Source of the DNA: Psilocybe cubensis | Lineage: Eukaryota | Length of the DNA stretch: 64,000 bases | Assembly (NCBI GenBank): GCA_017499595.2 | Contig: CM039005.1 | Span: 1,674,001 to 1,738,000 of the forward strand | Direction of reading: 5' to 3' | Shown: one piece after another, positions 1 to 64,000 of the stretch | Position numbering within the stretch: position 1 is the first letter of the stretch | Layout: each line of letters begins with the position of its first letter | Translations under genes and position numbers: made by a program | Notes under the pieces: generated by a model | Seen by the model: only the letters and a program-made list of their open reading frames with translations | What the model was told of the DNA's origin: nothing | Database searches by the model: none

Positions 1-312
1 GTCGAGGAATAATCAAGCATGCAGCTTCAGAAACGATGAACTACTGACATAGCCTATGGAGCTCCGGCCTCCCCGATCATTCCCACCGATGTTAGTTAGA
101 GGTACGAATGTCAGGTTGGGATAGCAATACATGACGATTACTGAGGATCTGTATCATCTACCCGAATGGCCTACAGCTTTAGTTGAATGCCTGTCAAGGG
201 TCGACCGGGATGTATCTAACCAAACGTAAATTCTGGTAGACGAGTTCTATAAAACGAGGCTATATGACAGAATCCAGAACTTGATATGAAATAGGAGGCT
301 TACAACTACATC

Positions 313-1954
313 TTACATGTAAGGTGCTACAAAGTCCACTACACGGATTGTATCAATCGGTGAAGCATAGCACATACGTCCAGAGACTGGACATAACGTC
401 ATCAAGAAGCGATCGACAGGTGACGTTTCGTGCCAGCCCATTGAATGCTGTAGGGGACGCCTAGGTGCAGAAGAAATTTTGGACCACTGAAACGGGGTGG
501 CCACTATGTTGACCCCCCGATCAGAACTCCAATACATGAAGGTATGTTCATTTGAGATTCGGTATTCCTCAAGATAGCCATCGTCGGAAGGTAGTTTGAA
601 TTCTCCCACTTCATGCACACAGATCTGCTGCTCCCCTTTAGCAAGCATATTTGTAGCTGAAGGTAAATCCAGTCGATAGCGGGAGACCTCCACGCTCTCC
701 TCGCTGAAAGAGAAAATGATGTCGATTTCAAAAGGTTGGTTAAACCCGTTATACCATTCGTCGAGAATCTCGACGTTGTACCCAGAACTAGGTACACCAT
801 GACGCAGATCAAGCGATAACCTTTTGAGGGGTTCCAAATCTTGAATGACCTCCGCTTCGACGCTTCCACAAGGATGTAACTGTGGGATGGCCCAAACGAA
901 TATAGAATTGCTGTTGCATAGGACAACAAATTCATCCCTAAGAGTAACCTCAATTGAGCTGTCAGGATTACTTGTATAAAATTACAGTAGAATATGGACA
1001 CGGACCCTATCAAAGTTTCCAGATAGAGGGACAGTCCATGAAGCTTTGGTATCCGACACGAAATCCCACACACAGATACTATTGTTGACAATCATGGCTA
1101 ATTTATTGGCGGATAATGAGTAAGGCTGGTGGTTGCGGTCATCAAGTATAATTGTATGTGTCGCAATTTTGTGAAAAGAAGAATTAGGATGTGTTGGAAA
1201 TATTTCATAGATTACAATACTTCGATTCCTGTTGGACTTGAGCATCGGCAGACGAAGGAAGACACTGCGATTCCTATGAATATAACACCCACCATCGATT
1301 GTCAATGTGCCAGGCATCTGAGTAAGATAGGAAAAGGATGCCCTGGTTATCAGGTGTCAGATGACAGGGATGAGGCCCTCCAAAAGGTGCCTCGTCGAGA
1401 ATTGCTATGGGGTAACACTGGGATAAATCTTTATACATCCCAGGGGTCCCAAGGTCCCAAAGCATTACGGTTGGCACATTGATACTGACCCTGTGCTCTG
1501 ATAACAAGAACCGACCTCCCGGAATGAGATATAGCTGAGTCACTTCTTCTAAATCAGGCACACGTTGGTGCAAATTCCAAAGATCGATACAATGACGGCC
1601 AAAGGTCTTCAATGGCCCTCCAGAACCATGACTTCTAAGGAGATTGTTGAGAAACGTTGAAGGGGATGCAGTGGCATGCTCGAAATCCTTCAGGTGCATA
1701 GTATCCACTGAGTAGGTTGTTGGTAGAACAGTGTTCTCAAGGCACATAGCTCGAAATCTATCTTTCCATAGAGACAGACACATAGAGGCAGCGTAGAAAG
1801 AAGAGCAAACCTAGATCAGCCCATCAGTAATACAGCAACCATCATGTTAAAGAGTTCGACTTGCCGGTCGGAACCCTATTATTATATCTTGTGGGGGCAA
1901 GAAGGCTAGGATTTCCAATAAAACATCCAATGGAAAATGCGACATTCGTCGCAT
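313..1954 (-). CDS. F-box domain protein (Agaricomycete-expanded family), multi-exon
   Basis: ATG at 1954 gives MRRMSHFPLDVLLEILAFLPPQDIIIGFR, then (GC-AG intron) VCSSFYAASMCLSLWK, an F-box signature. Later exons contain LYLIPGGRFLL...LWDLG and end LCPVSGRMC...VVDF. Paralog of 28973-30728. Confidence 0.8.
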
Positions 1955-2503
1955 TGTGTTAGTATATCGAAACTCCAACAAGTCGGTATCTATCCTGCCA
2001 GACACACCCAACCTCTGAGTAAAAAATGTAGATGGTAGAGACTCTTCAAGAATTGGTCACAATACGGCAATAGTTCGGCTGTGGTTGAGTGGGTTTACCG
2101 TTTTGAAAAGTTCAATTATTTTTGAAACTGAGTTGCTGTAGACGCTCTGTATCCTCAAGCAATGTCGACGATAAAACTCCGCGAAAGATGTATGTAGTAG
2201 CGGCAAGAAGAGTGAAAACACGGACAATAATCGGAGTTCAAAAATTCTTGAAAGAAATTAAGTCACGTGCGGTCGCGCCGGCACGCCCCTATTCATATTC
2301 AACCCCTATTTCCATTTGGCCAAATCGCAATAAAAATTTGAACTTTAATCTTAACCAATATTATTATAGCAAAGATATATTATAGCAGGATATTAGGAGG
2401 AACTCCGATGACAGTGCTTTCTATGCGATGTTGATACCCGAATACTAGGTAAAAATAAATATAACCCACTCGTTGAAGCCGCATGGCTACTATCCAGCGC
2501 AAA

Positions 2504-3730
2504 CTAAACCGCCACCCGAACCTCGCTTGTTGTATTCTTTGTCTTCTCTTGGAGGGGTATCTCATCATGAGCATCTCCAGATAACCCAGATTTTTTATTT
2601 CTCTCATGTTCCCTCTTCGCCTGTTGTGTCTTCCACTTTTCCACTTGGGCCGGTGTCATGTCTCTCCATCTGAAATCACCCCACATTCCTGTGCCAAGCA
2701 ACTTTCGGATGTTGGGAATTAGTAGTGTGGTGATGGCTACCCACTCAGGAAGGACATGGAAAATATAAAATGTAGCTTTAGCCGCACTGTCATTCAACGG
2801 GTTTGGATCAGAAAGAGAAGTCGTTTTAAAATGCATTATCGATAGACGATAAACAGCGACCACCGCCTAGATTGTGATGTGAGAGACATTCCATACATAA
2901 ATTGAATAGCAAGAACTTACCATCAAACCGGACACGGAAAACACGACCCCGGTTGCGCGCTTGCTGTTTTTTGGAAACCTCTTCAAGCTCCACACAGCAG
3001 TGAACATAATCAAAAGACACAACCCAAGGGTGACCCCTGAGCTCACAAATCTATGATTTTATAGTCAGTCATGTCTAATTCCTAGTAGTTCTGTTTGAAT
3101 AATCAACATACCGAAGAGATGCTGTCCTGTTAGCGGTATCTTGGTTGTGAAAGCCTTTACGATAAACTGAGTTGGCAATGATGCCAGGGACTAAGGCAGC
3201 AAAAAAGGCCAATGACATATATCCCATCAAGGCACGTAAGAGCCCCCGTAGCTTTGGCTCATCTGGTACTCCAGGAGGTGGAGGAGAGTAGATCCCTCCC
3301 TTTGTCATAGCTGCTGGAGATTGGAAGTACGTGTCGGACCCGTATGTTGGGTTCACAAGCATACACCGAAGTAAGTTAACCAGGTCTTGAGCTATTCCCA
3401 GATAGCCCATTCCAAAGCTGACTTGCATGTAAGTTGCGAGTCCAGGCGAAAGGCGCCTGTGGTCATTGCGGGACTGAGATGCTCGTAATGCAAATATAAC
3501 AACTCTAAAATTGTATTAGTTTCAAGTATCCAACCACGTTATATCCCTTAAACATGCCTTTCGATGGAGAATGTCACGGTTTGCATCAAAAGAATGGTTC
3601 GTGACCTTCTATCAAACATGCGATAGAGCATCAGAGGTACAAGAGCAGCATAGAGCACGGCAAATAAGATCGACGGCGCGAAGTCGTCCGCATAGGCTGT
3701 TCCACCCACGGGCGCTGGAAAGTTTACCAT
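2504..3730 (-). CDS. Multi-pass membrane protein, distant RTA1-like
   Basis: Exons 3548-3730, 3075-3470 and 2504-2990 encode several hydrophobic helices (DFAPSILFAVLYAAL; FYIFHVLPEWVAI resembles the RTA1 C-terminal helix). Confidence 0.6.
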
Positions 3731-3829
3731 CGAGTGTTGGCAACTCTAAGTTGGGGATGTGAAAACTCGCCGTCCGCCTGAGCTTCACAAGAGAGTGTGG
3801 TGGAGGTTTTTGGGGGGGTGAAGTTTACC

Positions 3830-3848
3830 TATATATATATATATATAT
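3830..3848. repeat. (TA)n microsatellite about 100 bp upstream of the RTA1-like gene
   Basis: tatatatatatatatatat run seen directly. Confidence 0.9.
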
Positions 3849-6020
3849 CGAGTCTGATTGGCGGTGCAAATCCTATTAGATGTGTATCTGTGTAGCGGCT
3901 CGATAAAGTCTGACTCCGACGCAGCAGTGGGATTGTTTCTTCCACACAAAAAGGGCTGGCCAAAATAAGGATGTACTATCGCAGTTGAAAGTTTCATAGG
4001 TCCCATGACTTCCGCAATGATATATTATCTCGTCTGGCATTTGCTTGACGAAGTCAAAAAGTTCATTTGACCAGTGCTATGTGCCGAAGGTGAAGTTATT
4101 TTATTGACACAGCCTACTACCAGATGCTTGTCACCTTAGTTCCAGCTGGTTGAAACGTTTTACCCTTCAGAGCGAGATTGTCGGGATTTGTGATTCTAAG
4201 TCTGACGATATGCCAATATGGTTTTGTAAAGTGTAAATAAGCAACAGAAAACATGTAAACAGGTAGTAATTGGGCGGATCTTGCCGACTCGTCACGCAAT
4301 TCAAACGCATGCCTTGTATCGAGCACACGTTCTATCTCACTGGCACTTCGGTGGCTTGTTAATAGTAATACTTAATAGGATTCACAACTAGTAGTATTTA
4401 CTCGTAAGGTTCTAACTGTAGCCTGGTAGGTATGGCAACGCTGTCTAAACTGCGATTGTCAGGCAGCACTGCATTGCGGAAAGTCTGTTATATTTAACAA
4501 CATGTCAAAGTAAACCAGAAAAAGACACAAACGACATTAGAAAACATGAAGAAATTTGTGAATATTGAGCGGTGTGCATCCGAAGGAAGCCTCATGGCCT
4601 GAGATAACCACCGATATCATGGACAGGCAGCATATGTAGATTTCGCCGAAATTATACAGGACAATTAGTTTGTTATGGCCATGGTCTTTTTACGCGTCTA
4701 GAGTATCTTTGTCATTTACGTTGTCAAAGATGTGCGCATATGCGCCATGGTTCTGATAGGGCGAGCATAACCGCGCTCTTCCAGAATATAGCATAAAAAT
4801 GACAGGCCCATAATTTCCTTCTCATCGTCACTCACCTGCAATTATTATCCTGTCACCACAAAGTTTGTTTCGTCAAGGAAGAATAATGACAGGTGTTGCA
4901 AATACTCATCTATACGTGTGGCTTTGTTCATATAAATACATAAAATTTTTCTGGATGCAAATTGAAAGAACCAAAGCACGCATTCAAATCACTCGCCTTA
5001 GCGACTCGGCCATCACAGCATCGACAGCATTAACCTCAGCTACGCTTGCCTGTTAGAAAACGTTGTAATGTGAAAGTATATAATGACGCACCCCGTAAAT
5101 TCATACAATATTCAGAAGCCAGAGCAGCCCGGTATATGGAGAAGTGGATGGTGTTGCACGCCTTAAAATCCCTGGAACGTGTGGTTAAGTTTGAAAAGAC
5201 ATGATTTTACCGGAATAATGCTTCAAGTTGTAATCAGAGACAATTGAATCCAGCTTTGGGAGGATCCATAAGGACCAGTCATAAGATAATGAAAATGAAC
5301 TGCAAAAGTTGAAGTAGAACTTCAGCTTGATGCATATGGCCGATAGAAGAGAGTGATGATCATGTATATTTACTTCTACTATTTATTTCAATCTCCGTTT
5401 CAATTGGGTTCTACTTGGGAAGTTGAACTTGGAAGTGATAGTTTAGTAGTATCCGAATGGCATTCACAAGGCACTCAAGAGTAGGATATGATTTATGTTA
5501 TTTTTTTTTGAAAAGTCCTTCTTATTGCACAAGAAGAAACTAATATAACACTTCAAGATTTATCCCAAGCTTGAGCTTGAATGCGCACCGTGACGAATAA
5601 ACTAGCAGCCACAACCGCTTTGCTACTACTTAGCTATCGATCCTTGTCATCAGAATAAAAAATATTCCATGACCTTTGTGTAGGCCTCCATCCACTCGGT
5701 ATCGTAGCCAGGGTCTGCCTATGATACCATGAAGCGGGCTTATACCGTACCTAGAATGTTAAGAGCACCATCGAATTGAAAGGTTATTCATCTGCTCGAG
5801 TTCAGTGTTTACCGAAAGTACACAGTAGTCAGCATGCGATACTGCCAGCTCCGGAGAAAATACCACATATCATTACTGCGAAAATAGAAGTTAAATCAAC
5901 AATAAAAGTCGTAGCTGTTATAACATATCCAATTTTAACATGAAATAAAGGACGATGGAATATGATATATAGTGTGCATCGCCGATAGAAAAACATAACT
6001 ACATACGTACATCACAACCA

Positions 6021-6941
6021 CTAGGCGTCCTCATCCTCAACTTCTTCAATGCGGGCACTACGCGATTGAGGCCGAGAATCTTCCGACTCAGGGACTTCTT
6101 CGATAAACGCGCCGCCGTTGCTTTTGTGCTTCTCAGCTGATGACTTCCCTTTCTCTTTTTTGTCAGATTTTTTCTTCTTGGACTTTTTCTTTGGAAGATC
6201 CCACTCCCACAACGGAATAAATGATTCAACCTATTATTCAAAGATTAGTCGCATAACTGATATTGAAGCATGGCGTAACTCACAAATCCGACGTCAGCGA
6301 ATAGTTGAGGGAATATCCAAATTCCAGGGCTTGCGACAATGAGTGTGATGACGTAGAATATCAAGCGGACAATTGCAATGACAAAGAATAGACCAATGAG
6401 GCCGAGCATTCCGATACTGAGATACCATACTCCCAAACGCATAATGGGTGGCCACAGCGGAAACATAACACCGCCAAGCATAAGAGCCACCATGAGGATT
6501 CCTCCCGCATATGTCGTCCATTGCGAGCCCTCGTAGAACCATGCGTAGTATTCGTCTGGCGAGAACATTTGCTCGGGTATTATTTGCAGAGCCTTTGGTG
6601 ACGAGGAAGTGGATCCAGTTGGGCCACCACGTTGAACACGCAAGAAGAAGGCGAAGGCATTTACGGCCTGAAGTATGGTCTGCGCTTCAGCTTCTGATGT
6701 AATTTTTTGGGCTCCTTTCAGTTTGGCGTAGGCGGGCGAGAGTAGAGCTTTGATAGCAGACTTTCCTAATATTTTGTTTAGGTATGGCCACATTAATTAC
6801 ATCAAAGTCAGACGCACCCTTGAAGTAATCCAAACGCTTCCCATTCAAGGCCCCTACGCGAATTTTCATGCCCGCATTACTCCCTCGCAAGAATTGGGCA
6901 ATCTTTTTGATCTCAGGTGGTGCTTTCGCTTGTTGTTCCAT
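6021..6941 (-). CDS. SEC62: ER translocation protein Sec62 (3 exons)
   Basis: MKIRVGALNGKRLDYFKG, YYAWFYEG, FPLWP...LGVWYLS, PGIWIFPQLFADVGF, Lys-rich C-terminal tail: typical Sec62 motifs. Confidence 0.95.
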
Positions 6942-7156
6942 GGCTGTCGAATCACGTCGCTGGTGCTCCGACTCGTCAAACAAAGGATTGTATATATACC
7001 CTTCATGATATGATGAGATGAGTTTCGAAGAAAACAATTGCAGTGCTTACTATGGGTAGAAAACCAAACTTCAGAACGGGAAGGAGTAAGTGATAGTACA
7101 AGGGAAAGCTGAATGTTAGGTTTATGCGGTGTGCTGGCGATTTGGAATATACAGGA

Positions 7157-7179
7157 CACGTCACGACTTCGTTGACGTG
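7157..7179. promoter_or_regulatory. Inverted pair of TGACGTG elements (UPRE/bZIP-like) upstream of SEC62
   Basis: CACGTCA at 7157-7163 and TGACGTG at 7173-7179, about 220 bp upstream of the SEC62 ATG. Confidence 0.45.
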
Positions 7180-7548
7180 ACTAAAGCGCACAGCCACTTA
7201 ATAGGATTTTAATCGGAGTTTATAAGAATCTGACTAGAAAGGATCTAATATCTAAGTCCGATCGAAGCAGCTCTTTGAAAGATACTAAAGCTTGTGACTA
7301 GTTGGAACTTTAGGGTAAATTCTAAGCCACCTACTTACTTGGTTCTCTTCTTGAGGTAGGATTGAGCCAGTAAGTAATCAATCCACAGCGTGTTGACTGT
7401 TTGGCATTAGTAGTACCCCGTCAGTATCCGCCAGTGAAAGATCATGGAATAATAATGTATTATAGAATCGACAAATAGCATGTACGTATAGCAATTGTAC
7501 AAATGAGCGCGTCGGCGATTTTTAGCAATGACCATTCTTCTCTTTAAC

Positions 7549-8387
7549 TCAAGGAAAAGACAGAATGTAAGGCTTGAAGGTATCTTCCCAAGTGCAGAAA
7601 GGAATTCCGTTAGTTTTTCCATCTTGACCTCCGCCGCATGCTACAGTCAATAGCAGTCGGAATTGATTTAACAAGGACCGAAGCTCAGATTTAGTTTGAT
7701 CGCTGCGTTTCTCCTTTGAATTATCGTTAGATCTGGAATCTAGACTGCCAGAGCCAGTAGCAACGATGCTGTCGGTCCGACGCATAAATCGAAGGAGTCG
7801 CCTCTGCTTGTTGGACCCAGAACGCGATGCCTCCACTGCAGCAAGTACAGTATTTTCAACCTTTTTATAAGCATCAGAACCTGGGGCAACTATATCATTA
7901 AACAAGTCGATGTTGGCGTCGAACGCCAGATAGCGCAGTTTGCTGTAGAAGTGAACCATTGATCCCGGAGTCCCGCAGACAACGTCGCAATCCGGCTTGG
8001 GGCAACCCGGAGGGTCGATGCCTGTATCTGGGTCCTCGCATTTTCCATGGAAGTAGTCCTTGAAAATGGCGGTTTCCATATAGTCGTATGCTCGCCGATT
8101 GTATTCGGCGATGACGGGATTAAGATAGGATAAAGGCGCTACGGGAGAGTTCTTATTCTGGATGACGTTTGAGACAATGGAATCGGCCTAGAACCATGAG
8201 TTAGACCTAATAGATATGCTTGAATAGGTTTTCTTACAAGATTTACAAGGGCGATGTTCATTGGACGCGTATAATTTCCGAGAAACGCGTTGGTGATGCC
8301 GACGATACAGTCACCTTCGCATGCATATACGCGGTTTAGCAACCCGTGTAAAAGGATCATAGAAACCATGGATAAAAGCTTGGACAT
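7549..8387 (-). CDS. Secreted Cys-containing hypothetical protein (2 exons)
   Basis: Signal peptide MSKLLSMVSMILLHGLLNRVYA followed by CEGDCIVGITNAF; GCPKPDCDVVCGTPGS; dibasic RR/KR sites. Confidence 0.75.
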
Positions 8388-8981
8388 GGTAAGAGAGTGA
8401 CAATCAAAGGAATGGACAAGGCGAGATATTATACAAAGATTGGGTAGGTTAAAGAAAAGAGAAATAGATGATGAAGCTTGAAGTCGGTCTTGTGTATAAA
8501 TACTTGCCGAGCACCTGATGCCGTCTGGGATTCAATATTATTCGGCCCGTTGGGGACTCACGGACTTGGCGGTTGTTGGCTATGGAGCGGAGCGATGATA
8601 GCGACAATTTACGATACCTTTGATCTTTACGATGGTCACGACTGCCCGAGATGGATTTTTAAATGTAGCTTAGGAGAGAATTAGGATTATGAATTGATCT
8701 TATGGGCGCTTATCACGGGTGTATAATCCAATGCTACGATTGATTAGATAGTGTTACTAACAGCTATTCTTTGATCAAGTAGGAAAACGATTGAAATCAG
8801 AATTGAAGAACAGAATTAGGAAACACTCTGTTTCTCGTCAACCTTGACCTTTTCATCGGCTCCAATTCATAAGTTCATATTCCTAGAAGTGTTGACAATA
8901 AGAACCGCAATATATTGGGGTGGAGGGACATCAGATGTACTCGAAGAAGTTACTTACGTTTTAAGCTATAAGATCGCCACA

Positions 8982-9869
8982 CTATATACTATATCCGCGC
9001 TGGATCATAAGTATATCTAAAAGCAGCAATGAGATAAATCGATGATATATAGAAGCACAATTACTCTTGTAAGAGTCTTCATATCTTGTCGTTTGCCACC
9101 ATTCCAAGTCGCATTCCTCAATGGAATCACCAGGTTTGAAGCATGACACCTCAAACGTCAATACTTCTCCCAAACCACAATCAAAAGGTTGGATCCAGTT
9201 GATGGCGGTACCATGAACTGCTGCGAGATATCCGATGTTCGTCAATCGTGCGGGAAGTTCTGCTTGACTGAGCGTGGTGATATCCAGCGAGGGGAACTGT
9301 TCCACCTGGTGTATCGATATGTAGAAGGAATAAGCTTGTGTCGATAACCTTGAAGGTATTGCATCTGGGGTGAGCCGAAGCATCAGTTCACACTGATGTA
9401 TACCAGGGCCTACTGCTTCAAACTGCAGAATTATCGAGGACTTTTTCGTTTGATGTGCAAACCTCAATCATTTGTACCAAACGGTGACGTCAAAGCAACT
9501 CACTGTTTGGCTGACACGAAGCATTCCTCCTGATACTAATGCTTCGTTTAAAACATACCGACCAGTAGTCAGGTCTGTTTGAATGAGAGCAATTGGATAG
9601 GTGATGACTCCTTTCGACAAAGTTACGCGTTCTGGAGCAGTTTCATCGCCACGGTCAGAAGAGACAACTGGCCGATGGAGGATTTGATATTGCTCCCTGG
9701 TGACTGAGAAAATTGGTTCCAGGAGAGATGGTGCTAGCTCGGGAAGTTGCAAGGCGATCAAACAGTTCACCACCGTGCAGATGATACAGATCGAAACTGC
9801 CCAAGTGGCTAAGATCGTTGTTCGAGATTGTTTTTGCTGTAGCTCCCCAACATCGTCACTGTATACCAT
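8982..9869 (-). CDS. Single-TM hypothetical protein, But2-C-terminal-like
   Basis: N-terminal TM (ILATWAVSICIICTVVNCLIAL), then SIILQFEAVGPGIHQCELMLRL...FDC...LTFEVSC...LEWWQ, resembling the basidiomycete But2-like family. Start and end are approximate. Confidence 0.5.
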
Positions 9870-10679
9870 GCGCCCATCCTCGTCGATGTATAGGTCACAT
9901 ATAATGATGGCCTTTTCGCAATCCAGTGGTAGCTGCATAGTAGCGATGACGGAGTAAACAAAGATGGGTAATTGAAGTTAAATCACCATGTTCATCCTTG
10001 CGTACGCGGCCTATGACGCTTCTGCGTATAAATTTAGTGCAAGAAGAACTTGAACCACATTGAGTTCTGAGAAAGTAATTTCGACCGGTCAGTAGTTCCA
10101 CATCGAATCAAATTTTTACTTAGAGAAGATCGAAGGTTTCAAAATAGGGGTAAGCACTATGACCTTGGGGATCTGTCTGCAAACTGGGCGGCGAGAGATG
10201 CAATGCAGAGGATGAAGAAAATTGATATTCACACACATACGGACTGCCGCTATCTGGGGGCACAGCCACCAGTTCACCTTCGGCAGGCGCCGGCTAAATT
10301 GTTCTGCCTGCCCTCCCAGGTCAAATGGCACTTTCTCTACTTCAACCATCAACATATAAGATCAGCTAGATTTCCACCTTTGACCATCACCCGGCTATGT
10401 GAATGGAGTTGATTTTTCTTAAATTCAATCCATAGCTCTGCCCCTACAAAAATCCTGTTTATGGGAGATTGATCGCGTTCGAAGGACGGATGTGGGGGCT
10501 ATCTCACTTCTCAGGATCACGAATACAGTCAACTGGCCAAAGCACAATCTCTTTGTCAGATAATAGTCAACCCGGATCCGATAATGATACAAGTAGCATC
10601 GAATCGATATGCTTAGCGGAGCTGTCTGTTCTTTCCTCACTACATTGCTTACCACCCTCATATTCTTCCTGTTCAAAAT

Positions 10680-11870
10680 ATGTCTGTCGAGTCAACTGGT
10701 ACAGTCGACTTCAAGGTCGGCACTGACACATATCAAACGTGGTACAAGATCGTGGGTGACATCAAGGCCAGCAAGCACCGCCCACTTGTTATTGTGCACG
10801 GTGGACCAGGGATGACCCACCACTACATGCTGTCCGTATTCTATCCATATCATCATGAGAAAAGCGTACCTCTGACAATGCATCTTCAGACCACATGAGA
10901 CCATTTTTGCCAAAACTGGGTGATGATCTTCTCGAGTGCCTGATGCATACAGTCACTGAAGGCGGCCGTCTTTGATCTCAGTATACCAGTCATTTTCTAT
11001 GATCAGATTGGAAACGGTTCTTCTTCAATCTGCAAGGATGCGCCTCCGGAGTTCTGGACACCCGAATTGTTCATGGACGAGCTTGACAACATCCTTCAAG
11101 CTCTCGGAGTAGAGAATGATTTTGATCTTCTAGGACAATCATGGGGAGGCAAGTCGAACTGATTCTTTACATGGCTACCAACTAACAGCCTGGTTTCAGG
11201 AATGTTGGTCGCGCAATATGCTGCCACTCGGCTTCCCAAAGGTCTGAAACGTCTGATCATCGCCAATGCTCCGGCATCGATGGAGCTGGCTTCTATTGGT
11301 ACAGACCAGTTGCTTGAGAGATTTCCACCCGAGTTTCAGAAGAGTGTGCGCAAGCATGAATCAGAAGGCACCCAGGAGTCTGAGGAGTATCAAGCACTTG
11401 TGTCCGAGTTTTATAATAAGCACGTCTGTACCATTGATCCCTGGCCAAAAGATGTCAATACGACTTTCGAATTGCTTATGACCAATCCCGGGGTTTATCA
11501 GGCAATGTGAGTCTTTTTTCTGCGGAAGATACTACAGAATTTAACGCGTTTATAGGGTTGGGCCTTCCGAATTCAATGTCATCGGATCACTAAAGGACTG
11601 GTCCATCGTCGACGTTATCCACAAAATCGCCGTTCCTACTCTCCTGATCTCTGCTCCTCTGGATGAGATCCAAGAGATTTCGGTTTTGCCGTTCTTCGAG
11701 AAGATACCCAAAATAAAATGGGTCGAGCTTCAAAACAGCACACATCTTGGCATGTATGAGGAACCAGAAAGGTAAGCACTATTGCCACTGGGTATTTGAA
11801 TGTATACGATAGTTCTTCGTCACAGGTACTTCGAAGTTGTTTTGAGTTTCTTGAACAATACCCTAGTCTA
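10680..11870 (+). CDS. Proline iminopeptidase / proline-specific peptidase (alpha/beta hydrolase, S33), multi-exon
   Basis: YQTWYKIVGD...HGGPG, FYDQIGNG, nucleophile motif GQSWGGM, GPSEFNVIGSLKDWS, catalytic His in NSTHLGMYEEPERY. Confidence 0.93.
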
Positions 11871-12117
11871 GTGCCAATGTTCAAATGTTCAGTTCTTACT
11901 ACATGGTCAAATCTTTTATCAGCTTTACCACAAACCATCGAGAAAGTCTATTCCAATCAGAACTTTAAATACACATATGATAGTCATACAGGAAGAAACA
12001 CCGCCAAATGTAAGATCAGACAAGGATATGTAATACGACTAGAGGAAAAAGAGCTGTGGTGGACAAGCCACGTTGCATAAGGTAGTAGGAGCCCAAACCA
12101 AAAGAAAATTAGGGAAG

Positions 12118-26060: not shown

Positions 26061-26620
26061 TTCGTCAGAATTCATCTCCTTCAGCCCGCTTCAAAAGAAA
26101 ATCACTGGCGCATGGTGACTTGAAAATATTGTAGCACGCGATGTATTCAACACTACATGTCATTGTTTGAAATATTTGAAACTGAAGGAGTTTAAATAAA
26201 GATATTCACTGATTATATGGCGCAGTGACGCTTTTGCTCTATCCAGAGCTAAATGATGTCACGACTCGCAGGCAGTTTATTTTTGGTGCGTGCCAATATT
26301 TAAATTCTTGTCAAATGAAGCGGTTGGAAAATACTGTTGCGACTGTCGATTGCCTCATAAACTTGAAGTTATCCAGAAATTTTTCCATCGCCACTACTTG
26401 ATATATTCGTACAGAATTACAGAACCTGCTGTCGAGCACTGCACTGCATTTCTACTCGTCAAGGTAGCAACTGATATAGTTGTAATAAACTGAAGATGTC
26501 CGTCTTTGAATATATGTACGTTTAGGAGTCGTGGAGGCATTATCAAAGACACAACAATGCCTTAGGAGCACATCGGCTTCTTGCCAACCCGAGTGCCCTC
26601 TCCTGAGGAATACCTTACAG

Positions 26621-28019
26621 TCAAGCACTGTTGATATGTCTCAACTCTGCTTCCTTCGTCTCTTCGTATGAATAGAGAAGTCTGCCGGGGTGGAATATGT
26701 TGAGAGTATAGATGGCCAAAATGATCATGGCACCATCTAGGACATCTGTGCATGTGTCCGAGCATTTAATAATTTTCATGAGGAAACATTTGGAGTAAAC
26801 ATACTGAAATAGACTTGAGTTTGGATGATCCTTCCATCCCATCCATCTGCCAACTCGGCGATACGATAGATTGAGCTGGGTTATGCATAAAGTTAGAAAA
26901 GAGCTCATAATCTTGACCTAAACTGGTCTTACCGTATGAAAAACAGAACAGTGCTGAATGCAAGGACATAGGACATGAGCTTTATGTTTGGGGTGAGTCT
27001 CCCTTGGGCACTGCCCAGGATCCCGTCCGATGTGGGCCGGCCTTCGAAGGGACGGTTTGTATTGTATCGATAATAGAACTCGATGGAAAATGCAGAATAC
27101 ACCAAGATGATGACTGATTTCACGTATGGTATGAGTATAGCCAATAACGCACTGGAACAGCCATCGACTACTTACCTAGCTGGAAGATTATCCCGACGAG
27201 CATGATATTCGATCCCTGTATTTTCCATTTAGAATAATTATTAACACGATCGAATAAACAGACTTACCAGCTTAGAACCAGCGTTATCGTTAGAGGAAGC
27301 AGCTATTCCTCCTCCAAGAGCCTGGACAACAAGTGAAATAACATCCTATTTGTCCGGCAAGTCAATTATTGGTAAATCATGAAAAATAGAACGAAGAAAC
27401 CATACACTAGATGTAAAGAAGATTGTGTCTACACAAACATCTTGAGCCTTATTTTTTGTGAAGTGCGAAAAAAGGACTTACAACGCCTTGGAGTGAGACG
27501 GCTAAATGCTGGGCCCAGCCTCTTAATAACGTTCCCGAGAATCACAAAATTTGCAGCCAATAGGGGTGTGGGTGCGATGATTGTACAAGTAATTCTAGGG
27601 GAAATTGTAAGAGAAATGTAGTATTCAAAAATGATCATAACTTACTGCATCTGAAATGCAGAACCATTGAGAGGATTGAAAGAAGACCAAAGCCGCCCAG
27701 ACCATCCTACAAGCTCAATAATTCCACAAAAGCAGGCAGTCCAGAAGAACCACCACAGGCGATGTTTCGTTGCTTGGAAGGCATGCAAGACTATTCATAT
27801 AGCCTTAAGCTTTATGGGCTACAAGTCAAGAAACCTAATGGGCGTACGAGTGGAGGTTGCAAAGAGCAAGATAAAGATGACTGCAGTCGCTCGAGAGGGA
27901 ACATAGCCATAAGGGTTTTCGTGGGCACCATCCGCTGTAGAGAATGAAAATTAAATCAATTACTGCTGAAATCGAGTGCAGAAGAATTTTGGCCTACCTG
28001 ATTGATTATTGCTGGACAT
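26621..28019 (-). CDS. RTA1: RTA1-like lipid-translocating exporter (paralog of 20635-21998)
   Basis: ENPYGYVPSRATAVIF, IIAPTPLLAANF, VQALGGG, IYRRVGRW region read in frame as ELADGWEGRII, VLDGAMIILAIYTLNIFHPG. Confidence 0.92.
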
Positions 28020-28972
28020 CTTGTAGTATTAGGGATAAAAAAGTAGGTTGTGGAAGACTGAAGGTTTTTCAGAATAATGAATCGCTTTTATAGCTCAATA
28101 TCACAAAATCCGCAGACGTCCACACTGCAAAGTAAGACTTCAGCGGAGACTCAGGCTCAAGGCAAGCGATGCTCGTTGGATACGCGAGCGCAGTAGTCGG
28201 GCGATGCCCACTGCAGTAAACGCGACTATAATTAGCATTGAAACTCGCGTCCACCGCGAAGAGCGTCCGCTACTACGCAGTGATTGAGCCTGGTTGAAAT
28301 CAGTCAAGATACTCCTTTTGAGCATTTTTCCAACGTAACAAGAGACAATAGCACGTACTCTTCGACTTGTGGTCGAGCCAAGTCACCTTCCAGAGAAATC
28401 GGATCCAATCCCGGTGGATATAGGTTGGGGTGCCACTCCTACATTATATTAATGTGTTCACAAAACTATTGCAAAGCAGAAAGATGACTTGTACATATCG
28501 GTAGATGCTTTTTATTTGGAAATTCTGTGGATGGCTTGTGTGGACTCACGCGGCTTTGTTCGTGATGTGGCGAATTGGGAGCGAATTGGCAACTTCGGCC
28601 CTTGAATGTTTAGACTCCGGTGGCCACTGTAGTTACTCGCACAGCCTGATTGCCCCATCATTCAAATGCCTATCATTGACAAACACGTCCATCGCGTAAG
28701 GCTGTCAGAAGTTGCTCCTGACGGCTGCTCAGCAGTACGTTCTTTTGAAAATTAGTATAAGATTCGTTGAAGGGAGCTCTCACCATTCTCTCTTTCCAAC
28801 TTTGTTGTTGGGATAAAGCATCTTAGCTCCGTCGATTGGGACTGCTTTGATTTTGTTTGAGTATCACCCTCGTGCTGTCTCGGCGTTGCGACTCCTCTGT
28901 CTCTGCTCTGCGGAACTGCGGCTCTTTTATTGTTTTGTCAACTTATAGAAAAACTCAACACTGTCGGCATTT

Positions 28973-30728
28973 ATGACCATAACAAATATTTCAGGCCTCT
29001 CTTTAGACATCTTCATACACCTCTTTTCCTTTACGCCACCACGAGATGTCATTGTGGGAGCTAGGCGGGTATGTTTTTATCCATTATCAGGGACAACCTG
29101 GTTAAACAAGCTCAGGTATGCCAGAATTGGTACCATGCCTCAATGAATCTCTCGTTGTGGAAAGCTCTGTTTCGGCGCGTGTCTATGGAGAACTCGTTGC
29201 TGATATCAGAATGTGGCATGACTTTGAAAGATTACGAAAATGCAGCGACTGCTCCTGCTCGTTTTCTCTCCAGTTTTCAATCGTCCAACCAGCATGGTAT
29301 TCCACTGAAGGTTTACTCAAGTCATTACATCGATACAGATCTTCTCAGAGACATCCCAGTCTTTTCCGAATCCGTATCCGCGGTATACCTCGTTCCTGGT
29401 GGACAGTTTATGTTAACTCAACATGAAGGCTTCACTTCAGAGATCCATCTTTGGGACCTTGGTGCTCCCGGAAAATCCGACCGAGGTCATGATTTTCAAG
29501 ACCTTTTGCCACTTGCTTCCCTCGAGGACCGTTCCTTTCTCTCGTCTCTCCCAGCTCACCCCACCGGAAATGGGCAAGGAATAATATTGTTTGCCTGCAA
29601 GGACGCGCTTGGAGAGGAAGAAGGGGAATGGTGAGTCTTGCAAGTTTACTATTTTAAGTTGTATGCGTTGGATTTCTGATACCGTCTTTAAGCGAACGAG
29701 ATATTTTTGTCTATGAAATCTATCCAATGTTAGAGGGCGCATCATTTCGTCAAATTGCTACCCAAAGCTATAACTACAGTGCGAATGAAGATCTTTCTTA
29801 CGCGTTTAATCACAACAAGTTGGTCATGTTTGTCGATGAGGGCATTGTCCGTATCTGGGACTACGTTACTAGTACTCAAGCAACATGGTCTGTGCCAATG
29901 TACCCAATAATCAGTAATGTAAGCTTTGACACTTACTCACTCTTGGTTCTTTTTCTGATGTATGTTGAAGATTTTTCTTCGAGGCGAAATAGTTATAATT
30001 CAACATAGCAACTTGGTTTCTCTCTATACAATCCCAGAATTGCATACCCTTGACAGTTCCCTTTCAAGCGATGCACAAAGTTGGGATCCTATCTTCAGCT
30101 CAGAACTCCCTTCTATTCCCCAAATTTCTCCCCAGTTTGAAGTAGAAGCTCCGGATCCCTGGTACAATCAATCAGAACTTCCTATTCATATTGATTCTCT
30201 GATATACTCAGAGGGCGAAGAGCCATACAACCAAAGCCAATCAGCCATTCGCTACCGTCTCTATGTTTCCTCTCTTGTCGATGAATACCTTTCGAATCGT
30301 TCTGCATCACAGCTGCACAACAAAGAATCCGACTTCACTACAATTCCTGCTAGCGACGGCTGTTTAGAGGGATACAGATTCTGTGAAAAACAAATGATCT
30401 CATTCTCGAGTTTTGACAAGGGGTTATCAATTCAAAGGGCTCAAATGGATATTACAAATGTCCCACTTTTGTTAGACCAGCCCCGCATGACAACAGCTGT
30501 ACATCGCTGTCCTCAAAACGAGAAAACTCTGGTCTCGCTGTGTTCGGCGTCAGGGCGTTTTGTCAACTGTCACGCCGAAAGGCTCTTGATTGAGATAGTT
30601 GACTTTCTTCCTCATCCATCTTCTGGTAAGTGATCGATTTATTTCCAATATCCGGCGTAGAGTTTGACACATTGTTATCCTAATTAGAGGGCAAACCTTT
30701 GCCTGAATACGAAAGTGATTCAGACTGA
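28973..30728 (+). CDS. F-box domain protein (paralog of 313-1954)
   Basis: MTITNISGLSLDIFIHLFSFTPPRDVIVGARR|VCQNWYHASMNLSLWK; VYLVPGGQFML...LWDLG; LCSASGRF...IVDF. Confidence 0.8.
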
Positions 30729-32113
30729 AAGGATACCATTTACACCCAATTCAGGTAGTTGTCAGTCATGGGTTGGCATGAAAATGACCAACGGTGGATA
30801 TACCTTCCAGAGCGAGTTCGTGGAATACATTGATATTGACGCACTGGAAACTGCTTTTAATTATTGACACTAGGTACTTGATGTCCACGTAGTTTTGAAT
30901 ATATATGACAACGTTCTCTACCCATGTCATATCCAAATGAAATGTGATGAAGGATCTGGATCATGCATTGCAAGCGGAGTCATTGTAAATCTTTTTAAAC
31001 ATCAATATGATGGTCCTACTCATTTCCTCTATGCAACCTGAAGTAAACCTAGGATATATCATGTGAAATTTAAGTTAGTTTTTCGTGAGTAGACCGGAGT
31101 ACGTTTGGCTCGAATATAGGTCTCTCACTCCAGGGAGCACAGGGAGGGAGGTCATCCAAGGTTCGGAACACAATCTGTACGGTCATGATTAAGTCCTGTG
31201 CCAAGCTCTTGGAAGTTTCCGGCAATTGATCGGCAGCATCTACATTACATAATCAACATTTGACGACCAATGCTGCCCGCTGGCCTCAGGCAGCTGGTCT
31301 TTTCGATTTGTATCAACGCATTCTCGTCGTCTCCGCAAAGTTCCAAATTCAACAACTTTTTTCTCAAATTTATATGCACAGGACCTTCTAAACTCATTGG
31401 ATTAACATCCAGACATGCAGTCGTTTGCCCTTGACGACGCTTTGTTTCAAGTCCATTCAACTTTGTATACATCGACGGCCACATCCTTCTTGCTCCCTCC
31501 ACAATCTTTCGAGGCAAATTCACCAGGTCCCACATAGACAACTATAATATGACGATTTGAAACTCCATTTTCTGGGATTCTGTCACATCATGCTGTCAAT
31601 CGTCACTCGGTATCCACAGAGATATTGGAGAGACAGTTCCCAACTGTCCTGCCAGTGTGGGACAGACATATTCGGTCTTCTTTGATGAGAGTGAAATGTG
31701 CAGCGATACTGCCACGAAACCTGTAAATGTGGTATGGCGTCCCGATTAACAGGTTTCTACTATTTGCATCCGCTGCTTCTGGCGCCATGGTCTGCAAATG
31801 CACAGGCATTTACGTTTTATTATACTCTTGTTCGTGGAGTCTTCAAGTTGGCTCTATCCCTTCCGTCTACCTGGAAAGTTGTGGATTGTGGCGCTCTCAT
31901 GAGTCGTGGCTAGAATACGGATTGATATTTCTGCCATCCTGGTTGACTTATACATCAAAGATGCCACACATCGACCAGGGATTAGTGTTTAGGTTCTTTT
32001 TTTATAAAGTAAGTGAAAACCATATATACATTTTTACTTCTTGACTATCCCTTCGCTTCCCTGGTTTACTTCGGTCTGTTTGCATGCATTCACACTGGTA
32101 TTGAATACCCGTG

Positions 32114-33844
32114 ATGGCTACCGCAGTTGCGACCCATGAAAATGTGTCGGAAGAACAAATGTAGGTATTTTAAATTACTTCTGCAGACTGTCCAGGAATC
32201 TCATTTCTGCTAGTTTCATTTACAACTGCGTTTTATGCGCTTCGTTTAGTAAGCACTTATGTTGTATGCTTTTCTGTGCGAGACTGACTCAAAGGATTGC
32301 TTTCAGTCATACTGTACTACGATTACCTTCTTACCTTTCCAGACGAGATCGACTTCTACTGGAGGCCTAAATTCAACTTCGCCCTTGGATTTATACTGTT
32401 CTTTGTGAACCGATATGTGGTCACTCTAGGGCATATTCCCGTCATCTTGTTTTACTTCTGGAACTGGTCTGCGGTACCTGATCGTTTTCAGGTACTTCTT
32501 TGTTTTTTATTTGAAGTAATAGCCCTTCTAACTTTCCTTAGACGTAAGGCTACAGTTCCCCATATATAAAAGGACACACTCATATCAATAAACTGTGCCA
32601 GGTGTTTGTATATAAATTACTACAACCAATATCTCATAGTTGTCATGCAGGTCATCATCGGGAGTAAGCACCACTATTTTGTTAGTGAGAGTAACTTGAA
32701 AACTGATGATACGAGTACAGTTATTTCAATTATTAGGACTTGGGCATTGTTTCAACAAAGCCGTCGAGTTTTAGCTACGTTGTGTATCCTCGCTATCGGA
32801 GTCATCGTCTTTGGAGTGGCATGTTTATATAGCTCTTCCATTGCCAGAAGTACTAACTCCTGTACTGAAGAATGCGATGGTCGTGGAACAAAAGATCACA
32901 GAGACTCAGACAAAGTCTGTTCTTCTTTCTGTTGGATGTATTTTACCACATCCGGACAAAAGGTACACAATTAATATATTCATCTTTAGTCATCCATGTC
33001 ATATCATAATACGTGCAGTGCGCTCAAATTTCCCTTTTTTGCATTATGCAATACTGTTGCTCAAATTCCTGATCCGCGGGGGCTCAAAATGTAGGAATTG
33101 CCGAAGCATGGATTGCATTGGTCGTTTTCGATACCGTTATCTTTGCATTAACCCTTTATCAATCTCTAAAAATCAAACGGAATGGATACACCATCATTCA
33201 CATTCTTATACGAGATGGTATGCTTTTTCGTTTGACAAAGTATCACTCTGACGATAGTCTCTCCACTGCTCAAGGCGCCATATATTTTGGGTTGGTCTCA
33301 GTCCAGCTACACAGAATACAAGTACCCGACAAGTTACTAACATGATTACATGTAGGGTTATGGTGCTAGCATCTACCTCCGTCATTATGTCTTTCTATGT
33401 AAGTAGGATATTTGCTACAAAACCTGCAGTACACGTTAAAGACGATATGGTCAAACCGTAGCTTTTGCCGGTGAGTCGCTTCTGGATAATCTGAGCTTTC
33501 ATTCATTCTGAATGATGATAGTCGTATATTCGAGGAATAACGGCCACCTTAACCAACATGTGCGTATCCCGTTTGTATTCGAGAGTCTATATCTTAATCG
33601 CAGGAATATGCTCATTCCAATCTATAGCTTATCCTCTTCCATGATTTCCCGTTTGATGATCAACCTCAGAGACCCATCCTCAGGATCAAGCTATTGGTCG
33701 CGATATCATGACCAAACCCTCATGTCTACCCTATTTTTTGGACCTGGAATCAGCGGGCTAACAGAAATTTCTGACACATCTACCTATGAAGATACGAAAG
33801 AGATGGATGATACGCAATACAGTGAAGAGCCAGGCACGTATTGA
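32114..33844 (+). CDS. DUF6533-type multi-pass membrane protein (Agaricomycete 7TM-like family), many small exons
   Basis: LYYDYLLTFPDEIDFYW...FFVNRY, IRTWALF, VFDTVIFALT...ILIRDG, MISRLMINLR. Confidence 0.88.
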
Positions 33845-34724
33845 ATATATATTAGGTCATTGGTATAAGCTCATGGATCATTCATTTTTAGTTGAGGAAA
33901 CTGTCTAATCGAAAGATCTCCACAGCGATCTCCGCTCATGAACTTGACCGGGCATCTGATATTGTATAATATGGACGACACTTGGATGCGAAAATGTACC
34001 CGATAACCAACGCAAACTATGTACTGCGCTGCTACATATTGATTTCTGTGCAGACAATGAATGTATTTCTAGAATTATAGGGTGTTGCTTTCGACTCGGA
34101 TTACAGAAGCTGGTAAGCAGTTGACTTGTAATGGTTATAGTGTTTTCGATCCCAAATAAAAAAGTCGGCGGACACTGGAAGTTATTAAGTCTCATCTTGA
34201 TTCTCAACACAACACCTTGTCATACGCTTTACGCTGAATGCTTGACATCAATGACATGACACATCAATTCTAATGACTTTATTAGTTTTACGCATGTGTC
34301 ACGTTGGTAAACGCGTTGCGCCCTATACGCGACAAGGGGCAACTTCCCAGGTCGGCGGACACATATACTTTTAGGGCCGTACGGTGCATAATCACGAAAC
34401 CTGACCCAACGTTATGTCCATGTAATGCACAGTACTTTGTACAAGTGTTTAAAAAGTAGCAAAGTGTAACCGAATTTAAGACGTATGTGGTGTCATGATT
34501 ACAAACGAAATTATAAATGACTGAATATCCCAGTAAAGAATAGGTAATGCCATGTAGTATCATAGTGTACGGATGTATGTGTGTCGATGCGAGCGAATAT
34601 GTGTACAAGTGAGTGCAATTGCAAAGGCAAGCAAAAAAGAGGCGATGAACGTGAAGCCAGGGGAAGTGAATGGAGTTCGTGTGATAAAATGCTGAAGTGA
34701 AAAAAAAACTGATGTGTGTGGCGA

Positions 34725-35514
34725 TTATAAGGGATTATATTTCCATGCTTCGCTGAAGTGTCGAGCCTGTGGCATTTTGATGAAATTTTCATCGTGTTGT
34801 TCGACGGGCGGTGCTTTTGGTGGGGCTACAATCTGCTCGTGATACTTTGCGTATATCGCGGACAAATCAAGATTGAAGCCGAGTTCTTGATTGAGTTTCG
34901 CAGCATGTCTGGTAGATTTGATAATGCGCTGGATAGCTGCACCGATATCCAAGAGCTGCTGTGTAATGTTGGGATCCCCGACCTTCCGTAGGCAAGCTAT
35001 TTCGAGGTGCCGGCGTCGCATTTGGAGTTGATCATAAATTGACATAAGCCGACAGTATTCTCCTGCGAGGTAGCTAGGGGTATATGATGCCTAGGCTTGA
35101 TGTCAGGCGTGTATTCGAAGGAAGTGAATAATCAACACATACAGGAAGGGTGATTAGTGGATCTGGCGACTCGGATTTGTGTAAGCCACGAGATGCGATG
35201 AACGTTTGATATGTGTCAGACACCGTCAAGGAACTTGAGGGGTTCTCATGAGCAACTCCGGGGACGAGAATGTCAGACGATGATGGCTCGGGTAGATTGC
35301 AACCACGATCATACGATTCTCGAGATCGAATGGATGATACTGGTCGAGCATAGGGTTTTTGGTGTCGAGCCTTCTGCTTTACGCTGTTCATTTTGCCGCC
35401 GTGTGGTTCCGTGCAGTGTGAATCGACTCGCGCTCGCCATGAAAAAATACGTTCCATCAAGTCCGGATGGCAGAACTTGCTGCATAGCCCCTGAGGCAAA
35501 GGTTGGGAAGGCAT
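34725..35514 (-). CDS. Hypothetical protein (2 or more exons)
   Basis: Two adjacent minus-strand ORFs (146 and 106 aa) with plausible coding composition; no recognisable domain. Confidence 0.4.
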
Positions 35515-35733
35515 CGAATAGTGGTTGGAAGTTATTCCACTAATGTGGAACTCAAGCCTTTATCAGGGTTATGCTCATTCCTTGAAACCAGCGATGATCC
35601 AGCTGGCAGCGAGAGTGGAACAAAGAAAGAAAGTGGCATGACACAAAGCAGCCTGGTCGAGTTATATATGAAGTACGTCACATACCAATTACAATTACGA
35701 GATGGTTCCAGGTAATGCTAACCATGTTGCGAG

Positions 35734-36207
35734 CTAGTTGACCCTGCCGGAATGCAAGAAAACGGCGATGGCGTAAACCAGGTTGCTGGCCGAGCCAAAC
35801 CAATAAATAACATGGCACTTTGGGTTGTCAATCTGAATACACGTGGGGTCATCAGAGAGGAGAAGCGATCTTGTCAACTCGAATAGATCAGCGAAGTTGT
35901 GTTCTAAATCGTCGTTGTTCAGGCTAGCGGATATGCGTATCTTGTGCACATCATGAGTAATCGGCTATGTACGCATTCTTGAGGTCGAGGCAAGTTCAGG
36001 CAAACTTGTCATCAGATTTTTCAAAAGAGACTTGGCGATGTTGAGAAATTCCGACCCCAATGGCAACATTCTATGCTGCTCTGCGAACGGAATTCCGAGA
36101 GGAGCCGGTTGGAACAGAGTGATGACGGGTAGAAGTCTTCCAAAGGTTTCCTTCTCGCCGGTAAATTTTGCTTCGGTTAAGCGGTTCGGCAAGTCGGGAT
36201 GATCCAC
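35734..36207 (-). CDS. Possible small hypothetical protein or gene fragment
   Basis: Two consecutive minus-strand ORFs (80 and 71 aa) with globular-like composition; splicing unclear. Confidence 0.25.
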
Positions 36208-36566
36208 TTCTAGTCAATTTTCACACCTGTTTCGACATTCAACTCACCCCTATACAGATACACTAGCACACTTAGAGCGGTCATATCAAAGTTGAAATGC
36301 GAGTGGCATAAAATGTGGCCCCACAGGACGGGTGCACGTTGACCCAAACCACTTGAAAAATTTAGATAGATAACAAATTTGACGCGGTTGTTTACAGGTT
36401 TAAATAACCAAAGGAAATAAGGTCCTTTGAGCGGTAAAAATCAAAGAGATCTTAACAAAATATCACACCAGACCAGTTAGGGGTACTGCAGAAAAAACAT
36501 GATGGTAAGCGATGCAAGGGTCTGATATTACCCTGACGCAGTCTCTATGCCGTATAGCAGAAAATA

Positions 36567-38649
36567 TCATTGAGCGTCCTGGATGATAGTGGCGGCCGCT
36601 TTTTCAGATATCATGTAGACTGCGGCAACGATGTAGAGACTAGGAATGTTTGGAAACACGCTGGCGTCCACAACTCGAAGGCCCGAGACACCTTTGACAC
36701 GGAATTTCGAGTCCAGCACAGAAGTTGTTATGTCGTCATCTGCGCCAATGGGAACTGAACAACTTGCGTGATGACCCCAGGCTTCGTCCCTAATCCATTG
36801 CTTCACGTCAGCTTCGCTTTGAATGGCTGGCCCGGGGATCTCTTCAGTGAAAAAACCGTCAAGTGGAAGTGCAGATTTGAACATCTTCCGAGCAAGCTGC
36901 ACGCCTTCGAACGACGCTTGCGCGTCAAGATCCCCGCCCACTGTATAACTCTTGAAGCTGATCTGAGGAGTATCCCTTGGGTCACTCGATCGAAGGGTGA
37001 CTGTGCCTGCGTTATTCCGACTATGAGCTTTGAGCACCAACCACGTCCAGTGCCGACTGTCGGCGTTTGTGCGATTTGAGTAGCCAGGGAAATAGCCATG
37101 GAAGTTCGCTGGTACACCTGCAATAATAATATCGGCCTCCGTCGGTGCAGAGACGCTTGTTTGCTGCACAATGCCTAACGCGTACCCATTGGATGCGTAT
37201 AGACCGTGGTCAAGCGAATTATCGCGCCATTGAATGAAGCAGGGATCATCCGTGGTGTTGAGGAATGTGCAGCCAGCTAGATCAACAAAGCCGCTGTCTG
37301 CTGAGCCAACAACGCCGACTTCGTATCTGTCCTGCATGTTGGTGCCGACCGCGGGCGAGTCGAGCACGACAGGAATATCAAACTGAGAGAGTTCATCAGC
37401 TGGACCGATACCAGAAAGCTTTAAGAGCTGTGGAGTGTTGAATGTTCCTCCCGACAAAATTACTTCGCGATTGGCGAAGAAAGTCCCGGAGCCAGTTGGA
37501 TTCGCCCCGTCAGAATTTGGATCGGCTCGGTATAGGTGGCTTCCCTGGAGATACTCCACACCTATTGCACGGGGAGTCCCAGAAGTGGAGTTGGTATCGA
37601 AGATAACCCGCGTCACAAGGGTATTGAGTTCAATGTCGAGTTTGAATTGTTTGCTGCCGTCCGCATTTACGGCATTAGCGGTGTCCAATATTAGTTTACG
37701 TTGGCTCGAACGCGTCTTGGGTCCGTTGGAAACAGAAATAGGAACCTGGTAAAGTCCTGTAGTTGTATCTCGTGTAGGTGAGTCGTTGTTGAGATCCGTA
37801 ATCAGGACTTGGGCTAAGCCGCTGAGTGTTGATAATAAACTGCCGAGTAGACCTTGACCCATCGCGGTGGCAGCGCCTTGCACAAGACTCAACACTTTCG
37901 TGTCCTTGAGAACAAGATTGAGGCTGGTGAGCGAGGTGTCAAGCCAACCAGCAAATCCATGGCCCGATGTTCCCGGCAAGACATATTGGTTGTTTTCTAA
38001 TTTCTCCCAGAATTGACGCATATTGGCAGCACTCCACGATGAGTCTCCAGTGATGGTCGCAATATTATTCCAGTCGCTTTCAGCAGGATATATCATCACC
38101 ATGGCATTGTGTTCCGCACACCCACCCAAGGTTCCTGTCCTGGGATAGTAAATCCCAAGAGGTTCGCTTCCAGCAGGAGGATTTGGGCCAACAAAGAAAC
38201 GACCATCGGGTTGCTTCCAGGTAAATTTTGAGTCGCGTTGGGCTGTTGCAGGGTCATCGTAGTGCGAGACAAAAAATTGCCAGTGAATTGGCGTATACTC
38301 GGAAGCCTGGGCGTTCAACGCAGGCACCCGAACAAAATCGTCGTCACCATTATCGTCTCCGGCATCAACCAACAGGACAGAAAAACCTGCTTGAGCTAGT
38401 CGAGCAGCCAGCGGACCCCCGCCAGGGCCAGACCCAACTATGATATAATCCCATGTATTGGTAGACGAATCATTAGCGGCACGGGGTTCTCGTTGGTTTA
38501 TTGAGGCTGCATTGACATACAGGAGGTGCCTTGGGATATATCAGACGTCTAATCTTCTTAAAACAGAGTAATTCAAGTACTCACCAACACAGAAAGTAGA
38601 TGAAGGATAAACAGGACAAGGAACCTTTGAAGCACCCCATTGCACGCAT
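36567..38649 (-). CDS. Secreted GMC oxidoreductase (CAZy AA3), one intron
   Basis: Rossmann motif WDYIIVGSGPGGGPLAARLA, YPRTGTLGGCAEHN, EVILSGGTFNTPQLLKLSGIGP, catalytic WGHHAS, GLRVVDASVFP; signal-like first exon. Confidence 0.95.
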
Positions 38650-40308
38650 TTATTCGTTGACTAGTCAAATCTAAAGAATTGACCACTCGGGTAAGCGTCA
38701 AAGAGTTACTACGATCTTATTGCTCACCGCTGGCAGATCGAGAGCAAGCCTTTCACTTAGACTCTGATACTGTCAAAGCCACGGGCGTAAACGAACAGGT
38801 TAATGGGCAGCGTGGTTTATAAAGCATCATCGCCAACTTTTTTCATGTGAGTTTGGTACAGAATAGAAATGATCAACTGCTCACCAAAGTATTCAGAATC
38901 CCGGGGTGGTCCTAATGAACGCCAAAAACTTTCTCATGGAAATCTAACCCTGACTTGACAGTAACCTAGTGTTCCAAATTTTTTCTTCGACCGAGGCATG
39001 AAAGCGAAACTCGAAAGACGAAATTAGGCGTAAAATGTGTCCTGTTCCCTGAAGTTTAGGATGAAGCCTCTGTCCATAGCACGGTTCTGAGCGCAAATAT
39101 CAGGTTATTTCTCGTGTAAATATTCCCACTATGTGTCCTAAATTCATCAGAGAAGCACCTTTCATCTTAGTATGTTTTAAGAACAGGACGCAAAACATAG
39201 CTCACAGAAGGACGTCAAAAAAACGTCAAAAAAGTCCGTTTTGCCGTCCATCTTCTATCGGTTAGAAGAGTGTAGCATGTTTGCATGATCCAAATTACGC
39301 CTGATTGCTTTCGATATGTTGTTTGAAGGTATAAAATTTGTCCCGGCTGGTAGTTGCTTGTGCCAGGATATGTACGCGTAACACAAGAGAGGCCAAGCAC
39401 GTGTCACGATTTGTTGACAGCGAAAACTTCCATTCAAATTCCCCGTTGATTGATTAGAAGCTGAGCTCTCAGCTCACATTTACCTGCCAAAATTCTACGT
39501 ATAATTCACAGTCTATTTATCTGTCCAGTGATTTTGCACCTTTTCCGGAATTACAAGTTCCTACCGCATTATAAGTAGCCAAGTGACCATATGGGCCCTT
39601 CGGTTCATTGCAAGTTTGAACTCTGATTTCCAATGGAATGACATCTCTTGTTCACTGCCAGAAAATCTCAACCCGCAGTCGGCCCTTTCGCTATGACAAA
39701 TTTTCGGTCTGAAACCATATATCTACTGCATATACATGCGTTCACGTTGAGAAATCCACTCTCGCTAAGAAATCTCATGGAACTTCCAAAGGATGCTGAG
39801 TATACAAATACAAAGCCAGGTTCGTCCAGTGTGTCCAAACTTCCACTCTGAGAGTGAAAAACTTAAATACAGCTTCTTTTGTACATGCCAGATGCACTGG
39901 AATGAGGATAATCAGTCCTCCCGTACCATCAAGTCTGAATGCATTCGAGTCCACCTTTAGATCAATTCAATTTTTATTTGACCACTAACAATGATTTCAA
40001 AGGTACCATATATGTGCCCATCATCTCAAAGGTCTCAACCGGAAATAACATGTAGTCCACATTGGGACTGCGCCATTCCTGCGGGAATTTGAGGTTGATT
40101 TAATTGTTCAAACAAGGTGTTGGATCTCTTCCGAAACCAGTGGAAACAACGGTGCAGTGACATTGACTTTCGTTAAAAGCATTGATTCAGAATTAGATTA
40201 ATCATAAATAGTACGAAAAAGCTACAATATATCAACTCAATGATATGTTGAAAAGGATACTTTAATTTCTTTTGTTACCTATAAACCACCACAAAGACGC
40301 CCCCCCTT

Positions 40309-43300
40309 CTAGACGCCGTCGTTATCTTGACCAGGATCACCGTTGGGGTTTTGGGATCCACTTCCACCTGGTTGATTGGGATTGCCCGGTTGGAACATTC
40401 TACTTTGACGATATCCGCCCCAGTTGAATGTCTGTCGTCCACAGTCATCGGGAGGATTTAAAACAAGCTGCCCACGAGTGGAGCCTGTATAGGTGTCGAG
40501 AGTCATGATTCCATTGTTGATCATGTAATTTCCGAAACGAGTCATAAGCGCTGCCCACTCATTCAAATGGTTGTCGTTGTCGTTGTCGTCTCCCGGGTAC
40601 CAGAAAAGATCGTTTTGATTACCACAGTTTAGAACTCGGGCGCGACGATTGCGATTGGGATCCTGATTGTCAACTCGCCCACGTCCGTTATTTCCCCGTC
40701 TAAATTGACCGTGGAAAGCGACGACGGCATGTATACCTGGTGCAGCGCCATGAGTAGCCGTTGCCTGTCTAATGTGATCGGTGTGGAAGTGGAAAACGAC
40801 ATAACGATCCGGATTAGTGTGTGCATCGGAAGGATTTTCGTCTTGGAAATTAGAGTTAATTCCTCCTGCCCCACTTCCAGAGGGTAGATTCCAGACGACT
40901 GATTGCGCCTCCGTTAATCAAACACATATACTATGAAGTCTGAGAAACATACCTTCAAGGATGGTTTCTTCAGATCCAGATCCTGTTGCAAGAATCATCT
41001 GCTCATATTCAATGGTCATTTGACCGTTCAGAATGGCCTCCACCATGAAACCTTATGCAATAATTTAGCTCGACAAAGAGTACAGAGTGGTAATTACTCA
41101 CCCCACGATGGTTCTCCGTCGGGCCCTGTGTTGGTTGTGTGTTCACTGTCACCCAGGTTCCTCGAAAGTAAGGAAGCCTTCTCCGATGCTGTCGAGCTGA
41201 CATTGTCAATGTTCTCAAAGCTGGTAAAGCCTCTATGCCAGAAGTCGGATGCACTCGTATCTCGTCTGCTGACCAGGTTACAGGAATTGGTGCAAACTTG
41301 GGTTCGGCTGCTATGATAGTCGGCTAAGAAGTTGATTGCATCATTCCCCATGCAAAGCAAGCTCTCCGATAGCGAAAGTTGATCCATATTTGGCCTTTAT
41401 AAATTCATGAGCATTAAGTCATTTCGTCAATAGTTGTTTATGTCAACGCACCAGTCGCCAAAGTATGAGGATATATTCGAAACAAACAGTCCATGACTCG
41501 CACCGTAGATTGTATCAAAGGCAGATTCCATTAGGTTCTGTTGATAGGTTTGACCATTTCCAGAAACGAGCTGCGTGAGCTGCTGGAGAGTTTGAGCCAT
41601 ATCAGCGTTGCTCAGTGTCGTCCGCTTGTCGAGGCGGGAGAGAATATCATCGATCTCTCTAGAGTATTGTATCTGTCCAACTTTGCAGGTTGCATCAGAT
41701 GAAAACGCCTGGATTCGCTTTGTGAAATCAGCGACTAAAGGATCATTCTAATAACCAACCATAAGCTCAAAAAACTTGTAGCAACAACGATTGGCTTACT
41801 GTAGTTGTAGGGTTGTCGCAACAGAACGCGCCATAACCTTTAGTTGATGCAACTTGTGAGAAATTTAAACGATATCGGTTCAAGGGATATACGAACCGCT
41901 CCAGCAGCCAGTAGGATCGGTTGCGATAACCGACTTTCCGGCTGGACATGTTCCAGTACAGACAAATGGAATCTGACCCAAGAATTTTCCACCATGGTAA
42001 TACCAGTCGCAATTCTCGTATGGAGGAGGTTGGTCGCAGCAGAATGACTGCGTTCGATGTTGTTGTCAGATGGGATACGGTAGCAGTTACTCTGCAACTC
42101 ACCTTGTCACCAATCGCACACGGTTGCTCACCTCCAGCGCCATAATTACTGTTCGTGAGGGCCTTTTGACCATCAGGGCATCCAGCCTGGCTGAATGGAG
42201 CAGAACAAATAGGCGCGCTTCCAGACCAATGGCACTCCGATACAGCCTGATCCGAAGCCGTCTTGAGGCAGCAGAGGACCTTATGTCCTGTCCAACATTC
42301 CGCGCCAGTTCCAGTGGTAGATGATGTAACTTCAACTTCGCCATCATGACATTTCCCGTTACAGAATGGCGCACCACCTCGCCATGTGCAAGTTGGCATG
42401 TCGTTGCTTGGGCAGCAATACAGTCGCATATCGTCGCCTGAACAGCCGGTGTTGGTCCCAGTGTTACCCCTATTCTTACCGTCGCTGCGCTGCGCAGGGC
42501 TTAACCCCGCAGGGCATGATTTACCACATTCGCCGAGCTGGCACGAGGTAATGGGGTCAGATTGTTTTGTTGCTAGAAGCGATAAAGCTTGTCGTCCAGT
42601 TGACTTGGACAAAGCACCGGCGGCATTGCCCTTCGCGTCATCCGTAGAAGAGGCCCAAACCATGGTCCCACCGAGACAGTGCGAGTTGGCGTAGTCAATC
42701 TTCATCTTGAAAGTGTCAGAATCGTCATATGATACCCATTGGTTGTTATTATATGTGACCATTTTGACGGCAGCTTTAGTATCGGTCGCGACATGGGCGC
42801 CTGCTGCGACAAGGCGTTGAATTTCGGCGAACGAGAGGGTTCCGACGGATTGGGTACATGTGCCAGCATCTCCCCCAGAAGTGAAGACACAACCAGGGGT
42901 ATTACAGCTAGGATCAGCGAGGGTAAACGAACGACCATAGAATCCAAGTCCCAGTACGACGTTGTCTGGGTTAATTTTGTTACGCCAGAGGAGAGACAAG
43001 GCTTCATCAATTTCCGTAAGATTGGTGTGGGCAGCAATGTACGGTCCCAAAAATTTGTTTGTCGAATCCCAAGTACCGTGAAGGTCATAAGACATGAGGT
43101 TGAACCAATCGATCGTCTTCTCAATGTTCACGATATCAAAGTGTTGGAGGTACCAAAACGACGATGGAATCTGAGAAAGCAGTTATTATCAGCATTGCAA
43201 CATGAGTGGAAAGGAAGTTAACGTACTGTGATCGTAAGTCCATAATTGTGCCCCGTCGAATGAAGGGCATTTCTAAGGTTCTGCAGGAAGGTGACATAGT

Positions 43301-44181
43301 TTTTGTAATCGTCGGGCTTTCCAGAGCGTTCTGGAGCTACGGGATACTCCCTACAATGATAATGAAGTTAGGAAGCAGCGGATCATACTTGAGAAAGAGA
43401 AACTAACCAATCAATGTCGACACCGTCGAAGCCGTATGTCTCCAAGAATGACAATACCGATGCAAAGAACTTGGACTGTGCATCACTCGACCCAGCAAGG
43501 TCAGAGAAAGTAGTAGCAGTAGGTTGGTCTGGATCATTCATGGACCACCCGCCAATCGAAATCCAGGTTTGAAGTCCCGGATTGGTATTTTTAAGTGCCG
43601 TAAAGCGCTTGTACAAAGCAGGGTCGGCGTCGCTCATCGGTGATAAAGCAAATGTGGTTGGGTTCTGCATTGGGAATTTTAACACAAGTTTTCATGATTA
43701 CAGAATGCAAGACACTTACGACGAAAGCAAAAGCAAAGTTCAGATGGGTGTACGAGCCAATTGGAATGCTTTCTGGATACATCTTGTCGCATGGACGAGT
43801 AACACTCCAAGCTTCATAATACCCAATGGTCCGTTTTGAAGAGCTAGATCCGCCAGAGCAAGAAGGGGCAGTTACCGTGGCATTTCCACAAAAGTCTGAT
43901 GTTGTCCCGCAGAATCCGAATTTTGAGCAGCAAACTTTTAGGGGACATTCCTCAGCGTTGGACCACTGCGCACCCCAACCGGGATCACAGTCAGACTTGC
44001 GATCGCAGTTGGATATGCAGTTCTCTGGTCCACAGGAGTCTGGGCCTAAGCCACAGGAGCCAAACTTTGTGCAACATCCAATTTCGCAAGGTTGGGTGGG
44101 ACTGCAAGTGAATTGTGCCGACGTGGCCACACTTAAAAGGAGTGCCGTCAGCCAGATTGGTGCACCGAGTGCGAGCTTCAT
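40309..44181 (-). CDS. Killer-toxin-like (subgroup C) GH18 chitinase: signal peptide, 2x CBM18/hevein, GH18, Cys-rich repeats, uncharacterised C-terminal domain
   Basis: CSPTQPCEIGCCTKFGSCG and CPLKVCCSKFGFCG (CBM18); YTHLNFAFA, ISIGGW, FDGVDIDW|EYP (intact DxDxE), NLMSYDLHG; spliced reading continues to the stop at 40309. Confidence 0.93.
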
Positions 44182-45073
44182 GGTCGACCGCTCTTTGCAA
44201 AATCTGAAGCCTTGGGATTTCGCCGATAGATGGGAGGGTTTGGTCGGCTTTCGATAAACTCATGGCCAGTGATATGTTGTAGTTTATAAGTTGCTATCAT
44301 TTCGGATTGAAAAGGTCGTAAGCTGGCTTTAGTTTGCATCTCGTCATCATGTAGACCGTCCTAAGATCTCGCACGCGACGTAATATGAAAATAACGGAGA
44401 GTACGTTGGATGAACATGTGAACGATATTTTGGGTGTTGTGTAGTATAGATCATGGTTGAGTTGACAGGAACAGGTAACGCTAATGTCACTAAACTGATC
44501 AAATTCGGCTTATAGCGGGCATATCCGTTGGCCGAACGGTTCTAAAATGACGCTCTACACGCGCTTATCATGATGTGCAACGCGAGACTCGTGGCAACTT
44601 CCAATCAACCACGACAACTATCATCTTGCAACTGCAAACTTGCGATGTATCGAGTAACTTCACGTCATGGTTGATGTGAAAATCTCTGGTCTGTGTCTAT
44701 TCTTCAGCGCTGAGCCGTTAAAACCCAAGATCCGATATCATATGTCCAAGTTTCAGACCTTCAGTAGACCGTTTTTGCCGACTGTATGACATGTTCTGGA
44801 TCTGGAATTAATCTGTAGGAGCTTTTATGTGTTCTAAAGTTACTAATCGTGCCTTCCATTGCTACTTGCAACATTACACTATGTCAATATGTTATCTCAG
44901 GATCCATTTTCTGATTCATTGACCGATTTCATCACGGATGCACAAGTGTATTTGCGACAACACTTACCCAATTTCTTTCTTACCACTTTGGGATCCCGAT
45001 AACCGTATGTATTGTGAACCTTTTTTTTTGCACACTCCATTCATCCCCCACTTTGCGTCGCGCCGGTAGTATC

Positions 45074-47247
45074 ATGTTTACTCGACTGGCCTACCCTCTG
45101 GCCTTTTCATGGATTCTGCCCCGTGTCCATGCCCAGTTCAATCTATTCGTTGATGGAACGCAGGCCGTCTCAGATATCTCACAAGGTTGCACCACAGCTC
45201 TAAACGCGACCATTAATTGCGATCCATATCTACAACAGCTGGTGTCAGACGATTATTATGGCAGTCTCAACAACGCGACCCTTCAAAATTCCGTTTGTGC
45301 AGCGTCATGTGGTATCTCTTTGAAGTCCTATCATAACACGGTTGCTTCTGCTTGTGCCAATGATCCCCAGCCTTGGGATGGTGTACCAGCCGTTTGGGCG
45401 GGAGACGTTATATGGGCGGCCTACAATCAGACATGTTTGAAAGATCCCACCACCGGAGCGTATTGTGTCGGTAAATAACTCTTCATACTCCACATCTCTA
45501 TTTTTTTGCTTTCCTAAACTCATATCGGGTTGCATAGACCAAATAGCTTCTAGTGGTGATACTGATCAAGATATTCTTGCGCTACCCCAGACCCAGTTAT
45601 GTTCCCCTTGCACCCTAGCTCTCATAAAAGTCATGCAAAGCACTCCATTCTCCAACTACGATAGCTCATACGCCCAGAAGTATGCCCAAATTCAATCTAT
45701 CTGCAACACTGGACCTCTTCCAACTGGAGCCCAACCTCCTGCCACCAATATCACTGCCCTTCCAGGAGTTGCATCCGGCAATCCAGCTAGTTCTACCTGT
45801 CTTTCTGGCAATCATTATACTGTTCAGGCTGGAGATGATCCCCAGGCAATTGCAGTCGCACATGGCGTTCCTACTGGACCTCTGAAAACCCTCAATGGAA
45901 TCTTCCCTGACGGCACTAACCTATTCGCCGGCCAAGATTTGTACGTACTCAAATTACCGTCTATGTAATGGTAATCTTTGACAATGACATTTTCTGCGAT
46001 TAGATGTCTACCTAGGACGTGTCCTATCTATCTAGTACAGGCGAATGACAACTGTGCCGCTGTCGCTTCGGCACATGGCCTCACCTTCGCACAGCTGGTT
46101 AGCTACAACCCATCGATAAACCAGGACTGCTCTAACCTTGTTTCAAATACCAATATATGTGTCGGGCCTTCTGGAGCCGAATATACCCCTACAACGATAC
46201 CTGGGGCTACTTCAACCACTTCAGGCTTTGCAATCTCCACCGTAGCCCCTCCTGGTGCCACGCCCTTCGGAACCACCCCGGAGTGCGGTAAATTCTATCA
46301 GGTCAACAGTGGAGATAACTGCCAACAAATCTCCCTTAACAACAGTATCAATGTCGATCTTTTCGAACAGATTAACCCATCGATTAATTCGGGGTGCACC
46401 AATTTGACTCCTGGTTTGTATTATTGTGTCTGGCCGCTCTCGGACTGGAATGCCACAATCACCACAACCTCCACCATTGCAACCCCTCCAGGGCCAACAC
46501 CTTCTGGCAGCACGCCCAACTGTTACCAATGGTAAGCTAGCATGCCTATCACATGGACTCCCGCTAATGTATTGAACCTACCTACATCTTCTATTTTCTT
46601 GTAAAGGCATACTATTGTTTCAGGAGACACTTGTTCAGTATTAGAAGCATCCTTCGGCATTACCATGGCTCAACTACAAACCTGGAACCCCCAGCTTAAC
46701 AATGACTGCACTAACCTTTTACTAGGCGAAGCGTAAGTTTTTCATATATGCCGGAGTTAATATTCAATTTCGGGGCTATCTGACCCTGATCCATCGGCAG
46801 CTATTGCGTTAATGGCGCAGCTCCGGGATCGTCAATCACTTCCACCCCGGCGTCTAGCACACCAACAGTCACACCGACCTCAACCCCAACGTCAACCGCT
46901 ACCGGTTCAGCCACCCCGCCAGGCCCCACGCAGGCCGGAATTGCAAGCAACTGCGATAAATACGTTCTTCAACAAGATGGTAAGTGTTGCGGTCTCTTTT
47001 AAACTCCGGGCGCTTATCAATTGACGCCGTGGGCTGTTCGATGACTTCAGGCATCTTCTGCTTTGACATGGCCAACAATGCAGGTATAACGCTGGACCAA
47101 CTGTACGCATGGAACCCTGCGTTGAATGGGGATTGTTCGGGCCTGTGGGAAGGCTATGCGTATTGCATCGGAGTGTCTTCGACGTCAGCAGCTCACAGAC
47201 GCCGTCACCAGCAGCGAGCAGTAGAACATGCTGCTGTACATTACTAA
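45074..47247 (+). CDS. Secreted LysM (CBM50) protein with N-terminal Cys-rich domain and 5 LysM repeats
   Basis: Signal peptide; LysM repeats YTVQAGDD, YLVQANDNC...YNPSI, FYQVNSGDNC...INPSI, HTIVSGDTC...WNPQL, YVLQQDGIFC...WNPAL; Thr/Pro linkers. Confidence 0.95.
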
Positions 47248-48115
47248 GATACACATATCTCTTTCCAAGTAAGAAACAACTCTCGGCCTTCAAAACTTAT
47301 CTTTATTTTAGTGTCTTAATTTGAATCCACTTCTCTATCTTGGATATACATTGGATTCTTGAAGTACATTGCTGCGATAACGTATGGTGTTAAGGCTAGA
47401 CATTAATATTCTCTGAGTTGGCTTTGTCAAGGCATTCAGCTCACTCCAAAGTATACCTGCATTTTGAATGTTGACATCGGCAAAATGTGAGAAGCGATGC
47501 CTTCCATCAGAGTTCTATCAGAACGTCGTTATCATTCTGGTAGGATCCTTGTCATTGGAGCCTTATCAGGGTTTTATCAGTTAAGGACGATTACTTCTAT
47601 GTAGCAATTCTATCAAACACTTCCGGTTACAAGGAGGGATGTTGAACTACATGAACCTGATTCACAGGAAGGATCTCTAAAAACAAATGCTAAGCTAATA
47701 TTATTATATATTATAGCATGTACTAATATCACTATTATAATAACAATAATTTGGCATCGAGAAATGTGAGTCTACGATTATACAAAAGCGAAAGCAAAAC
47801 TTCGCTAGGAATAAAATGAAAAATAATTTCCAAAACAGTGACAAAATAGAAAAATGAATAAAAGGCACGCGGATGCCATGAAAGGCCGGGGACGGAATAG
47901 CTGAGGGATGTCACCGCTAAAAGAATTGCATTCCATGCTGGGATGACCTCCCTGAGAAAGTCATCTGAAAGTAAGTACGATAGAGGTTGCGCCTGTGGTT
48001 GGAACTTGGTTCCTGTTGTGTAAAATCAATCTGAAATGGTGACATCTTCGAAGCGAGGAAGGCTCTCAGCAGACCGGTCGAGGGCCAAATAAAACAGGTA
48101 TAGGCGTTAAACTCT

Positions 48116-50238
48116 TCAGAGCTTTAAAATCTCGTCAGTATGCTAATAGAGTGCGTGTTAACTTCATAATTACGTATGTAGTAGATGAGAATCTTACCAA
48201 TGGCACAAGACTTGAGAGCTATAGATGTTGCAGTCAACGAAAGAATATACGGGTAGATCATCTTAACCGACCTTGGGGTCGGATATAACTTTACACATCT
48301 CCCGCTTTCTCTGATGAGGAGCTAAACACCGACTATGTCCCCTGAGGCTGCAACTAAGCTCGTGGCACTTGGTCTTATTAATGAAGTCGTCCATTTTCGC
48401 TTTTTGGGACTTTTGTGCCTCGTAGATTGCACTCCTTTGAAAATATTTCACATTGGTATCACACATTCTGCATGGTATTATTGAACGAACCTTGCAGCTT
48501 CCATTATTTGTGCATACGTGGGTGTCCTGTTCTCTTTCAGAAGCGCGACGATTGCCTAATGGTATGTCATGATTATTGAGCAATAGGGGACCCCTATCGT
48601 TGCTGCACGTACGGTTGTCATTGTACCTCCATCTGGTCCTTCTACGGATTGTTGAGAATCGTCGCAAGCAGAGATGGATATCTACCGCGCCAGTCATTGA
48701 GTCAGAACTTTGACGCGGAGGCCCCAAAGTAGTCATAGAGCGTACCACTTGACAACGTCTTCCACGGACTCGACGACAAAAGCCATTACATTTGGTCATT
48801 TTCGCTTCTTTAGGTTTCTTCGGCGACCTAGATGCAATATCCTTTGAACGGCTGTGATTTTTTTTGGCGGCAATCAATAGCAATCGGGAAGTTTTTACTC
48901 GCTGCTTGACTCTGTTCTTCTGCTGGGATAGAGGTTCGGTTATCACTGAGAGCAAAAAAGGTGCTAAGTATGAATTCTCTACGAGCCACGAGCTACGTGC
49001 ACATACCTTTTCGAAGTCCATTCTGAACTAGAGCAAGATAAATTGTACGTATAATTGACGATATTCATTATCAATTCTCACCAAAGCCCCTCCATCCACC
49101 AATGTGATTGCAACGTTGATGCTCAAGGTCTGTAGGATAACTTTGAGAAATGTTTCATAGATAAACTTGCCAAGGTGAGGCCTACTGAGTAGAGTCCCTG
49201 AGTGGCATGTATCGAAGAGGGCCTATAATCCAATGTTATTTTTGCAACAGACCACCAATTCAGATTAGTCCAGCTTACAGTGAGACGGGAGTGCTTGGGA
49301 AGGCAATTTACAAGATGCTCTCTCAAAGTCTATATACAATAATTATGAGCATGAGTTATGGCAGGAACAGTCCCACTGACCTTGTCGGTAATGATCCGTT
49401 CGTGATTAATGTCGGTAATGGTCCATCCATGATTCAGATACTGTACACGACATGCATCACTTGGAATAAGGACTGAAAGCGTTGATGAGTACATTTTTCC
49501 AACTACGTCGTTCTGTAGATAATGGGAAATCCGTACATTCTTCCTGGCCGTCTTCTTCTACTCCAGCAAAATCATCACGATGGAATGAATGACCTGAGTC
49601 TGTGTTCATTGTCAAAAGGATGTTTCGAACTAGATCAAAGGCAAGACATACACGCGAAGAAAAAATCGGCGTTCGAGTTGTCAGTCATACAGTTCTTTAA
49701 TTCCCTCATCTGCAAAATAGATATTACAAATGGATGTTGTGAACGGCATAAAAAGACATACGATGTTGTCGTGCGTGGGAAGCAGTTCTGTCGGTGTTCC
49801 TTGCCTATCACTTAGAATAATAAATTTCGTGTAATTAAAATCATCTGCAGTAGAGCATTAAGCCTGCTGCACTACAAAAGAATGAAAATATAACTTACTC
49901 CTCAATAAGTCCTCTAATAAGTGTATGTCTTTATGTGAACCTGTCAGCTCATATCTTCCGTCGCCACGCAAATAGCCAATGCCAATGAGAAAAGCGATTT
50001 TTTCCTTGTCGCGATGTCGGAACCTGGCCTAGATAGAACGTGTCAATATGTATAATTGTAAAGAAAACGAGAAAGAGTCGGTGCTTACTAGTGTGCGCAA
50101 ATACAAACGAAGTTTGCGAAACACTTTCGCGGTGCGTGCTGTCTGTGATACCAGCGGGACGGTGTCGGATGAGGGAGACAATGTTTGCTGCAAATCAGGA
50201 TCTTCGAGAGGCACATAATAACTGGGTGCTGTGGACAT
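48116..50238 (-). CDS. Metacaspase (peptidase C14) no. 1, multi-exon
   Basis: Spliced: KIAFLIGIGY...LTGSHKDI; PTHDNI|MREL...FFFAYSGHS; EEDGQEEFLIPSD; ALFDTCHSGTLL; ISISACDDSQQS; LSSLVPL. TATAAAA at ~50287-50293. Confidence 0.88.
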
Positions 50239-51349
50239 GTTCCCCACTGTTGTAGGGCGGGGAACCCCCAGTGCGTTTGACAGGCTTTTTATATTCTGCA
50301 CCAGTGAGGCTGTGATATTAGTATATATCCTTCATAATTAACAGCCCCCCTCCTCCCTGGGCCATGATGACCTTGGCGCATGTGTTTGGTGATTTTCTAC
50401 CTTTGGTCCGACATTTTTATGAGGGGAAGAATTTGGATGCGTGCCAATCGACGACTGCGAACAAGTTTCGAGTATCGCGATCGTATCAGTTGGAATCAGT
50501 ATTCTTCATTTTCGTCTGCGGCCCGGTGGCTGAAAATCAGTCGCCGGTTATGTGAGAAGGATCCCCCGAAGTAACGATTCACGACTTTATACAGCACTTA
50601 TGGCAGATCGAAATAAAAGATAGGCATACTCATCACCAAATGGTGTGATTTTGTAGTAGCAAAACAGACTGGAGCGACGGCTATTCAGTTGCGAAAACTA
50701 CATATAAGGATTGTACAATAACTATCTACGAATGTATATCAGATTAACAGTTATTACGCGAAAGTAAAGTAATAGGGATAGAGGTTGAACAAGACCATAA
50801 ACGTAAGGGCTACGTAGTTTATTTCTTGTCAATGAAATGTATGCACAGAGTACCACGGCAAAACAAAAAAAAAGCAGGGAAAATATCGGATTTTTCCAAC
50901 CGCACACAAAGAAATAGGATCAACCGAAATGACCGACCGGAATGAACAAGGAAAAGGCATATGGGTAACCTTCACCTCTGATATACAATTTCTCGGAGCC
51001 GCGCAGACTTGATGATTTTCGGTAATGGAAAGGACAATCAGGAAACTGCAAGGAGACTGCATATGAGGCGTAATTAAGCACTGCCGACCTGAAAACAAAA
51101 TGACCTTACCTCGCGCATGGGACTATTGTCCCATGTCCCACATCGGCAGTAGTGCATTCGTAGATGTGTTGCCGAGCTCATGAATGGGCTGGTCAATCAA
51201 GGTGGACCTACTCTGTTATGGACAGACAGTCGAATCATTTCGAGTCAGAAATGATCTGTGATGCAAATGCAGTGCAAACAAATTTGGGTATGCAGGGGGT
51301 CATATTAAGAAACCGGTCCATGTTTGCTTGAAACACCAAAAAACAGTGT

Positions 51350-53703
51350 TTATGGAGCAAAGAGTCGTGTCATGTCCTGAATTTTTGGCTAATCATCAGT
51401 ATACGGATACTTGGATAAAGTTCAGAAAAAAGCTTACAAGTGGAAGGTCACTGGAAAGCTAATTGAATGATGCCACCCAAAAGAACAAAAAGTTGTTTTA
51501 GCATCACGCTTCAAACATGAAGAAATGGCAAGACCACTTTTGTCAGAATGCTAACCTGAGGATTTTGAAAATTATTCATCTCCACCGGATCACCCTCCCT
51601 GGGCTTCTTCCCCTTTTTACGCATTTTTTCATTTGCTATCCTGACGGCTTTCTTATACTCTCGAGCTCGGTCATGCAAATCCACATAAAAAGCGTGGATG
51701 TCGTGACTGAGAATAAGAAACACGATAAATATGATATATTCTACATCGTTGAAAAAGTTGAAAGATGCACCTAACAAGCGTCATTAGGTCCGCTAACGTA
51801 GGATGGGGATCTTTCCCTAGACACAGCATCAGCCAAGGCCGCCTACAGAGCATACGAGGATTTGCTTACTCAATATGTTAACGAGAACTTGTGTCATCGA
51901 CGTGCCGTTCCTGTCTTCCCAAGACTTCTGGCCATCTTTCGCGGAAGAAATAGAGATCTGATGTCATTAAGAGGAGAAATTTTCACAAGTAAGCCAGCTG
52001 TTCTAGGTGGGAGAGCACGAGGACATACGACGTCCGCTTGCACAGCGCTTTCGTCATGAAGTGCATGCTGTCTACAGTAGCCAGTGCAGTACATTGCTAC
52101 CGGTGAAGAACATTCCTGCCGAACGGTGGGAGAGTCTATCCAGAATTTAGAGGCGGATGTCGACACCAGGTCCGTGGTGATGGACAACTTGGATTTGACG
52201 TGCCCAGCTGTACCCGGATTGGGTGTTCCTTCATGTATTGATATAGAGTCTGTAGGCGAAATAAGAACTTTATCGATGGACGAGTGCGCCCAAGCTTGCG
52301 CCTTTAGCCGCGTTATAGCATTTGGCATTGAAATCTCTAGAAAAAGGGACGCGAAAAACGCGAATTGTCTGTTAGAACAAGGATGGGCAATCAGTTGTCC
52401 TAAAAGCTCACTTGCTCGCTGACGTTCTTCAAAAAGATCAATGGGTAATGTGAGCTGATCATTCCTCTCCCTCAAGATGTAAAGGGTGAACTCACTATTA
52501 CTATTCAACAGGGTGGCCGTCTTTCGAGTTCCTTTGTTTATCCAGGGCACATAGACGCGATTACATCTGAAATGCTTCAGGTCTGCTCAAAGGTAATCAG
52601 TACCGTTGTCCGCGTTGGAAGTTGGACTTCAGTTTCTTCCGAAGTACAGACCCATACATACCAAGCAAAGAGCCTGAGTGACATGAGTCAAAGACAGCCT
52701 AGCGGCATAATTAAGAAGGATCCACATTTACAAAAGGCCGTGCTCACAATCAAAGATGTTTTTGGTGGTAGTGGGTCAACGAGTGTTTCTTTTAGTATCT
52801 GGAAATATCTCGACTGAGCAAGGGAATGGTAGTTGGACAACAGCACCCAATCTTACATCGTCCTTAATTCTCTTGCCGTCAGAGGTCTCGATGACTATGT
52901 AGTCAAGATTATATTTCTCCGCATGATATATGTGATAATCAATCCGACTTACATTCGTTCTTGCGATCTTCTTCGGAAATATCTTCTGTATCTTCCTGTA
53001 CCGAGTGACCAGAGACTAAGCACAGAAGATGTGTTAGACGTTGCAAAGAGGATTACGACATCTCGAAACACTAACAATGGAAGAAAAAGCGATCTCCCTC
53101 TTGAGCTCCCTCCACTAATTTTTTCATTTCATACATCTTATGTCCGGATTAGACAGGTTAAATACATCAAGGTTTGTTGAACCATCACATACAATGTTCT
53201 CTTGGGTAGGTTGTTTATGACCTGGTAAGTCATTATCTATGAGGATTACAATATCCTCGGGTTTATAATCATAAACCTCTGATACAAGCGAAGAGCGTTT
53301 GAGTACTAGGCTACCAAGAAAAGCAAAAGGTGCCCTGTTACGCACCTATCAAAAGCTTCCGAAGAGCTTCAACGTCTCTATGAGGCCCTTTCAGCAAACT
53401 CTGTTTCATGGACTTCTTCTCCTGCATCTTCGTCTTCATCCTCTTCAACCCCGTCACCGCAAAGTTGTCTGATCTATTGAACCTGGCCGACAACGGCGAC
53501 AAAGGCCCCGGAGACGCCGGGGATAATGGAGGCTGGTCTCGCACTTCCTGACACCCAATCAACAACGCCTTCTTCCGCGGTGTCTTCACAGCGGGAGCAG
53601 GATTAGCGACGGCCTGTTCTGCAACAGCTGTGGCTGCCAATACTGCCGCCTCAACTGCCTGTCTCCGTCCTTGAGGCCACAAACGACTTCTGATGATCTT
53701 CAT
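51350..53703 (-). CDS. Metacaspase (peptidase C14) no. 2, multi-exon
   Basis: RKKALLIG...LKGPHRDV; PTQENI; GAQEGDRFFFHFSGHS; AVFDSCHSGSLL|DLKHFRCNRVYVPW; FQNPQ|LSSDLPL|DM. Confidence 0.9.
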
Positions 53704-54356
53704 GCCAGCGTTGCCTTGGGAAGACTCGAATCAACGAGGAGATTGTCGCGAAGGGTGCTGGCAAAGGACCGGCATATAAGGAGGGGAATCAAGCTGCATA
53801 TCATAGCAGAGTCAGCGTTTATATCAGAGATGGGCGCTACGCCCTATGGTTCGCGAGAAGCAAGGCTGTGACAAATTCAACATACATACGGTGTTTCAAT
53901 GAGATCAACGAGACGGGTTTGCGTCGTCAAGCTATGCCACTGGCAGCGATACTGTGCTTATAGATTAAGCCTTGGAGCTGATATACGGTGAACGTGCGTT
54001 CGTCTTTATGAGGTTTTTAAGCGCTTGAATTTTGATGATAAGAAAGGAGCTGGGGACGGAGTAAGCATCGGTAAGCATCCAATATATCAAAGTTGCCCCT
54101 AGAAGTGGCAATTCAACAACCGATGTCATCGGAGAAACAAGTTGTCCGTTGATCATTAGGATTCACTGAGGCCACTCCAGACCCAACGACTATCTTTAAC
54201 AAAAATTCACCCATGAAGCAGACCAATGACTGGAGCATGGACATATGAATTCACACTCATGTATGGAACCGAATGGAATATTCAACCACCAATTGAGTAC
54301 ATGTAAAACAAACCGACGAGACCTTACATAGCAATTCAAAGCCATGCATTATAGGT

Positions 54357-57226
54357 CTATTCTTCATCGCCGCTTCCTTCGTCTGAGCTTGCAACGTCCT
54401 GGTCCTGGTCCTGGTCCTCTTCCTCCGATTCATCCTCTTCGCTCGCTTTGGTGGCGGAGGCAGCAGTGAACCCAGACAACAGCGAAGACGAGCCACCACC
54501 CGCCGCATTTTTTGCTTGGGCTTGCTTCCACGCATGAGCCATCTGCATGAATTTGAATGACGTTGGATTCGACTCGCGTTCGTCGTCCGCAAACACCAAA
54601 TCCCAGTCTAAGCACATCATAAATAGCCAAGCATAAGCTTATCGCCATCAGCCAAGAAAAAAAATAAGCATAACTGACCTTCGACAGTCTGTCCTGTTTC
54701 TTGATCGACGTGACGTTTCTTGGTGACGATAGGCATCATGTCTTGCACCTTCTTGACATCCTCGGGGCCACCATGGTTCTGCTCAAACGTCTTCCATACC
54801 TCTAGAAGGGCCACACGCTACAATAGCTGCGTATCAGCGAAACAGAGGAAATTGTCACCAGAGACCACCAGAGATACCACATACCTCGCTCTTTAACTGC
54901 TTGCTCTTCAAGTCTTTATAGCCGCGTTCGAAGACTTGTCTAGCCAGATCAACGTCACCGGGAACCATCTTTCTCTCCTCTTCCTCCTCTTCCTCCTCCT
55001 CTTCTTCTCTCTCCGCCCTAGGAAGCGGTATGGGCTCAGCCTCAAAGAGCGCATATGAAATCCAGACTTTAACGTGTCCACTGAGAGAAATCAACCTCTC
55101 GTACAATGCCCTCGCCGTCTGTCTCTCGCCTTCCTCGACCTCGAAATCGATGTATGCCTTCCATAAAAGTTCGGGCATTGATAACGGTGATTGTGAGACG
55201 GCAAGCTCGAATATGGCACGAGTTCGAGCGAAATCCTGGAGTTGTGCTTCGAGTTCGGCGAATTTGATCCAAGCGCTCGAGTTCGAGGGATCCCACTTGT
55301 AAAGAGAGGTGTTCAGAAAAATGACCTAGTGTGACTAAAAAGCAGTGAAATTTACCTCTAGATATTTCTCATACAATGTCCGTGCACGATCGAATTCACG
55401 AAGCTAAGCAGAGGTTAGAATAGGTATATTATCACCATAAAGCACCATACCTCAACTTCCAAGTCAATATAGCCTTTAAAAAGCGCCTCTTTCGGGCACA
55501 TTCCGATGGCCGTACCTAGGATCTTGCGAGCCGCGGGAAGTTCCAATCGTCTAATTTCAAACTTGGCAAACATGAGCCACAGTTTGGCGAATGTGAACTG
55601 CTTATGGGGAACAAGCTGGATGGCTGTTTGGTATATTTGTCGCGTCCGTGGGTAATCCTGTGGTAAAGATGTGAAACCAATTATTTGTAAAATAGATAAT
55701 TAATACGAGCCTTCGTCTCAATCTCCTCAAACAAAGCATAGTCCAGCCAGAGAAATATATATCGCCTCCAATGTCTTTTCTCTCCTCCTGGTGGCACCTG
55801 GGCAACAGCCCTTTCGTAGACTTCCCGGACACGTCCGATGGCTGCATCCAGCTCTTCCTGAGTGCTGCCCTCGTCTTTGAGATCTCGATAGGCACCCTCT
55901 TCTAATCGGGCATAGTCAAACCAGACATCATAATTCTTTCCGTCATGCGAAATCTCCTCTTCGTATTGTATCCGTCTTTTTCCAAGAACAGTGTTTTCGA
56001 GAGTGTTCCGTGTTCCGTGCTGCTTTTCAAATTTGGTATAGGCAGCGTAGAGAGCAGCGGATTTAGATCTTGGGATCCTGGAAAGGGCGAACTAAGTCAA
56101 GGGACTCAAGTAAGTGGGAGTGACAAAAGAAAATAGAAATAAAACGGTTACCTTGTAGATGACCCTAGCACGTTCAAACTCTTTCAGCCGTGTCTCCATC
56201 TTTGCAAACGCGTTGAAGACCGCTTGAGCCTTCTCCACCTGTTCTTCGTCATCACCATAGAATTCCAGCGCAGTCTGAAAGACTTCCCTCGCTTTGTCGA
56301 AGCGATTCCTTTCTTCTTCGAACTTCCCCCACTTTACCCACACCCTGGGCTCTGGTCTCACAGCAACCCATCGCTCGTAAATCGAACTTGCCCTGTCAAG
56401 CTCCTGGTACCGTTCCTCCAACTTGATATATGCCTGCCACGCCTTGTCATCTGGTTCCCACTGCATCCACCTCTCGAACACCTGACGGGCCCCAGGGACA
56501 TTTTGCAGAAGTTCCTCCAGGTAGACATATTTGTACCAGAGTTGGTCGACGCGCGGAAGGAGGGTGACGGCACGGTCGAAGAGATTGCGGGCATGTTGGA
56601 CATTGCGAGATTTCAGCTCCATTTCGGTGTAGGATAGCCAGAGTTGGACGCTGCGTGGGTCGACATCAAGAGCACGCTCGAAAATAGACCGCGAACGCGC
56701 AAATTCATTTTGAGAAGCCTAGGATTGCAGAGATTAGAAAAGTTTTAAGGATAGCCATATCAGACAGAAACATACCTCCCAGTTCGCGTACTGTAACCAT
56801 TCTTTGCTGAGCACCAGACATGTCAATATGCATGGTCATCTATATGTCGTTGCCACTCACATGCTCCCTCGTGTTCTTCGAATCCTCTCCTCAAATTCCT
56901 TTCTTTTCCGGCCGCGGTATTCATGGAGCTCTTCGAAATCTTCGACTCGTTGTTTAGGTGCGCGGAACGCGGTTTCTTGCCGCTCTTGAGCCTGTCAGAG
57001 AGATTAATCATCGAAATCGGGGCCAGATATTATGATGAATACCTCTCTGAGGAGCTGCTCAGCTGTGATCTGAAATAGCAAGATTGCATGAGCACGGTGT
57101 CATAAAGTTCATAAAGAGAACATTGACCTGGATCGCAGCTGGCGCCCGATTTTTGATTCTGCAAAAATTAGAAATGTTACTCGGAGATAAGAAAGGCCCT
57201 TACCTTGGTGCACGACCGTCCTGCAT
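54357..57226 (-). CDS. CLF1: Pre-mRNA splicing factor CLF1 / crooked neck (HAT repeats), multi-exon
   Basis: [73 protein letters not shown]. Confidence 0.97.
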
Positions 57227-57659
57227 GGCTGCAATGCAGATTATGGGATATGCAAGGGTTTCGACAGCCCAAGCTGTTGTAATTGGTGAACCAGTGCCAG
57301 GTTTCCTTGATTGTAGCGCGTCGGCTATTGCCGAACAATTGCTTAGTCATTTTGCTTTTGGACTTGGTTAGGTCCGCCATCCTTCGACAGACGCCAATGA
57401 CATGCACAGCTGCCTTGCCCACTCCATGGAGAGATGAGGCGATTCATATCACACAGCCTTGATATGCTTGAAGGTAAATGGATAAAAACATACTCGTCTT
57501 GCCCTCTGGCCCTCTATCTTGCCCCGCTCCCAACATACTAGTAAGGGCCCCAGTTCACAAACTTTTGAAAAAGAAATGCCAAACCAAGCCTTTTCGTTGG
57601 AGAGATGGAGCCTAAACTGGGTATGTCTGTGCTTCTCTGGGCACAATTCTGAAGTCTAA

Positions 57660-60600
57660 ATGTCTAAAATGAAGAATCCCTTACGGAGATTACGTCGACG
57701 CAAAGTAGCGCTTCTCATCGAGTCGAATCCTTCTGGTTTATCAGGCAGGACTTATCATTCATACACTGAGCGCCTAATTGCGCTACTTGAACGTAATGAG
57801 CTTTTATCTACTCACCCTTCCTTTTTCTGTGGGATTCTGATGGCAGAATTCAGGCGAATATGGCTACAAGGAGATTATTCTACTTTCTGATTCGGACGGA
57901 ACGCACCATGATCGCACTCCGACTTATGCAAACATAGTAAGCAAACTTTTATTTTGAAGTGTTGGTAGGGGCTTATTATTTGTGACCGTAGATGAGGGAG
58001 TTAACTAAGTTCGTAACGCCTAGTCGGCCCTCGGATTACTTTTTTGCATGTGAGCATTTTCTCCAGGACGACAAACTCGTACTGATGGTAGCACACTTTG
58101 TTAGATCTTGGTCATTCTTCAGAGACTTGTTTAGACTCGGTGCAGGACGGGCATGATGAATGTAATAATTGTCATGCATAAATGCCACAGGTAGTTTGAC
58201 CTTTGTGTATACCTCTCAGATATCATTCCTTGCGATGCCGTTGACAATACGACCAGCGTTGTGGACGAAACAAAGATTATCACCGACGATGTTCGTGTCA
58301 GGCCCACCTTTAAAATGAAGCAAACTGATTATATGATTTTTCTGGCAGACTCTGCGACAACTTCTAACCGAGGCCCTTCCCCGGGGATCCAATCTCGTGG
58401 TAAGATACCAGAAATCTTTTTCAAACTTATTATAAACCTTTTGATATCAGGCTCTATTTGATACATGCCATTCAGGAACTTTGCTGGGTTAGTTAATGGC
58501 TCCAAAAGGTGAATAAAACTGACCATTATACCATAGACCTCAAACATCAACCTTGTAATCCCCAGAAACACAAGCTTGCTTTCGGTAAGTTGTGCGAAAG
58601 ACCGGTTCGAATAAATGCCAAGGATTTCTTTCCTATCCACCTTAATGAACTAAAGATCTAATACTTTTCTATCTCAATAATAGGTGAACCGTTCTTCCGT
58701 CGCATTACCGATAGTATTACACCCAAATGGCGAGCTACAATTAAAAGATCGAGTCAGGGGGCTATCGGGTTTGGTCGAGATATTACATCACTCCGCAGTG
58801 TAGCTATCTTCCACGGTTTTGGTTACGTTCGTTCTGCATTTTGACACGAATATAGGACTATAAACCTCATCCAATAGAGCGTACACAACGCAGCCCGCAC
58901 TTATGCGCAGGTCACTCTACAAAGTTTGTCTTTTAAGTATATTTAACCTCTGTCTAGTTGATGATGGTCTTTGCAGGGTTTCCCATTTCTCCCATGCTCG
59001 TGATTTTACAGTGTCCGGCGGGCAATTTTACTCCGCTAACACTATAACTGTCAATCAGACTCCTCAGAAAGGCAAGTCATTGCATCTGAGGAGAATATAT
59101 TCATACATAATAACAAAGGTTTAGAAAAGTCAGAATCTGTGATAGAGAAGAGTTTGATACCGGAAATACCCACAGTAAGCAAGCACCTAAAAGACTGGTA
59201 CCGCACCATAATCTGATTACCTCTCTAGATATCTCCTCGGGATGTTGAATTACACAAAGAAATATACAAAGGACATGACTATCGCATACATTCCGCCCAG
59301 TTATCTGGCAGAGCAATTATCGTTAAAATTTATGAAGGAGAACACGCTACAGAGGTACGCACATCCACCTATGACCATTGAACCTTTCTGTATATATCTA
59401 GTGTCACTTTTTATCAACTAGCTTTCGACCCAAACATGCAAATTTAGTATGAATATAATGTGAGAACAGAGACACCTCTGAGTTGAAAAAATCGGTACGA
59501 ATAATTACCTTCTGGATCCAGGCACCCCGCGTTTCCTCAAATATTTGGTGCGACATCCGGAAGTATGAGTCCCGCTTTTATTGCATTTTGTGGAGGTCAG
59601 TCCATGTTGGTTAAACTTGGAAATATTCAACCGATTCTTATATTTCGATACAGAATATCAAGGCACTGTTGAATCGATTGCTTTTCGATTGTTGTCCAGT
59701 AGTCTTGAGCAATCGTTGGTGCTAGGTCTGCAGTCGGTAAGATCATGTTACCACCTATCATAATTGTAACTGTATTCATTTCGAAGTCCAGGTTGTCTCA
59801 CTCGCTGTATGTTCTGCATGCTCTACATCTCCTTTGACAACCCTGATGCGTAGTGGAACTACAGTCAGGCCTAGATTATTTGTGTAATCTGGACTATCCT
59901 CTTCAAGATACCGATGTAAGTCTATAATGATTGCTGTAGATGGCCTGGTAATACTACTTACCGAATCCCGATGCCCAGAGCTTTATCCTACTCCTTGATA
60001 CTCAAGGCACTGCCAAAATCTGGTTTGATCCAAGCGTTCCCCATAAGTTTGAACAATGCACGGCTTCGGACAGCAAAAGTCGAAAAGATTCTTTGTCATT
60101 AGTTTTTGATCGTCTTCTTCAGAAGGTAGACCAATTATCACAGTGGTGGTCAGCATTCTCACTTCTGACGTTGTTTAGACTTTATACGGACCTTGCAAGT
60201 TTTACCGCCAAAGCAGTAGGTAACCTTCTCCATTGTTTAGAATACAAAATAAAGCTGGACACCTAGATCCCTGCCAAAAGTTTTCATGTGGCTCTACTTG
60301 GGCAGAAATTTCATATAAAAAGAACCCGCCTTTAGACGTAGTAACCCGCTACTCTCAGGCATTTTTAATCGACTTTTTGTTTGATTCCTCGCTCGATCGA
60401 TCGTGCATCGGACACGGTACTCATGGATTAATCTACAATGCTACTGCTACCCATCCAAAGCAGACATTGATGGACGCCTCTGCAGTCCTGAATTCAGGTG
60501 GGCAAGATCAAATTCCTCATAGTTTTCTTCCTGAGATAACATACGCCAGTGAATAACAAACCCAAGGATAATATAGTACCCAACAGTATTTCAAGCATGC

Positions 60601-61011
60601 CTCGAGCCGGCCCTATCAGATCTCCTAGCGGTAAGCCCCTGTACTTTCCCAGTGCCTCGTGCAATTACAATCATGCTACACAACGGATCCAGGTACTGAG
60701 GTTTTTTTATTGAGTACATGTATACAAGGCCACACAATGCTTCAAGTGAGTCTCGTTACAGAGCTCCCAATCTGTCTATACACTTGGTTTATTACTGATC
60801 TTCTTTGTTTATGAAGGTTATTGCGATGCTTCTCACCGCCGACAACACGCCGACGTACAGAGAGCTGCTAATGAGTGCCATGTGAGTGGTTAGTGTCTGG
60901 ATACTAATATGGTGATTGACACTCTCATGTCATGATTACAGCGACGCAATATGCACAGCGGGTTTTACTTCCACTCATCGTCTCACTTCATCGGACAACC
61001 CAAAAGGGTAA
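57660..61011 (+). CDS. Metacaspase no. 3 with inserted amyloid-signalling-like motif and pseudokinase domain (~20 small exons)
   Basis: KVALLIE; PTYANI|MREL...YFFAYLGHS (His at 58113); DEYIIPCD; ALFDTCHSGTLL (Cys at 58466); VSHFSHARDFTVSGGQF; IIVKIYEG...HPAFPQIFG...GLDYL; p10-like VIAMLLTADNTPTYRELL and LTSSDNP near 60818-61011. Splicing at 60550-60750 is unresolved. Confidence 0.7.
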
Positions 61012-61349
61012 TAATTACTATATTTAGATACTTTTAAACGCCCAATCAATTCTGTTGGTCTTATCTGGACGGAATGCTAACTTGAGATAACTGCTACCTT
61101 GCTCTTTATAACAGTAATCATGCTCTTTATTGCATACCCGACCAATGCAAGTTGTCCAAGATTGAATGCCCTGTGAATTGCCGATCAGCAACCCTACCAA
61201 TTTCCACATGACATCACTGTTGAACGTGACCTTACCCATTGAGACATTGATATAAGGCAACCGTGACGGCGAAGGAATAAATCACGTCTGGGTTGACGGT
61301 GACCACAATACACACTTGAAAACCTCATCTCTTCTTAACCTTTTCGCCG

Positions 61350-62158
61350 ATGCCTCAAGTCTCGTTAACAGAGCCGGCTCGTGCTCTCAAACAGTGCCAG
61401 AATTGTCTTAGACCAGAAACGGAGGTAAAACTTTGGGTTTGCAAACGGAGCCAACGGGCCCATTATTGTGTAAGCAATGTTGTGGTTGTGTGGTTGGTGC
61501 TGAAATTGATCGTAATGAAAGTCAGTTGAATGTCAACGAGTACACTGGCCAACTCACAAAGTTATATGCCGGCACAATGCAGAGACCCGCGAGAGAATGA
61601 GAGAAGGACCTATCATCAAGGAACTGGGTATTTCACCAAATACCATGAACCGTGTCTTGACCAAGTGGATTCAGGTAGGTTATGGAGGCCTATATCTTTC
61701 TGTGATAACCCACAACAATCATTATCTAGATTTTTCGTCCATTGCTTAGTCTTGCCGTATATCATGCATTGAGGCTGGGACAAAAGCCTGACAATTGCTT
61801 TGCTCAAACCTTACAACTGGTCATTTCTCCGACATTCACTTCGAGCAATGTGCCTCGCAGTACTAGAGATATTGAACACGCATTCAGGTTGGATCAAGCC
61901 TTGGTTATCGATGTTGAAACCATCAAGTCCTCATTCGCCCCTGCTCAACAAGCATTCGATAAAGCTTACGAACAAACTCACGAGGAACGCGCGAGAAATC
62001 CAAACGCCATTGGTTTTCCTGTTATCACGATTCTAGTGCCTACGGAGTCCACGATGAGGCAAGTCCCGGTAGGCCTGGAAAAATTGGAGATACCTTGGGA
62101 TGCCTTATGGGAAGAGAGCCTCAGACGGCACATTAACTCTGGGAATCCTAGATTATGA
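61350..62158 (+). CDS. zf-MYND domain protein (3 exons)
   Basis: MPQVSLTEPARALKQCQNC...LWVCKRSQRAHYC|SVECQRVHWPTHKVIC, followed by a helical region and ORF 61742-62158. Confidence 0.85.
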
Positions 62159-62618
62159 AAGATTGATAGGTAATTTCAAAGTAAAGCCCAACAACGCGAT
62201 TTCCTGTATATGTACTTGATCAAACTTGAACTTGTATTTCCGATCCGCCATGTAATGAGTAGAAGAGGAGTTTGTTGATATTATCAAGTTATGTTTATCC
62301 AACTGCACCGTGTTGCGGACGGCTTTGTGCCAAAGCATCCAGTTACAAAATAACTTCAGGTTGTTAACTCTCTATCGCTATGTTAAGTTTGAGTTCGGGA
62401 AGGGAAAGGAGAACCTGCCAATCCCGTATCTTTCAATCCGTGCGGTATCTACACCCAAAGGGATATGTTCGTGCAACCAAAATCAGCTGCCATAAAATAA
62501 CTTGATCCTCAGGCCACAAACCCACATTCCGGAGTTTAGGACAAGTTCCCCTTTACATTTCTTTGGCATGATGGTATTATCTGAGCACAGTTTTATCAAT
62601 ACACTAGTTTACAAATCT

Positions 62619-63789
62619 TCAACTTGAATCGAGCCAACTTTCAAATTTAACCGTTTTGAATATAGTTGTTTGTTCCTTTTCCTCTTTTGGAGAATGTGTA
62701 TGAGAGGTGGGTGAACCGTGTGAATTGGACTTCGTATAAATGAGCATGTGGTGACCACCTTGTGGCATACTGGCCATTAAACGGTAGCGTTCATTCAGTG
62801 CACAAATCAATCTATATATCCAGGATTTTAGCCTTCTTTGACCGGCGTCAAAATTGGCAAAGAAGCAAAAGAACTGGTTAGTGTGTCGGTCAAGACAACT
62901 ATGGCATCAATTTTGATACATTTTTGGTGCTCACTTTTGTCTTCAAGATGTGGATGAAAATAAGGCTTAAATAGTTGGACTGAATAGCTAGGCTTACTTT
63001 CTGTCGGAGCCAGAACGTGGAATTCCTTAATTACTACGGCGTTGCCCCTTGTGGTCAGGACAGCATAAGTGTCCTTGATGGGCAGTTGGAGCAAATGAAG
63101 ATGACGGATGTGAGTCTGACCCTCGATTCCAGCTCTAAGGTTTCGGAGAGATGCACTGGTATGTCTGCACATGAGTAACGACCAATCCTAATTGTGAAGT
63201 AAAGTTGCGTGATCCCACATAAGTACATTACCGAAGCTCATGGGTGTACATACAGGTTGAGTCGGTTTGAAGGCAGGATTTTAGCGAGCGATTAGAACCA
63301 GAGATACAAGTTCCATCGTTCCTACTATCGTTTTGTGTGAGCATGTCGGGGAAAGCGCCTAGAGGTTTGTAATTCAGAAACTAACAAGGCCGAGGTAAGT
63401 TTATTAATTTTTAGAACCGGAGTACAAAAATTTCAAAGGGAAGTGAAGAGGCTGACATGTCTGCTTTTCCTGTGACCGGATAAAGTTCGGGGAGCAACTA
63501 CCGTACCCCTTCTGGAGCAATGTATGCAGCGTTTTAAGCGATTTAAAGCGTGGACAATAGGCTCGGTAATTGTCGTTAATCTTTTCTTGATTACTTGGAG
63601 CGGTGTCGAACTGTGCGGAAATATTCGGTCTGCAGCGTTAGTAACACCAGTGAGTACCTTGGAAAAATCCAGTAGCAACAGTGGGACTCCAAGAGGTCCT
63701 TCTGTTGCGGTGAAGATATTATTTTGGATGCGCCTTTTTGTTTTAGTCAGAAGATTCTGACCACTCAATAGAAGGATGCATCCTGTCAA
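62619..63789 (-). CDS. Possible 3' part of a multi-exon gene with a kinase-N-lobe-like segment; start probably beyond the window
   Basis: Minus-strand ORFs 63433-63789, 62828-63172 (TRGNAVVIKEF...YFHPHL) and 62619-62810 with splice-like boundaries. Confidence 0.3.
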
Positions 63790-64000
63790 ATTTTAGTGAG
63801 GAATAGGGACCGCAGAGCCGCGATGAAAATAGTACGTGGAGAAAATGATGCATCACGGAGCGGAGGATCGCTTTAGAGCTTGTTTTACAGATTGGGCCCC
63901 CTAGGACTTGGGATGAAAAGGTCAGTTCTCTAATGTCTGGATAAAGTTACCCACACGACCTTTGTGATGTGCGTTGACAATATCCTCCATGAAAGAGAAA

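Follow-up and report, generated by a model that had tools for sequence, protein, structure and literature searches.

Group-C, or "killer-toxin-like", chitinases are induced when a fungus encounters other fungi. To our knowledge, a real toxin, namely a separate gamma ribonuclease, has to date been linked to the C-II subgroup alone, and we know of no weapon for the C-I subgroup. In filamentous fungi, zymocin-like nuclear clusters combine a C-II chitinase acting as an alpha/beta precursor with the gamma ribonuclease and an immunity protein, and the accessible text of the preprint describing them (Heneghan, Salzberg & Wolfe, bioRxiv 10.1101/2024.10.25.620242) reports that all described clusters use C-II chitinases, with alpha/beta processing and a beta-gamma disulphide. 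According to the same text, LysM (CBM50) inside the chitinase is the hallmark of C-II, and a LysM-only gene accompanies many zymocin-like clusters. Such a gene is the usual partner of group-C chitinases. The Basidiomycota named in the preprint's main text are Panaeolus, Mycena and Trichosporon, and not Psilocybe, Galerina or Hypsizygus. There are precedents both for toxins delivered by chitinases and for chitinases fused to effectors (bioRxiv 10.1101/2024.10.25.620242; mBio mGem, accessible text of each), and for bacterial polymorphic toxins, the accessible part of Zhang et al. 2012 (PMC3482391) lists immunity proteins of the ankyrin-repeat type (Imm-ank).

Here, we describe a group-C chitinase gene of Psilocybe cubensis whose C-terminal domain is genuine, expressed and very rare, and resembles a detachable cargo. 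The gene spans positions 40309–44181 on the minus strand of the window, i.e., the entire 64-kb stretch of DNA that was analysed, and encodes a secreted CBM18-GH18 protein of 1125 aa, as delineated by its match to a public protein (P0026, 1125 aa, named "Chitotriosidase-1" of Psilocybe cubensis in the database), Pfam searches and contig joints. Pfam places Chitin_bind_1 at residues 70–101 of P0026 (E 2.9e-09) and Glyco_hydro_18 at 117–458 (E 8.9e-68), and the catalytic string DGVDIDWEYP at residue 234 contains the DxxDxDxE motif of GH18. An earlier note on this DNA had proposed that splicing appends a payload to the chitinase, and the exons in question do belong to it, since P0026 ends exactly as encoded here, with the exon 100% identical. 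The peptides quoted at the time are encoded by minus-strand ORFs at 40312–40917 (202 aa) and 40921–41052 (44 aa), and positions 40309–41051 of the minus strand constitute the final two exons of the gene.

The last exon (40309–40898; delimited by its ORF, the joint at 40898/40953 and homologues) encodes the core of the domain, V930–V1125, followed by a stop codon at 40309–40311. A 54-nt intron, GTATGT...CAG (40899–40952), separates it from an exon at 40953–41051 (MVEAILNGQMTIEYEQMIL...ETILE), which is defined by its ORF and joints, codes for G897–E929 as a helix and the first two strands of the domain, and is conserved across all full-length homologues. A further intron of 50 nt occupies 41052–41101 (joint 41049/41100, cut +2), and the stretch beyond it (41102–41162, minus strand) encodes the first residues of the conserved module, R877-N-L-G-D-S-E ... 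E-P-S-W896. The original estimate of ~230 aa for the domain stands insofar as G897–V1125 amounts to 229 aa, but the conserved module begins slightly upstream, at R877 (window position 41162), the arginine of an RN(L/I) motif shared by 12/12 covering sequences.

Evidence of transcription came from sequencing runs of two kinds. Contigs of runs X1 and X2 omit 40899–40952, 41052–41101 and 41395–41451, each bounded by GT..AG when read on the minus strand, and nine GT..AG joints in these contigs confirm nine introns for the gene, whereas the DNA runs X3 and X4 are unspliced across it and retain the 54-nt intron. X1 and X2, both from one study, are taken as RNA only because their contigs are spliced, no run that carries the sequence being registered as RNA. 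The domain is transcribed, with that one study as the expression evidence. The predicted splice ETILE|VVWNLP is a true joint, confirmed by the spliced contigs, and the transcript does not stop before the payload exons, a concern raised in the earlier note; the contigs pass the stop codon into a 3' untranslated end (40279–40308), where two contig records stop at 40279 and 40282. Among the four runs, the sole variant within the domain's last exon is a synonymous A>G change at 40735.

Homologues of the domain are scarce. A phmmer search of 1.84 billion representatives with the 202-aa exon as query returned 25 matches at E<=1e-3, of which 15 reached E<=1e-10 and the best 1.3e-50, a signal that evidently lies far above chance. 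Members of the family include seven full-length chitinases, 17 short entries and 16 metagenome loci in 10 sequence groups. Single-sequence and profile searches of Pfam, NCBIfam and PDB sequences matched nothing to the domain, and fold searches with its predicted model retrieved no known fold, carbohydrate-binding folds included, so that its description as uncharacterised holds; by neither sequence nor fold did it resemble a known toxin, nuclease or other enzyme. In the ESM Atlas, the top match for residues 880–1100 (0.83) was at noise level. Literature searches on killer-toxin-like chitinases, zymocin and polymorphic toxins yielded no description of the domain or of a chitinase-ankyrin pairing.

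Two polar groups are highly conserved within the family, and the histidines and arginines that had been singled out from the letters alone rank among the most conserved positions of the alignment. The first group, H966-F-H968-T-D970-H971 ("FHFHTDH"; 40774–40791, minus strand), lies on a long predicted beta strand, with H966 conserved in 34/34 sequences, H968 in 33/34, D/E970 in 31/34 and H971 in 33/34; nearby, D960 is conserved in 34/34. The second, formed by H992, Q994, R1004, D1006 and R1015 (AFHGQ ... RVD ... R; 40642–40713, minus strand), is invariant at four positions (H992, Q994, R1004 and R1015, each 35/35) and nearly so at D1006 (32/35). A YPG motif is likewise found in 35/35, and the aromatics F991, Y1030 and F1051 are invariant. 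C1021 (34/35) and C1082 (33/33), encoded at 40441–40626 on the minus strand, are presumed to form a disulphide. The carboxy-terminus is a Gly/Pro/Asn-rich tail (40312–40386, minus strand; pLDDT <50) with a conserved acidic end, ...QDNDGV, and most members terminate in D-N-D-G-V/I. Inclusion of the G897–E929 exon raised the pTM of the model from 0.64 to 0.79, although the loop bearing R1004/D1006 is poorly modelled and any spatial cluster formed by the conserved residues is only putative.

In the earlier note, the FHFH...FHG motif and an Arg-rich patch were read as suggesting a metal-dependent enzyme that acts on nucleic acid, a function that is at present conjectural. The HxHxDH string is the motif of the metallo-beta-lactamase superfamily, and H966-x-H968-x-D970-H971 matches it. 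The domain has no Pfam or PDB profile match to that superfamily, fold searches gave only scraps of 27–31 columns (E about 8), and the string, which the model places within a single long beta strand and in an architecture of another kind, is not strict in the family, with R, Q or H substitutions in one to three members. For His-Me finger nucleases (AHH, GH-E, HNH), Pfam provides no match, the model has no helix after the His-bearing hairpin, and the sole hints are ESM Atlas leads at 0.78–0.80 (0.78–0.79 for the AHH and GH-E clusters), below the tool's noise level. Nor was there any sequence link between the domain and Tox-AHH or the other polymorphic toxin families listed in the accessible part of PMC3482391.

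The domain also behaves, to judge from the contexts in which it is encoded, as an apparently autonomous cargo module. On two unlike Aspergillus chitinase backbones, it is 42–43% identical to the Psilocybe copy in both cases, whereas identity of the GH18 part is 76% for one backbone and 52% for its counterpart, and that of the Cys-rich part 74% and 29%, respectively, the lower values being those of the P0031 backbone (domain 43%). In locus L009, a signal peptide and short linker precede the domain with no GH18 but with the same two intron positions, and in P0025, a signal peptide and an unrelated N-terminus of ~400 aa precede it. Finally, the L011 group has no chitinase within 6 kb upstream of its domain copy; stop codons occur just upstream of the domain and a clean upstream exon is absent, and this copy may be a relic or an odd gene model. 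The reverse exchange, a swapping of C-termini among homologous chitinases as in polymorphic toxins, was looked for and not seen: 4/4 linker-sharing proteins, found by a word-based search of limited reach, and 7/7 full-length homologues carry the same domain.

It is conceivable that the domain is instead a non-toxic accessory piece, either a binder of wall polymers (phosphomannan or an anionic glycan, for instance) or a segment with a regulatory or auto-inhibitory role, in which case the His, Arg, Gln and aromatic residues would make up a ligand site rather than a catalytic one. Such a role would suit a domain whose host enzyme already has CBM18 modules, the placement of its invariant aromatics beside polar residues, and the Psilocybe locus itself, which has no immunity-like gene; moreover, the ESM Atlas clusters ranked next below the top one are of bacterial "chitin-binding protein" (0.83), even if shuffled proteins often reach that score too. 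Yet the domain is missing from the vast majority of GH18 chitinases (25 matches among all representatives), occurs without any chitinase in L009, P0025 and the L011 group, matched no carbohydrate-binding fold, and has in its relatives a conserved, cytosolic ankyrin neighbour (below) that is hard to square with a wall-binding module. We regard an accessory role as somewhat unlikely. That R877–V1125 (~250 residues) is an autonomous alpha+beta domain, probably with a disulphide, and serves as cargo or effector rather than as a chitin-cutting part appears to us nearly an even prospect.

How such a cargo could be released is suggested by two dibasic sites. Site A, K741-R742 (41622–41627, minus strand), is present in 7/7 full-length homologues, and site B, R842-R843 (41262–41267, minus strand), a candidate Kex2-type site, has KR or RR at the aligned place in 10/12 covering sequences; cleavage may occur at both, and a cut at B would release a C-terminal piece of ~31 kDa. 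Dibasic sites before a C-terminal piece of ~30 kDa, on a secreted CBM18-GH18 group-C precursor, are a feature shared with zymocin-like systems. Another is the adjoining LysM-only gene, which is divergent from the chitinase (44915–47247, plus strand; Pfam LysM in ORFs 45441–45968 and 45975–46535); locus L010 carries the same head-to-head chitinase/LysM pair at 62–68% identity. A farther frame at 48263–49027 was considered as a possible neighbour but rejected, being a chance ORF of low complexity. The spread is similarly patchy, across Ascomycota and a few Agaricales, and in relatives a non-secreted neighbour gene could confer immunity.

A zymocin-type (C-II) assignment is not supported for the chitinase, given that P0026 contains no LysM at E<=0.1, LysM being restricted to the separate neighbouring gene, and the enzyme is thus C-I-like by architecture. 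Zymocin-like systems also differ in having a separate gamma gene, of which none was seen among the ORFs inspected here, in that the candidate cargo of Psilocybe is fused rather than disulphide-linked, and in that the candidate immunity protein is of the ankyrin-repeat type and not of the known Imm family. With Hce2/Ecp2 domains on C-II chitinases, too, a killer-toxin-like chitinase bears an additional domain that is effector-like and not a glycosidase (mBio mGem; bioRxiv 10.1101/2024.10.25.620242, accessible text), but the Psilocybe domain is at the C-terminus, and Pfam Hce2 matched neither the window protein nor the 26 family members scanned.

In a second alternative, the C-terminal piece would be the equivalent of the zymocin beta subunit, cut from the precursor in order to dock and import a small gamma toxin that is encoded separately. 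Its size and position would fit (~31 kDa at the C-terminal end of a precursor of the killer-toxin-like chitinase kind, behind a dibasic site), the LysM-only neighbour is present, and alpha/beta processing with a beta-gamma disulphide has precedent (accessible text of bioRxiv 10.1101/2024.10.25.620242). We nevertheless consider it very unlikely. Exactly two cysteines, both near-invariant, follow site B (C1021 and C1082), and neither is obviously free for a partner; inspection of the ORF list produced no small-secreted-protein candidate beside the gene, and transcript contigs have zero cover at 39800–40261. Moreover, the described clusters all use C-II chitinases (same preprint text), whereas this enzyme is C-I-like, and a HMMER search made no link from the domain to the many C-II chitinase C-termini.

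The genomic company of the domain is in keeping with a toxic cargo. In six of nine assessable metagenomic locus groups (L003, L007/8, L010, L011-13/15, L014 and L016), the gene adjacent to the domain gene belongs to one conserved ankyrin-repeat family of ~500 aa, whose members are 34–40% identical over their full length (E 1e-50 to 1e-88), match Pfam Ank and have no N-terminal signal peptide apparent by eye. The position of the gene relative to the domain gene varies, being convergent, tandem-downstream or upstream, and in the L011 group it adjoins the chitinase-less domain copy. No ankyrin homologue was found in the 64-kb Psilocybe window (tblastn E<1; hmmsearch --max) or in the flanks of L001 (1451 nt), L006 (623 nt) and L009. 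The neighbour could represent a candidate immunity, or antidote, gene, as would fit a toxin-immunity pair, and because relatives usually adjoin this conserved possible antidote, the domain is possibly an antifungal toxin. A complex prediction for the L010 ankyrin protein and the L010 domain exon gave no answer (score 0.00), with alignments unused and the partner's fold uncertain, and is neutral with respect to binding. Besides the absence of such a gene from the Psilocybe window, it counts against a role in immunity that ankyrin genes are common in fungi and that co-transfer of a cassette could by itself hold the ankyrin and domain genes together.

A third alternative is that the domain is lineage-specific with no separable function, the ankyrin adjacency reflecting shared ancestry or the co-transfer of a genomic block. 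Sampling is small, and several ankyrin-bearing loci (L007/8, L010 and the L001-related L003) share 76–83% DNA identity and could be closely related. Against this, the neighbour has been retained while the ankyrin proteins diverged to 34–40% identity and through three arrangements, and both genes are under purifying selection, the ankyrin gene with dN/dS of 0.18–0.22 and the domain more loosely (NG86 dN/dS 0.47, L010 vs. L008). The latter value is below one and not appreciably above that of the chitinase part (0.41, L010 vs. L008), so this single pair bears no sign of an arms race. In addition, the invariance of the polar residues points to a specific function. For these reasons, a domain devoid of separable function seems to us quite unlikely.

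Returning to the cargo reading, it is possible to envision a sequence of events. A signal peptide would take the precursor into the secretory pathway, where a Kex2-type protease would cleave at K741-R742 and R842-R843. CBM18 and GH18 would then attach to the chitin wall of a competitor fungus and breach it, and the ~31 kDa piece would act at the target cell, whether from outside or within, by way of a putative pocket consisting of H966/H968/D970/H971, H992, Q994, R1004, D1006 and R1015. Such a set of His, Asp, Gln and Arg residues is what one typically sees in enzymes that bind a phosphate or other anionic moiety. Among relatives, the producer would be protected by the cytosolic ankyrin protein of the adjacent gene, which would neutralise the domain.

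This arrangement would parallel bacterial polymorphic toxins, which share a secreted delivery protein with a C-terminal cargo, the recurrence of one cargo behind varied N-termini, and an adjacent non-secreted ankyrin-repeat gene (here in relatives); they differ in that the present system is eukaryotic, with introns, and alternative C-termini are unseen on the Psilocybe chitinase backbone. As a tentative proposal, the domain and its ankyrin neighbour may constitute an undescribed fungal toxin-immunity pair, in which a toxin with a fold unlike solved structures is made as a fusion with a C-I-type killer chitinase, is later set free from it, and can also exist as a free-standing small secreted protein. 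The cassette would have moved among Eurotiales, lichen-forming fungi and a few Agaricales, and Psilocybe would have kept the toxin-bearing chitinase without a linked immunity gene.

Should the domain prove to be a binding module instead, it would still represent a new domain family on a well-studied class of enzymes. If the proposal is true, the C-I chitinases would acquire a mechanism, in the form of a fused cargo that has a candidate antidote of its own, and fungal warfare would gain a new toxin fold, a eukaryotic immunity protein of the ankyrin type, and a testable antifungal protein.

The candidate domain occupies the 3′ end of a multi-exon chitinase gene (minus strand, 40309..44181), where two ORFs delimited by stop codons (40312-40917, 202 aa, and 40921-41052, 44 aa, both minus strand) hold the peptides quoted in an earlier note on this DNA. 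P0026, the 1125-aa database copy of the window chitinase (named "Chitotriosidase-1 [Psilocybe cubensis]" by its source), matches the 202-aa exon at 100% identity, and the splice join proposed in that note, ...ETILE followed directly by VVWNLP..., reproduces the exact C-terminus of this protein. Pfam places a chitin-binding module at residues 70-101 of P0026 and a GH18 domain, with its catalytic string DGVDIDWEYP intact, at residues 117-458; it finds no LysM domain in the protein and no match after residue 458. The Cys-rich middle region (window 41767-42760; P0026 ~471-700), also without a Pfam match, carries repeated C-x-W-x-G-x-A-P-x-C...G-x-K-x-x-C-C units and is as well conserved as the GH18 domain. 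Downstream of the chitinase lies a GMC oxidoreductase gene (36567-38540), and divergent from it is a plus-strand, LysM-only gene at ~44.9-47.2 kb (44915-47247); the same head-to-head arrangement of LysM-only gene and chitinase is found in the metagenome locus L010 (540-2540), with 62-68% protein identity.

The exons of the domain are transcribed. Contigs from two presumed RNA runs of one study (X1 and X2), which are assembled and give no measure of expression level, align to the gene with nine gaps, all GT..AG on the minus strand, including minus-strand introns at 40899-40952, 41052-41101, and 41395-41451, and they extend to 40279/40282, ~30 nt beyond the stop codon. The transcript thus runs through the domain; termination before its exons, the outcome that the earlier note named as refuting its reading, did not occur. 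Because two DNA runs (X3 and X4) span the same stretch ungapped, the joined form is RNA-derived. Across the four runs, the sole variant in the domain's last exon is synonymous (40735 A>G, Gly984). Strains also differ just 3′ of the stop codon: run X3 has an 18-nt deletion at 40286, and X3 and X4 share a 3-nt deletion at 40138.

The domain defines a real but very small family that is fungal as far as names go. A phmmer search of 1.84 billion cluster representatives with the 202-aa exon returned 25 matches at E<=1e-3 (best 1.3e-50), while a word-indexed search found seven longer proteins, all of 1050-1133 aa, from P. cubensis, Galerina marginata, Hypsizygus marmoreus (two), Aspergillus pseudoviridinutans, A. 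turcosus, and A. cristatus. The same search also found 17 proteins of similar length, the named ones being from Umbilicaria vellea, Penicillium nucicola, and Aspergillus carlsbadensis; many short family entries resemble fragments or intron read-throughs. A scan of metagenome contigs added 16 loci, forming 10 groups by DNA identity.

The conserved module starts further upstream than first assigned, at R877, where it opens on an R-N-(L/I)-x-(D/E)-S-E motif whose Arg is present in 12/12 aligned sequences. In an alignment of 35 family members (P0026 numbering), G984, H992, Q994, R1004, R1015, and Y1030-P1031-G1032 are invariant, and a set of His and acidic residues is nearly so (D960 and H966, each 34/34; H968 and H971, each 33/34; D/E970, 31/34; D1006, 32/35), as are C1021 (34/35) and C1082 (33/33), the sole cysteines after R843 in P0026. 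The protein ends in a Gly/Pro-rich tail and an acidic ...QDNDGV/I terminus (window 40312-40386). This terminus is shared by Agaricales, Aspergillus, and lichen fungi, and such an acidic end beside an Arg/His-rich conserved site could be auto-inhibitory or a sorting signal.

AlphaFold2 gave a pLDDT of 68.8 and pTM of 0.64 for the exon alone, and 74.3 and 0.79 for P0006, a relative in which the preceding exon is present, with 112 residues at pLDDT>=90. The predicted architecture of P0006 is a helix, four long antiparallel strands, more short strands, and a long helix; the loop with R1004 and D1006 is ill-defined in both models. The domain had no match by single sequence or profile in Pfam, NCBIfam, or PDB sequences, none in BFVD, and none by Foldseek of both models against the PDB at E<=0.001, in keeping with its original description as uncharacterised. 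The H966-x-H-x-D-H971 string resembles the metallo-beta-lactamase motif, but it lies within a single long strand, the predicted architecture is a different one, and neither profile nor fold searches supported this assignment. The earlier note's proposal of a metal-dependent enzyme acting on nucleic acid is a guess that fits the conserved His, Arg, Asp, and Gln set and nothing more.

The domain behaves as a module. Region-by-region comparison of P0026 with two Aspergillus backbones gave identities of 76% (A. pseudoviridinutans, P0030) and 52% (A. turcosus, P0031) for GH18, and 74% and 29% for the Cys-rich middle; the linker is at 38% in A. pseudoviridinutans. The C-terminal domain is at 42% and 43%, respectively, so that one and the same domain is carried by two markedly dissimilar chitinase backbones. 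The GH18 and Cys-rich identities to P0030 are very high for a Basidiomycota-Ascomycota pair, and together with the family's patchy spread over three Agaricales genera, Eurotiales, and a lichen fungus, they suggest horizontal transfer.

Forms without a recognizable chitinase also occur. For example, the 615-aa protein P0025 has a signal peptide and ~400 residues without a Pfam match before the domain (E 3.6e-5), and a "mini-gene" at metagenome locus L009 (400-1400) joins a signal peptide directly to the linker end and domain, with no GH18; the start of its mature sequence matches the chitinase N-terminus and its introns fall at the same two positions as those of the window gene. Near the 3′ end of L009, the conserved acidic terminus is encoded in a different frame, reflecting a frameshift or sequencing error. 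In a group of four near-identical contigs (L011, L012, L013, and L015), no chitinase lies within 6 kb upstream of the domain; stop codons stand immediately 5′ of this copy (L011, 5800-6640), which also misses the second conserved cysteine and is perhaps a relic in decay, perhaps a gene built differently. The C-terminal swapping typical of polymorphic toxins, which the earlier note proposed as a check, was not seen, the same C-terminus being present in 4/4 proteins found to share the linker (residues 690-900) and 7/7 full-length homologues.

Conserved dibasic sites would allow the domain to be released. K741-R742 is present in 7/7 full-length proteins and R842-R843 (KR in most) in 10/12 sequences covering that position, both at aligned positions within a fast-evolving linker. 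Cleavage at R842-R843 would yield a ~31 kDa piece with two cysteines, a predicted cut analogous to the alpha/beta processing step in the zymocin precursor described by Heneghan, Salzberg & Wolfe (bioRxiv 10.1101/2024.10.25.620242). A third site, S-S-S-K-R (window 43836-43841; residues ~112-117), lies between the chitin-binding modules and GH18 and recurs in 6/7 full-length homologues, so that processing of the precursor may yield three or more pieces.

In several of the metagenome loci, a single-ORF gene of ~500 aa directly adjoins the domain-bearing gene. It is convergent and on the minus strand in L010 (6884-8446), L008 (5082-6464), L007 (4798-5208), and L003 (2553-3014), the last two truncated by contig ends; tandem downstream on the plus strand in L014 (6659-8140) and L016 (1597-2415); and upstream on the plus strand in L011/L015 (4031-5803; also L012 and L013). 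The products, with Pfam ankyrin repeats and conserved non-repeat motifs, form one specific family (34-40% full-length identity among the three deepest groups, E 1e-50 to 1e-88), and their N-termini, judged by eye, are hydrophilic with no apparent signal peptide. Of the nine distinct sequence groups that offer about 600 nt of flank or more, six have the neighbour (L002, without flank, is left out); L001, L004-6, and L009 show none in their flanks, and the 64-kb Psilocybe window has no homologue by tblastn (E<1) or six-frame hmmsearch --max.

The ankyrin genes are under purifying selection (dN/dS 0.22 and 0.18). A crude Nei-Gojobori estimate from the single pair L010/L008, with dS of 0.7-0.84 near saturation, put dN/dS at 0.47 in the domain, against 0.41 in the chitinase portion and 0.22 in the ankyrin gene, and gave no indication of positive selection; the domain is constrained yet fast-evolving. 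Since the neighbour is apparently non-secreted, conserved, adjacent to the domain in three different arrangements, and retained even where no chitinase is found within 6 kb, the two genes resemble a toxin-immunity pair. This likeness is circumstantial, as ankyrin genes are common, some loci are perhaps close kin, and an in-silico complex test gave no answer. Ankyrin-repeat immunity proteins are recorded for bacterial polymorphic toxins in PMC3482391.

Zymocin-like clusters, as described in the Heneghan preprint and in the same group's GBE 2026 and mBio 2026 papers, combine C-II chitinases bearing LysM with an Imm protein and a separate gamma ribonuclease that is joined via a terminal cysteine; some chitinases bear a cytotoxic Hce2 effector domain. 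Panaeolus, Mycena, and Trichosporon are the only Basidiomycota mentioned in the preprint's main text, and its supplementary tables might add more. Against these descriptions, the window protein shares the general logic of chitinase as carrier, whereas its subgroup architecture is another one, lacking LysM, its candidate cargo is fused at the C-terminus, and the candidate immunity protein of the domain's relatives is of the ankyrin-repeat kind. No published account of the domain or of a chitinase-ankyrin pairing was found in the literature searched. The earlier note's view of an uncharacterised payload and candidate toxin is partly supported, and the ankyrin neighbour, free-standing forms, and conserved dibasic sites all strengthen it. 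Among the alternatives, a non-toxic binding or regulatory domain is unlikely but the least improbable; a domain without separable function is improbable, and a docking piece resembling the beta subunit slightly more so. A released effector or toxin module is, at somewhat less than an even chance, the favoured reading, and would place the window protein among the chitinase-borne fungal effectors.

Follow-up and report, generated by a model that had tools for sequence, protein, structure and literature searches.

The Psilocybe cubensis genome carries a head-to-head gene pair encoding a large group C chitinase and a LysM-only protein, and sequence comparisons indicate that the whole pair was most likely transferred horizontally from an Aspergillus-like Pezizomycotina fungus into a few mushroom lineages. 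We regard this as the best reading because the gene trees are nested and approximately unbiased (AU) tests reject monophyly of the Agaricales. The fuller interpretation, in which a C-I chitinase and its LysM partner form a chitin-directed module, acquired long ago from an ascomycete related to Aspergillus and Penicillium and operating on chitin walls, is in our judgement probable, though well short of certain.

The window is the whole stretch of 64,000 nucleotides that was analysed, and positions are counted from its first letter. The gene models are those of the annotated proteins P0001 (1125 aa) and P0121 (609 aa), mapped letter for letter, with GT..AG borders at all introns; the match of both at 100% identity to Psilocybe cubensis proteins agrees with the basidiomycete (Agaricomycete) host proposed in the initial annotation. 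The same exact protein mapping gives a gap of 892 bp between the diverging ATGs of the chitinase (44181, −) and the LysM gene (45074, +), confirming the observation of a divergent layout with about 890 bp between them. The features are as follows.

40309..44181, − strand: chitinase coding sequence including stop; 10 exons, 9 introns of 50-59 nt, 1125 aa
44181-43720, 43664-43408, 43350-43227, 43170-42103, 42047-41897, − strand: chitinase exons 1-5 (exact mapping of P0001)
41837-41800, 41747-41452, 41394-41102, 41051-40953, 40898-40309, − strand: chitinase exons 6-10 (exact mapping of P0001)
44113..44181, − strand: likely signal peptide of the chitinase, about aa 1-23, by eye (hydrophobic N-terminus ending in a small-residue motif)
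43879..43974, − strand: CBM18 module (Pfam Chitin_bind_1), aa 70-101; E 3e-12 and 2.9e-09; coordinates hand-derived
42640..43833, − strand: GH18 catalytic domain, aa 117-458; Pfam Glyco_hydro_18 PF00704, E 8.9e-68; introns 1-3 lie within it
40312..41747, − strand: C-terminal extension of the chitinase, aa 701-1125, exons 7-10; about 425 aa, fast-evolving
44182..45073: divergent intergenic region of 892 bp, separating both ATGs
45005..45069, + strand: leader intron of the LysM mRNA, 65 nt; joint 45004 to 45070; ends 4 nt 5' of the ATG
45074..47247, + strand: LysM-only coding sequence including stop; 6 exons, 5 introns of 63-75 nt, 609 aa
45074-45470, 45538-45940, 46004-46531, 46607-46732, 46801-46979, 47051-47247, + strand: LysM gene exons (exact mapping of P0121)
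45074-45136, + strand: likely signal peptide of the LysM protein
about 45816-45940, 46029-46163, about 46296-46432, + strand: LysM repeats 1-3 (approximate, hand-derived)
46607-46732, about 46960-46979 with 47051-47170, + strand: LysM repeats 4-5 (approximate, hand-derived)

By its predicted architecture, which combines a signal peptide, CBM18, a GH18 domain that looks active, a Cys-rich segment and a C-terminal domain, the chitinase appears to be a secreted group C enzyme of the C-I type. The subtype is assigned from the presence of CBM18 and the lack of a LysM domain, which Pfam and homology searches found neither in the protein nor in its best 120 relatives. A weaker, Cys-rich second copy of CBM18 lies directly N-terminal of the first. 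The DxxDxDxE motif is intact (43427-43408 and 43350-43347, with the catalytic Glu codon at 43349-43347), the D..D.D.WE columns are almost invariant across a 48-row alignment, and the closest solved relatives of the GH18 domain are class V chitinases and chitotriosidase (E 1e-49 to 1e-58). The C-terminal extension matched no family in the Pfam search, and its AlphaFold2 model (pLDDT 75.6, pTM 0.77) found no convincing fold match among solved structures; identity to the first row of the alignment over this part is 55-62% for Galerina and Hypsizygus, 38-41% for three Aspergillus rows and 7-24% for the others. The N-terminal part of the LysM protein is a Cys-rich region of some 210 aa that matches no Pfam family and is placed ahead of five LysM repeats. 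Pfam detects the LysM domain with E 3.8e-29 and backs four of the repeats, the fifth being recognized by internal similarity (P0121 residues 445-488 against 47038-47169, 45%). A 29-nt motif is repeated within the gene at 46107, 46374 and 46686.

Sequencing runs X1 and X2 each contain spliced transcripts of the two genes. These runs behave as RNA, because 39606-40206 has zero cover in them while DNA runs X3 and X4 are continuous across it. All five LysM introns and the leader intron appear as GT..AG joints in X1 and X2 only, the leader joint (45004 to 45070) being present in contigs of both and missing from X3 and X4; the chitinase contig pieces from the RNA-like runs stop precisely at exon borders 40898 and 43170. 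The LysM transcript contigs span 44571-45004, giving a leader of at least 438 nt with 11 upstream ATGs and an in-frame stop 9 nt 5' of the ATG at 45074. As the X1 record begins at 44571, at most about 390 bp remain up to the chitinase ATG.

A close described counterpart is the tac6/tal6 pair of Trichoderma atroviride, in which a large group C GH18 gene adjoins one whose secreted product has several LysM repeats and lacks a catalytic domain (PMC4392113); this pair also agrees with the pairing of such chitinases with LysM genes in Trichoderma to which the initial annotation refers. Set side by side from descriptions, Tal6 has seven LysM repeats and the P. cubensis protein five, and the P. cubensis pair differs further in having a basidiomycete host. 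The Trichoderma pair is reported to be co-regulated (PMC4392113), with which the transcription of both P. cubensis genes in the same two runs may be compared. By analogy with tac6/tal6, the chitinase would bind and cut exposed chitin in fungal walls, whether those of competitors or its own during remodelling, and the LysM protein, by analogy also with LysM effectors, would bind chitin or chito-oligomers and so shield or regulate the producer's own wall. The initial annotation proposed a co-regulated interfungal attack module; what speaks for it here is the joint presence of spliced transcripts from the chitinase and LysM genes in X1 and X2, remodelling of the producer's own wall is just as tenable, and the evidence favours neither role. 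A role in the producer's own wall instead of attack, that is, in hyphal network formation, autolysis or fruiting-body development, is a serious possibility, although we would not put it at even chances. The two runs in which the genes are transcribed come from P. cubensis itself and show no sign of a competitor, T. atroviride expresses tal6 and tac6 while hyphal networks form and its Tal6 has an effect on the spores of Trichoderma itself (PMC4392113), and the sole C-I enzyme described as characterized, Histoplasma Cts6, has an exo-type, N-acetylglucosaminidase-like activity (PMC8042737). On the other hand, induction by other fungi is frequent among group C chitinases and A. nidulans kills less when it has lost a C-II enzyme (both cited in bioRxiv 10.1101/2024.10.25.620242), and the fact that transferred copies have repeatedly been kept suggests a function that is ecological and dispensable.

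Phylogeny and gene order show that the chitinase-LysM pair is a conserved unit of the Pezizomycotina, standard in moulds and lichens. Of the 12 metagenome loci that extend at least 2 kb upstream of the chitinase relative, 11 have a LysM homologue head-to-head with it on the opposite strand, a recurrence that marks the layout as more than chance; among all 29 metagenome loci there were 12 LysM matches, every one of them upstream on the opposite strand. Locus tags of chitinase and LysM genes are one apart in Penicillium vulpinum, Xylographa trunciseda, Gyalolechia marmorata and Arthrobotrys megalospora and two apart in Geoglossum umbratile, and in Sphaerosporella, Hypsizygus and P. cubensis the two proteins share the same longest-contig size, consistent with one contig. 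The divergent pair is spread over many ascomycete classes. It is sometimes broken up, since Galerina has no LysM partner among the LysM protein matches listed and P. cyanescens has no full-length chitinase among the best 120 chitinase matches.

In global alignments P0001 is 78.7% identical to the Galerina protein, 74.1% and 72.4% identical to those of Hypsizygus and 59.7-62.9% identical to three from Aspergillus; for Mycena and Moniliophthora the values are only 51.8% and 49.9%. Chitinase trees were built with FastTree from all 120 matches and with IQ-TREE from 62 of the 120 (LG+C20, quick search) and 35 of the 120 (careful search), the IQ-TREE rows and AU-tested groups having been picked after the first tree was viewed. 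A clade of Psilocybe, Galerina and Hypsizygus is sister to Aspergillus/Penicillium and nested among ascomycetes, with other Agaricales (Mycena, Moniliophthora) placed apart from it. In the careful tree four Agaricales rows (100/100) and four Aspergillaceae rows (100/100) are joined at 100/100, inside a mostly ascomycete clade of 25 rows (95/94). Metagenome relatives L001, L004, L007 and L015 fall inside the clade on the Agaricales side. The basidiomycete label takes three changes in 200 of 200 bootstrap trees, and a single Agaricales clade is rejected by the AU test (delta lnL 539.7, p-AU 4e-58). The LysM tree (32 of 48 matches) joins an Agaricales side, made up of P. cubensis, P. cyanescens, Hypsizygus, Crucibulum and one further row, to A. 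udagawae, A. fumigatus and a P. vulpinum gene with support of 100, the P. vulpinum gene being the one that adjoins the chitinase gene of the sister clade. Mycena pura is placed with Teloschistaceae lichens, among them the neighbour gene from Gyalolechia, which parallels the placement of Mycena/Favolaschia with lichens in the chitinase tree, and Agaricales monophyly is again rejected (delta lnL 113, p-AU 2e-66). By contrast, the same procedure applied to the neighbouring GMC oxidoreductase placed 19 of 19 named basidiomycete rows in one clade. These trees and topology tests back the horizontal acquisition suggested by the initial annotation; BLAST and phylogeny, which it named as the check, leave both genes nested among ascomycetes and sister to Aspergillus/Penicillium with support of 100. 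Group C chitinases are, as it also held, chiefly ascomycete genes (PMC2614207, PMC8042737).

Vertical inheritance of a paralogue that predates the ascomycete/basidiomycete split, kept in a few Agaricales and the Aspergillaceae and lost elsewhere, is unlikely and already disfavoured. The two clades are reciprocally monophyletic, which taken alone would also fit an old paralogue retained in two groups only; base composition is host-like, the topology within the Agaricales clade matches the species tree ((Psilocybe, Galerina) 84/73 in the careful tree), and duplication and loss are frequent in the family (PMC2614207). Against this, Agaricales occupy at least three separate places among the ascomycetes, with a single clade rejected for both genes, and the chitinase is nearer to Aspergillus (60-63%) than to Mycena and Moniliophthora (50-52%). 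Clade stems of 0.15-0.17 are similar to the crown depth of about 0.1-0.3 (careful tree) and, if rates are roughly even, would be far too short for a split of phylum age, set against estimated divergence times; dozens of independent losses would also be required. Pholiota, Hypholoma, Cyathus and Psilocybe cf. subviscida, all in the database, are absent from the best 120 chitinase matches. The ascomycete part of the chitinase tree itself conflicts with species relationships, with Aspergillus in several places, and duplication and loss, or transfer, appear to have been rampant there.

Transfer in the opposite direction, from Agaricales in which this clade's pair arose into the ancestor of Aspergillus and Penicillium, is very unlikely. 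Sister-clade topology alone gives no direction, and the intron-rich structure, with one to three intron positions in common with the Penicillium-like locus L005, could be a basidiomycete legacy. However, the eight-row clade is nested in successive, almost wholly ascomycete clades (97 and 95 in the quick tree, 95/94 in the careful one), the LysM partner is nested likewise, the divergent pair is known across many ascomycete classes, and other ascomycete-like loci of the chitinase family are intron-rich too. We retain transfer from an ascomycete: the pair would have entered an Agaricales lineage whole, the donor being related to present-day Aspergillus and Penicillium. Each of the two clades, Agaricales and Aspergillaceae, is monophyletic with respect to the other, so that no donor species is identified. 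The chitinase clade is common to Psilocybe, Galerina and Hypsizygus, and the LysM gene is found additionally in P. cyanescens and Crucibulum. The transfer looks old, given that several genera share the pair, that its composition is host-like and that nine short chitinase introns are common to close metagenome relatives; within the clade, the gene tree would fit vertical inheritance after the transfer, with the pair lost from most relatives. The GC and GC3 values of the pair (0.50/0.49 and 0.51/0.47) are the same as in host genes, so composition is no independent sign of foreign origin. Intron positions common to the P. cubensis chitinase and the Penicillium-like locus (after aa 700, and perhaps at about 897 and 929) mean that not every intron is younger than the transfer. 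No mobile-element traces or repeats were found flanking the pair.

The killer-toxin-like label of the initial annotation needs qualifying: the architecture of the chitinase is C-I, not the C-II of published toxin clusters, and searches of the flanks found no toxin or immunity gene. The α subunit of Kluyveromyces lactis zymocin shares the chitin-binding and GH18 layout and is of similar length to group C, according to literature descriptions (PMC2614207); the P. cubensis chitinase ends in 425 aa without a Pfam family or convincing solved-fold match, and no γ subunit gene was found in the flanks of the pair (38.5-40.3 and 47.3-52.6 kb). Zymocin-like clusters (Heneghan, Salzberg and Wolfe, bioRxiv 10.1101/2024.10.25.620242) are described as group C loci, sometimes including a LysM-only gene, that moved from Pezizomycotina to the Agaricales Panaeolus and Mycena amicta, with a chitinase nested among ascomycetes and no ‘smoking gun’ donor. 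They differ in holding a C-II chitinase with LysM domains, a γ-toxin and sometimes an immunity gene, neither of the last two being found near the C-I gene of P. cubensis; the text of that preprint contains no occurrence of Psilocybe, Galerina or Hypsizygus. That such a cluster is nevertheless present, with an unrecognized γ-toxin (anticodon nuclease) and perhaps an immunity gene beside the pair, is a suggestion to which we give hardly any weight. Clusters of this kind, some with LysM-only genes, have passed from Pezizomycotina to agarics (same preprint), γ-toxins are small and highly divergent so that profile searches could miss them, and the RNA-like runs give weak cover of 38.4-39.6 kb. Yet the C-II chitinases with LysM domains of known clusters have no equivalent here or in the best 120 relatives, the 65 flank ORFs of at least 45 aa (38.5-40.3 and 47.3-52.6 kb) include no relevant Pfam family, and the adjoining genes are a caspase-like gene downstream and the GMC oxidoreductase upstream.

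Contamination or misassembly, with ascomycete DNA inside a P. cubensis assembly, is scarcely conceivable, for although Aspergillus and Penicillium provide the best matches outside agarics, it is refuted by contigs from two independent DNA runs of another study that bridge 39813-50016 unbroken, and it conflicts with a 3.3 Mb host contig bearing basidiomycete neighbours and housekeeping genes (Sec62, an RMND1-like gene and a CLF1-like HAT-repeat gene), with Galerina and Hypsizygus orthologues on Mb-scale contigs and with an identity to ascomycetes of only 60-63%.

The C-I subclade as described by Karlsson and Stenlid (2008) and Goughenour et al. (2021) resembles the P. cubensis enzyme in being large, with CBM18 and GH18, no LysM domain and a C-terminal extension. 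The sections of this literature drawn on here name a transfer from Pezizomycotina to Panaeolus for a C-II gene only, state no origin for the C-I genes of Agaricomycetes and do not mention a co-transferred LysM partner. Similar transfers have already been published for Panaeolus and Mycena, and the Psilocybe pair adds to them.

The P. cubensis locus is a mushroom chitinase–LysM gene pair that is divergently arranged, expressed and conserved, and whose affinities lie with ascomycetes. A protein database search with the largest chitinase exon (42103–43170, minus strand) returned an annotated P. cubensis protein of 1125 aa (P0001) with 100% identity, and the largest LysM exon (46005–46529, plus strand) likewise matched an annotated protein of 609 aa (P0121) at 100%; both come from a P. 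cubensis contig of 3,335,923 bp. The initial annotation had described a head-to-head pair of a killer-toxin-like chitinase gene and a LysM gene, and its coordinates and description were borne out, with both annotated proteins mapping exactly and the two ATGs 892 bp apart. The features discussed here are as follows.

Features of the chitinase–LysM locus (window coordinates)
44181 (ATG) to 40309 (stop), minus strand: chitinase gene, 10 exons and nine GT..AG introns of 50–59 nt, from P0001 mapped on the window
40312–41747, minus strand: C-terminal extension of the chitinase, residues 701–1125 (425 aa) of P0001
45074 (ATG) to 47247 (stop), plus strand: LysM gene, six exons and five introns of 63–75 nt, from P0121 mapped on the window
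36570–38540, minus strand: GMC oxidoreductase gene, a nearly uninterrupted 657-aa ORF (annotated protein 675 aa)
about 49030–50330, minus strand: caspase/metacaspase-like gene, transcribed and multi-exon, downstream of the LysM gene

In a Pfam search P0001 carried a Glyco_hydro_18 domain (PF00704) at aa 117–458, covering the full profile (1–317) with an E-value of 8.9e-68, preceded by Chitin_bind_1 at aa 70–101 and by a second Cys-rich copy further upstream; some 660 aa lie C-terminal to the GH18 domain. The DxxDxDxE motif is intact as D-G-V-D-I-D-W-E, in columns that are nearly invariant in a 48-row alignment, and the closest structures to the GH18 domain are solved class V chitinases (E 1e-49 to 1e-58), with no match among solved structures past about residue 540. 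By its TIM-barrel domain and intact motif P0001 therefore fits a GH18 chitinase, with enzyme activity predicted from sequence. P0121 gave a LysM match (E 3.8e-29) and appears to contain five LysM repeats, four from the Pfam stretches and the fifth from internal similarity, their limits on the genome being hand-derived and so approximate; the same search found no other family and no catalytic domain. The closest solved LysM modules are those of fern chitinase-A and Ecp6. The N-termini of both proteins, judged by eye, are hydrophobic and signal-peptide-like. With a putative signal, several LysM modules and no catalytic domain, P0121 matches the predicted layout of LysM effectors and of Tal6-like proteins.

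The C-terminal extension of the chitinase (residues 701–1125) matched no Pfam family and diverges far faster than the catalytic half. In the 48-row alignment its identity to the first row was 55–62% for the Galerina and Hypsizygus proteins, 38–41% for the three Aspergillus rows included and 7–24% for the rest. An AlphaFold2 model of this region, built on the same alignment, was fairly confident (pLDDT 75.6, pTM 0.77) and predicted a helical bundle followed by an alpha/beta domain. A Foldseek search of the PDB found no credible relative (best E 0.16), VIA-align against 48,161 chains gave a best Z of 4.7 (rmsd 4.1 over 87 residues), under the noise level of the tool, and the ESM Atlas held no usable match; we do not take this absence of a solved match as evidence of a new fold.

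Four coded public runs (X1–X4) were aligned to window positions 36000–54000. The DNA runs X3 and X4 gave unbroken contigs, one piece each spanning 39813–50016, so that the locus exists as assembled in independently sequenced DNA. Runs X1 and X2 had zero cover over 39606–40206 and contained GT..AG joints at all five predicted LysM introns; because of this gap, and because the joints are missing from X3 and X4, we treat X1 and X2 as RNA-derived, a nature read from the alignment pattern of records that carry no RNA label. A sixth joint in X1 and X2, from 45004 to 45070, marks a 65-nt intron (45005–45069) in the leader of the LysM gene, ending 4 nt 5' of the LysM ATG. This leader, on the plus strand, starts by 44571 at the latest, is at least 438 nt long and contains 11 upstream ATGs; the annotated start at ATG 45074 is confirmed by a stop codon lying in frame 9 nt upstream. 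A long leader with so many upstream ATGs and an intron close to the start codon may point to translational control. Among the pieces listed, those of the chitinase in X1 and X2 terminate exactly at the exon borders 40898 and 43170. X1 and X2 thus contain spliced transcripts of both the chitinase and the LysM gene, although contig depth is unfit for ranking the two genes and two runs cannot reveal co-regulation.

The published distinction between the two subgroups of group C chitinases is that a LysM (CBM50) domain is absent from C-I and present in C-II (PMC2614207; bioRxiv 10.1101/2024.10.25.620242, in the parts available). PF01476 was found by Pfam neither in P0001 nor among its 120 best relatives listed, and with more than 1000 aa, an N-terminal CBM18, a GH18 domain and a long C-terminal extension P0001 has the C-I architecture by that criterion. 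The available text of the same preprint describes zymocin-like clusters, with a gamma-toxin gene and sometimes immunity and LysM-only genes, as carrying C-II chitinases, and Heneghan, Salzberg and Wolfe report such clusters in Pezizomycotina and their transfer to Panaeolus and Mycena amicta (bioRxiv 10.1101/2024.10.25.620242); the portion available of Goughenour et al. (PMC8042737) likewise describes transfer of a C-II gene from Pezizomycotina to Panaeolus. Whereas the chitinase of those clusters has LysM domains, that of P. cubensis has none, which sets this locus apart from a zymocin-like cluster with a C-II chitinase. Pfam searches of 26 large ORFs in the window and of 65 flanking ORFs of at least 45 aa found no relevant toxin or immunity gene, gamma-toxins being too divergent for such a search to exclude them; the genes adjoining the pair are the GMC oxidoreductase and caspase-like genes. 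A literature search of main texts found no account of the pair in Psilocybe, Galerina or Hypsizygus, genes that paper supplements may list, and no mention of a co-transferred LysM partner.

After P. cubensis itself, the best matches to the chitinase exon were from Galerina marginata (88%) and two Hypsizygus marmoreus proteins (83% and 81%), followed by Aspergillus and Penicillium (68–73%) and Sphaerosporella (66%), with the other agarics lower still (Moniliophthora 61%, Mycena 56–57%). Global identities to P0001 were 78.7% for Galerina, 74.1% and 72.4% for the two Hypsizygus copies, 59.7–62.9% for three Aspergillus proteins, 51.8% for Mycena and 49.9% for Moniliophthora. One match is recorded as coming from the tree Carpinus fangiana, probably through fungal DNA that entered a plant assembly.

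Three chitinase trees were built: a FastTree of all 120 listed matches, a quick IQ-TREE search under LG+C20 with 62 of the 120, and a careful IQ-TREE search with ultrafast bootstrap for 35 of them, the subsets being picked after the first tree so that no basidiomycete group was dropped and each ascomycete clade stayed represented. The three trees agree. In the 35-row tree Psilocybe, Galerina and the two Hypsizygus copies formed one clade (support 100/100), A. pseudoviridinutans, A. cristatus, A. floccosus and P. vulpinum another (100/100), and the two were joined at 100/100 within a 25-row clade whose remaining members are almost wholly ascomycete (95/94). Mycena and Favolaschia grouped with the lichen fungus Gyalolechia (100/99) and Moniliophthora with Sphaerosporella (94/88), and in each of 200 bootstrap trees the basidiomycete label required three changes. 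With the nine Agaricales rows constrained to a single clade the log-likelihood fell by 539.7 units (p-AU 4e-58); the groups tested were named after the trees had been seen, Agaricales being a natural a priori group.

The LysM tree, built from 32 of 48 matches after omission of the 16 shortest or most distant rows, repeated this pattern. P. cubensis, P. cyanescens, Hypsizygus, Crucibulum and one unnamed row joined A. udagawae, A. fumigatus and P. vulpinum N7479_009679 with support of 100, the last being a gene that adjoins the chitinase gene of the sister clade. The LysM protein of Mycena pura fell with those of Teloschistaceae lichen fungi, including the neighbour of the Gyalolechia chitinase (support 94), and a single Agaricales LysM clade was again rejected (delta lnL 113, p-AU 2e-66). 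The initial annotation had suggested that the pair was possibly acquired horizontally, and the protein searches and phylogenies speak for this: both genes nest among ascomycetes and Agaricales monophyly is rejected for each, the combination of nesting in the donor group and rejected recipient monophyly that would be looked for in an inter-phylum transfer. Transfer from Pezizomycotina to Agaricales is the favoured direction because both genes nest in ascomycete diversity; the donor species is not pinpointed, since the agaric and Aspergillus/Penicillium clades are reciprocally monophyletic. We infer an old en bloc horizontal transfer followed by descent and loss.

The ascomycete part of the chitinase tree itself disagrees strongly with the species tree: Aspergillus is scattered over at least five positions, Microsporum pairs with Moelleriella and A. 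mulundensis with Monosporascus. Such incongruence points to a chitinase family that has often been transferred, or duplicated and lost, among ascomycetes too.

For contrast, the neighbouring GMC oxidoreductase, whose nearly uninterrupted ORF is unusual for an agaric gene, was analysed by the same procedure, and the 19 named basidiomycete rows all fell in a single clade, together with 16 unnamed rows. It is an unclean housekeeping control, with few basidiomycete holders (those named being Psilocybe, Pholiota, Hypholoma, Cyathus, Sphaerobolus and one Coprinopsis) followed by many ascomycetes at 54–59% identity, and its single basidiomycete clade in the FastTree implies either no more than one old transfer or vertical descent in which retention was patchy. 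The GMC search shows that the database contains Pholiota, Hypholoma, Cyathus and Psilocybe cf. subviscida, none of which was among the 120 best chitinase matches. On the other flank, the caspase-like gene has a weak Peptidase_C14 match (E 0.0096), a Cys–His-type active-site motif by eye and a joint from 48947 to 49074 in the RNA-like contigs.

The pairing recurs well beyond P. cubensis. Among genomes in both match lists, the chitinase and LysM locus tags lie one apart in Penicillium vulpinum, Xylographa trunciseda, Gyalolechia marmorata and Arthrobotrys megalospora and two apart in Geoglossum umbratile, and in Sphaerosporella brunnea, Hypsizygus marmoreus and P. cubensis the records of both proteins give the same longest-contig size. 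A scan of metagenome contigs with P0001 yielded 29 loci, some of them near-duplicates; a LysM homologue was present at 12 of these, in every case on the other strand and upstream of the chitinase. Where 2 kb or more of upstream sequence was available (12 loci), it was present at 11; spacers between first matched residues ran from about 250 to about 1800 bp. This recurrence in metagenomes and named genomes argues that the head-to-head arrangement is not due to chance. The exception, the Penicillium-like locus L005 (4912–6983), matches query residues 462–1112 alone, the C-terminal half of the chitinase; it has no upstream LysM gene and may be a truncated copy.

Holdings of the pair vary among the agarics. 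The two chitinases of Hypsizygus marmoreus (83% and 81%) and its LysM gene have records sharing their longest-contig size; Galerina marginata has the chitinase, with no LysM partner among the 48 LysM matches. In P. cyanescens the LysM orthologue CVT25_010476 is 88% identical and its record shares a longest-contig size (101232) with that of the GMC orthologue CVT25_010483, and no chitinase of at least 624 aa was returned among the chitinase matches listed; the six tags between these two genes may correspond to pieces of the chitinase, to a decayed copy of it or to other genes.

Several features bear on the age of the transfer. Stems in the careful chitinase tree (0.15–0.17) are about equal to the crowns, so the split would be far younger than the separation of the phyla and older than the agaric families involved, an undated placement that leans on general divergence times. 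The pair matches host genes in GC and GC3, so base composition lends no weight to a foreign origin, and a search of 38–51 kb for repeats or mobile-element scars found nothing beyond the repeat inside the LysM gene and short pairs attributable to chance; host-like composition and the lack of flanking repeats fit an old event and, taken alone, would be compatible with vertical descent as well.

The introns were compared with those of the metagenome loci, four of which (L001, L004, L007 and L015) were placed on the Agaricales side by FastTree. Breaks or stop-containing insertions occur at all nine P. cubensis intron positions in L007, and the same signs at eight or nine positions in L015 and at five or more in L004, for whose phylum Pfam searches of eight flanking ORFs yielded ankyrin repeats only. 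L005, which falls beside P. vulpinum in the FastTree, has the intron after residue 700 in common with P. cubensis, and perhaps those at about 897 and 929, and lacks those after residues 637, 688 and 799; part of the introns thus arrived together with the gene, and the rest are later gains. Further ascomycete-like loci of the family are intron-rich too, at other positions, so that intron number alone is no marker of basidiomycete residence. L001 (32–3274 of a 3297-nt contig) is an uninterrupted full-length relative with 66% identity and no introns that takes a basal position in the clade on the Agaricales side; the contig represents either a transcript or an intronless gene near the donor lineage.

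By analogy with tac6/tal6 and LysM effectors, the chitinase would cut exposed wall chitin and the LysM protein would bind chitin, protecting or regulating the wall of the producer; the target of the chitinase could be a competitor or the fungus itself. That the trees of two neighbouring genes mirror each other argues that the pair, not a single gene, is the unit transferred and selected. We would go further only tentatively, to a reading that we consider somewhat less probable than its negation: that the pair is a self-contained mobile two-gene cassette that reached the Agaricales as a block on at least three occasions and from different classes of ascomycetes, from an Aspergillaceae-like donor to Psilocybe, Galerina, Hypsizygus and Crucibulum, from a Teloschistaceae-like lichen donor to Mycena and Favolaschia, and from a Pezizales-like donor to Moniliophthora. 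If so, the matching trees would mean selection on the pair as a unit of weapon and self-protection, comparable to a toxin–immunity pair but based on chitin.

The interest of the locus lies in these mirrored trees and in the hint of several independent cassette transfers into agarics. To the published picture of C-II toxin clusters in Panaeolus and Mycena it adds a C-I type in which no toxin gene was found, and to gene flow from moulds to mushrooms a well-documented case. To our knowledge, almost no biochemical data exist on the function of group C chitinases and their LysM partners, and the P. cubensis pair, expressed and tractable in a mushroom that can be cultivated, would allow that function to be tested.

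What the first reader, a model, noticed from the sequence alone, without database searches (positions are those of the whole stretch)
57660..61011. Metacaspase split by an amyloid-signalling-like motif and a pseudokinase (p20 - ASM - pseudokinase - p10)
Seen: manual splicing gives a p20 region with an intact dyad (YLGH, DTCHSG). It continues through phase-consistent short introns (e.g. 58911-58957 and GC-AG 59072-59118) into VSHFSHARDFTVSGGQFYSANTITVNQ, then a kinase-like fold. At ~60730-61011 sequence matching the p10 of the neighbouring metacaspases reappears (GHTMLQ|VIAMLLTADNTPTYRELL vs GGTMTT|AIVALLKENRTPTYAQIM; LTSSDNP vs LSSDLPL). Known: fungal NLRs activate cell-death effectors through amyloid motifs, and animal RHIM-kinase amyloids are coupled to caspase-8. 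Inference: this may be an amyloid-activated caspase-like protease, with polymerisation via the motif driving clustering and activation. I know of no description of this architecture, and the ORF track misses it.
Basis: partly seen in the sequence, partly recalled or inferred. Interest (0 to 1): 0.92.

Follow-up and report, generated by a model that had tools for sequence, protein, structure and literature searches.

The report
Metacaspase with an embedded pseudokinase-like insert
A Psilocybe mushroom gene, confirmed by a spliced RNA contig, encodes a caspase-like protease whose two halves are separated by about 420 residues holding a degenerate kinase-like domain and a short glycine-turn motif, an unusual layout whose proposed amyloid signalling role remains untested.

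Summary
A 1775-nt spliced contig from run X1 joins exons from 57907 to about 60963, and a second contig covers the 5' end. Together they give one 26-exon gene, CDS 57576-61011 (+), coding for 655 aa with no stop.

- **p20:** matches solved metacaspases (E 5e-15) with the His/Cys dyad intact.
- **C-terminus:** homologous to the p10-position region of the neighbouring paralogue (0 of 2000 shuffles) and shares its two intron positions.
- **Kinase-like part:** supported by one source only. The ESM Atlas model of the public protein gives TM 0.73-0.78 to kinases in 10 of 10 rows. Pfam, PDB phmmer and my kinase profiles found nothing.

UniRef already holds a mis-spliced 426-aa version of this gene from Psilocybe cubensis, joining p20, kinase-like part and p10.

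The amyloid reading is untested: no Pfam amyloid-motif hit and no partner motif in the window. The protease also looks divergent: the S1 Ser is Leu and a p10 loop is 12 residues shorter. In the one RNA contig, intron 24 is retained with a mutated donor.

Verdict: a real, unusual variant of a known kind. The mechanism is inferred.

The parts
57386..57575 (+). 5' UTR covered by RNA contig (at least from 57386)
   Evidence: X1 record 2 covers 57386-57619. An in-frame stop at 57483-57485 precedes ATG 57576 (ORF list).
57576..61011 (+). CDS of one 26-exon gene, 655 aa plus TAA. Exons: 57576-57620, 57675-57792, 57854-57936, 57992-58049, 58105-58161, 58220-58290, 58349-58399, 58451-58487, 58537-58584, 58684-58799, 58856-58923, 58977-59071, 59125-59174, 59229-59354, 59422-59459, 59522-59595, 59654-59736, 59792-59806, 59865-59915, 59979-60125, 60179-60215, 60267-60497, 60550-60630, 60693-60745, 60817-60881, 60942-61011
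   Evidence: Joints and record coordinates. Reconstruction and open frame.
57702..58487 (+). Metacaspase p20 core (about residues 25-175), with His105 at 58113-58115 and Cys167 at 58466-58468
   Evidence: P0003 36-167 against 7qp0 (E 5.1e-15), 4f6o (1.3e-14), TbMCA2 (1.4e-9), AtMC4 (3.9e-9), AtMC9 (1.1e-6). My bacterial C14 profile scores 18.2 bits over residues 71-173.
58537..58976 (+). Start of the inter-subunit segment (residues 176-251). Its first exon matches the neighbour's in size (48 nt) and opens with D-L-x-H-Q-x-C-N
58978..59058 (+). 27-residue Gly-Gly motif (residues 252-278) inside exon 12.
   Evidence: The exon is flanked by RNA joints 58923>58977 and 59069>59123. Position. No Pfam hit. 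Only one copy in the window.
59072..59124 (+). GC-AG intron
   Evidence: joint 59069>59123 with 2 ambiguous letters. One search shows GCAAGT..TTTAG.
59125..60420 (+). Degenerate protein-kinase-like region (about residues 283-540). The N half to the DFG-like site (283-451) has fold support. The C half (452-540) is read by eye only
   Evidence: P0003 202-370 (= focal 283-451) gives TM 0.73-0.78 to kinase models, 10 of 10 rows. Feature hits go to Basidiomycota 'protein kinase domain-containing' clusters at 0.93. Sequence tests were negative.
59792..59806 (+). 15-nt micro-exon
   Evidence: table 5c: 13 letters lie between 59738 and 59865. Also used by the public model.
60421..60697 (+). Spacer between the kinase-like region and the p10-like tail (residues 541-595), partly inferred
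   Evidence: The frame downstream is fixed by the 83 nt of contig between 60494 and 60692.
60698..61008 (+). Shortened p10-like tail (residues 596-655): one strand and two helices
   Evidence: 0 of 2000 shuffles against neighbour N49. The two intron positions are shared with N49. It is 12 residues shorter than both paralogues in the loop after the strand (sequences).
60746..60816 (+). Intron 24, retained in the X1 RNA contig together with T>C at 60747 and G>A at 60750 (donor positions +2 and +5). Retention gives a 633-aa product that ends before the p10 helices
   Evidence: tables 3 and 8 (piece 60692-60881 is contiguous)..
48263..50028 (-). Neighbouring metacaspase paralogue N49 (13 exons from exon 2, 363 aa, compact p20-linker-p10)
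   Evidence: all 12 introns are GT-AG. My C14 profile scores 39.1 bits.
51560..53600 (-). Second neighbouring metacaspase paralogue N52. Boundaries are approximate and only partly modelled

Best explanation
Shown: window 57576-61011 (+) is a single 26-exon gene of Psilocybe cubensis or a very close relative. It is one of three clustered metacaspase paralogues. Its 655-aa product runs as follows:
- A metacaspase p20 core with the His105/Cys167 dyad and all four Ca-site aspartates.
- About 420 residues in the place of the p20-p10 inter-subunit loop. This segment carries a 27-residue Gly-Gly motif (252-278).
- The same segment carries a protein-kinase-like domain (about 283-540) that has lost the Gly-rich loop, the catalytic-loop Asn and the DFG. 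That makes it a pseudokinase.
- A shortened p10-like tail (596-655).

Inferred mechanism: the insert plays the part that the long linker plays in plant type II metacaspases. It would be a regulatory, probably autoinhibitory, protein-binding module between the two protease halves. The pseudokinase would act as scaffold or sensor and the motif as a possible oligomerisation element. Pairing of p20 with p10, and so activity, would depend on what the insert binds or on its cleavage.

The protease itself has probably changed or weakened its substrate binding. The S1 Ser is Leu, no Asp is found at the alpha1 position kept by both paralogues, and the loop after the first p10 strand is 12 residues shorter.
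For: One spliced RNA contig spans p20 to p10, and a DNA contig of another study (X3) covers 56800-61561 with 5 differences. The frame is open through 26 exons, with P about 2e-10 for the insert alone. Codon usage fits the frame in 5 of 5 segments.

The p20 matches solved metacaspases at E 5e-15 to 1e-6. In the alignment to 4afr I fixed the numbering offset at +20 from the C213A position. With that offset, D211, D173, D189, D190 and D220 are kept and S156 is Leu. The residue roles come from passages of PMC4357240.

The tail is homologous to the paralogue's tail. By my reading, seven p20/linker intron positions and two p10 intron positions are shared with N49.

The kinase-like fold rests. A forced alignment puts IIVK on the beta3 VAVK and LQD on HRD. 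The public model P0003 independently uses the same splice junctions from 59125 to about 60100. No repeats or transposon-like ends flank the insert.
Against: The kinase-like fold rests on one source, a predicted model in the ESM Atlas with mean pLDDT 0.62 and pTM 0.43. Everything else was negative:
- Pfam gave 0 families for P0003, with a positive control working.
- PDB phmmer gave no kinase at E<=10.
- My bacterial kinase HMM scored -1.3 bits, reached by 33 of 1000 shuffles.
- hhalign gave probability 0.4%.
- The BLAST diagonal test was reached by 38 of 500 shuffles, and the forced-alignment score by 36 of 150.

My AlphaFold2 run on P0003 without an alignment was unusable (pLDDT 36.4).

The 76-aa C-lobe exon has no relative among 1.84 billion representatives; the 2 hits are repeat proteins. 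The tail gave no aligned stretch to solved metacaspases and -0.3 bits on my C14 profile.

The only RNA contig retains intron 24, which truncates the product. Both coding differences to strain X3 change the protein: Tyr506Cys and Thr618Ser. The regulatory role itself is untested.
Confidence: 0.55

Rival explanations
1. The Gly-Gly motif is an amyloid signalling motif. An NLR with a matching N-terminal motif templates it, the proteins stack, and proximity activates the caspase-like protease, with the pseudokinase as scaffold.
For: The motif is a short strand-turn-strand stretch rich in G, N, Q, S and T. It is included in the mRNA and sits in an otherwise family-less linker.

Passages of PMC9815663 say that Agaricomycete NLRs carry dozens of N-terminal amyloid-like motifs per strain. 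They add that effector-side copies are rare and virtually never encoded nearby, so a missing neighbour is expected. Passages of bioRxiv 10.1101/2020.01.06.895854 report bacterial amyloid motifs attached to caspase-like CHAT effectors.
Against: There was no hit to any Pfam family, including the amyloid-motif families, at E<=10. There is no second copy in the window. The word search with the motif found no candidate.

The motif is internal, whereas the papers' passages describe effector-side motifs as C-terminal. The motif logos are in figures and supplements that I could not see, so likeness to the basidiomycete NLR05/22 group is only recalled. The protease's substrate pocket looks altered.
Confidence: 0.15
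2. A decaying or neutral chimeric paralogue. A kinase-like gene piece landed in the loop-coding part of a duplicated metacaspase. The gene is still transcribed and spliced, but its product has no selected function.
For: - The S1 Ser is replaced, and the beta1-alpha1 region aligns neither to solved metacaspases nor to my C14 profile, while neighbour N49's does.
- A p10 loop is shortened.
- The kinase motifs are degenerate.
- The 76-aa exon has no relatives.
- 2 of 2 coding differences between strains change the protein.
- One strain or allele has a damaged splice donor with intron retention.
Against: 655 codons stay open across 26 exons, and all 25 introns have GT or GC..AG ends. The dyad and the four Ca-site Asp are intact. 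Codon usage fits throughout. Two variants are far too few to show relaxed selection.
Confidence: 0.25
3. Two or three separate genes (a p20 gene, a kinase-like gene and a p10 remnant) are joined only by an assembly or read-through artefact.
For: The tool warns that a contig across two genes does not show a single transcript. Only one RNA data set holds the stretch.
Against: The contig splices out the only in-frame stop after p20 (58799>58856). It holds no intergenic stretch, and one frame stays open throughout. The public gene model also joins the parts. DNA contigs of another study are collinear.
Confidence: 0.03

Closest known systems
Fungal and protist type I metacaspases (Yca1, Candida MCA1, TbMCA2)
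   Same: The p20 sequence matches at E 5e-15 to 1e-9. The His/Cys dyad, D211 and the four Ca-site Asp are kept.
   Different: There is no N-terminal prodomain; only about 24 residues precede beta1. About 420 residues with a folded domain sit where Yca1 has a 59-residue disordered loop and TbMCA2 an 8-residue one (PMC4357240 passages). S156 is Leu. The p10 loop is shortened.
Plant and green-algal type II metacaspases (AtMC4, AtMC9)
   Same: The topology is the same: no prodomain and a long segment between p20 and p10. The p20 is similar at E 3.9e-9 and 1.1e-6.
   Different: A 2026 review places type II in plants and green algae only and type I in fungi (PMC13304501 passages). Here the segment holds a kinase-like domain, and the gene's nearest kin are its compact fungal neighbours, so this is convergence rather than membership. 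The role of the type II linker in autoinhibition is recalled, not read here.
NLR-linked amyloid signalling (HET-S/NWD2-type motifs; basidiomycete NLR05/08/22/29/44 motifs; bacterial BASS motifs with CHAT effectors)
   Same: A short motif lies next to a cell-death-type effector domain. Caspase-like CHAT effectors carry such motifs in bacteria.
   Different: The motif is internal. It has no Pfam match and no partner is seen. Amyloid formation is untested.
Animal RHIM kinases with caspase-8, and the MLKL pseudokinase
   Same: The idea is the same: a kinase or pseudokinase module, an amyloid-type motif and a caspase-fold protease acting in one death pathway. This comparison is recalled knowledge.
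   Different: In animals these are separate proteins. No RHIM-type core was seen by eye, and no homology is shown.
Short kinase-like proteins of Basidiomycota (ESM Atlas clusters named 'Protein kinase domain-containing protein', 212-217 aa, no common Pfam family)
   Same: They are the nearest by language-model features: score 0.93 with 188 of 256 features shared, and 26 of 30 hits fall in this set. They may be the source family of the insert.
   Different: They stand alone rather than inside a protease.

Membership tests
Peptidase C14 metacaspase | Significant sequence similarity of the p20 to solved metacaspases | tested here: met
   10 metacaspase sequences at E 5.1e-15 to 7.5e-6; 18.2 bits on a profile of 14 bacterial C14 domains.
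Peptidase C14 metacaspase | Catalytic His and Cys in place | tested here: met
   alignments: the His of Y-L-G-H and the Cys of D-T-C-H-S-G align with the catalytic pair. The mutants 4f6p and 4afr carry Ala at that Cys.
Peptidase C14 metacaspase | Match to the Pfam model PF00656 | tested here: not met
   0 families for P0003 at E<=10 and E<=1, while a GMC oxidoreductase control scored. This is unexplained given.
Peptidase C14 metacaspase | S1 pocket residues (TbMCA2 C92, D95, S156, D211) and Ca site (D173, D189, D190, D220) | tested here: inconclusive
   In one search (4afr, offset +20), D211 and 4 of 4 Ca-site Asp are kept and S156 is Leu. C92 and D95 lie outside the aligned part. Both paralogues have Asp there and the focal protein does not. 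Residue roles come from PMC4357240 passages.
Peptidase C14 metacaspase | p10 small-subunit region after the p20 | tested here: inconclusive
   The tail is homologous to the tail of paralogue N49 and shares its introns. There is no direct match to solved metacaspases. N49's tail aligns collinearly but weakly (2.7 bits) to the end of my C14 profile, and the focal tail scores -0.3 bits.
Protein kinase-like fold (pseudokinase) | Kinase fold | tested here: inconclusive
   in the Atlas model of P0003, residues 202-370 align to kinase models at TM 0.73-0.78 over 154-165 residues in 10 of 10 rows. This is one source and a predicted model. My own AlphaFold2 model was unusable.
Protein kinase-like fold (pseudokinase) | Match to the Pkinase or PK_Tyr_Ser-Thr profiles, or to solved kinases, by sequence | tested here: not met
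   Searches are all at chance level.
Protein kinase-like fold (pseudokinase) | Catalytic motifs (Gly-rich loop, VAIK Lys, HRD, catalytic-loop Asn, DFG) | tested here: not met
   Forced alignment: the Lys is kept (IIVK), there is no Gly-rich loop, HRD reads LQD, the Asn is lost, and DFG reads WFD. If it is a kinase fold, it is an inactive one.
Fungal amyloid signalling motifs (HRAM, sigma, PP, basidiomycete NLR05/22 group) | Match to a described motif family | tested here: not met
   the motif exon gave 0 Pfam families at E<=10. The basidiomycete logos are in figures and supplements that I could not read.
Fungal amyloid signalling motifs (HRAM, sigma, PP, basidiomycete NLR05/22 group) | A matching motif on an NLR in the same genome | not testable with these tools
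   No whole genome is held. There is none in the 64-kb window, but the paper says basidiomycete pairs are not co-located.
Fungal amyloid signalling motifs (HRAM, sigma, PP, basidiomycete NLR05/22 group) | Forms and propagates amyloid | not testable with these tools
   This needs fibril and prion-reporter assays.
Type II metacaspase | Long p20-p10 linker and no prodomain | tested here: met
   Cys167 to the p10 strand at 596, with about 24 residues before beta1.
Type II metacaspase | Descent from the plant and algal type II clade | not tested
   No tree was built. The shared intron positions with the compact neighbours argue for a local origin.

The most novel reading that the evidence does not exclude
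The gene is an effector of a basidiomycete NLR network. One polypeptide holds an amyloid-type recruitment motif, a pseudokinase scaffold and a caspase-fold protease. That would make it a one-protein fungal counterpart of the animal RHIM-kinase/caspase-8 platform, and one of the missing effector-side partners of the many orphan NLR motifs of Agaricomycetes.
Probability: 0.12. Interest if true: 0.9.

Novelty: new variant of a known kind. Interest (0 to 1): 0.55.

Why it matters
Fungal metacaspases are described as type I only (review passages). A folded kinase-like domain inside the p20-p10 loop is not in the papers that my searches listed.

If the insert regulates the protease, it gives a tractable case of how a caspase-fold enzyme can be put under the control of a pseudokinase. 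If the motif is an amyloid signal, it would link NLR signalling to a protease effector in mushrooms. Effector-side motifs are reported to be scarce there (PMC9815663 passages).

It also shows that the public gene model of this locus is wrong in four places.

Tried and rejected
- **Whole genome:** not held.
- **RNA holders:** no RNA holder is listed on record. X1 is labelled RNA by guess, and I call it cDNA because of its spliced joints.
- **Whole spliced protein:** it could not be handed to Pfam, PDB, AlphaFold or the big protein searches, which take only contiguous window translations or database proteins. Single exons and P0003 stood in for it.
- **Exon-level Pfam:** 0 of 10 exons hit.
- **Exon-level PDB:** no kinase and no metacaspase.
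- **Word-index searches:** the 76-aa exon gave none. The motif in a 41-aa stretch gave no candidate. The 49-aa exon found P0003.
- **HMMER over 1.84 billion representatives with the 76-aa exon:** 2 hits, both repeat proteins matched in 4-5 weak stretches, rejected as spurious.
- **Metagenome scans with two exons:** none.
- **ESM Atlas on the 76-aa exon:** nothing above 0.80.
- **Bacterial kinase profile, hhalign, BLAST-band and forced-alignment tests:** at chance. One bacterial locus (L137) was dropped for a wrong frame, leaving 29 of 30. One search timed out. hmmalign would not align the region.
- **AlphaFold2 of P0003 alone:** pLDDT 36.4, not searched further.
- **Complex prediction, four copies of the motif exon:** no answer.
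- **A 13-mer shared with 40640:** low-complexity chance match, not a fourth gene.
- **Transposon-like repeats around the insert:** none.
Full report
**What is there.** The window is fungal: GC 0.448 and introns of 49-99 nt. No whole genome is held.

Laying public contigs on 56800-62300 gave the decisive result. Run X1 is labelled RNA only by guess, but its contigs skip GT..AG introns, so they come from cDNA. It holds a 1775-nt contig that joins exons from 57907 to 60881 plus 22 more letters. A 370-nt contig covers 57386-57619, 57674-57793 and the first 16 letters of exon 3.

Fifteen joints were listed and nine were not. I rebuilt the unlisted ones from the contig's own coordinates plus GT/GC..AG sites, and my count of rebuilt joints is nine. 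A DNA contig of another study (X3) covers 56800-61561 with five differences, so the locus is not a misassembly.

**Gene model.** The gene has 26 exons, CDS 57576-61011, and codes for 655 aa. All 25 introns end GT or GC..AG.

The first in-frame ATG after a stop is 57576.
- The 406 codons between p20 and p10 hold no stop (P about 2e-10). The other two frames hold 20 and 27.
- Codon usage trained on eight other ORFs of the window favours the reading frame in all five segments.
- Exon 23 (60550-60630) and the last joint are inferred. However, the 83 nt of contig between 60494 and 60692 fix the downstream frame whatever the exact exon.

**Public record.** The 49-aa exon found UniRef A0A8H7XWN5_PSICU, an uncharacterized 426-aa protein of Psilocybe cubensis (P0003). 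Three blocks are identical letter for letter to my model:

| P0003 | Focal protein |
|---|---|
| 6-179 | 16-189 |
| 202-370 | 283-451 |
| 383-426 | 612-655 |

So the public model already joins p20, the kinase-like N half and the p10 helices. It also confirms my junctions from 59125 to about 60100, including a 15-nt micro-exon. It starts at 57660, skips residues 190-282 (the motif among them), and skips 452-611. The RNA contig contradicts all of these choices.

**The protease halves.** P0003 36-167 matches solved metacaspases: 7qp0 at E 5.1e-15, Yca1 (4f6o) at 1.3e-14, TbMCA2 at 1.4e-9, AtMC4 at 3.9e-9 and AtMC9 at 1.1e-6. His105 and Cys167 align with the catalytic pair.

Passages of PMC4357240 give the TbMCA2 S1 residues (C92, D95, S156, D211) and the Ca site (D173, D189, D190, D220). 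I fixed the chain offset at +20 from the C213A position in 4afr. With that offset, D211 and all four Ca-site Asp are kept and S156 is Leu.

The beta1-alpha1 region aligns neither to solved metacaspases nor to my profile of 14 bacterial C14 domains. Neighbour N49 does align there and has the Asp (focal 18.2 bits over 71-173; N49 39.1 bits over 4-221). Oddly, Pfam gave no family for P0003 although a control scored.

The tail (596-655) scores 60 against N49's tail, versus shuffles at 21.6 +/- 4.1 (0 of 2000). Against N52 it scores 42 (1 of 2000). Its two introns sit at the same places as in N49. By my reading, seven p20/linker intron positions are shared too. The tail lacks 12 residues that both paralogues have after the first strand.

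Direct likeness of any of these tails to solved p10 regions was not shown. N49's tail aligns collinearly but weakly to the end of my C14 profile.

**The insert.** By sequence, nothing calls it a kinase:
- Pfam on exons and on P0003.
- PDB phmmer.
- A profile of 29 bacterial kinase domains: -1.3 bits, reached by 33 of 1000 shuffles.
- hhalign.
- A BLAST diagonal test, reached by 38 of 500 shuffles.
- A forced-alignment score, reached by 36 of 150 shuffles.

The ESM Atlas holds a model of P0003 (pTM 0.43, pLDDT 0.62). Its residues 202-370 align to kinase models at TM 0.73-0.78 over 154-165 residues in 10 of 10 rows. By features, the nearest clusters are short Basidiomycota proteins named as kinase-domain proteins, at 0.93.

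The forced alignment puts IIVK on the beta3 Lys, LQD on HRD and WFD on DFG, with no Gly-rich loop. I therefore accept a kinase-like fold at about 0.8, and an inactive one. The C half (452-540) is kinase-like only by eye. Its 76-aa exon has no relative in 1.84 billion representatives, in the word index, in metagenomes or in the Atlas. My AlphaFold2 run without an alignment failed (pLDDT 36.4).

**The motif.** It is in the mRNA (58978-59058). It has no Pfam match, no second copy in the window and no word-sharing protein.

Passages of PMC9815663 report hundreds of N-terminal amyloid-like motifs on Agaricomycete NLRs, few effector-side copies, and no co-location. The logos are in figures and supplements that I could not see. 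Bacterial amyloid motifs do occur on caspase-like CHAT effectors.

**Signs of divergence or decay.** In X1, intron 24 (60746-60816) is retained together with T>C at +2 and G>A at +5 of its donor. This gives a 633-aa product without the p10 helices. Contigs cannot show whether the spliced form also exists. The two coding differences to X3 both change the protein. No repeats flank the insert.

**Reading.** The gene is a real single gene with an unusual layout. Most likely the insert acts as a regulatory module between the protease halves, as the linker does in type II metacaspases. The amyloid-activation idea stays open at low odds. A drifting chimeric paralogue is the main rival.

No paper on such a layout turned up. 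The species plus metacaspase gave 0 papers. The other four searches listed papers of which, by title and abstract start, none describes it.

Noticed in passing
window 48263-53600 (-) and 57576-61011 (+): Three metacaspase paralogues lie within 13 kb. At DNA level only the active-site exon is still alike (49188-49233 against 58440-58485, 76%), so the copies are old.
   Followed up: partly
window about 53340-53590 (-): Paralogue N52 seems to carry its own insertion of roughly 45 residues between beta1 and alpha1 of the p20. Loop expansion may therefore be a habit of this cluster. N52 also lacks the intron that N49 and the focal gene have inside the p10 region.
   Followed up: no
window 60746-60816: The RNA contig of run X1 retains this intron and differs from the window at exactly two letters, both in the splice donor (+2 and +5). 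The rest of the 1775-nt contig shows no difference. DNA run X3 has the window's letters there. It may be an allele of a dikaryon.
   Followed up: partly
window 59792-59806 and 59072-59124: A 15-nt micro-exon and a GC-AG intron, both supported by the RNA contig. The micro-exon is also used by the public model.
   Followed up: yes
window 57660-61011 against P0003: The public UniRef model of this gene is mis-spliced. It starts inside an intron, reads through the GC-AG intron in another frame, drops three exons with the motif, and drops residues 452-611.
   Followed up: yes
window 56861-57386: Contigs of X1 and X6 for the upstream gene on the minus strand (HAT-repeat splicing factor of the Syf1/crooked-neck kind, Pfam) are spliced at 57000>57124 and 57158>57204 and reach 57273. 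The focal 5' UTR is covered from 57386, so the two genes diverge from a gap of about 110 bases.
   Followed up: no
P0003 (against 59): Pfam gives no family at all for a protein whose p20 matches solved metacaspases at E 5e-15. This is unexplained.
   Followed up: partly
window 36570-38540 (-), 41770-44259 (-), 13199-14005 (-): Ordinary neighbours: a GMC oxidoreductase, a GH18 chitinase with a chitin-binding module, and a HECT_2 protein. No NLR-type P-loop turned up anywhere in six frames.
   Followed up: partly
window 61350-61600 (+): The gene downstream starts with a Cys-rich stretch that looks by eye like a MYND-type zinc finger. It was not tested.
   Followed up: no
window 58828-59056: Run X2 (another organism label, probably DNA) holds a 229-nt unspliced contig identical to the window across the motif exon. 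Its meaning is unknown.
   Followed up: no

What the first reader, a model, noticed from the sequence alone, without database searches (positions are those of the whole stretch)
58978..59058. Basidiomycete amyloid-signalling-like motif FSHARDFTVSGGQF
Seen: VSHFSHARDFTVSGGQFYSANTITVNQ. Known: an F-x-x-A-x-x-F-x-I/V-x-G-G-x-F motif followed by an N/T/V-rich strand is common at the N-termini of Agaricomycete NACHT/NLR proteins and beside MLKL-like or kinase domains, and is proposed to be an amyloid signalling motif. Inference: partner NLRs with a matching motif elsewhere in the genome could seed it.
Basis: partly seen in the sequence, partly recalled or inferred. Interest (0 to 1): 0.8.

Follow-up and report, generated by a model that had tools for sequence, protein, structure and literature searches.

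The report
Amyloid-like motif inside caspase–pseudokinase protein
A short sequence known from the tips of mushroom immune receptors is really made here, but it sits inside an unusual Psilocybe protein that joins half a metacaspase to a dead kinase, which hints at how such receptors might pass on their signal.

Summary
The peptide VSHFSHARDFTVSGGQFYSANTITVNQ is encoded at 58978-59058 (+). The strict pattern occurs once in six frames, against 0.0003 expected. The public Psilocybe cubensis gene model (A0A8H7XWN5) treats this stretch as intron. A spliced cDNA-like contig of run X1 instead keeps it as a 95-nt exon, in frame with everything around it. My rebuilt model has 22 exons and 585 aa: a metacaspase p20-like domain with the His/Cys dyad kept and p10 lost, a linker, the motif (aa 255-268), then a kinase-fold domain without HRD or DFG. 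The motif fits the published NLR05/NLR22 class of "amyloid-like" motifs at the N-termini of Agaricomycete NACHT receptors. The same motif lies upstream of the pseudokinase domain in 66 of 122 Agaricales homologues and never downstream of it. A profile built from 47 of those homologues picks out only this site in the window (E 6e-7). Many homologues end in PHD, homeodomain, HMG, zinc-finger or dsRNA-binding domains. Amyloid behaviour is untested for this motif class. No NLR lies in the 64 kb, and no genome was available for a partner search. It is a new variant of a known kind, because I found neither the pseudokinase family nor the metacaspase fusion described in print as carriers of this motif.

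The parts
57576..60556 (+). Coding region of the rebuilt gene: 22 exons, 585 aa. The mRNA runs from about 57387 to about 60789. CDS exon ends: 57576-57620, 57675-57792, 57854-57936, 57992-58049, 58105-58161, 58220-58290, 58349-58399, 58451-58487, 58537-58584, 58684-58799, 58856-58923, 58977-59071, 59125-59174, 59229-59354, 59422-59459, 59522-59595, 59654-59736, 59792-59806, 59865-59915, 59979-60125, 60179-60215, 60267-60556.
   Evidence: One search lists 16 joints of spliced contigs of run X1 directly. Four joints (57792>57854, 59915>59979, 60125>60179, 60215>60267) were inferred from the contig's own coordinates, a loose end and GT..AG sites. The result is one open frame of 585 codons. The start codon is the first in-frame ATG of the first exon seen, so the 5' end is the least certain part.
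57753..58562 (+). Metacaspase p20-like domain (aa 42-182, spread over 8 exons) with YLGHS (His104) and DTCHSG (Cys167). No p10 part follows it.
   Evidence: phmmer against PDB hit yeast Mca1 (7qp0, 4f6o) at E 5e-15 to 1e-14, with the GH and DxCHSG columns aligned. The 17 Agaricomycete homologues are caspase domain proteins; 14 of the 17 carry PF00656. A profile of these 17 aligns only aa 42-182 of the full protein. Pfam itself gave no hit on P0001.
58684..58923 (+). Two linker exons (58684-58799 and 58856-58923) that the public model leaves out. They encode EPFFRR...SLRS and DYKPHPIERTQRSPHLCAGHSTK.
   Evidence: Joints 58583>58683, 58799>58856 and 58923>58977. The frame is continuous.
58977..59071 (+). 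Motif exon (95 nt). The finding's peptide is at 58978-59058 (aa 252-278) and the core FSHARDFTVSGGQF at 58987-59028 (aa 255-268).
59072..59124 (+). GC..AG intron (53 nt) directly after the motif exon.
   Evidence: Joint 59069>59123 with 2 ambiguous letters. The ends read GCAAGT...GTTTAG.
59125..60047 (+). A 31-aa spacer, then the kinase-fold pseudokinase domain (aa about 283-451, 8 exons, including a 15-nt micro-exon at 59792-59806). The beta3 lysine is kept (IIVKIY). There is no HRD..N catalytic loop and no DFG.
   Evidence: ESM Atlas structure match to Pkinase/PK_Tyr_Ser-Thr with TM 0.75-0.79. There are 157 relatives at E<=1e-3. The AF2 model of homologue P0026 matches BTK and JAK2 JH1/JH2 at E about 1e-7. 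In the family alignment, 0 of 110 have HRDxxxxN and 100 of 110 have K at the beta3 column.
60048..60556 (+). C-terminal tail (aa about 452-585). It is shared with the P. cyanescens copies, and no Pfam domain was found in it.

Best explanation
SHOWN. The segment is a translated exon of an expressed Psilocybe cubensis gene, and the public model of that gene is wrong. The protein has 585 aa: a metacaspase p20-like domain (dyad kept, p10 lost), a linker of about 70 aa, an NLR05/NLR22-class motif, a 31-aa spacer, a pseudokinase and a tail. Motif plus pseudokinase is an old Agaricales module in which the motif normally sits at the extreme N-terminus. In Psilocybe (P. cubensis, and twice in tandem in P. 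cyanescens) the front half of a metacaspase has been fused ahead of it. In AF2 models of two homologues the motif is a low to moderate confidence coil outside the folded kinase core. INFERRED. The motif is a flexible homotypic assembly handle. The same motif class heads dozens of NACHT receptors per Agaricomycete genome. An activated, oligomerised NLR would therefore present stacked copies that recruit, and possibly template in a beta-arch or amyloid-like manner, the copy in this protein. That would cluster the caspase-like and pseudokinase domains, giving proximity-induced activation much as RHIM does for RIPK1/3 or CARD for caspases. My odds: NLR05/22-class motif in a real protein 0.9; homotypic co-assembly with NLRs 0.45; truly amyloid 0.3.
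For: Gene model and translation: spliced contig joints, consistent splice sites and one 585-codon frame. Motif class: published NLR N-termini labelled NLR05 or NLR05/NLR22 show the same F..A..F.[IV].GG.F pattern; 9 of 17 positions are identical to KIK60073.1 by my reading. Module: my profile finds the motif at >=10 bits upstream of the pseudokinase domain in 66 of 122 homologues that have >=24 aa upstream, including 19 of 75 not used for training. It finds 0 of 122 in the five-fold longer downstream parts. The gap from motif to domain is 14-47 aa in the 21 strict-pattern cases and 31 aa here. Conservation: P. cyanescens copy 2 keeps GGQFYSA (7 of 7), then TINQ against TVNQ, while the following spacer diverges. 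Flexibility: in P0026, residues 1-45 have pLDDT 43-60 with no secondary structure, against 94-98 for the domain. In P0036 the 10-residue blocks over 1-40 average 56, 75, 56 and 67, with the motif (9-22) in coil. NLR side in the genus: 26 of 67 P. cyanescens NLR rows read carry NLR05/22/29. By accession order, PPQ88809.1 (NACHT, NLR05 at 1-16) and three other NLRs lie close to PPQ88804.1, the P. cyanescens counterpart; treating accession order as gene order is my inference. PKinase is a listed N-terminal effector class of fungal NLRs (Dyrka 2014, PMC4986451, passage seen).
Against: No NLR05-type motif has been tested for amyloid or prion behaviour. In the 2022 paper only 28% of NLR05 instances pass ArchCandy, and no neighbour or effector partner was found. 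Here the motif is internal, whereas the class is typically within the first 20 residues. After GGQF the sequence (YSANTITVNQ) departs from the family's NN[VI]xG[ND] second half, and the profile alignment is weak there. No NACHT or NB-ARC was detected in the 64-kb window, so there is no linkage of the HET-S/NWD2 kind. The caspase-like domain lacks p10, so it may not be an active protease. The P. cyanescens models appear to have lost the dyad. The commonest family subtype (FISNA..FTLGEGVYNNVHGN) was not found among the NLR N-terminal cluster alignments that are held (0 occurrences, file cut when stored). Only the GG subtype is visibly shared: IYGGTF occurs in 2 Hebeloma NLRs.
Confidence: 0.45

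Rival explanations
1. The motif is a conserved short linear motif that works without amyloid. It could be a docking peptide for a shared partner, a regulatory tail that binds the pseudokinase or NACHT domain in cis, or a localisation or turnover signal. NLRs and pseudokinases would then share it because they share that partner.
For: The motif is short and lies in unstructured tails. In P0036 the block of residues 11-20 reaches mean pLDDT 75, which may reflect a weak packing preference. The low ArchCandy pass rate and missing effector partners in print fit this reading. Many family members end in nuclear or chromatin domains: 24 of 146 have PHD, PAH, HMG, C2H2, Zn_clus, homeodomain, bZIP, SCA7 or dsrm hits. 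That fits a regulatory role as well as it fits cell-death signalling.
Against: Sharing one terminal motif between NLR N-termini and unrelated domains within a genome is the known signature of amyloid signalling pairs (PMC9815663, sections read). The strand, GG turn, strand, N/T-rich strand layout is typical of beta-arch motifs; this is my own reading with no tool behind it.
Confidence: 0.3
2. The motif is inherited baggage in a young chimeric gene. A metacaspase duplicate lost its 3' half and was joined to a motif-pseudokinase gene. The product is transcribed, but the motif, now internal, no longer does anything.
For: Three metacaspase-like genes lie within 10 kb (DTCHSG or DSCHSG at 58460+, 49196-, 52672-). 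p10 is lost. The C-terminal PHD-like finger of the family consensus is absent here. The second half of the motif is degenerate. Six upstream ATGs lie in the assumed 5' UTR.
Against: A 585-codon frame is kept across 21 introns. The same architecture is present twice in P. cyanescens, with GGQFYSA conserved while the neighbouring spacer diverged. The His/Cys dyad and the beta3 lysine are kept.
Confidence: 0.15
3. The stretch is not coding: it is intron, as in the public model A0A8H7XWN5, which splices 58585..59058.
For: The UniRef protein P0001 lacks the motif and joins ...HKLAF directly to DSSERQ....
Against: The X1 contig shows no such joint. It shows 58583>58683, 58799>58856, 58923>58977 and 59069>59123 instead, all with GT..AG or GC..AG ends, and the frame stays open. 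The model's 474-nt intron would be far longer than the 21 introns of my model, which span 49-99 nt. The model's ATG at 57660 lies inside an intron that the contig removes.
Confidence: 0.03
4. The 'motif' is a decayed remnant of the metacaspase p10 strand (V-x-S-x-S-A-C-x-D-x-Q ... G-x-S/T-M/L-T). MAFFT places the two in the same columns.
For: In a six-sequence MAFFT alignment, HLCAGHSTKVSHFSHARDFTVSGGQF falls opposite CNGxC...V.S.SAC.D.Q...(D/N)G of the paralogues.
Against: The caspase-family profile aligns only aa 42-182 and gives no p10 alignment, whereas the pseudokinase-family motif profile aligns aa 254-279 at 21.8 bits. The spacing to the pseudokinase domain matches the family.
Confidence: 0.02

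Closest known systems
NLR05/08/22/29/44 meta-family of amyloid-like motifs in Agaricomycete NLR N-termini (Wojciechowski et al. 2022, PMC9815663)
   Same: The sequence pattern F-x-x-[AS]-x-x-F-x-[IV]-x-G-G-x-F, the Agaricomycete host, and the unstructured context. Published instances read in the supplements share 9 of 17 positions with this one.
   Different: Published instances are mostly at residues 1-20 of NACHT or NB-ARC proteins. This one is at aa 255-268 of a non-NLR protein. The paper reports no kinase or caspase carriers in its main text ('kinase' occurs only in references, 'caspase' 0 times) and no effector-side partners for NLR05. Its S1 Text (PDF) could not be read.
HET-s/NWD2, HELLP/PNT1 (PP) and sigma-type two-component amyloid signalling of Ascomycota
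   Same: The proposed logic is the same: one short motif on an NLR N-terminus and on a separate executing protein.
   Different: In those systems the effector carries the motif at its C-terminus, the genes are adjacent, the effector is a HeLo-type pore former, and amyloid and prion behaviour are shown. None of these was met or testable here.
RIPK1/RIPK3 RHIM necrosome of animals (recalled; relation of PP to RHIM seen in PMC10197012)
   Same: A kinase-fold domain joined to a short assembly motif by a flexible linker, with a link to a caspase-family protease in the same pathway.
   Different: RIPKs are active kinases and RHIM has a different core (I/V-Q-I/V-G). Here the kinase is catalytically dead by sequence and the caspase-like domain is on the same chain. 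This is an analogy, with no homology shown.
Fungal type I metacaspases (yeast Mca1/Yca1; PDB 4f6o, 7qp0)
   Same: The p20 region aligns at E about 1e-14, including the catalytic His and Cys.
   Different: No p10 half, no Pfam PF00656 hit on P0001, and a pseudokinase in its place.
JAK2 JH2-type pseudokinases and TKL/Tyr kinase fold
   Same: The fold of homologue P0026 matches BTK and JAK2 JH1/JH2 (Foldseek E about 1e-7, probability 1.0, TM about 0.5). The beta3 lysine is kept.
   Different: No HRD..N and no DFG in 110 aligned family members. Sequence similarity to Pfam kinases is marginal: PK_Tyr_Ser-Thr at E<=1e-3 in 19 of 146, with 9 of 146 above the curated cut-off.

Membership tests
NLR05/NLR22-class amyloid-like motif (PMC9815663) | Sequence fits the motif profile | tested here: inconclusive
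   The published HMMs (S7 Data) are not readable here. As a surrogate, the pattern matches labelled instances in S1 Table and S2 Data, and my own profile from 47 pseudokinase N-termini gives 26.3 bits, E 6.4e-7.
NLR05/NLR22-class amyloid-like motif (PMC9815663) | Agaricomycete host | tested here: met
   The exon is 100% identical to a UniRef protein of Psilocybe cubensis. A neighbouring gene matches 'Metacaspase-1 [Psilocybe cubensis]' P0003.
NLR05/NLR22-class amyloid-like motif (PMC9815663) | Located at the very N-terminus of a NACHT or NB-ARC protein | tested here: not met
   It lies at aa 255-268 of 585 in a protein with no NOD domain. The paper does report 17 NLR05 instances located centrally or C-terminally in longer NLR N-termini.
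NLR05/NLR22-class amyloid-like motif (PMC9815663) | Predicted beta-arch fold (ArchCandy or PCFG score) | not testable with these tools
   Neither program is on hand.
Functional amyloid signalling motif (HET-s, PP, sigma, PUASM standard) | Matching motif on an NLR encoded nearby or in the same genome | tested here: inconclusive
   No NACHT or NB-ARC was found in the window by Walker-A or CHPxTR pattern scan or by Pfam on 27 long ORFs. ORFs broken by introns could hide one. The genome is not held. The congener has many NLR05 NLRs.
Functional amyloid signalling motif (HET-s, PP, sigma, PUASM standard) | Forms amyloid, propagates as a prion, and is seeded by the NLR-side motif | not testable with these tools
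   This is an experimental property.
Metacaspase (peptidase C14B) | p20 with catalytic His-Cys dyad | tested here: met
   Aligned to Mca1 structures with GH and DxCHSG conserved; YLGHS at aa 102 and DTCHSG at aa 165.
Metacaspase (peptidase C14B) | p10 half completing the caspase fold | tested here: not met
   The family profile of 441 nodes aligns only nodes 58-192, to aa 42-182.
Active protein kinase | Kinase fold | tested here: met
   Atlas model of P0001 aa 205-385 has TM 0.75-0.79 to Pkinase clusters. The AF2 model of homologue P0026 matches kinase structures. The window's own spliced protein could not be folded.
Active protein kinase | HRD..N catalytic loop, DFG, glycine-rich loop | tested here: not met
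   0 of 110 family members have HRDxxxxN, and the aligned columns have no HRD or DFG consensus. Here the corresponding stretch reads ...YPLQDTDSFILLLDTQGTAKIWFDPS. The beta3 Lys is present.

The most novel reading that the evidence does not exclude
The NLR05-type motif is the long-missing 'other side' of basidiomycete NLR amyloid signalling. Its partners would not be pore formers but a large Agaricales family of N-terminally tagged pseudokinases fused to chromatin, DNA or RNA-binding domains. NLR activation would then be read out as transcription. In Psilocybe one member has captured a metacaspase half. A Lys/Arg-specific cut at ...GHSTK|VSHF..., by itself or by the full-length metacaspases encoded 6-10 kb away, would unmask the motif at a new N-terminus, exactly where the family and the NLRs carry it. 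That would couple proteolysis to assembly.
Probability: 0.15. Interest if true: 0.85.

Novelty: new variant of a known kind. Interest (0 to 1): 0.6.

Why it matters
The 2022 survey that defined these motifs found hundreds of them on Agaricomycete NLRs but no partner protein for NLR05. Whether they signal at all has therefore stayed open. This locus, and the roughly 150-member family it led to, supply concrete non-NLR carriers of the same motif: pseudokinases, often with PHD, homeodomain, HMG, zinc-finger or dsRBD tails, and in Psilocybe a metacaspase fusion. That makes the question testable by cross-seeding or co-assembly between an NLR N-terminus and a defined partner from one genome. It also suggests outputs other than membrane attack. 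In addition, the analysis corrects a public gene model that hides the motif in an intron.

Tried and rejected
- Whole genome: none is held, so no search for partner NLRs in this genome was possible.
- Pfam on raw ORF pieces of the locus and on P0001: 0 families.
- Word-index protein search with the pseudokinase part of P0001: only the protein itself. The exhaustive HMMER search was needed.
- The look-up of sequencing runs: no RNA holder listed. Run X1 is only guessed to be RNA. I call it cDNA-like because its contig lacks the introns that the DNA run X3 keeps. Depth figures were not used.
- Complex prediction with four copies of the 31-aa motif exon: no answer (score 0.01, controls not run). 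It counts neither for nor against.
- My first hand-made model, with an ATG at 58903 that would give an N-terminal motif: rejected. The contig's donor is at 58923|58924, and that ATG is then out of frame and runs into a stop.
- p10-remnant idea: rejected.
- Published ASM profile HMMs and the S1 Text figures (motif logos, Figs F-I): not readable.
- Literature searches for kinase-, pseudokinase- or metacaspase-linked ASMs in Basidiomycota and term look-ups in PMC9815663, PMC12261475 and PMC10197012: no description of this family or fusion found. PDFs of supplements and papers outside the library were not seen.
- One search failed on a search term that was too short; it was replaced.
Full report
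OBSERVATION. The + strand frame with codons starting at 58978 reads VSHFSHARDFTVSGGQFYSANTITVNQ. The strict pattern F..A..F.[IVL].GG.F occurs once in all six frames of the 64-kb window. The expectation is 0.0003, and 300 shuffles gave no hit.

ORGANISM AND PUBLIC MODEL. The next exon (59229-59354) is 100% identical to UniRef A0A8H7XWN5 of Psilocybe cubensis (P0001, 426 aa). That model joins a caspase-like N-terminal part to a C-terminal part and splices out 58585-59058. In the public annotation the motif is therefore intronic.

TRANSCRIPT EVIDENCE. No run is on record as RNA. When laid on 57600-60400, run X1 nevertheless gives contigs that lack short GT..AG segments which the DNA run X3 retains. 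One 1775-nt contig carries these joints:
- 57936>57992, 58049>58105, 58161>58220, 58290>58349, 58398>58450, 58486>58536
- 58583>58683, 58799>58856, 58923>58977
- 59069>59123 (GC..AG after shifting by the 2 ambiguous letters)
- 59174>59229, 59352>59420, 59459>59522, 59593>59652
- 59738>59865, with 13 letters of a micro-exon in between

A second contig shows 57619>57674, which removes the annotated ATG at 57660. Splice dinucleotides agree. Four joints were not listed and were inferred from the contig's own coordinates.

Joining the exons gives one open frame of 585 codons, from ATG 57576 to a stop ending at 60556. A contig spanning two genes would not by itself prove a single transcript. However, the frame stays open through the three introns and about 90 codons between DTCHSG and the motif. 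The only ATG just upstream of the motif (58903) is out of frame. The motif can therefore only be translated as an internal part of the long protein (aa 255-268).

THE FLANKING DOMAINS.
- N-terminal domain: residues 42-182 are a metacaspase p20. phmmer against PDB hits yeast Mca1 at E 5e-15 to 1e-14, with GH(S) and D(T)CHSG aligned. The 17 nearest relatives are Agaricomycete caspase-domain proteins; 14 of the 17 carry PF00656.
- Loss of p10: a profile of those 17 aligns only the p20 part. The p10 part (CNGWC...V.S.SAC.D.Q) is not detectable, although MAFFT places the motif opposite it.
- C-terminal domain: residues about 283-451 have a kinase fold. The ESM Atlas model matches Pkinase/PK_Tyr_Ser-Thr clusters at TM 0.75-0.79, and the nearest feature clusters are Basidiomycota 'protein kinase domain-containing' proteins (0.93).
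- Family size: exhaustive HMMER with P0001 residues 202-370 found 157 relatives at E<=1e-3 and 33 at E<=1e-10.
- Pseudokinase status: AF2 models of two relatives built with family alignments are confident in the domain (pLDDT 94-98). The first matches BTK and JAK2 JH1/JH2. Across 110 aligned members none has HRDxxxxN and there is no DFG consensus, while the beta3 lysine is present in 100 of 110. This is a pseudokinase family.
- Pfam support: PK_Tyr_Ser-Thr is seen at E<=1e-3 in only 19 of 146 scanned members, and 9 of 146 exceed the curated cut-off.

THE MOTIF IS A FAMILY FEATURE. The relatives were found through the kinase-like domain, so their N-termini are an independent sample.
- A strict pattern lies within 90 aa upstream of the domain in 21 of 149 relatives. 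A looser anchor finds it in 47 of 121.
- A 27-column profile built from those 47 finds the motif at >=10 bits in the upstream part of 66 of 122 proteins, including 19 of 75 not used in training. It finds none in the downstream parts of the same 122, which hold five times more residues.
- The same profile, run on 2708 six-frame pieces of the window, hits only 58864-59121 (E 6.4e-7). It aligns aa 254-279 of the full protein.
- The motif usually starts within the first 4-16 residues. A few members have it further in: P0024 at 196, P0071 at 148, P0074 at 116, P0028 at 82.
- All 20 relatives whose names I looked up are Agaricales: Psilocybe, Gymnopilus, Galerina, Hebeloma, Crassisporium, Phlegmacium, Mycena, Roridomyces, Tetrapyrgos, Gymnopus.
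- 24 of 146 carry a Pfam PHD, PAH, HMG, C2H2, Zn_clus, homeodomain, bZIP, SCA7 or dsrm domain after the pseudokinase. None has NACHT or a Pfam caspase domain. The family consensus ends in a Cys/His-rich PHD-like finger.

PSILOCYBE-SPECIFIC FUSION. The best relative (P0019, PPQ88804.1 of P. cyanescens, 60% identity) is a 1163-aa model holding two tandem copies of caspase-like part plus pseudokinase. The second copy aligns from TGGQFYSAGGSLTINQ, against SGGQFYSANTITVNQ here. GGQFYSA is identical while the spacer that follows has diverged. The first half of the motif is missing from that model. Given the error in the P. cubensis model, this may be an annotation fault, but I could not check the DNA. 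The window also holds two more metacaspase-like genes (49196-, 52672-), which fits duplication followed by fusion.

RELATION TO WHAT IS KNOWN. Wojciechowski et al. [quoted passage not shown] It is proposed to be a basidiomycete variety of HRAM.
- Labelled instances match the present motif: KIK60073.1, KIK60078.1, KTB45912.1 and ESK84058.1.
- The same paper reports no neighbour or effector partner for these motifs, a 28% ArchCandy pass rate for NLR05, and experiments only for PUASM.
- Its main text does not mention kinases (outside the references) or caspases. Further searches found no later description.
- In P. cyanescens, 26 of the 67 NLR rows in the part of S1 Table that I read carry NLR05/22/29, 22 of them NLR05.
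- The GG subtype is shared with NLRs (for example IYGGTF in two Hebeloma NLRs). The LGEG subtype of many pseudokinases was not found in the stored NLR alignments (that file is cut).

MECHANISM. Shown: the motif is translated, conserved, specific in position, and lies outside the folded core. In P0026, residues 1-45 have pLDDT 43-60 with no secondary structure. In P0036 the motif region is coil, with block means of 56-75. Inferred: it acts as a homotypic assembly handle shared with NLRs, so that NLR oligomerisation recruits and clusters this protein. Whether the assembly is a true templated amyloid is open. Rivals, in order of my odds: a non-amyloid linear motif, a functionless relic of the fusion, an untranslated intron (contradicted), and a p10 remnant (contradicted).

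VERDICT. The motif class is known. Its presence on a large pseudokinase family and inside a metacaspase-pseudokinase fusion appears not to be in print, and it offers a concrete partner class to test.

Noticed in passing
window 57387-60789 (+): The public model A0A8H7XWN5 (P0001) is wrong in at least four places. Its ATG (57660) lies in an intron. It skips the exons 58684-58799 and 58856-58923 and most of 58977-59071. It starts one exon at 59059 in another frame. Its 3' end differs after ...PHK.
   Followed up: yes
window 59072-59124 and 59792-59806: One GC..AG intron and one 15-nt micro-exon, both supported by the spliced contig.
   Followed up: yes
window about 48263-49213 (-) and about 51894-52689 (-): Two further metacaspase-like genes (ALFDTCHSGTLL..., which matches P0003 'Metacaspase-1 [Psilocybe cubensis]', and AVFDSCHSGSLL). 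With the gene studied here they form a cluster of three within about 10 kb.
   Followed up: partly
window 29065-30633 (+) and 313-1810 (-): Two paralogous ORF sets share YL[VI]PGG[QR]F[ML]L...LWDLG[AT]PG. The first has a weak F-box-like hit (E 0.0015). They probably belong to an expanded Agaricomycete F-box family.
   Followed up: no
window 41767-46535: A cluster related to chitin: GH18 chitinase (41767-43182, -), a chitin-binding type 1 domain (43591-44259, -) and LysM repeats (45441-46535, +).
   Followed up: no
P0019 (P. cyanescens PPQ88804.1) and S1 Table of PMC9815663: By accession order, the P. cyanescens counterpart sits among NLR genes: PPQ88771, 88794, 88796, and 88809 with NLR05 at 1-16. 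If accession order reflects gene order, the locus lies in an NLR-rich region there. The P. cubensis window shows no NLR.
   Followed up: partly
family proteins P0020-P0167: The C-terminal half of the pseudokinase family has a second confidently folded region (P0036 residues about 276-352, block-mean pLDDT 84-96) with conserved PRRE.VW and HRC.GY.REEITL, followed by a PHD-like finger. This unit has no Pfam name.
   Followed up: no
window 57387-57575: Six upstream ATGs lie in the assumed 5' UTR of the gene.
   Followed up: no
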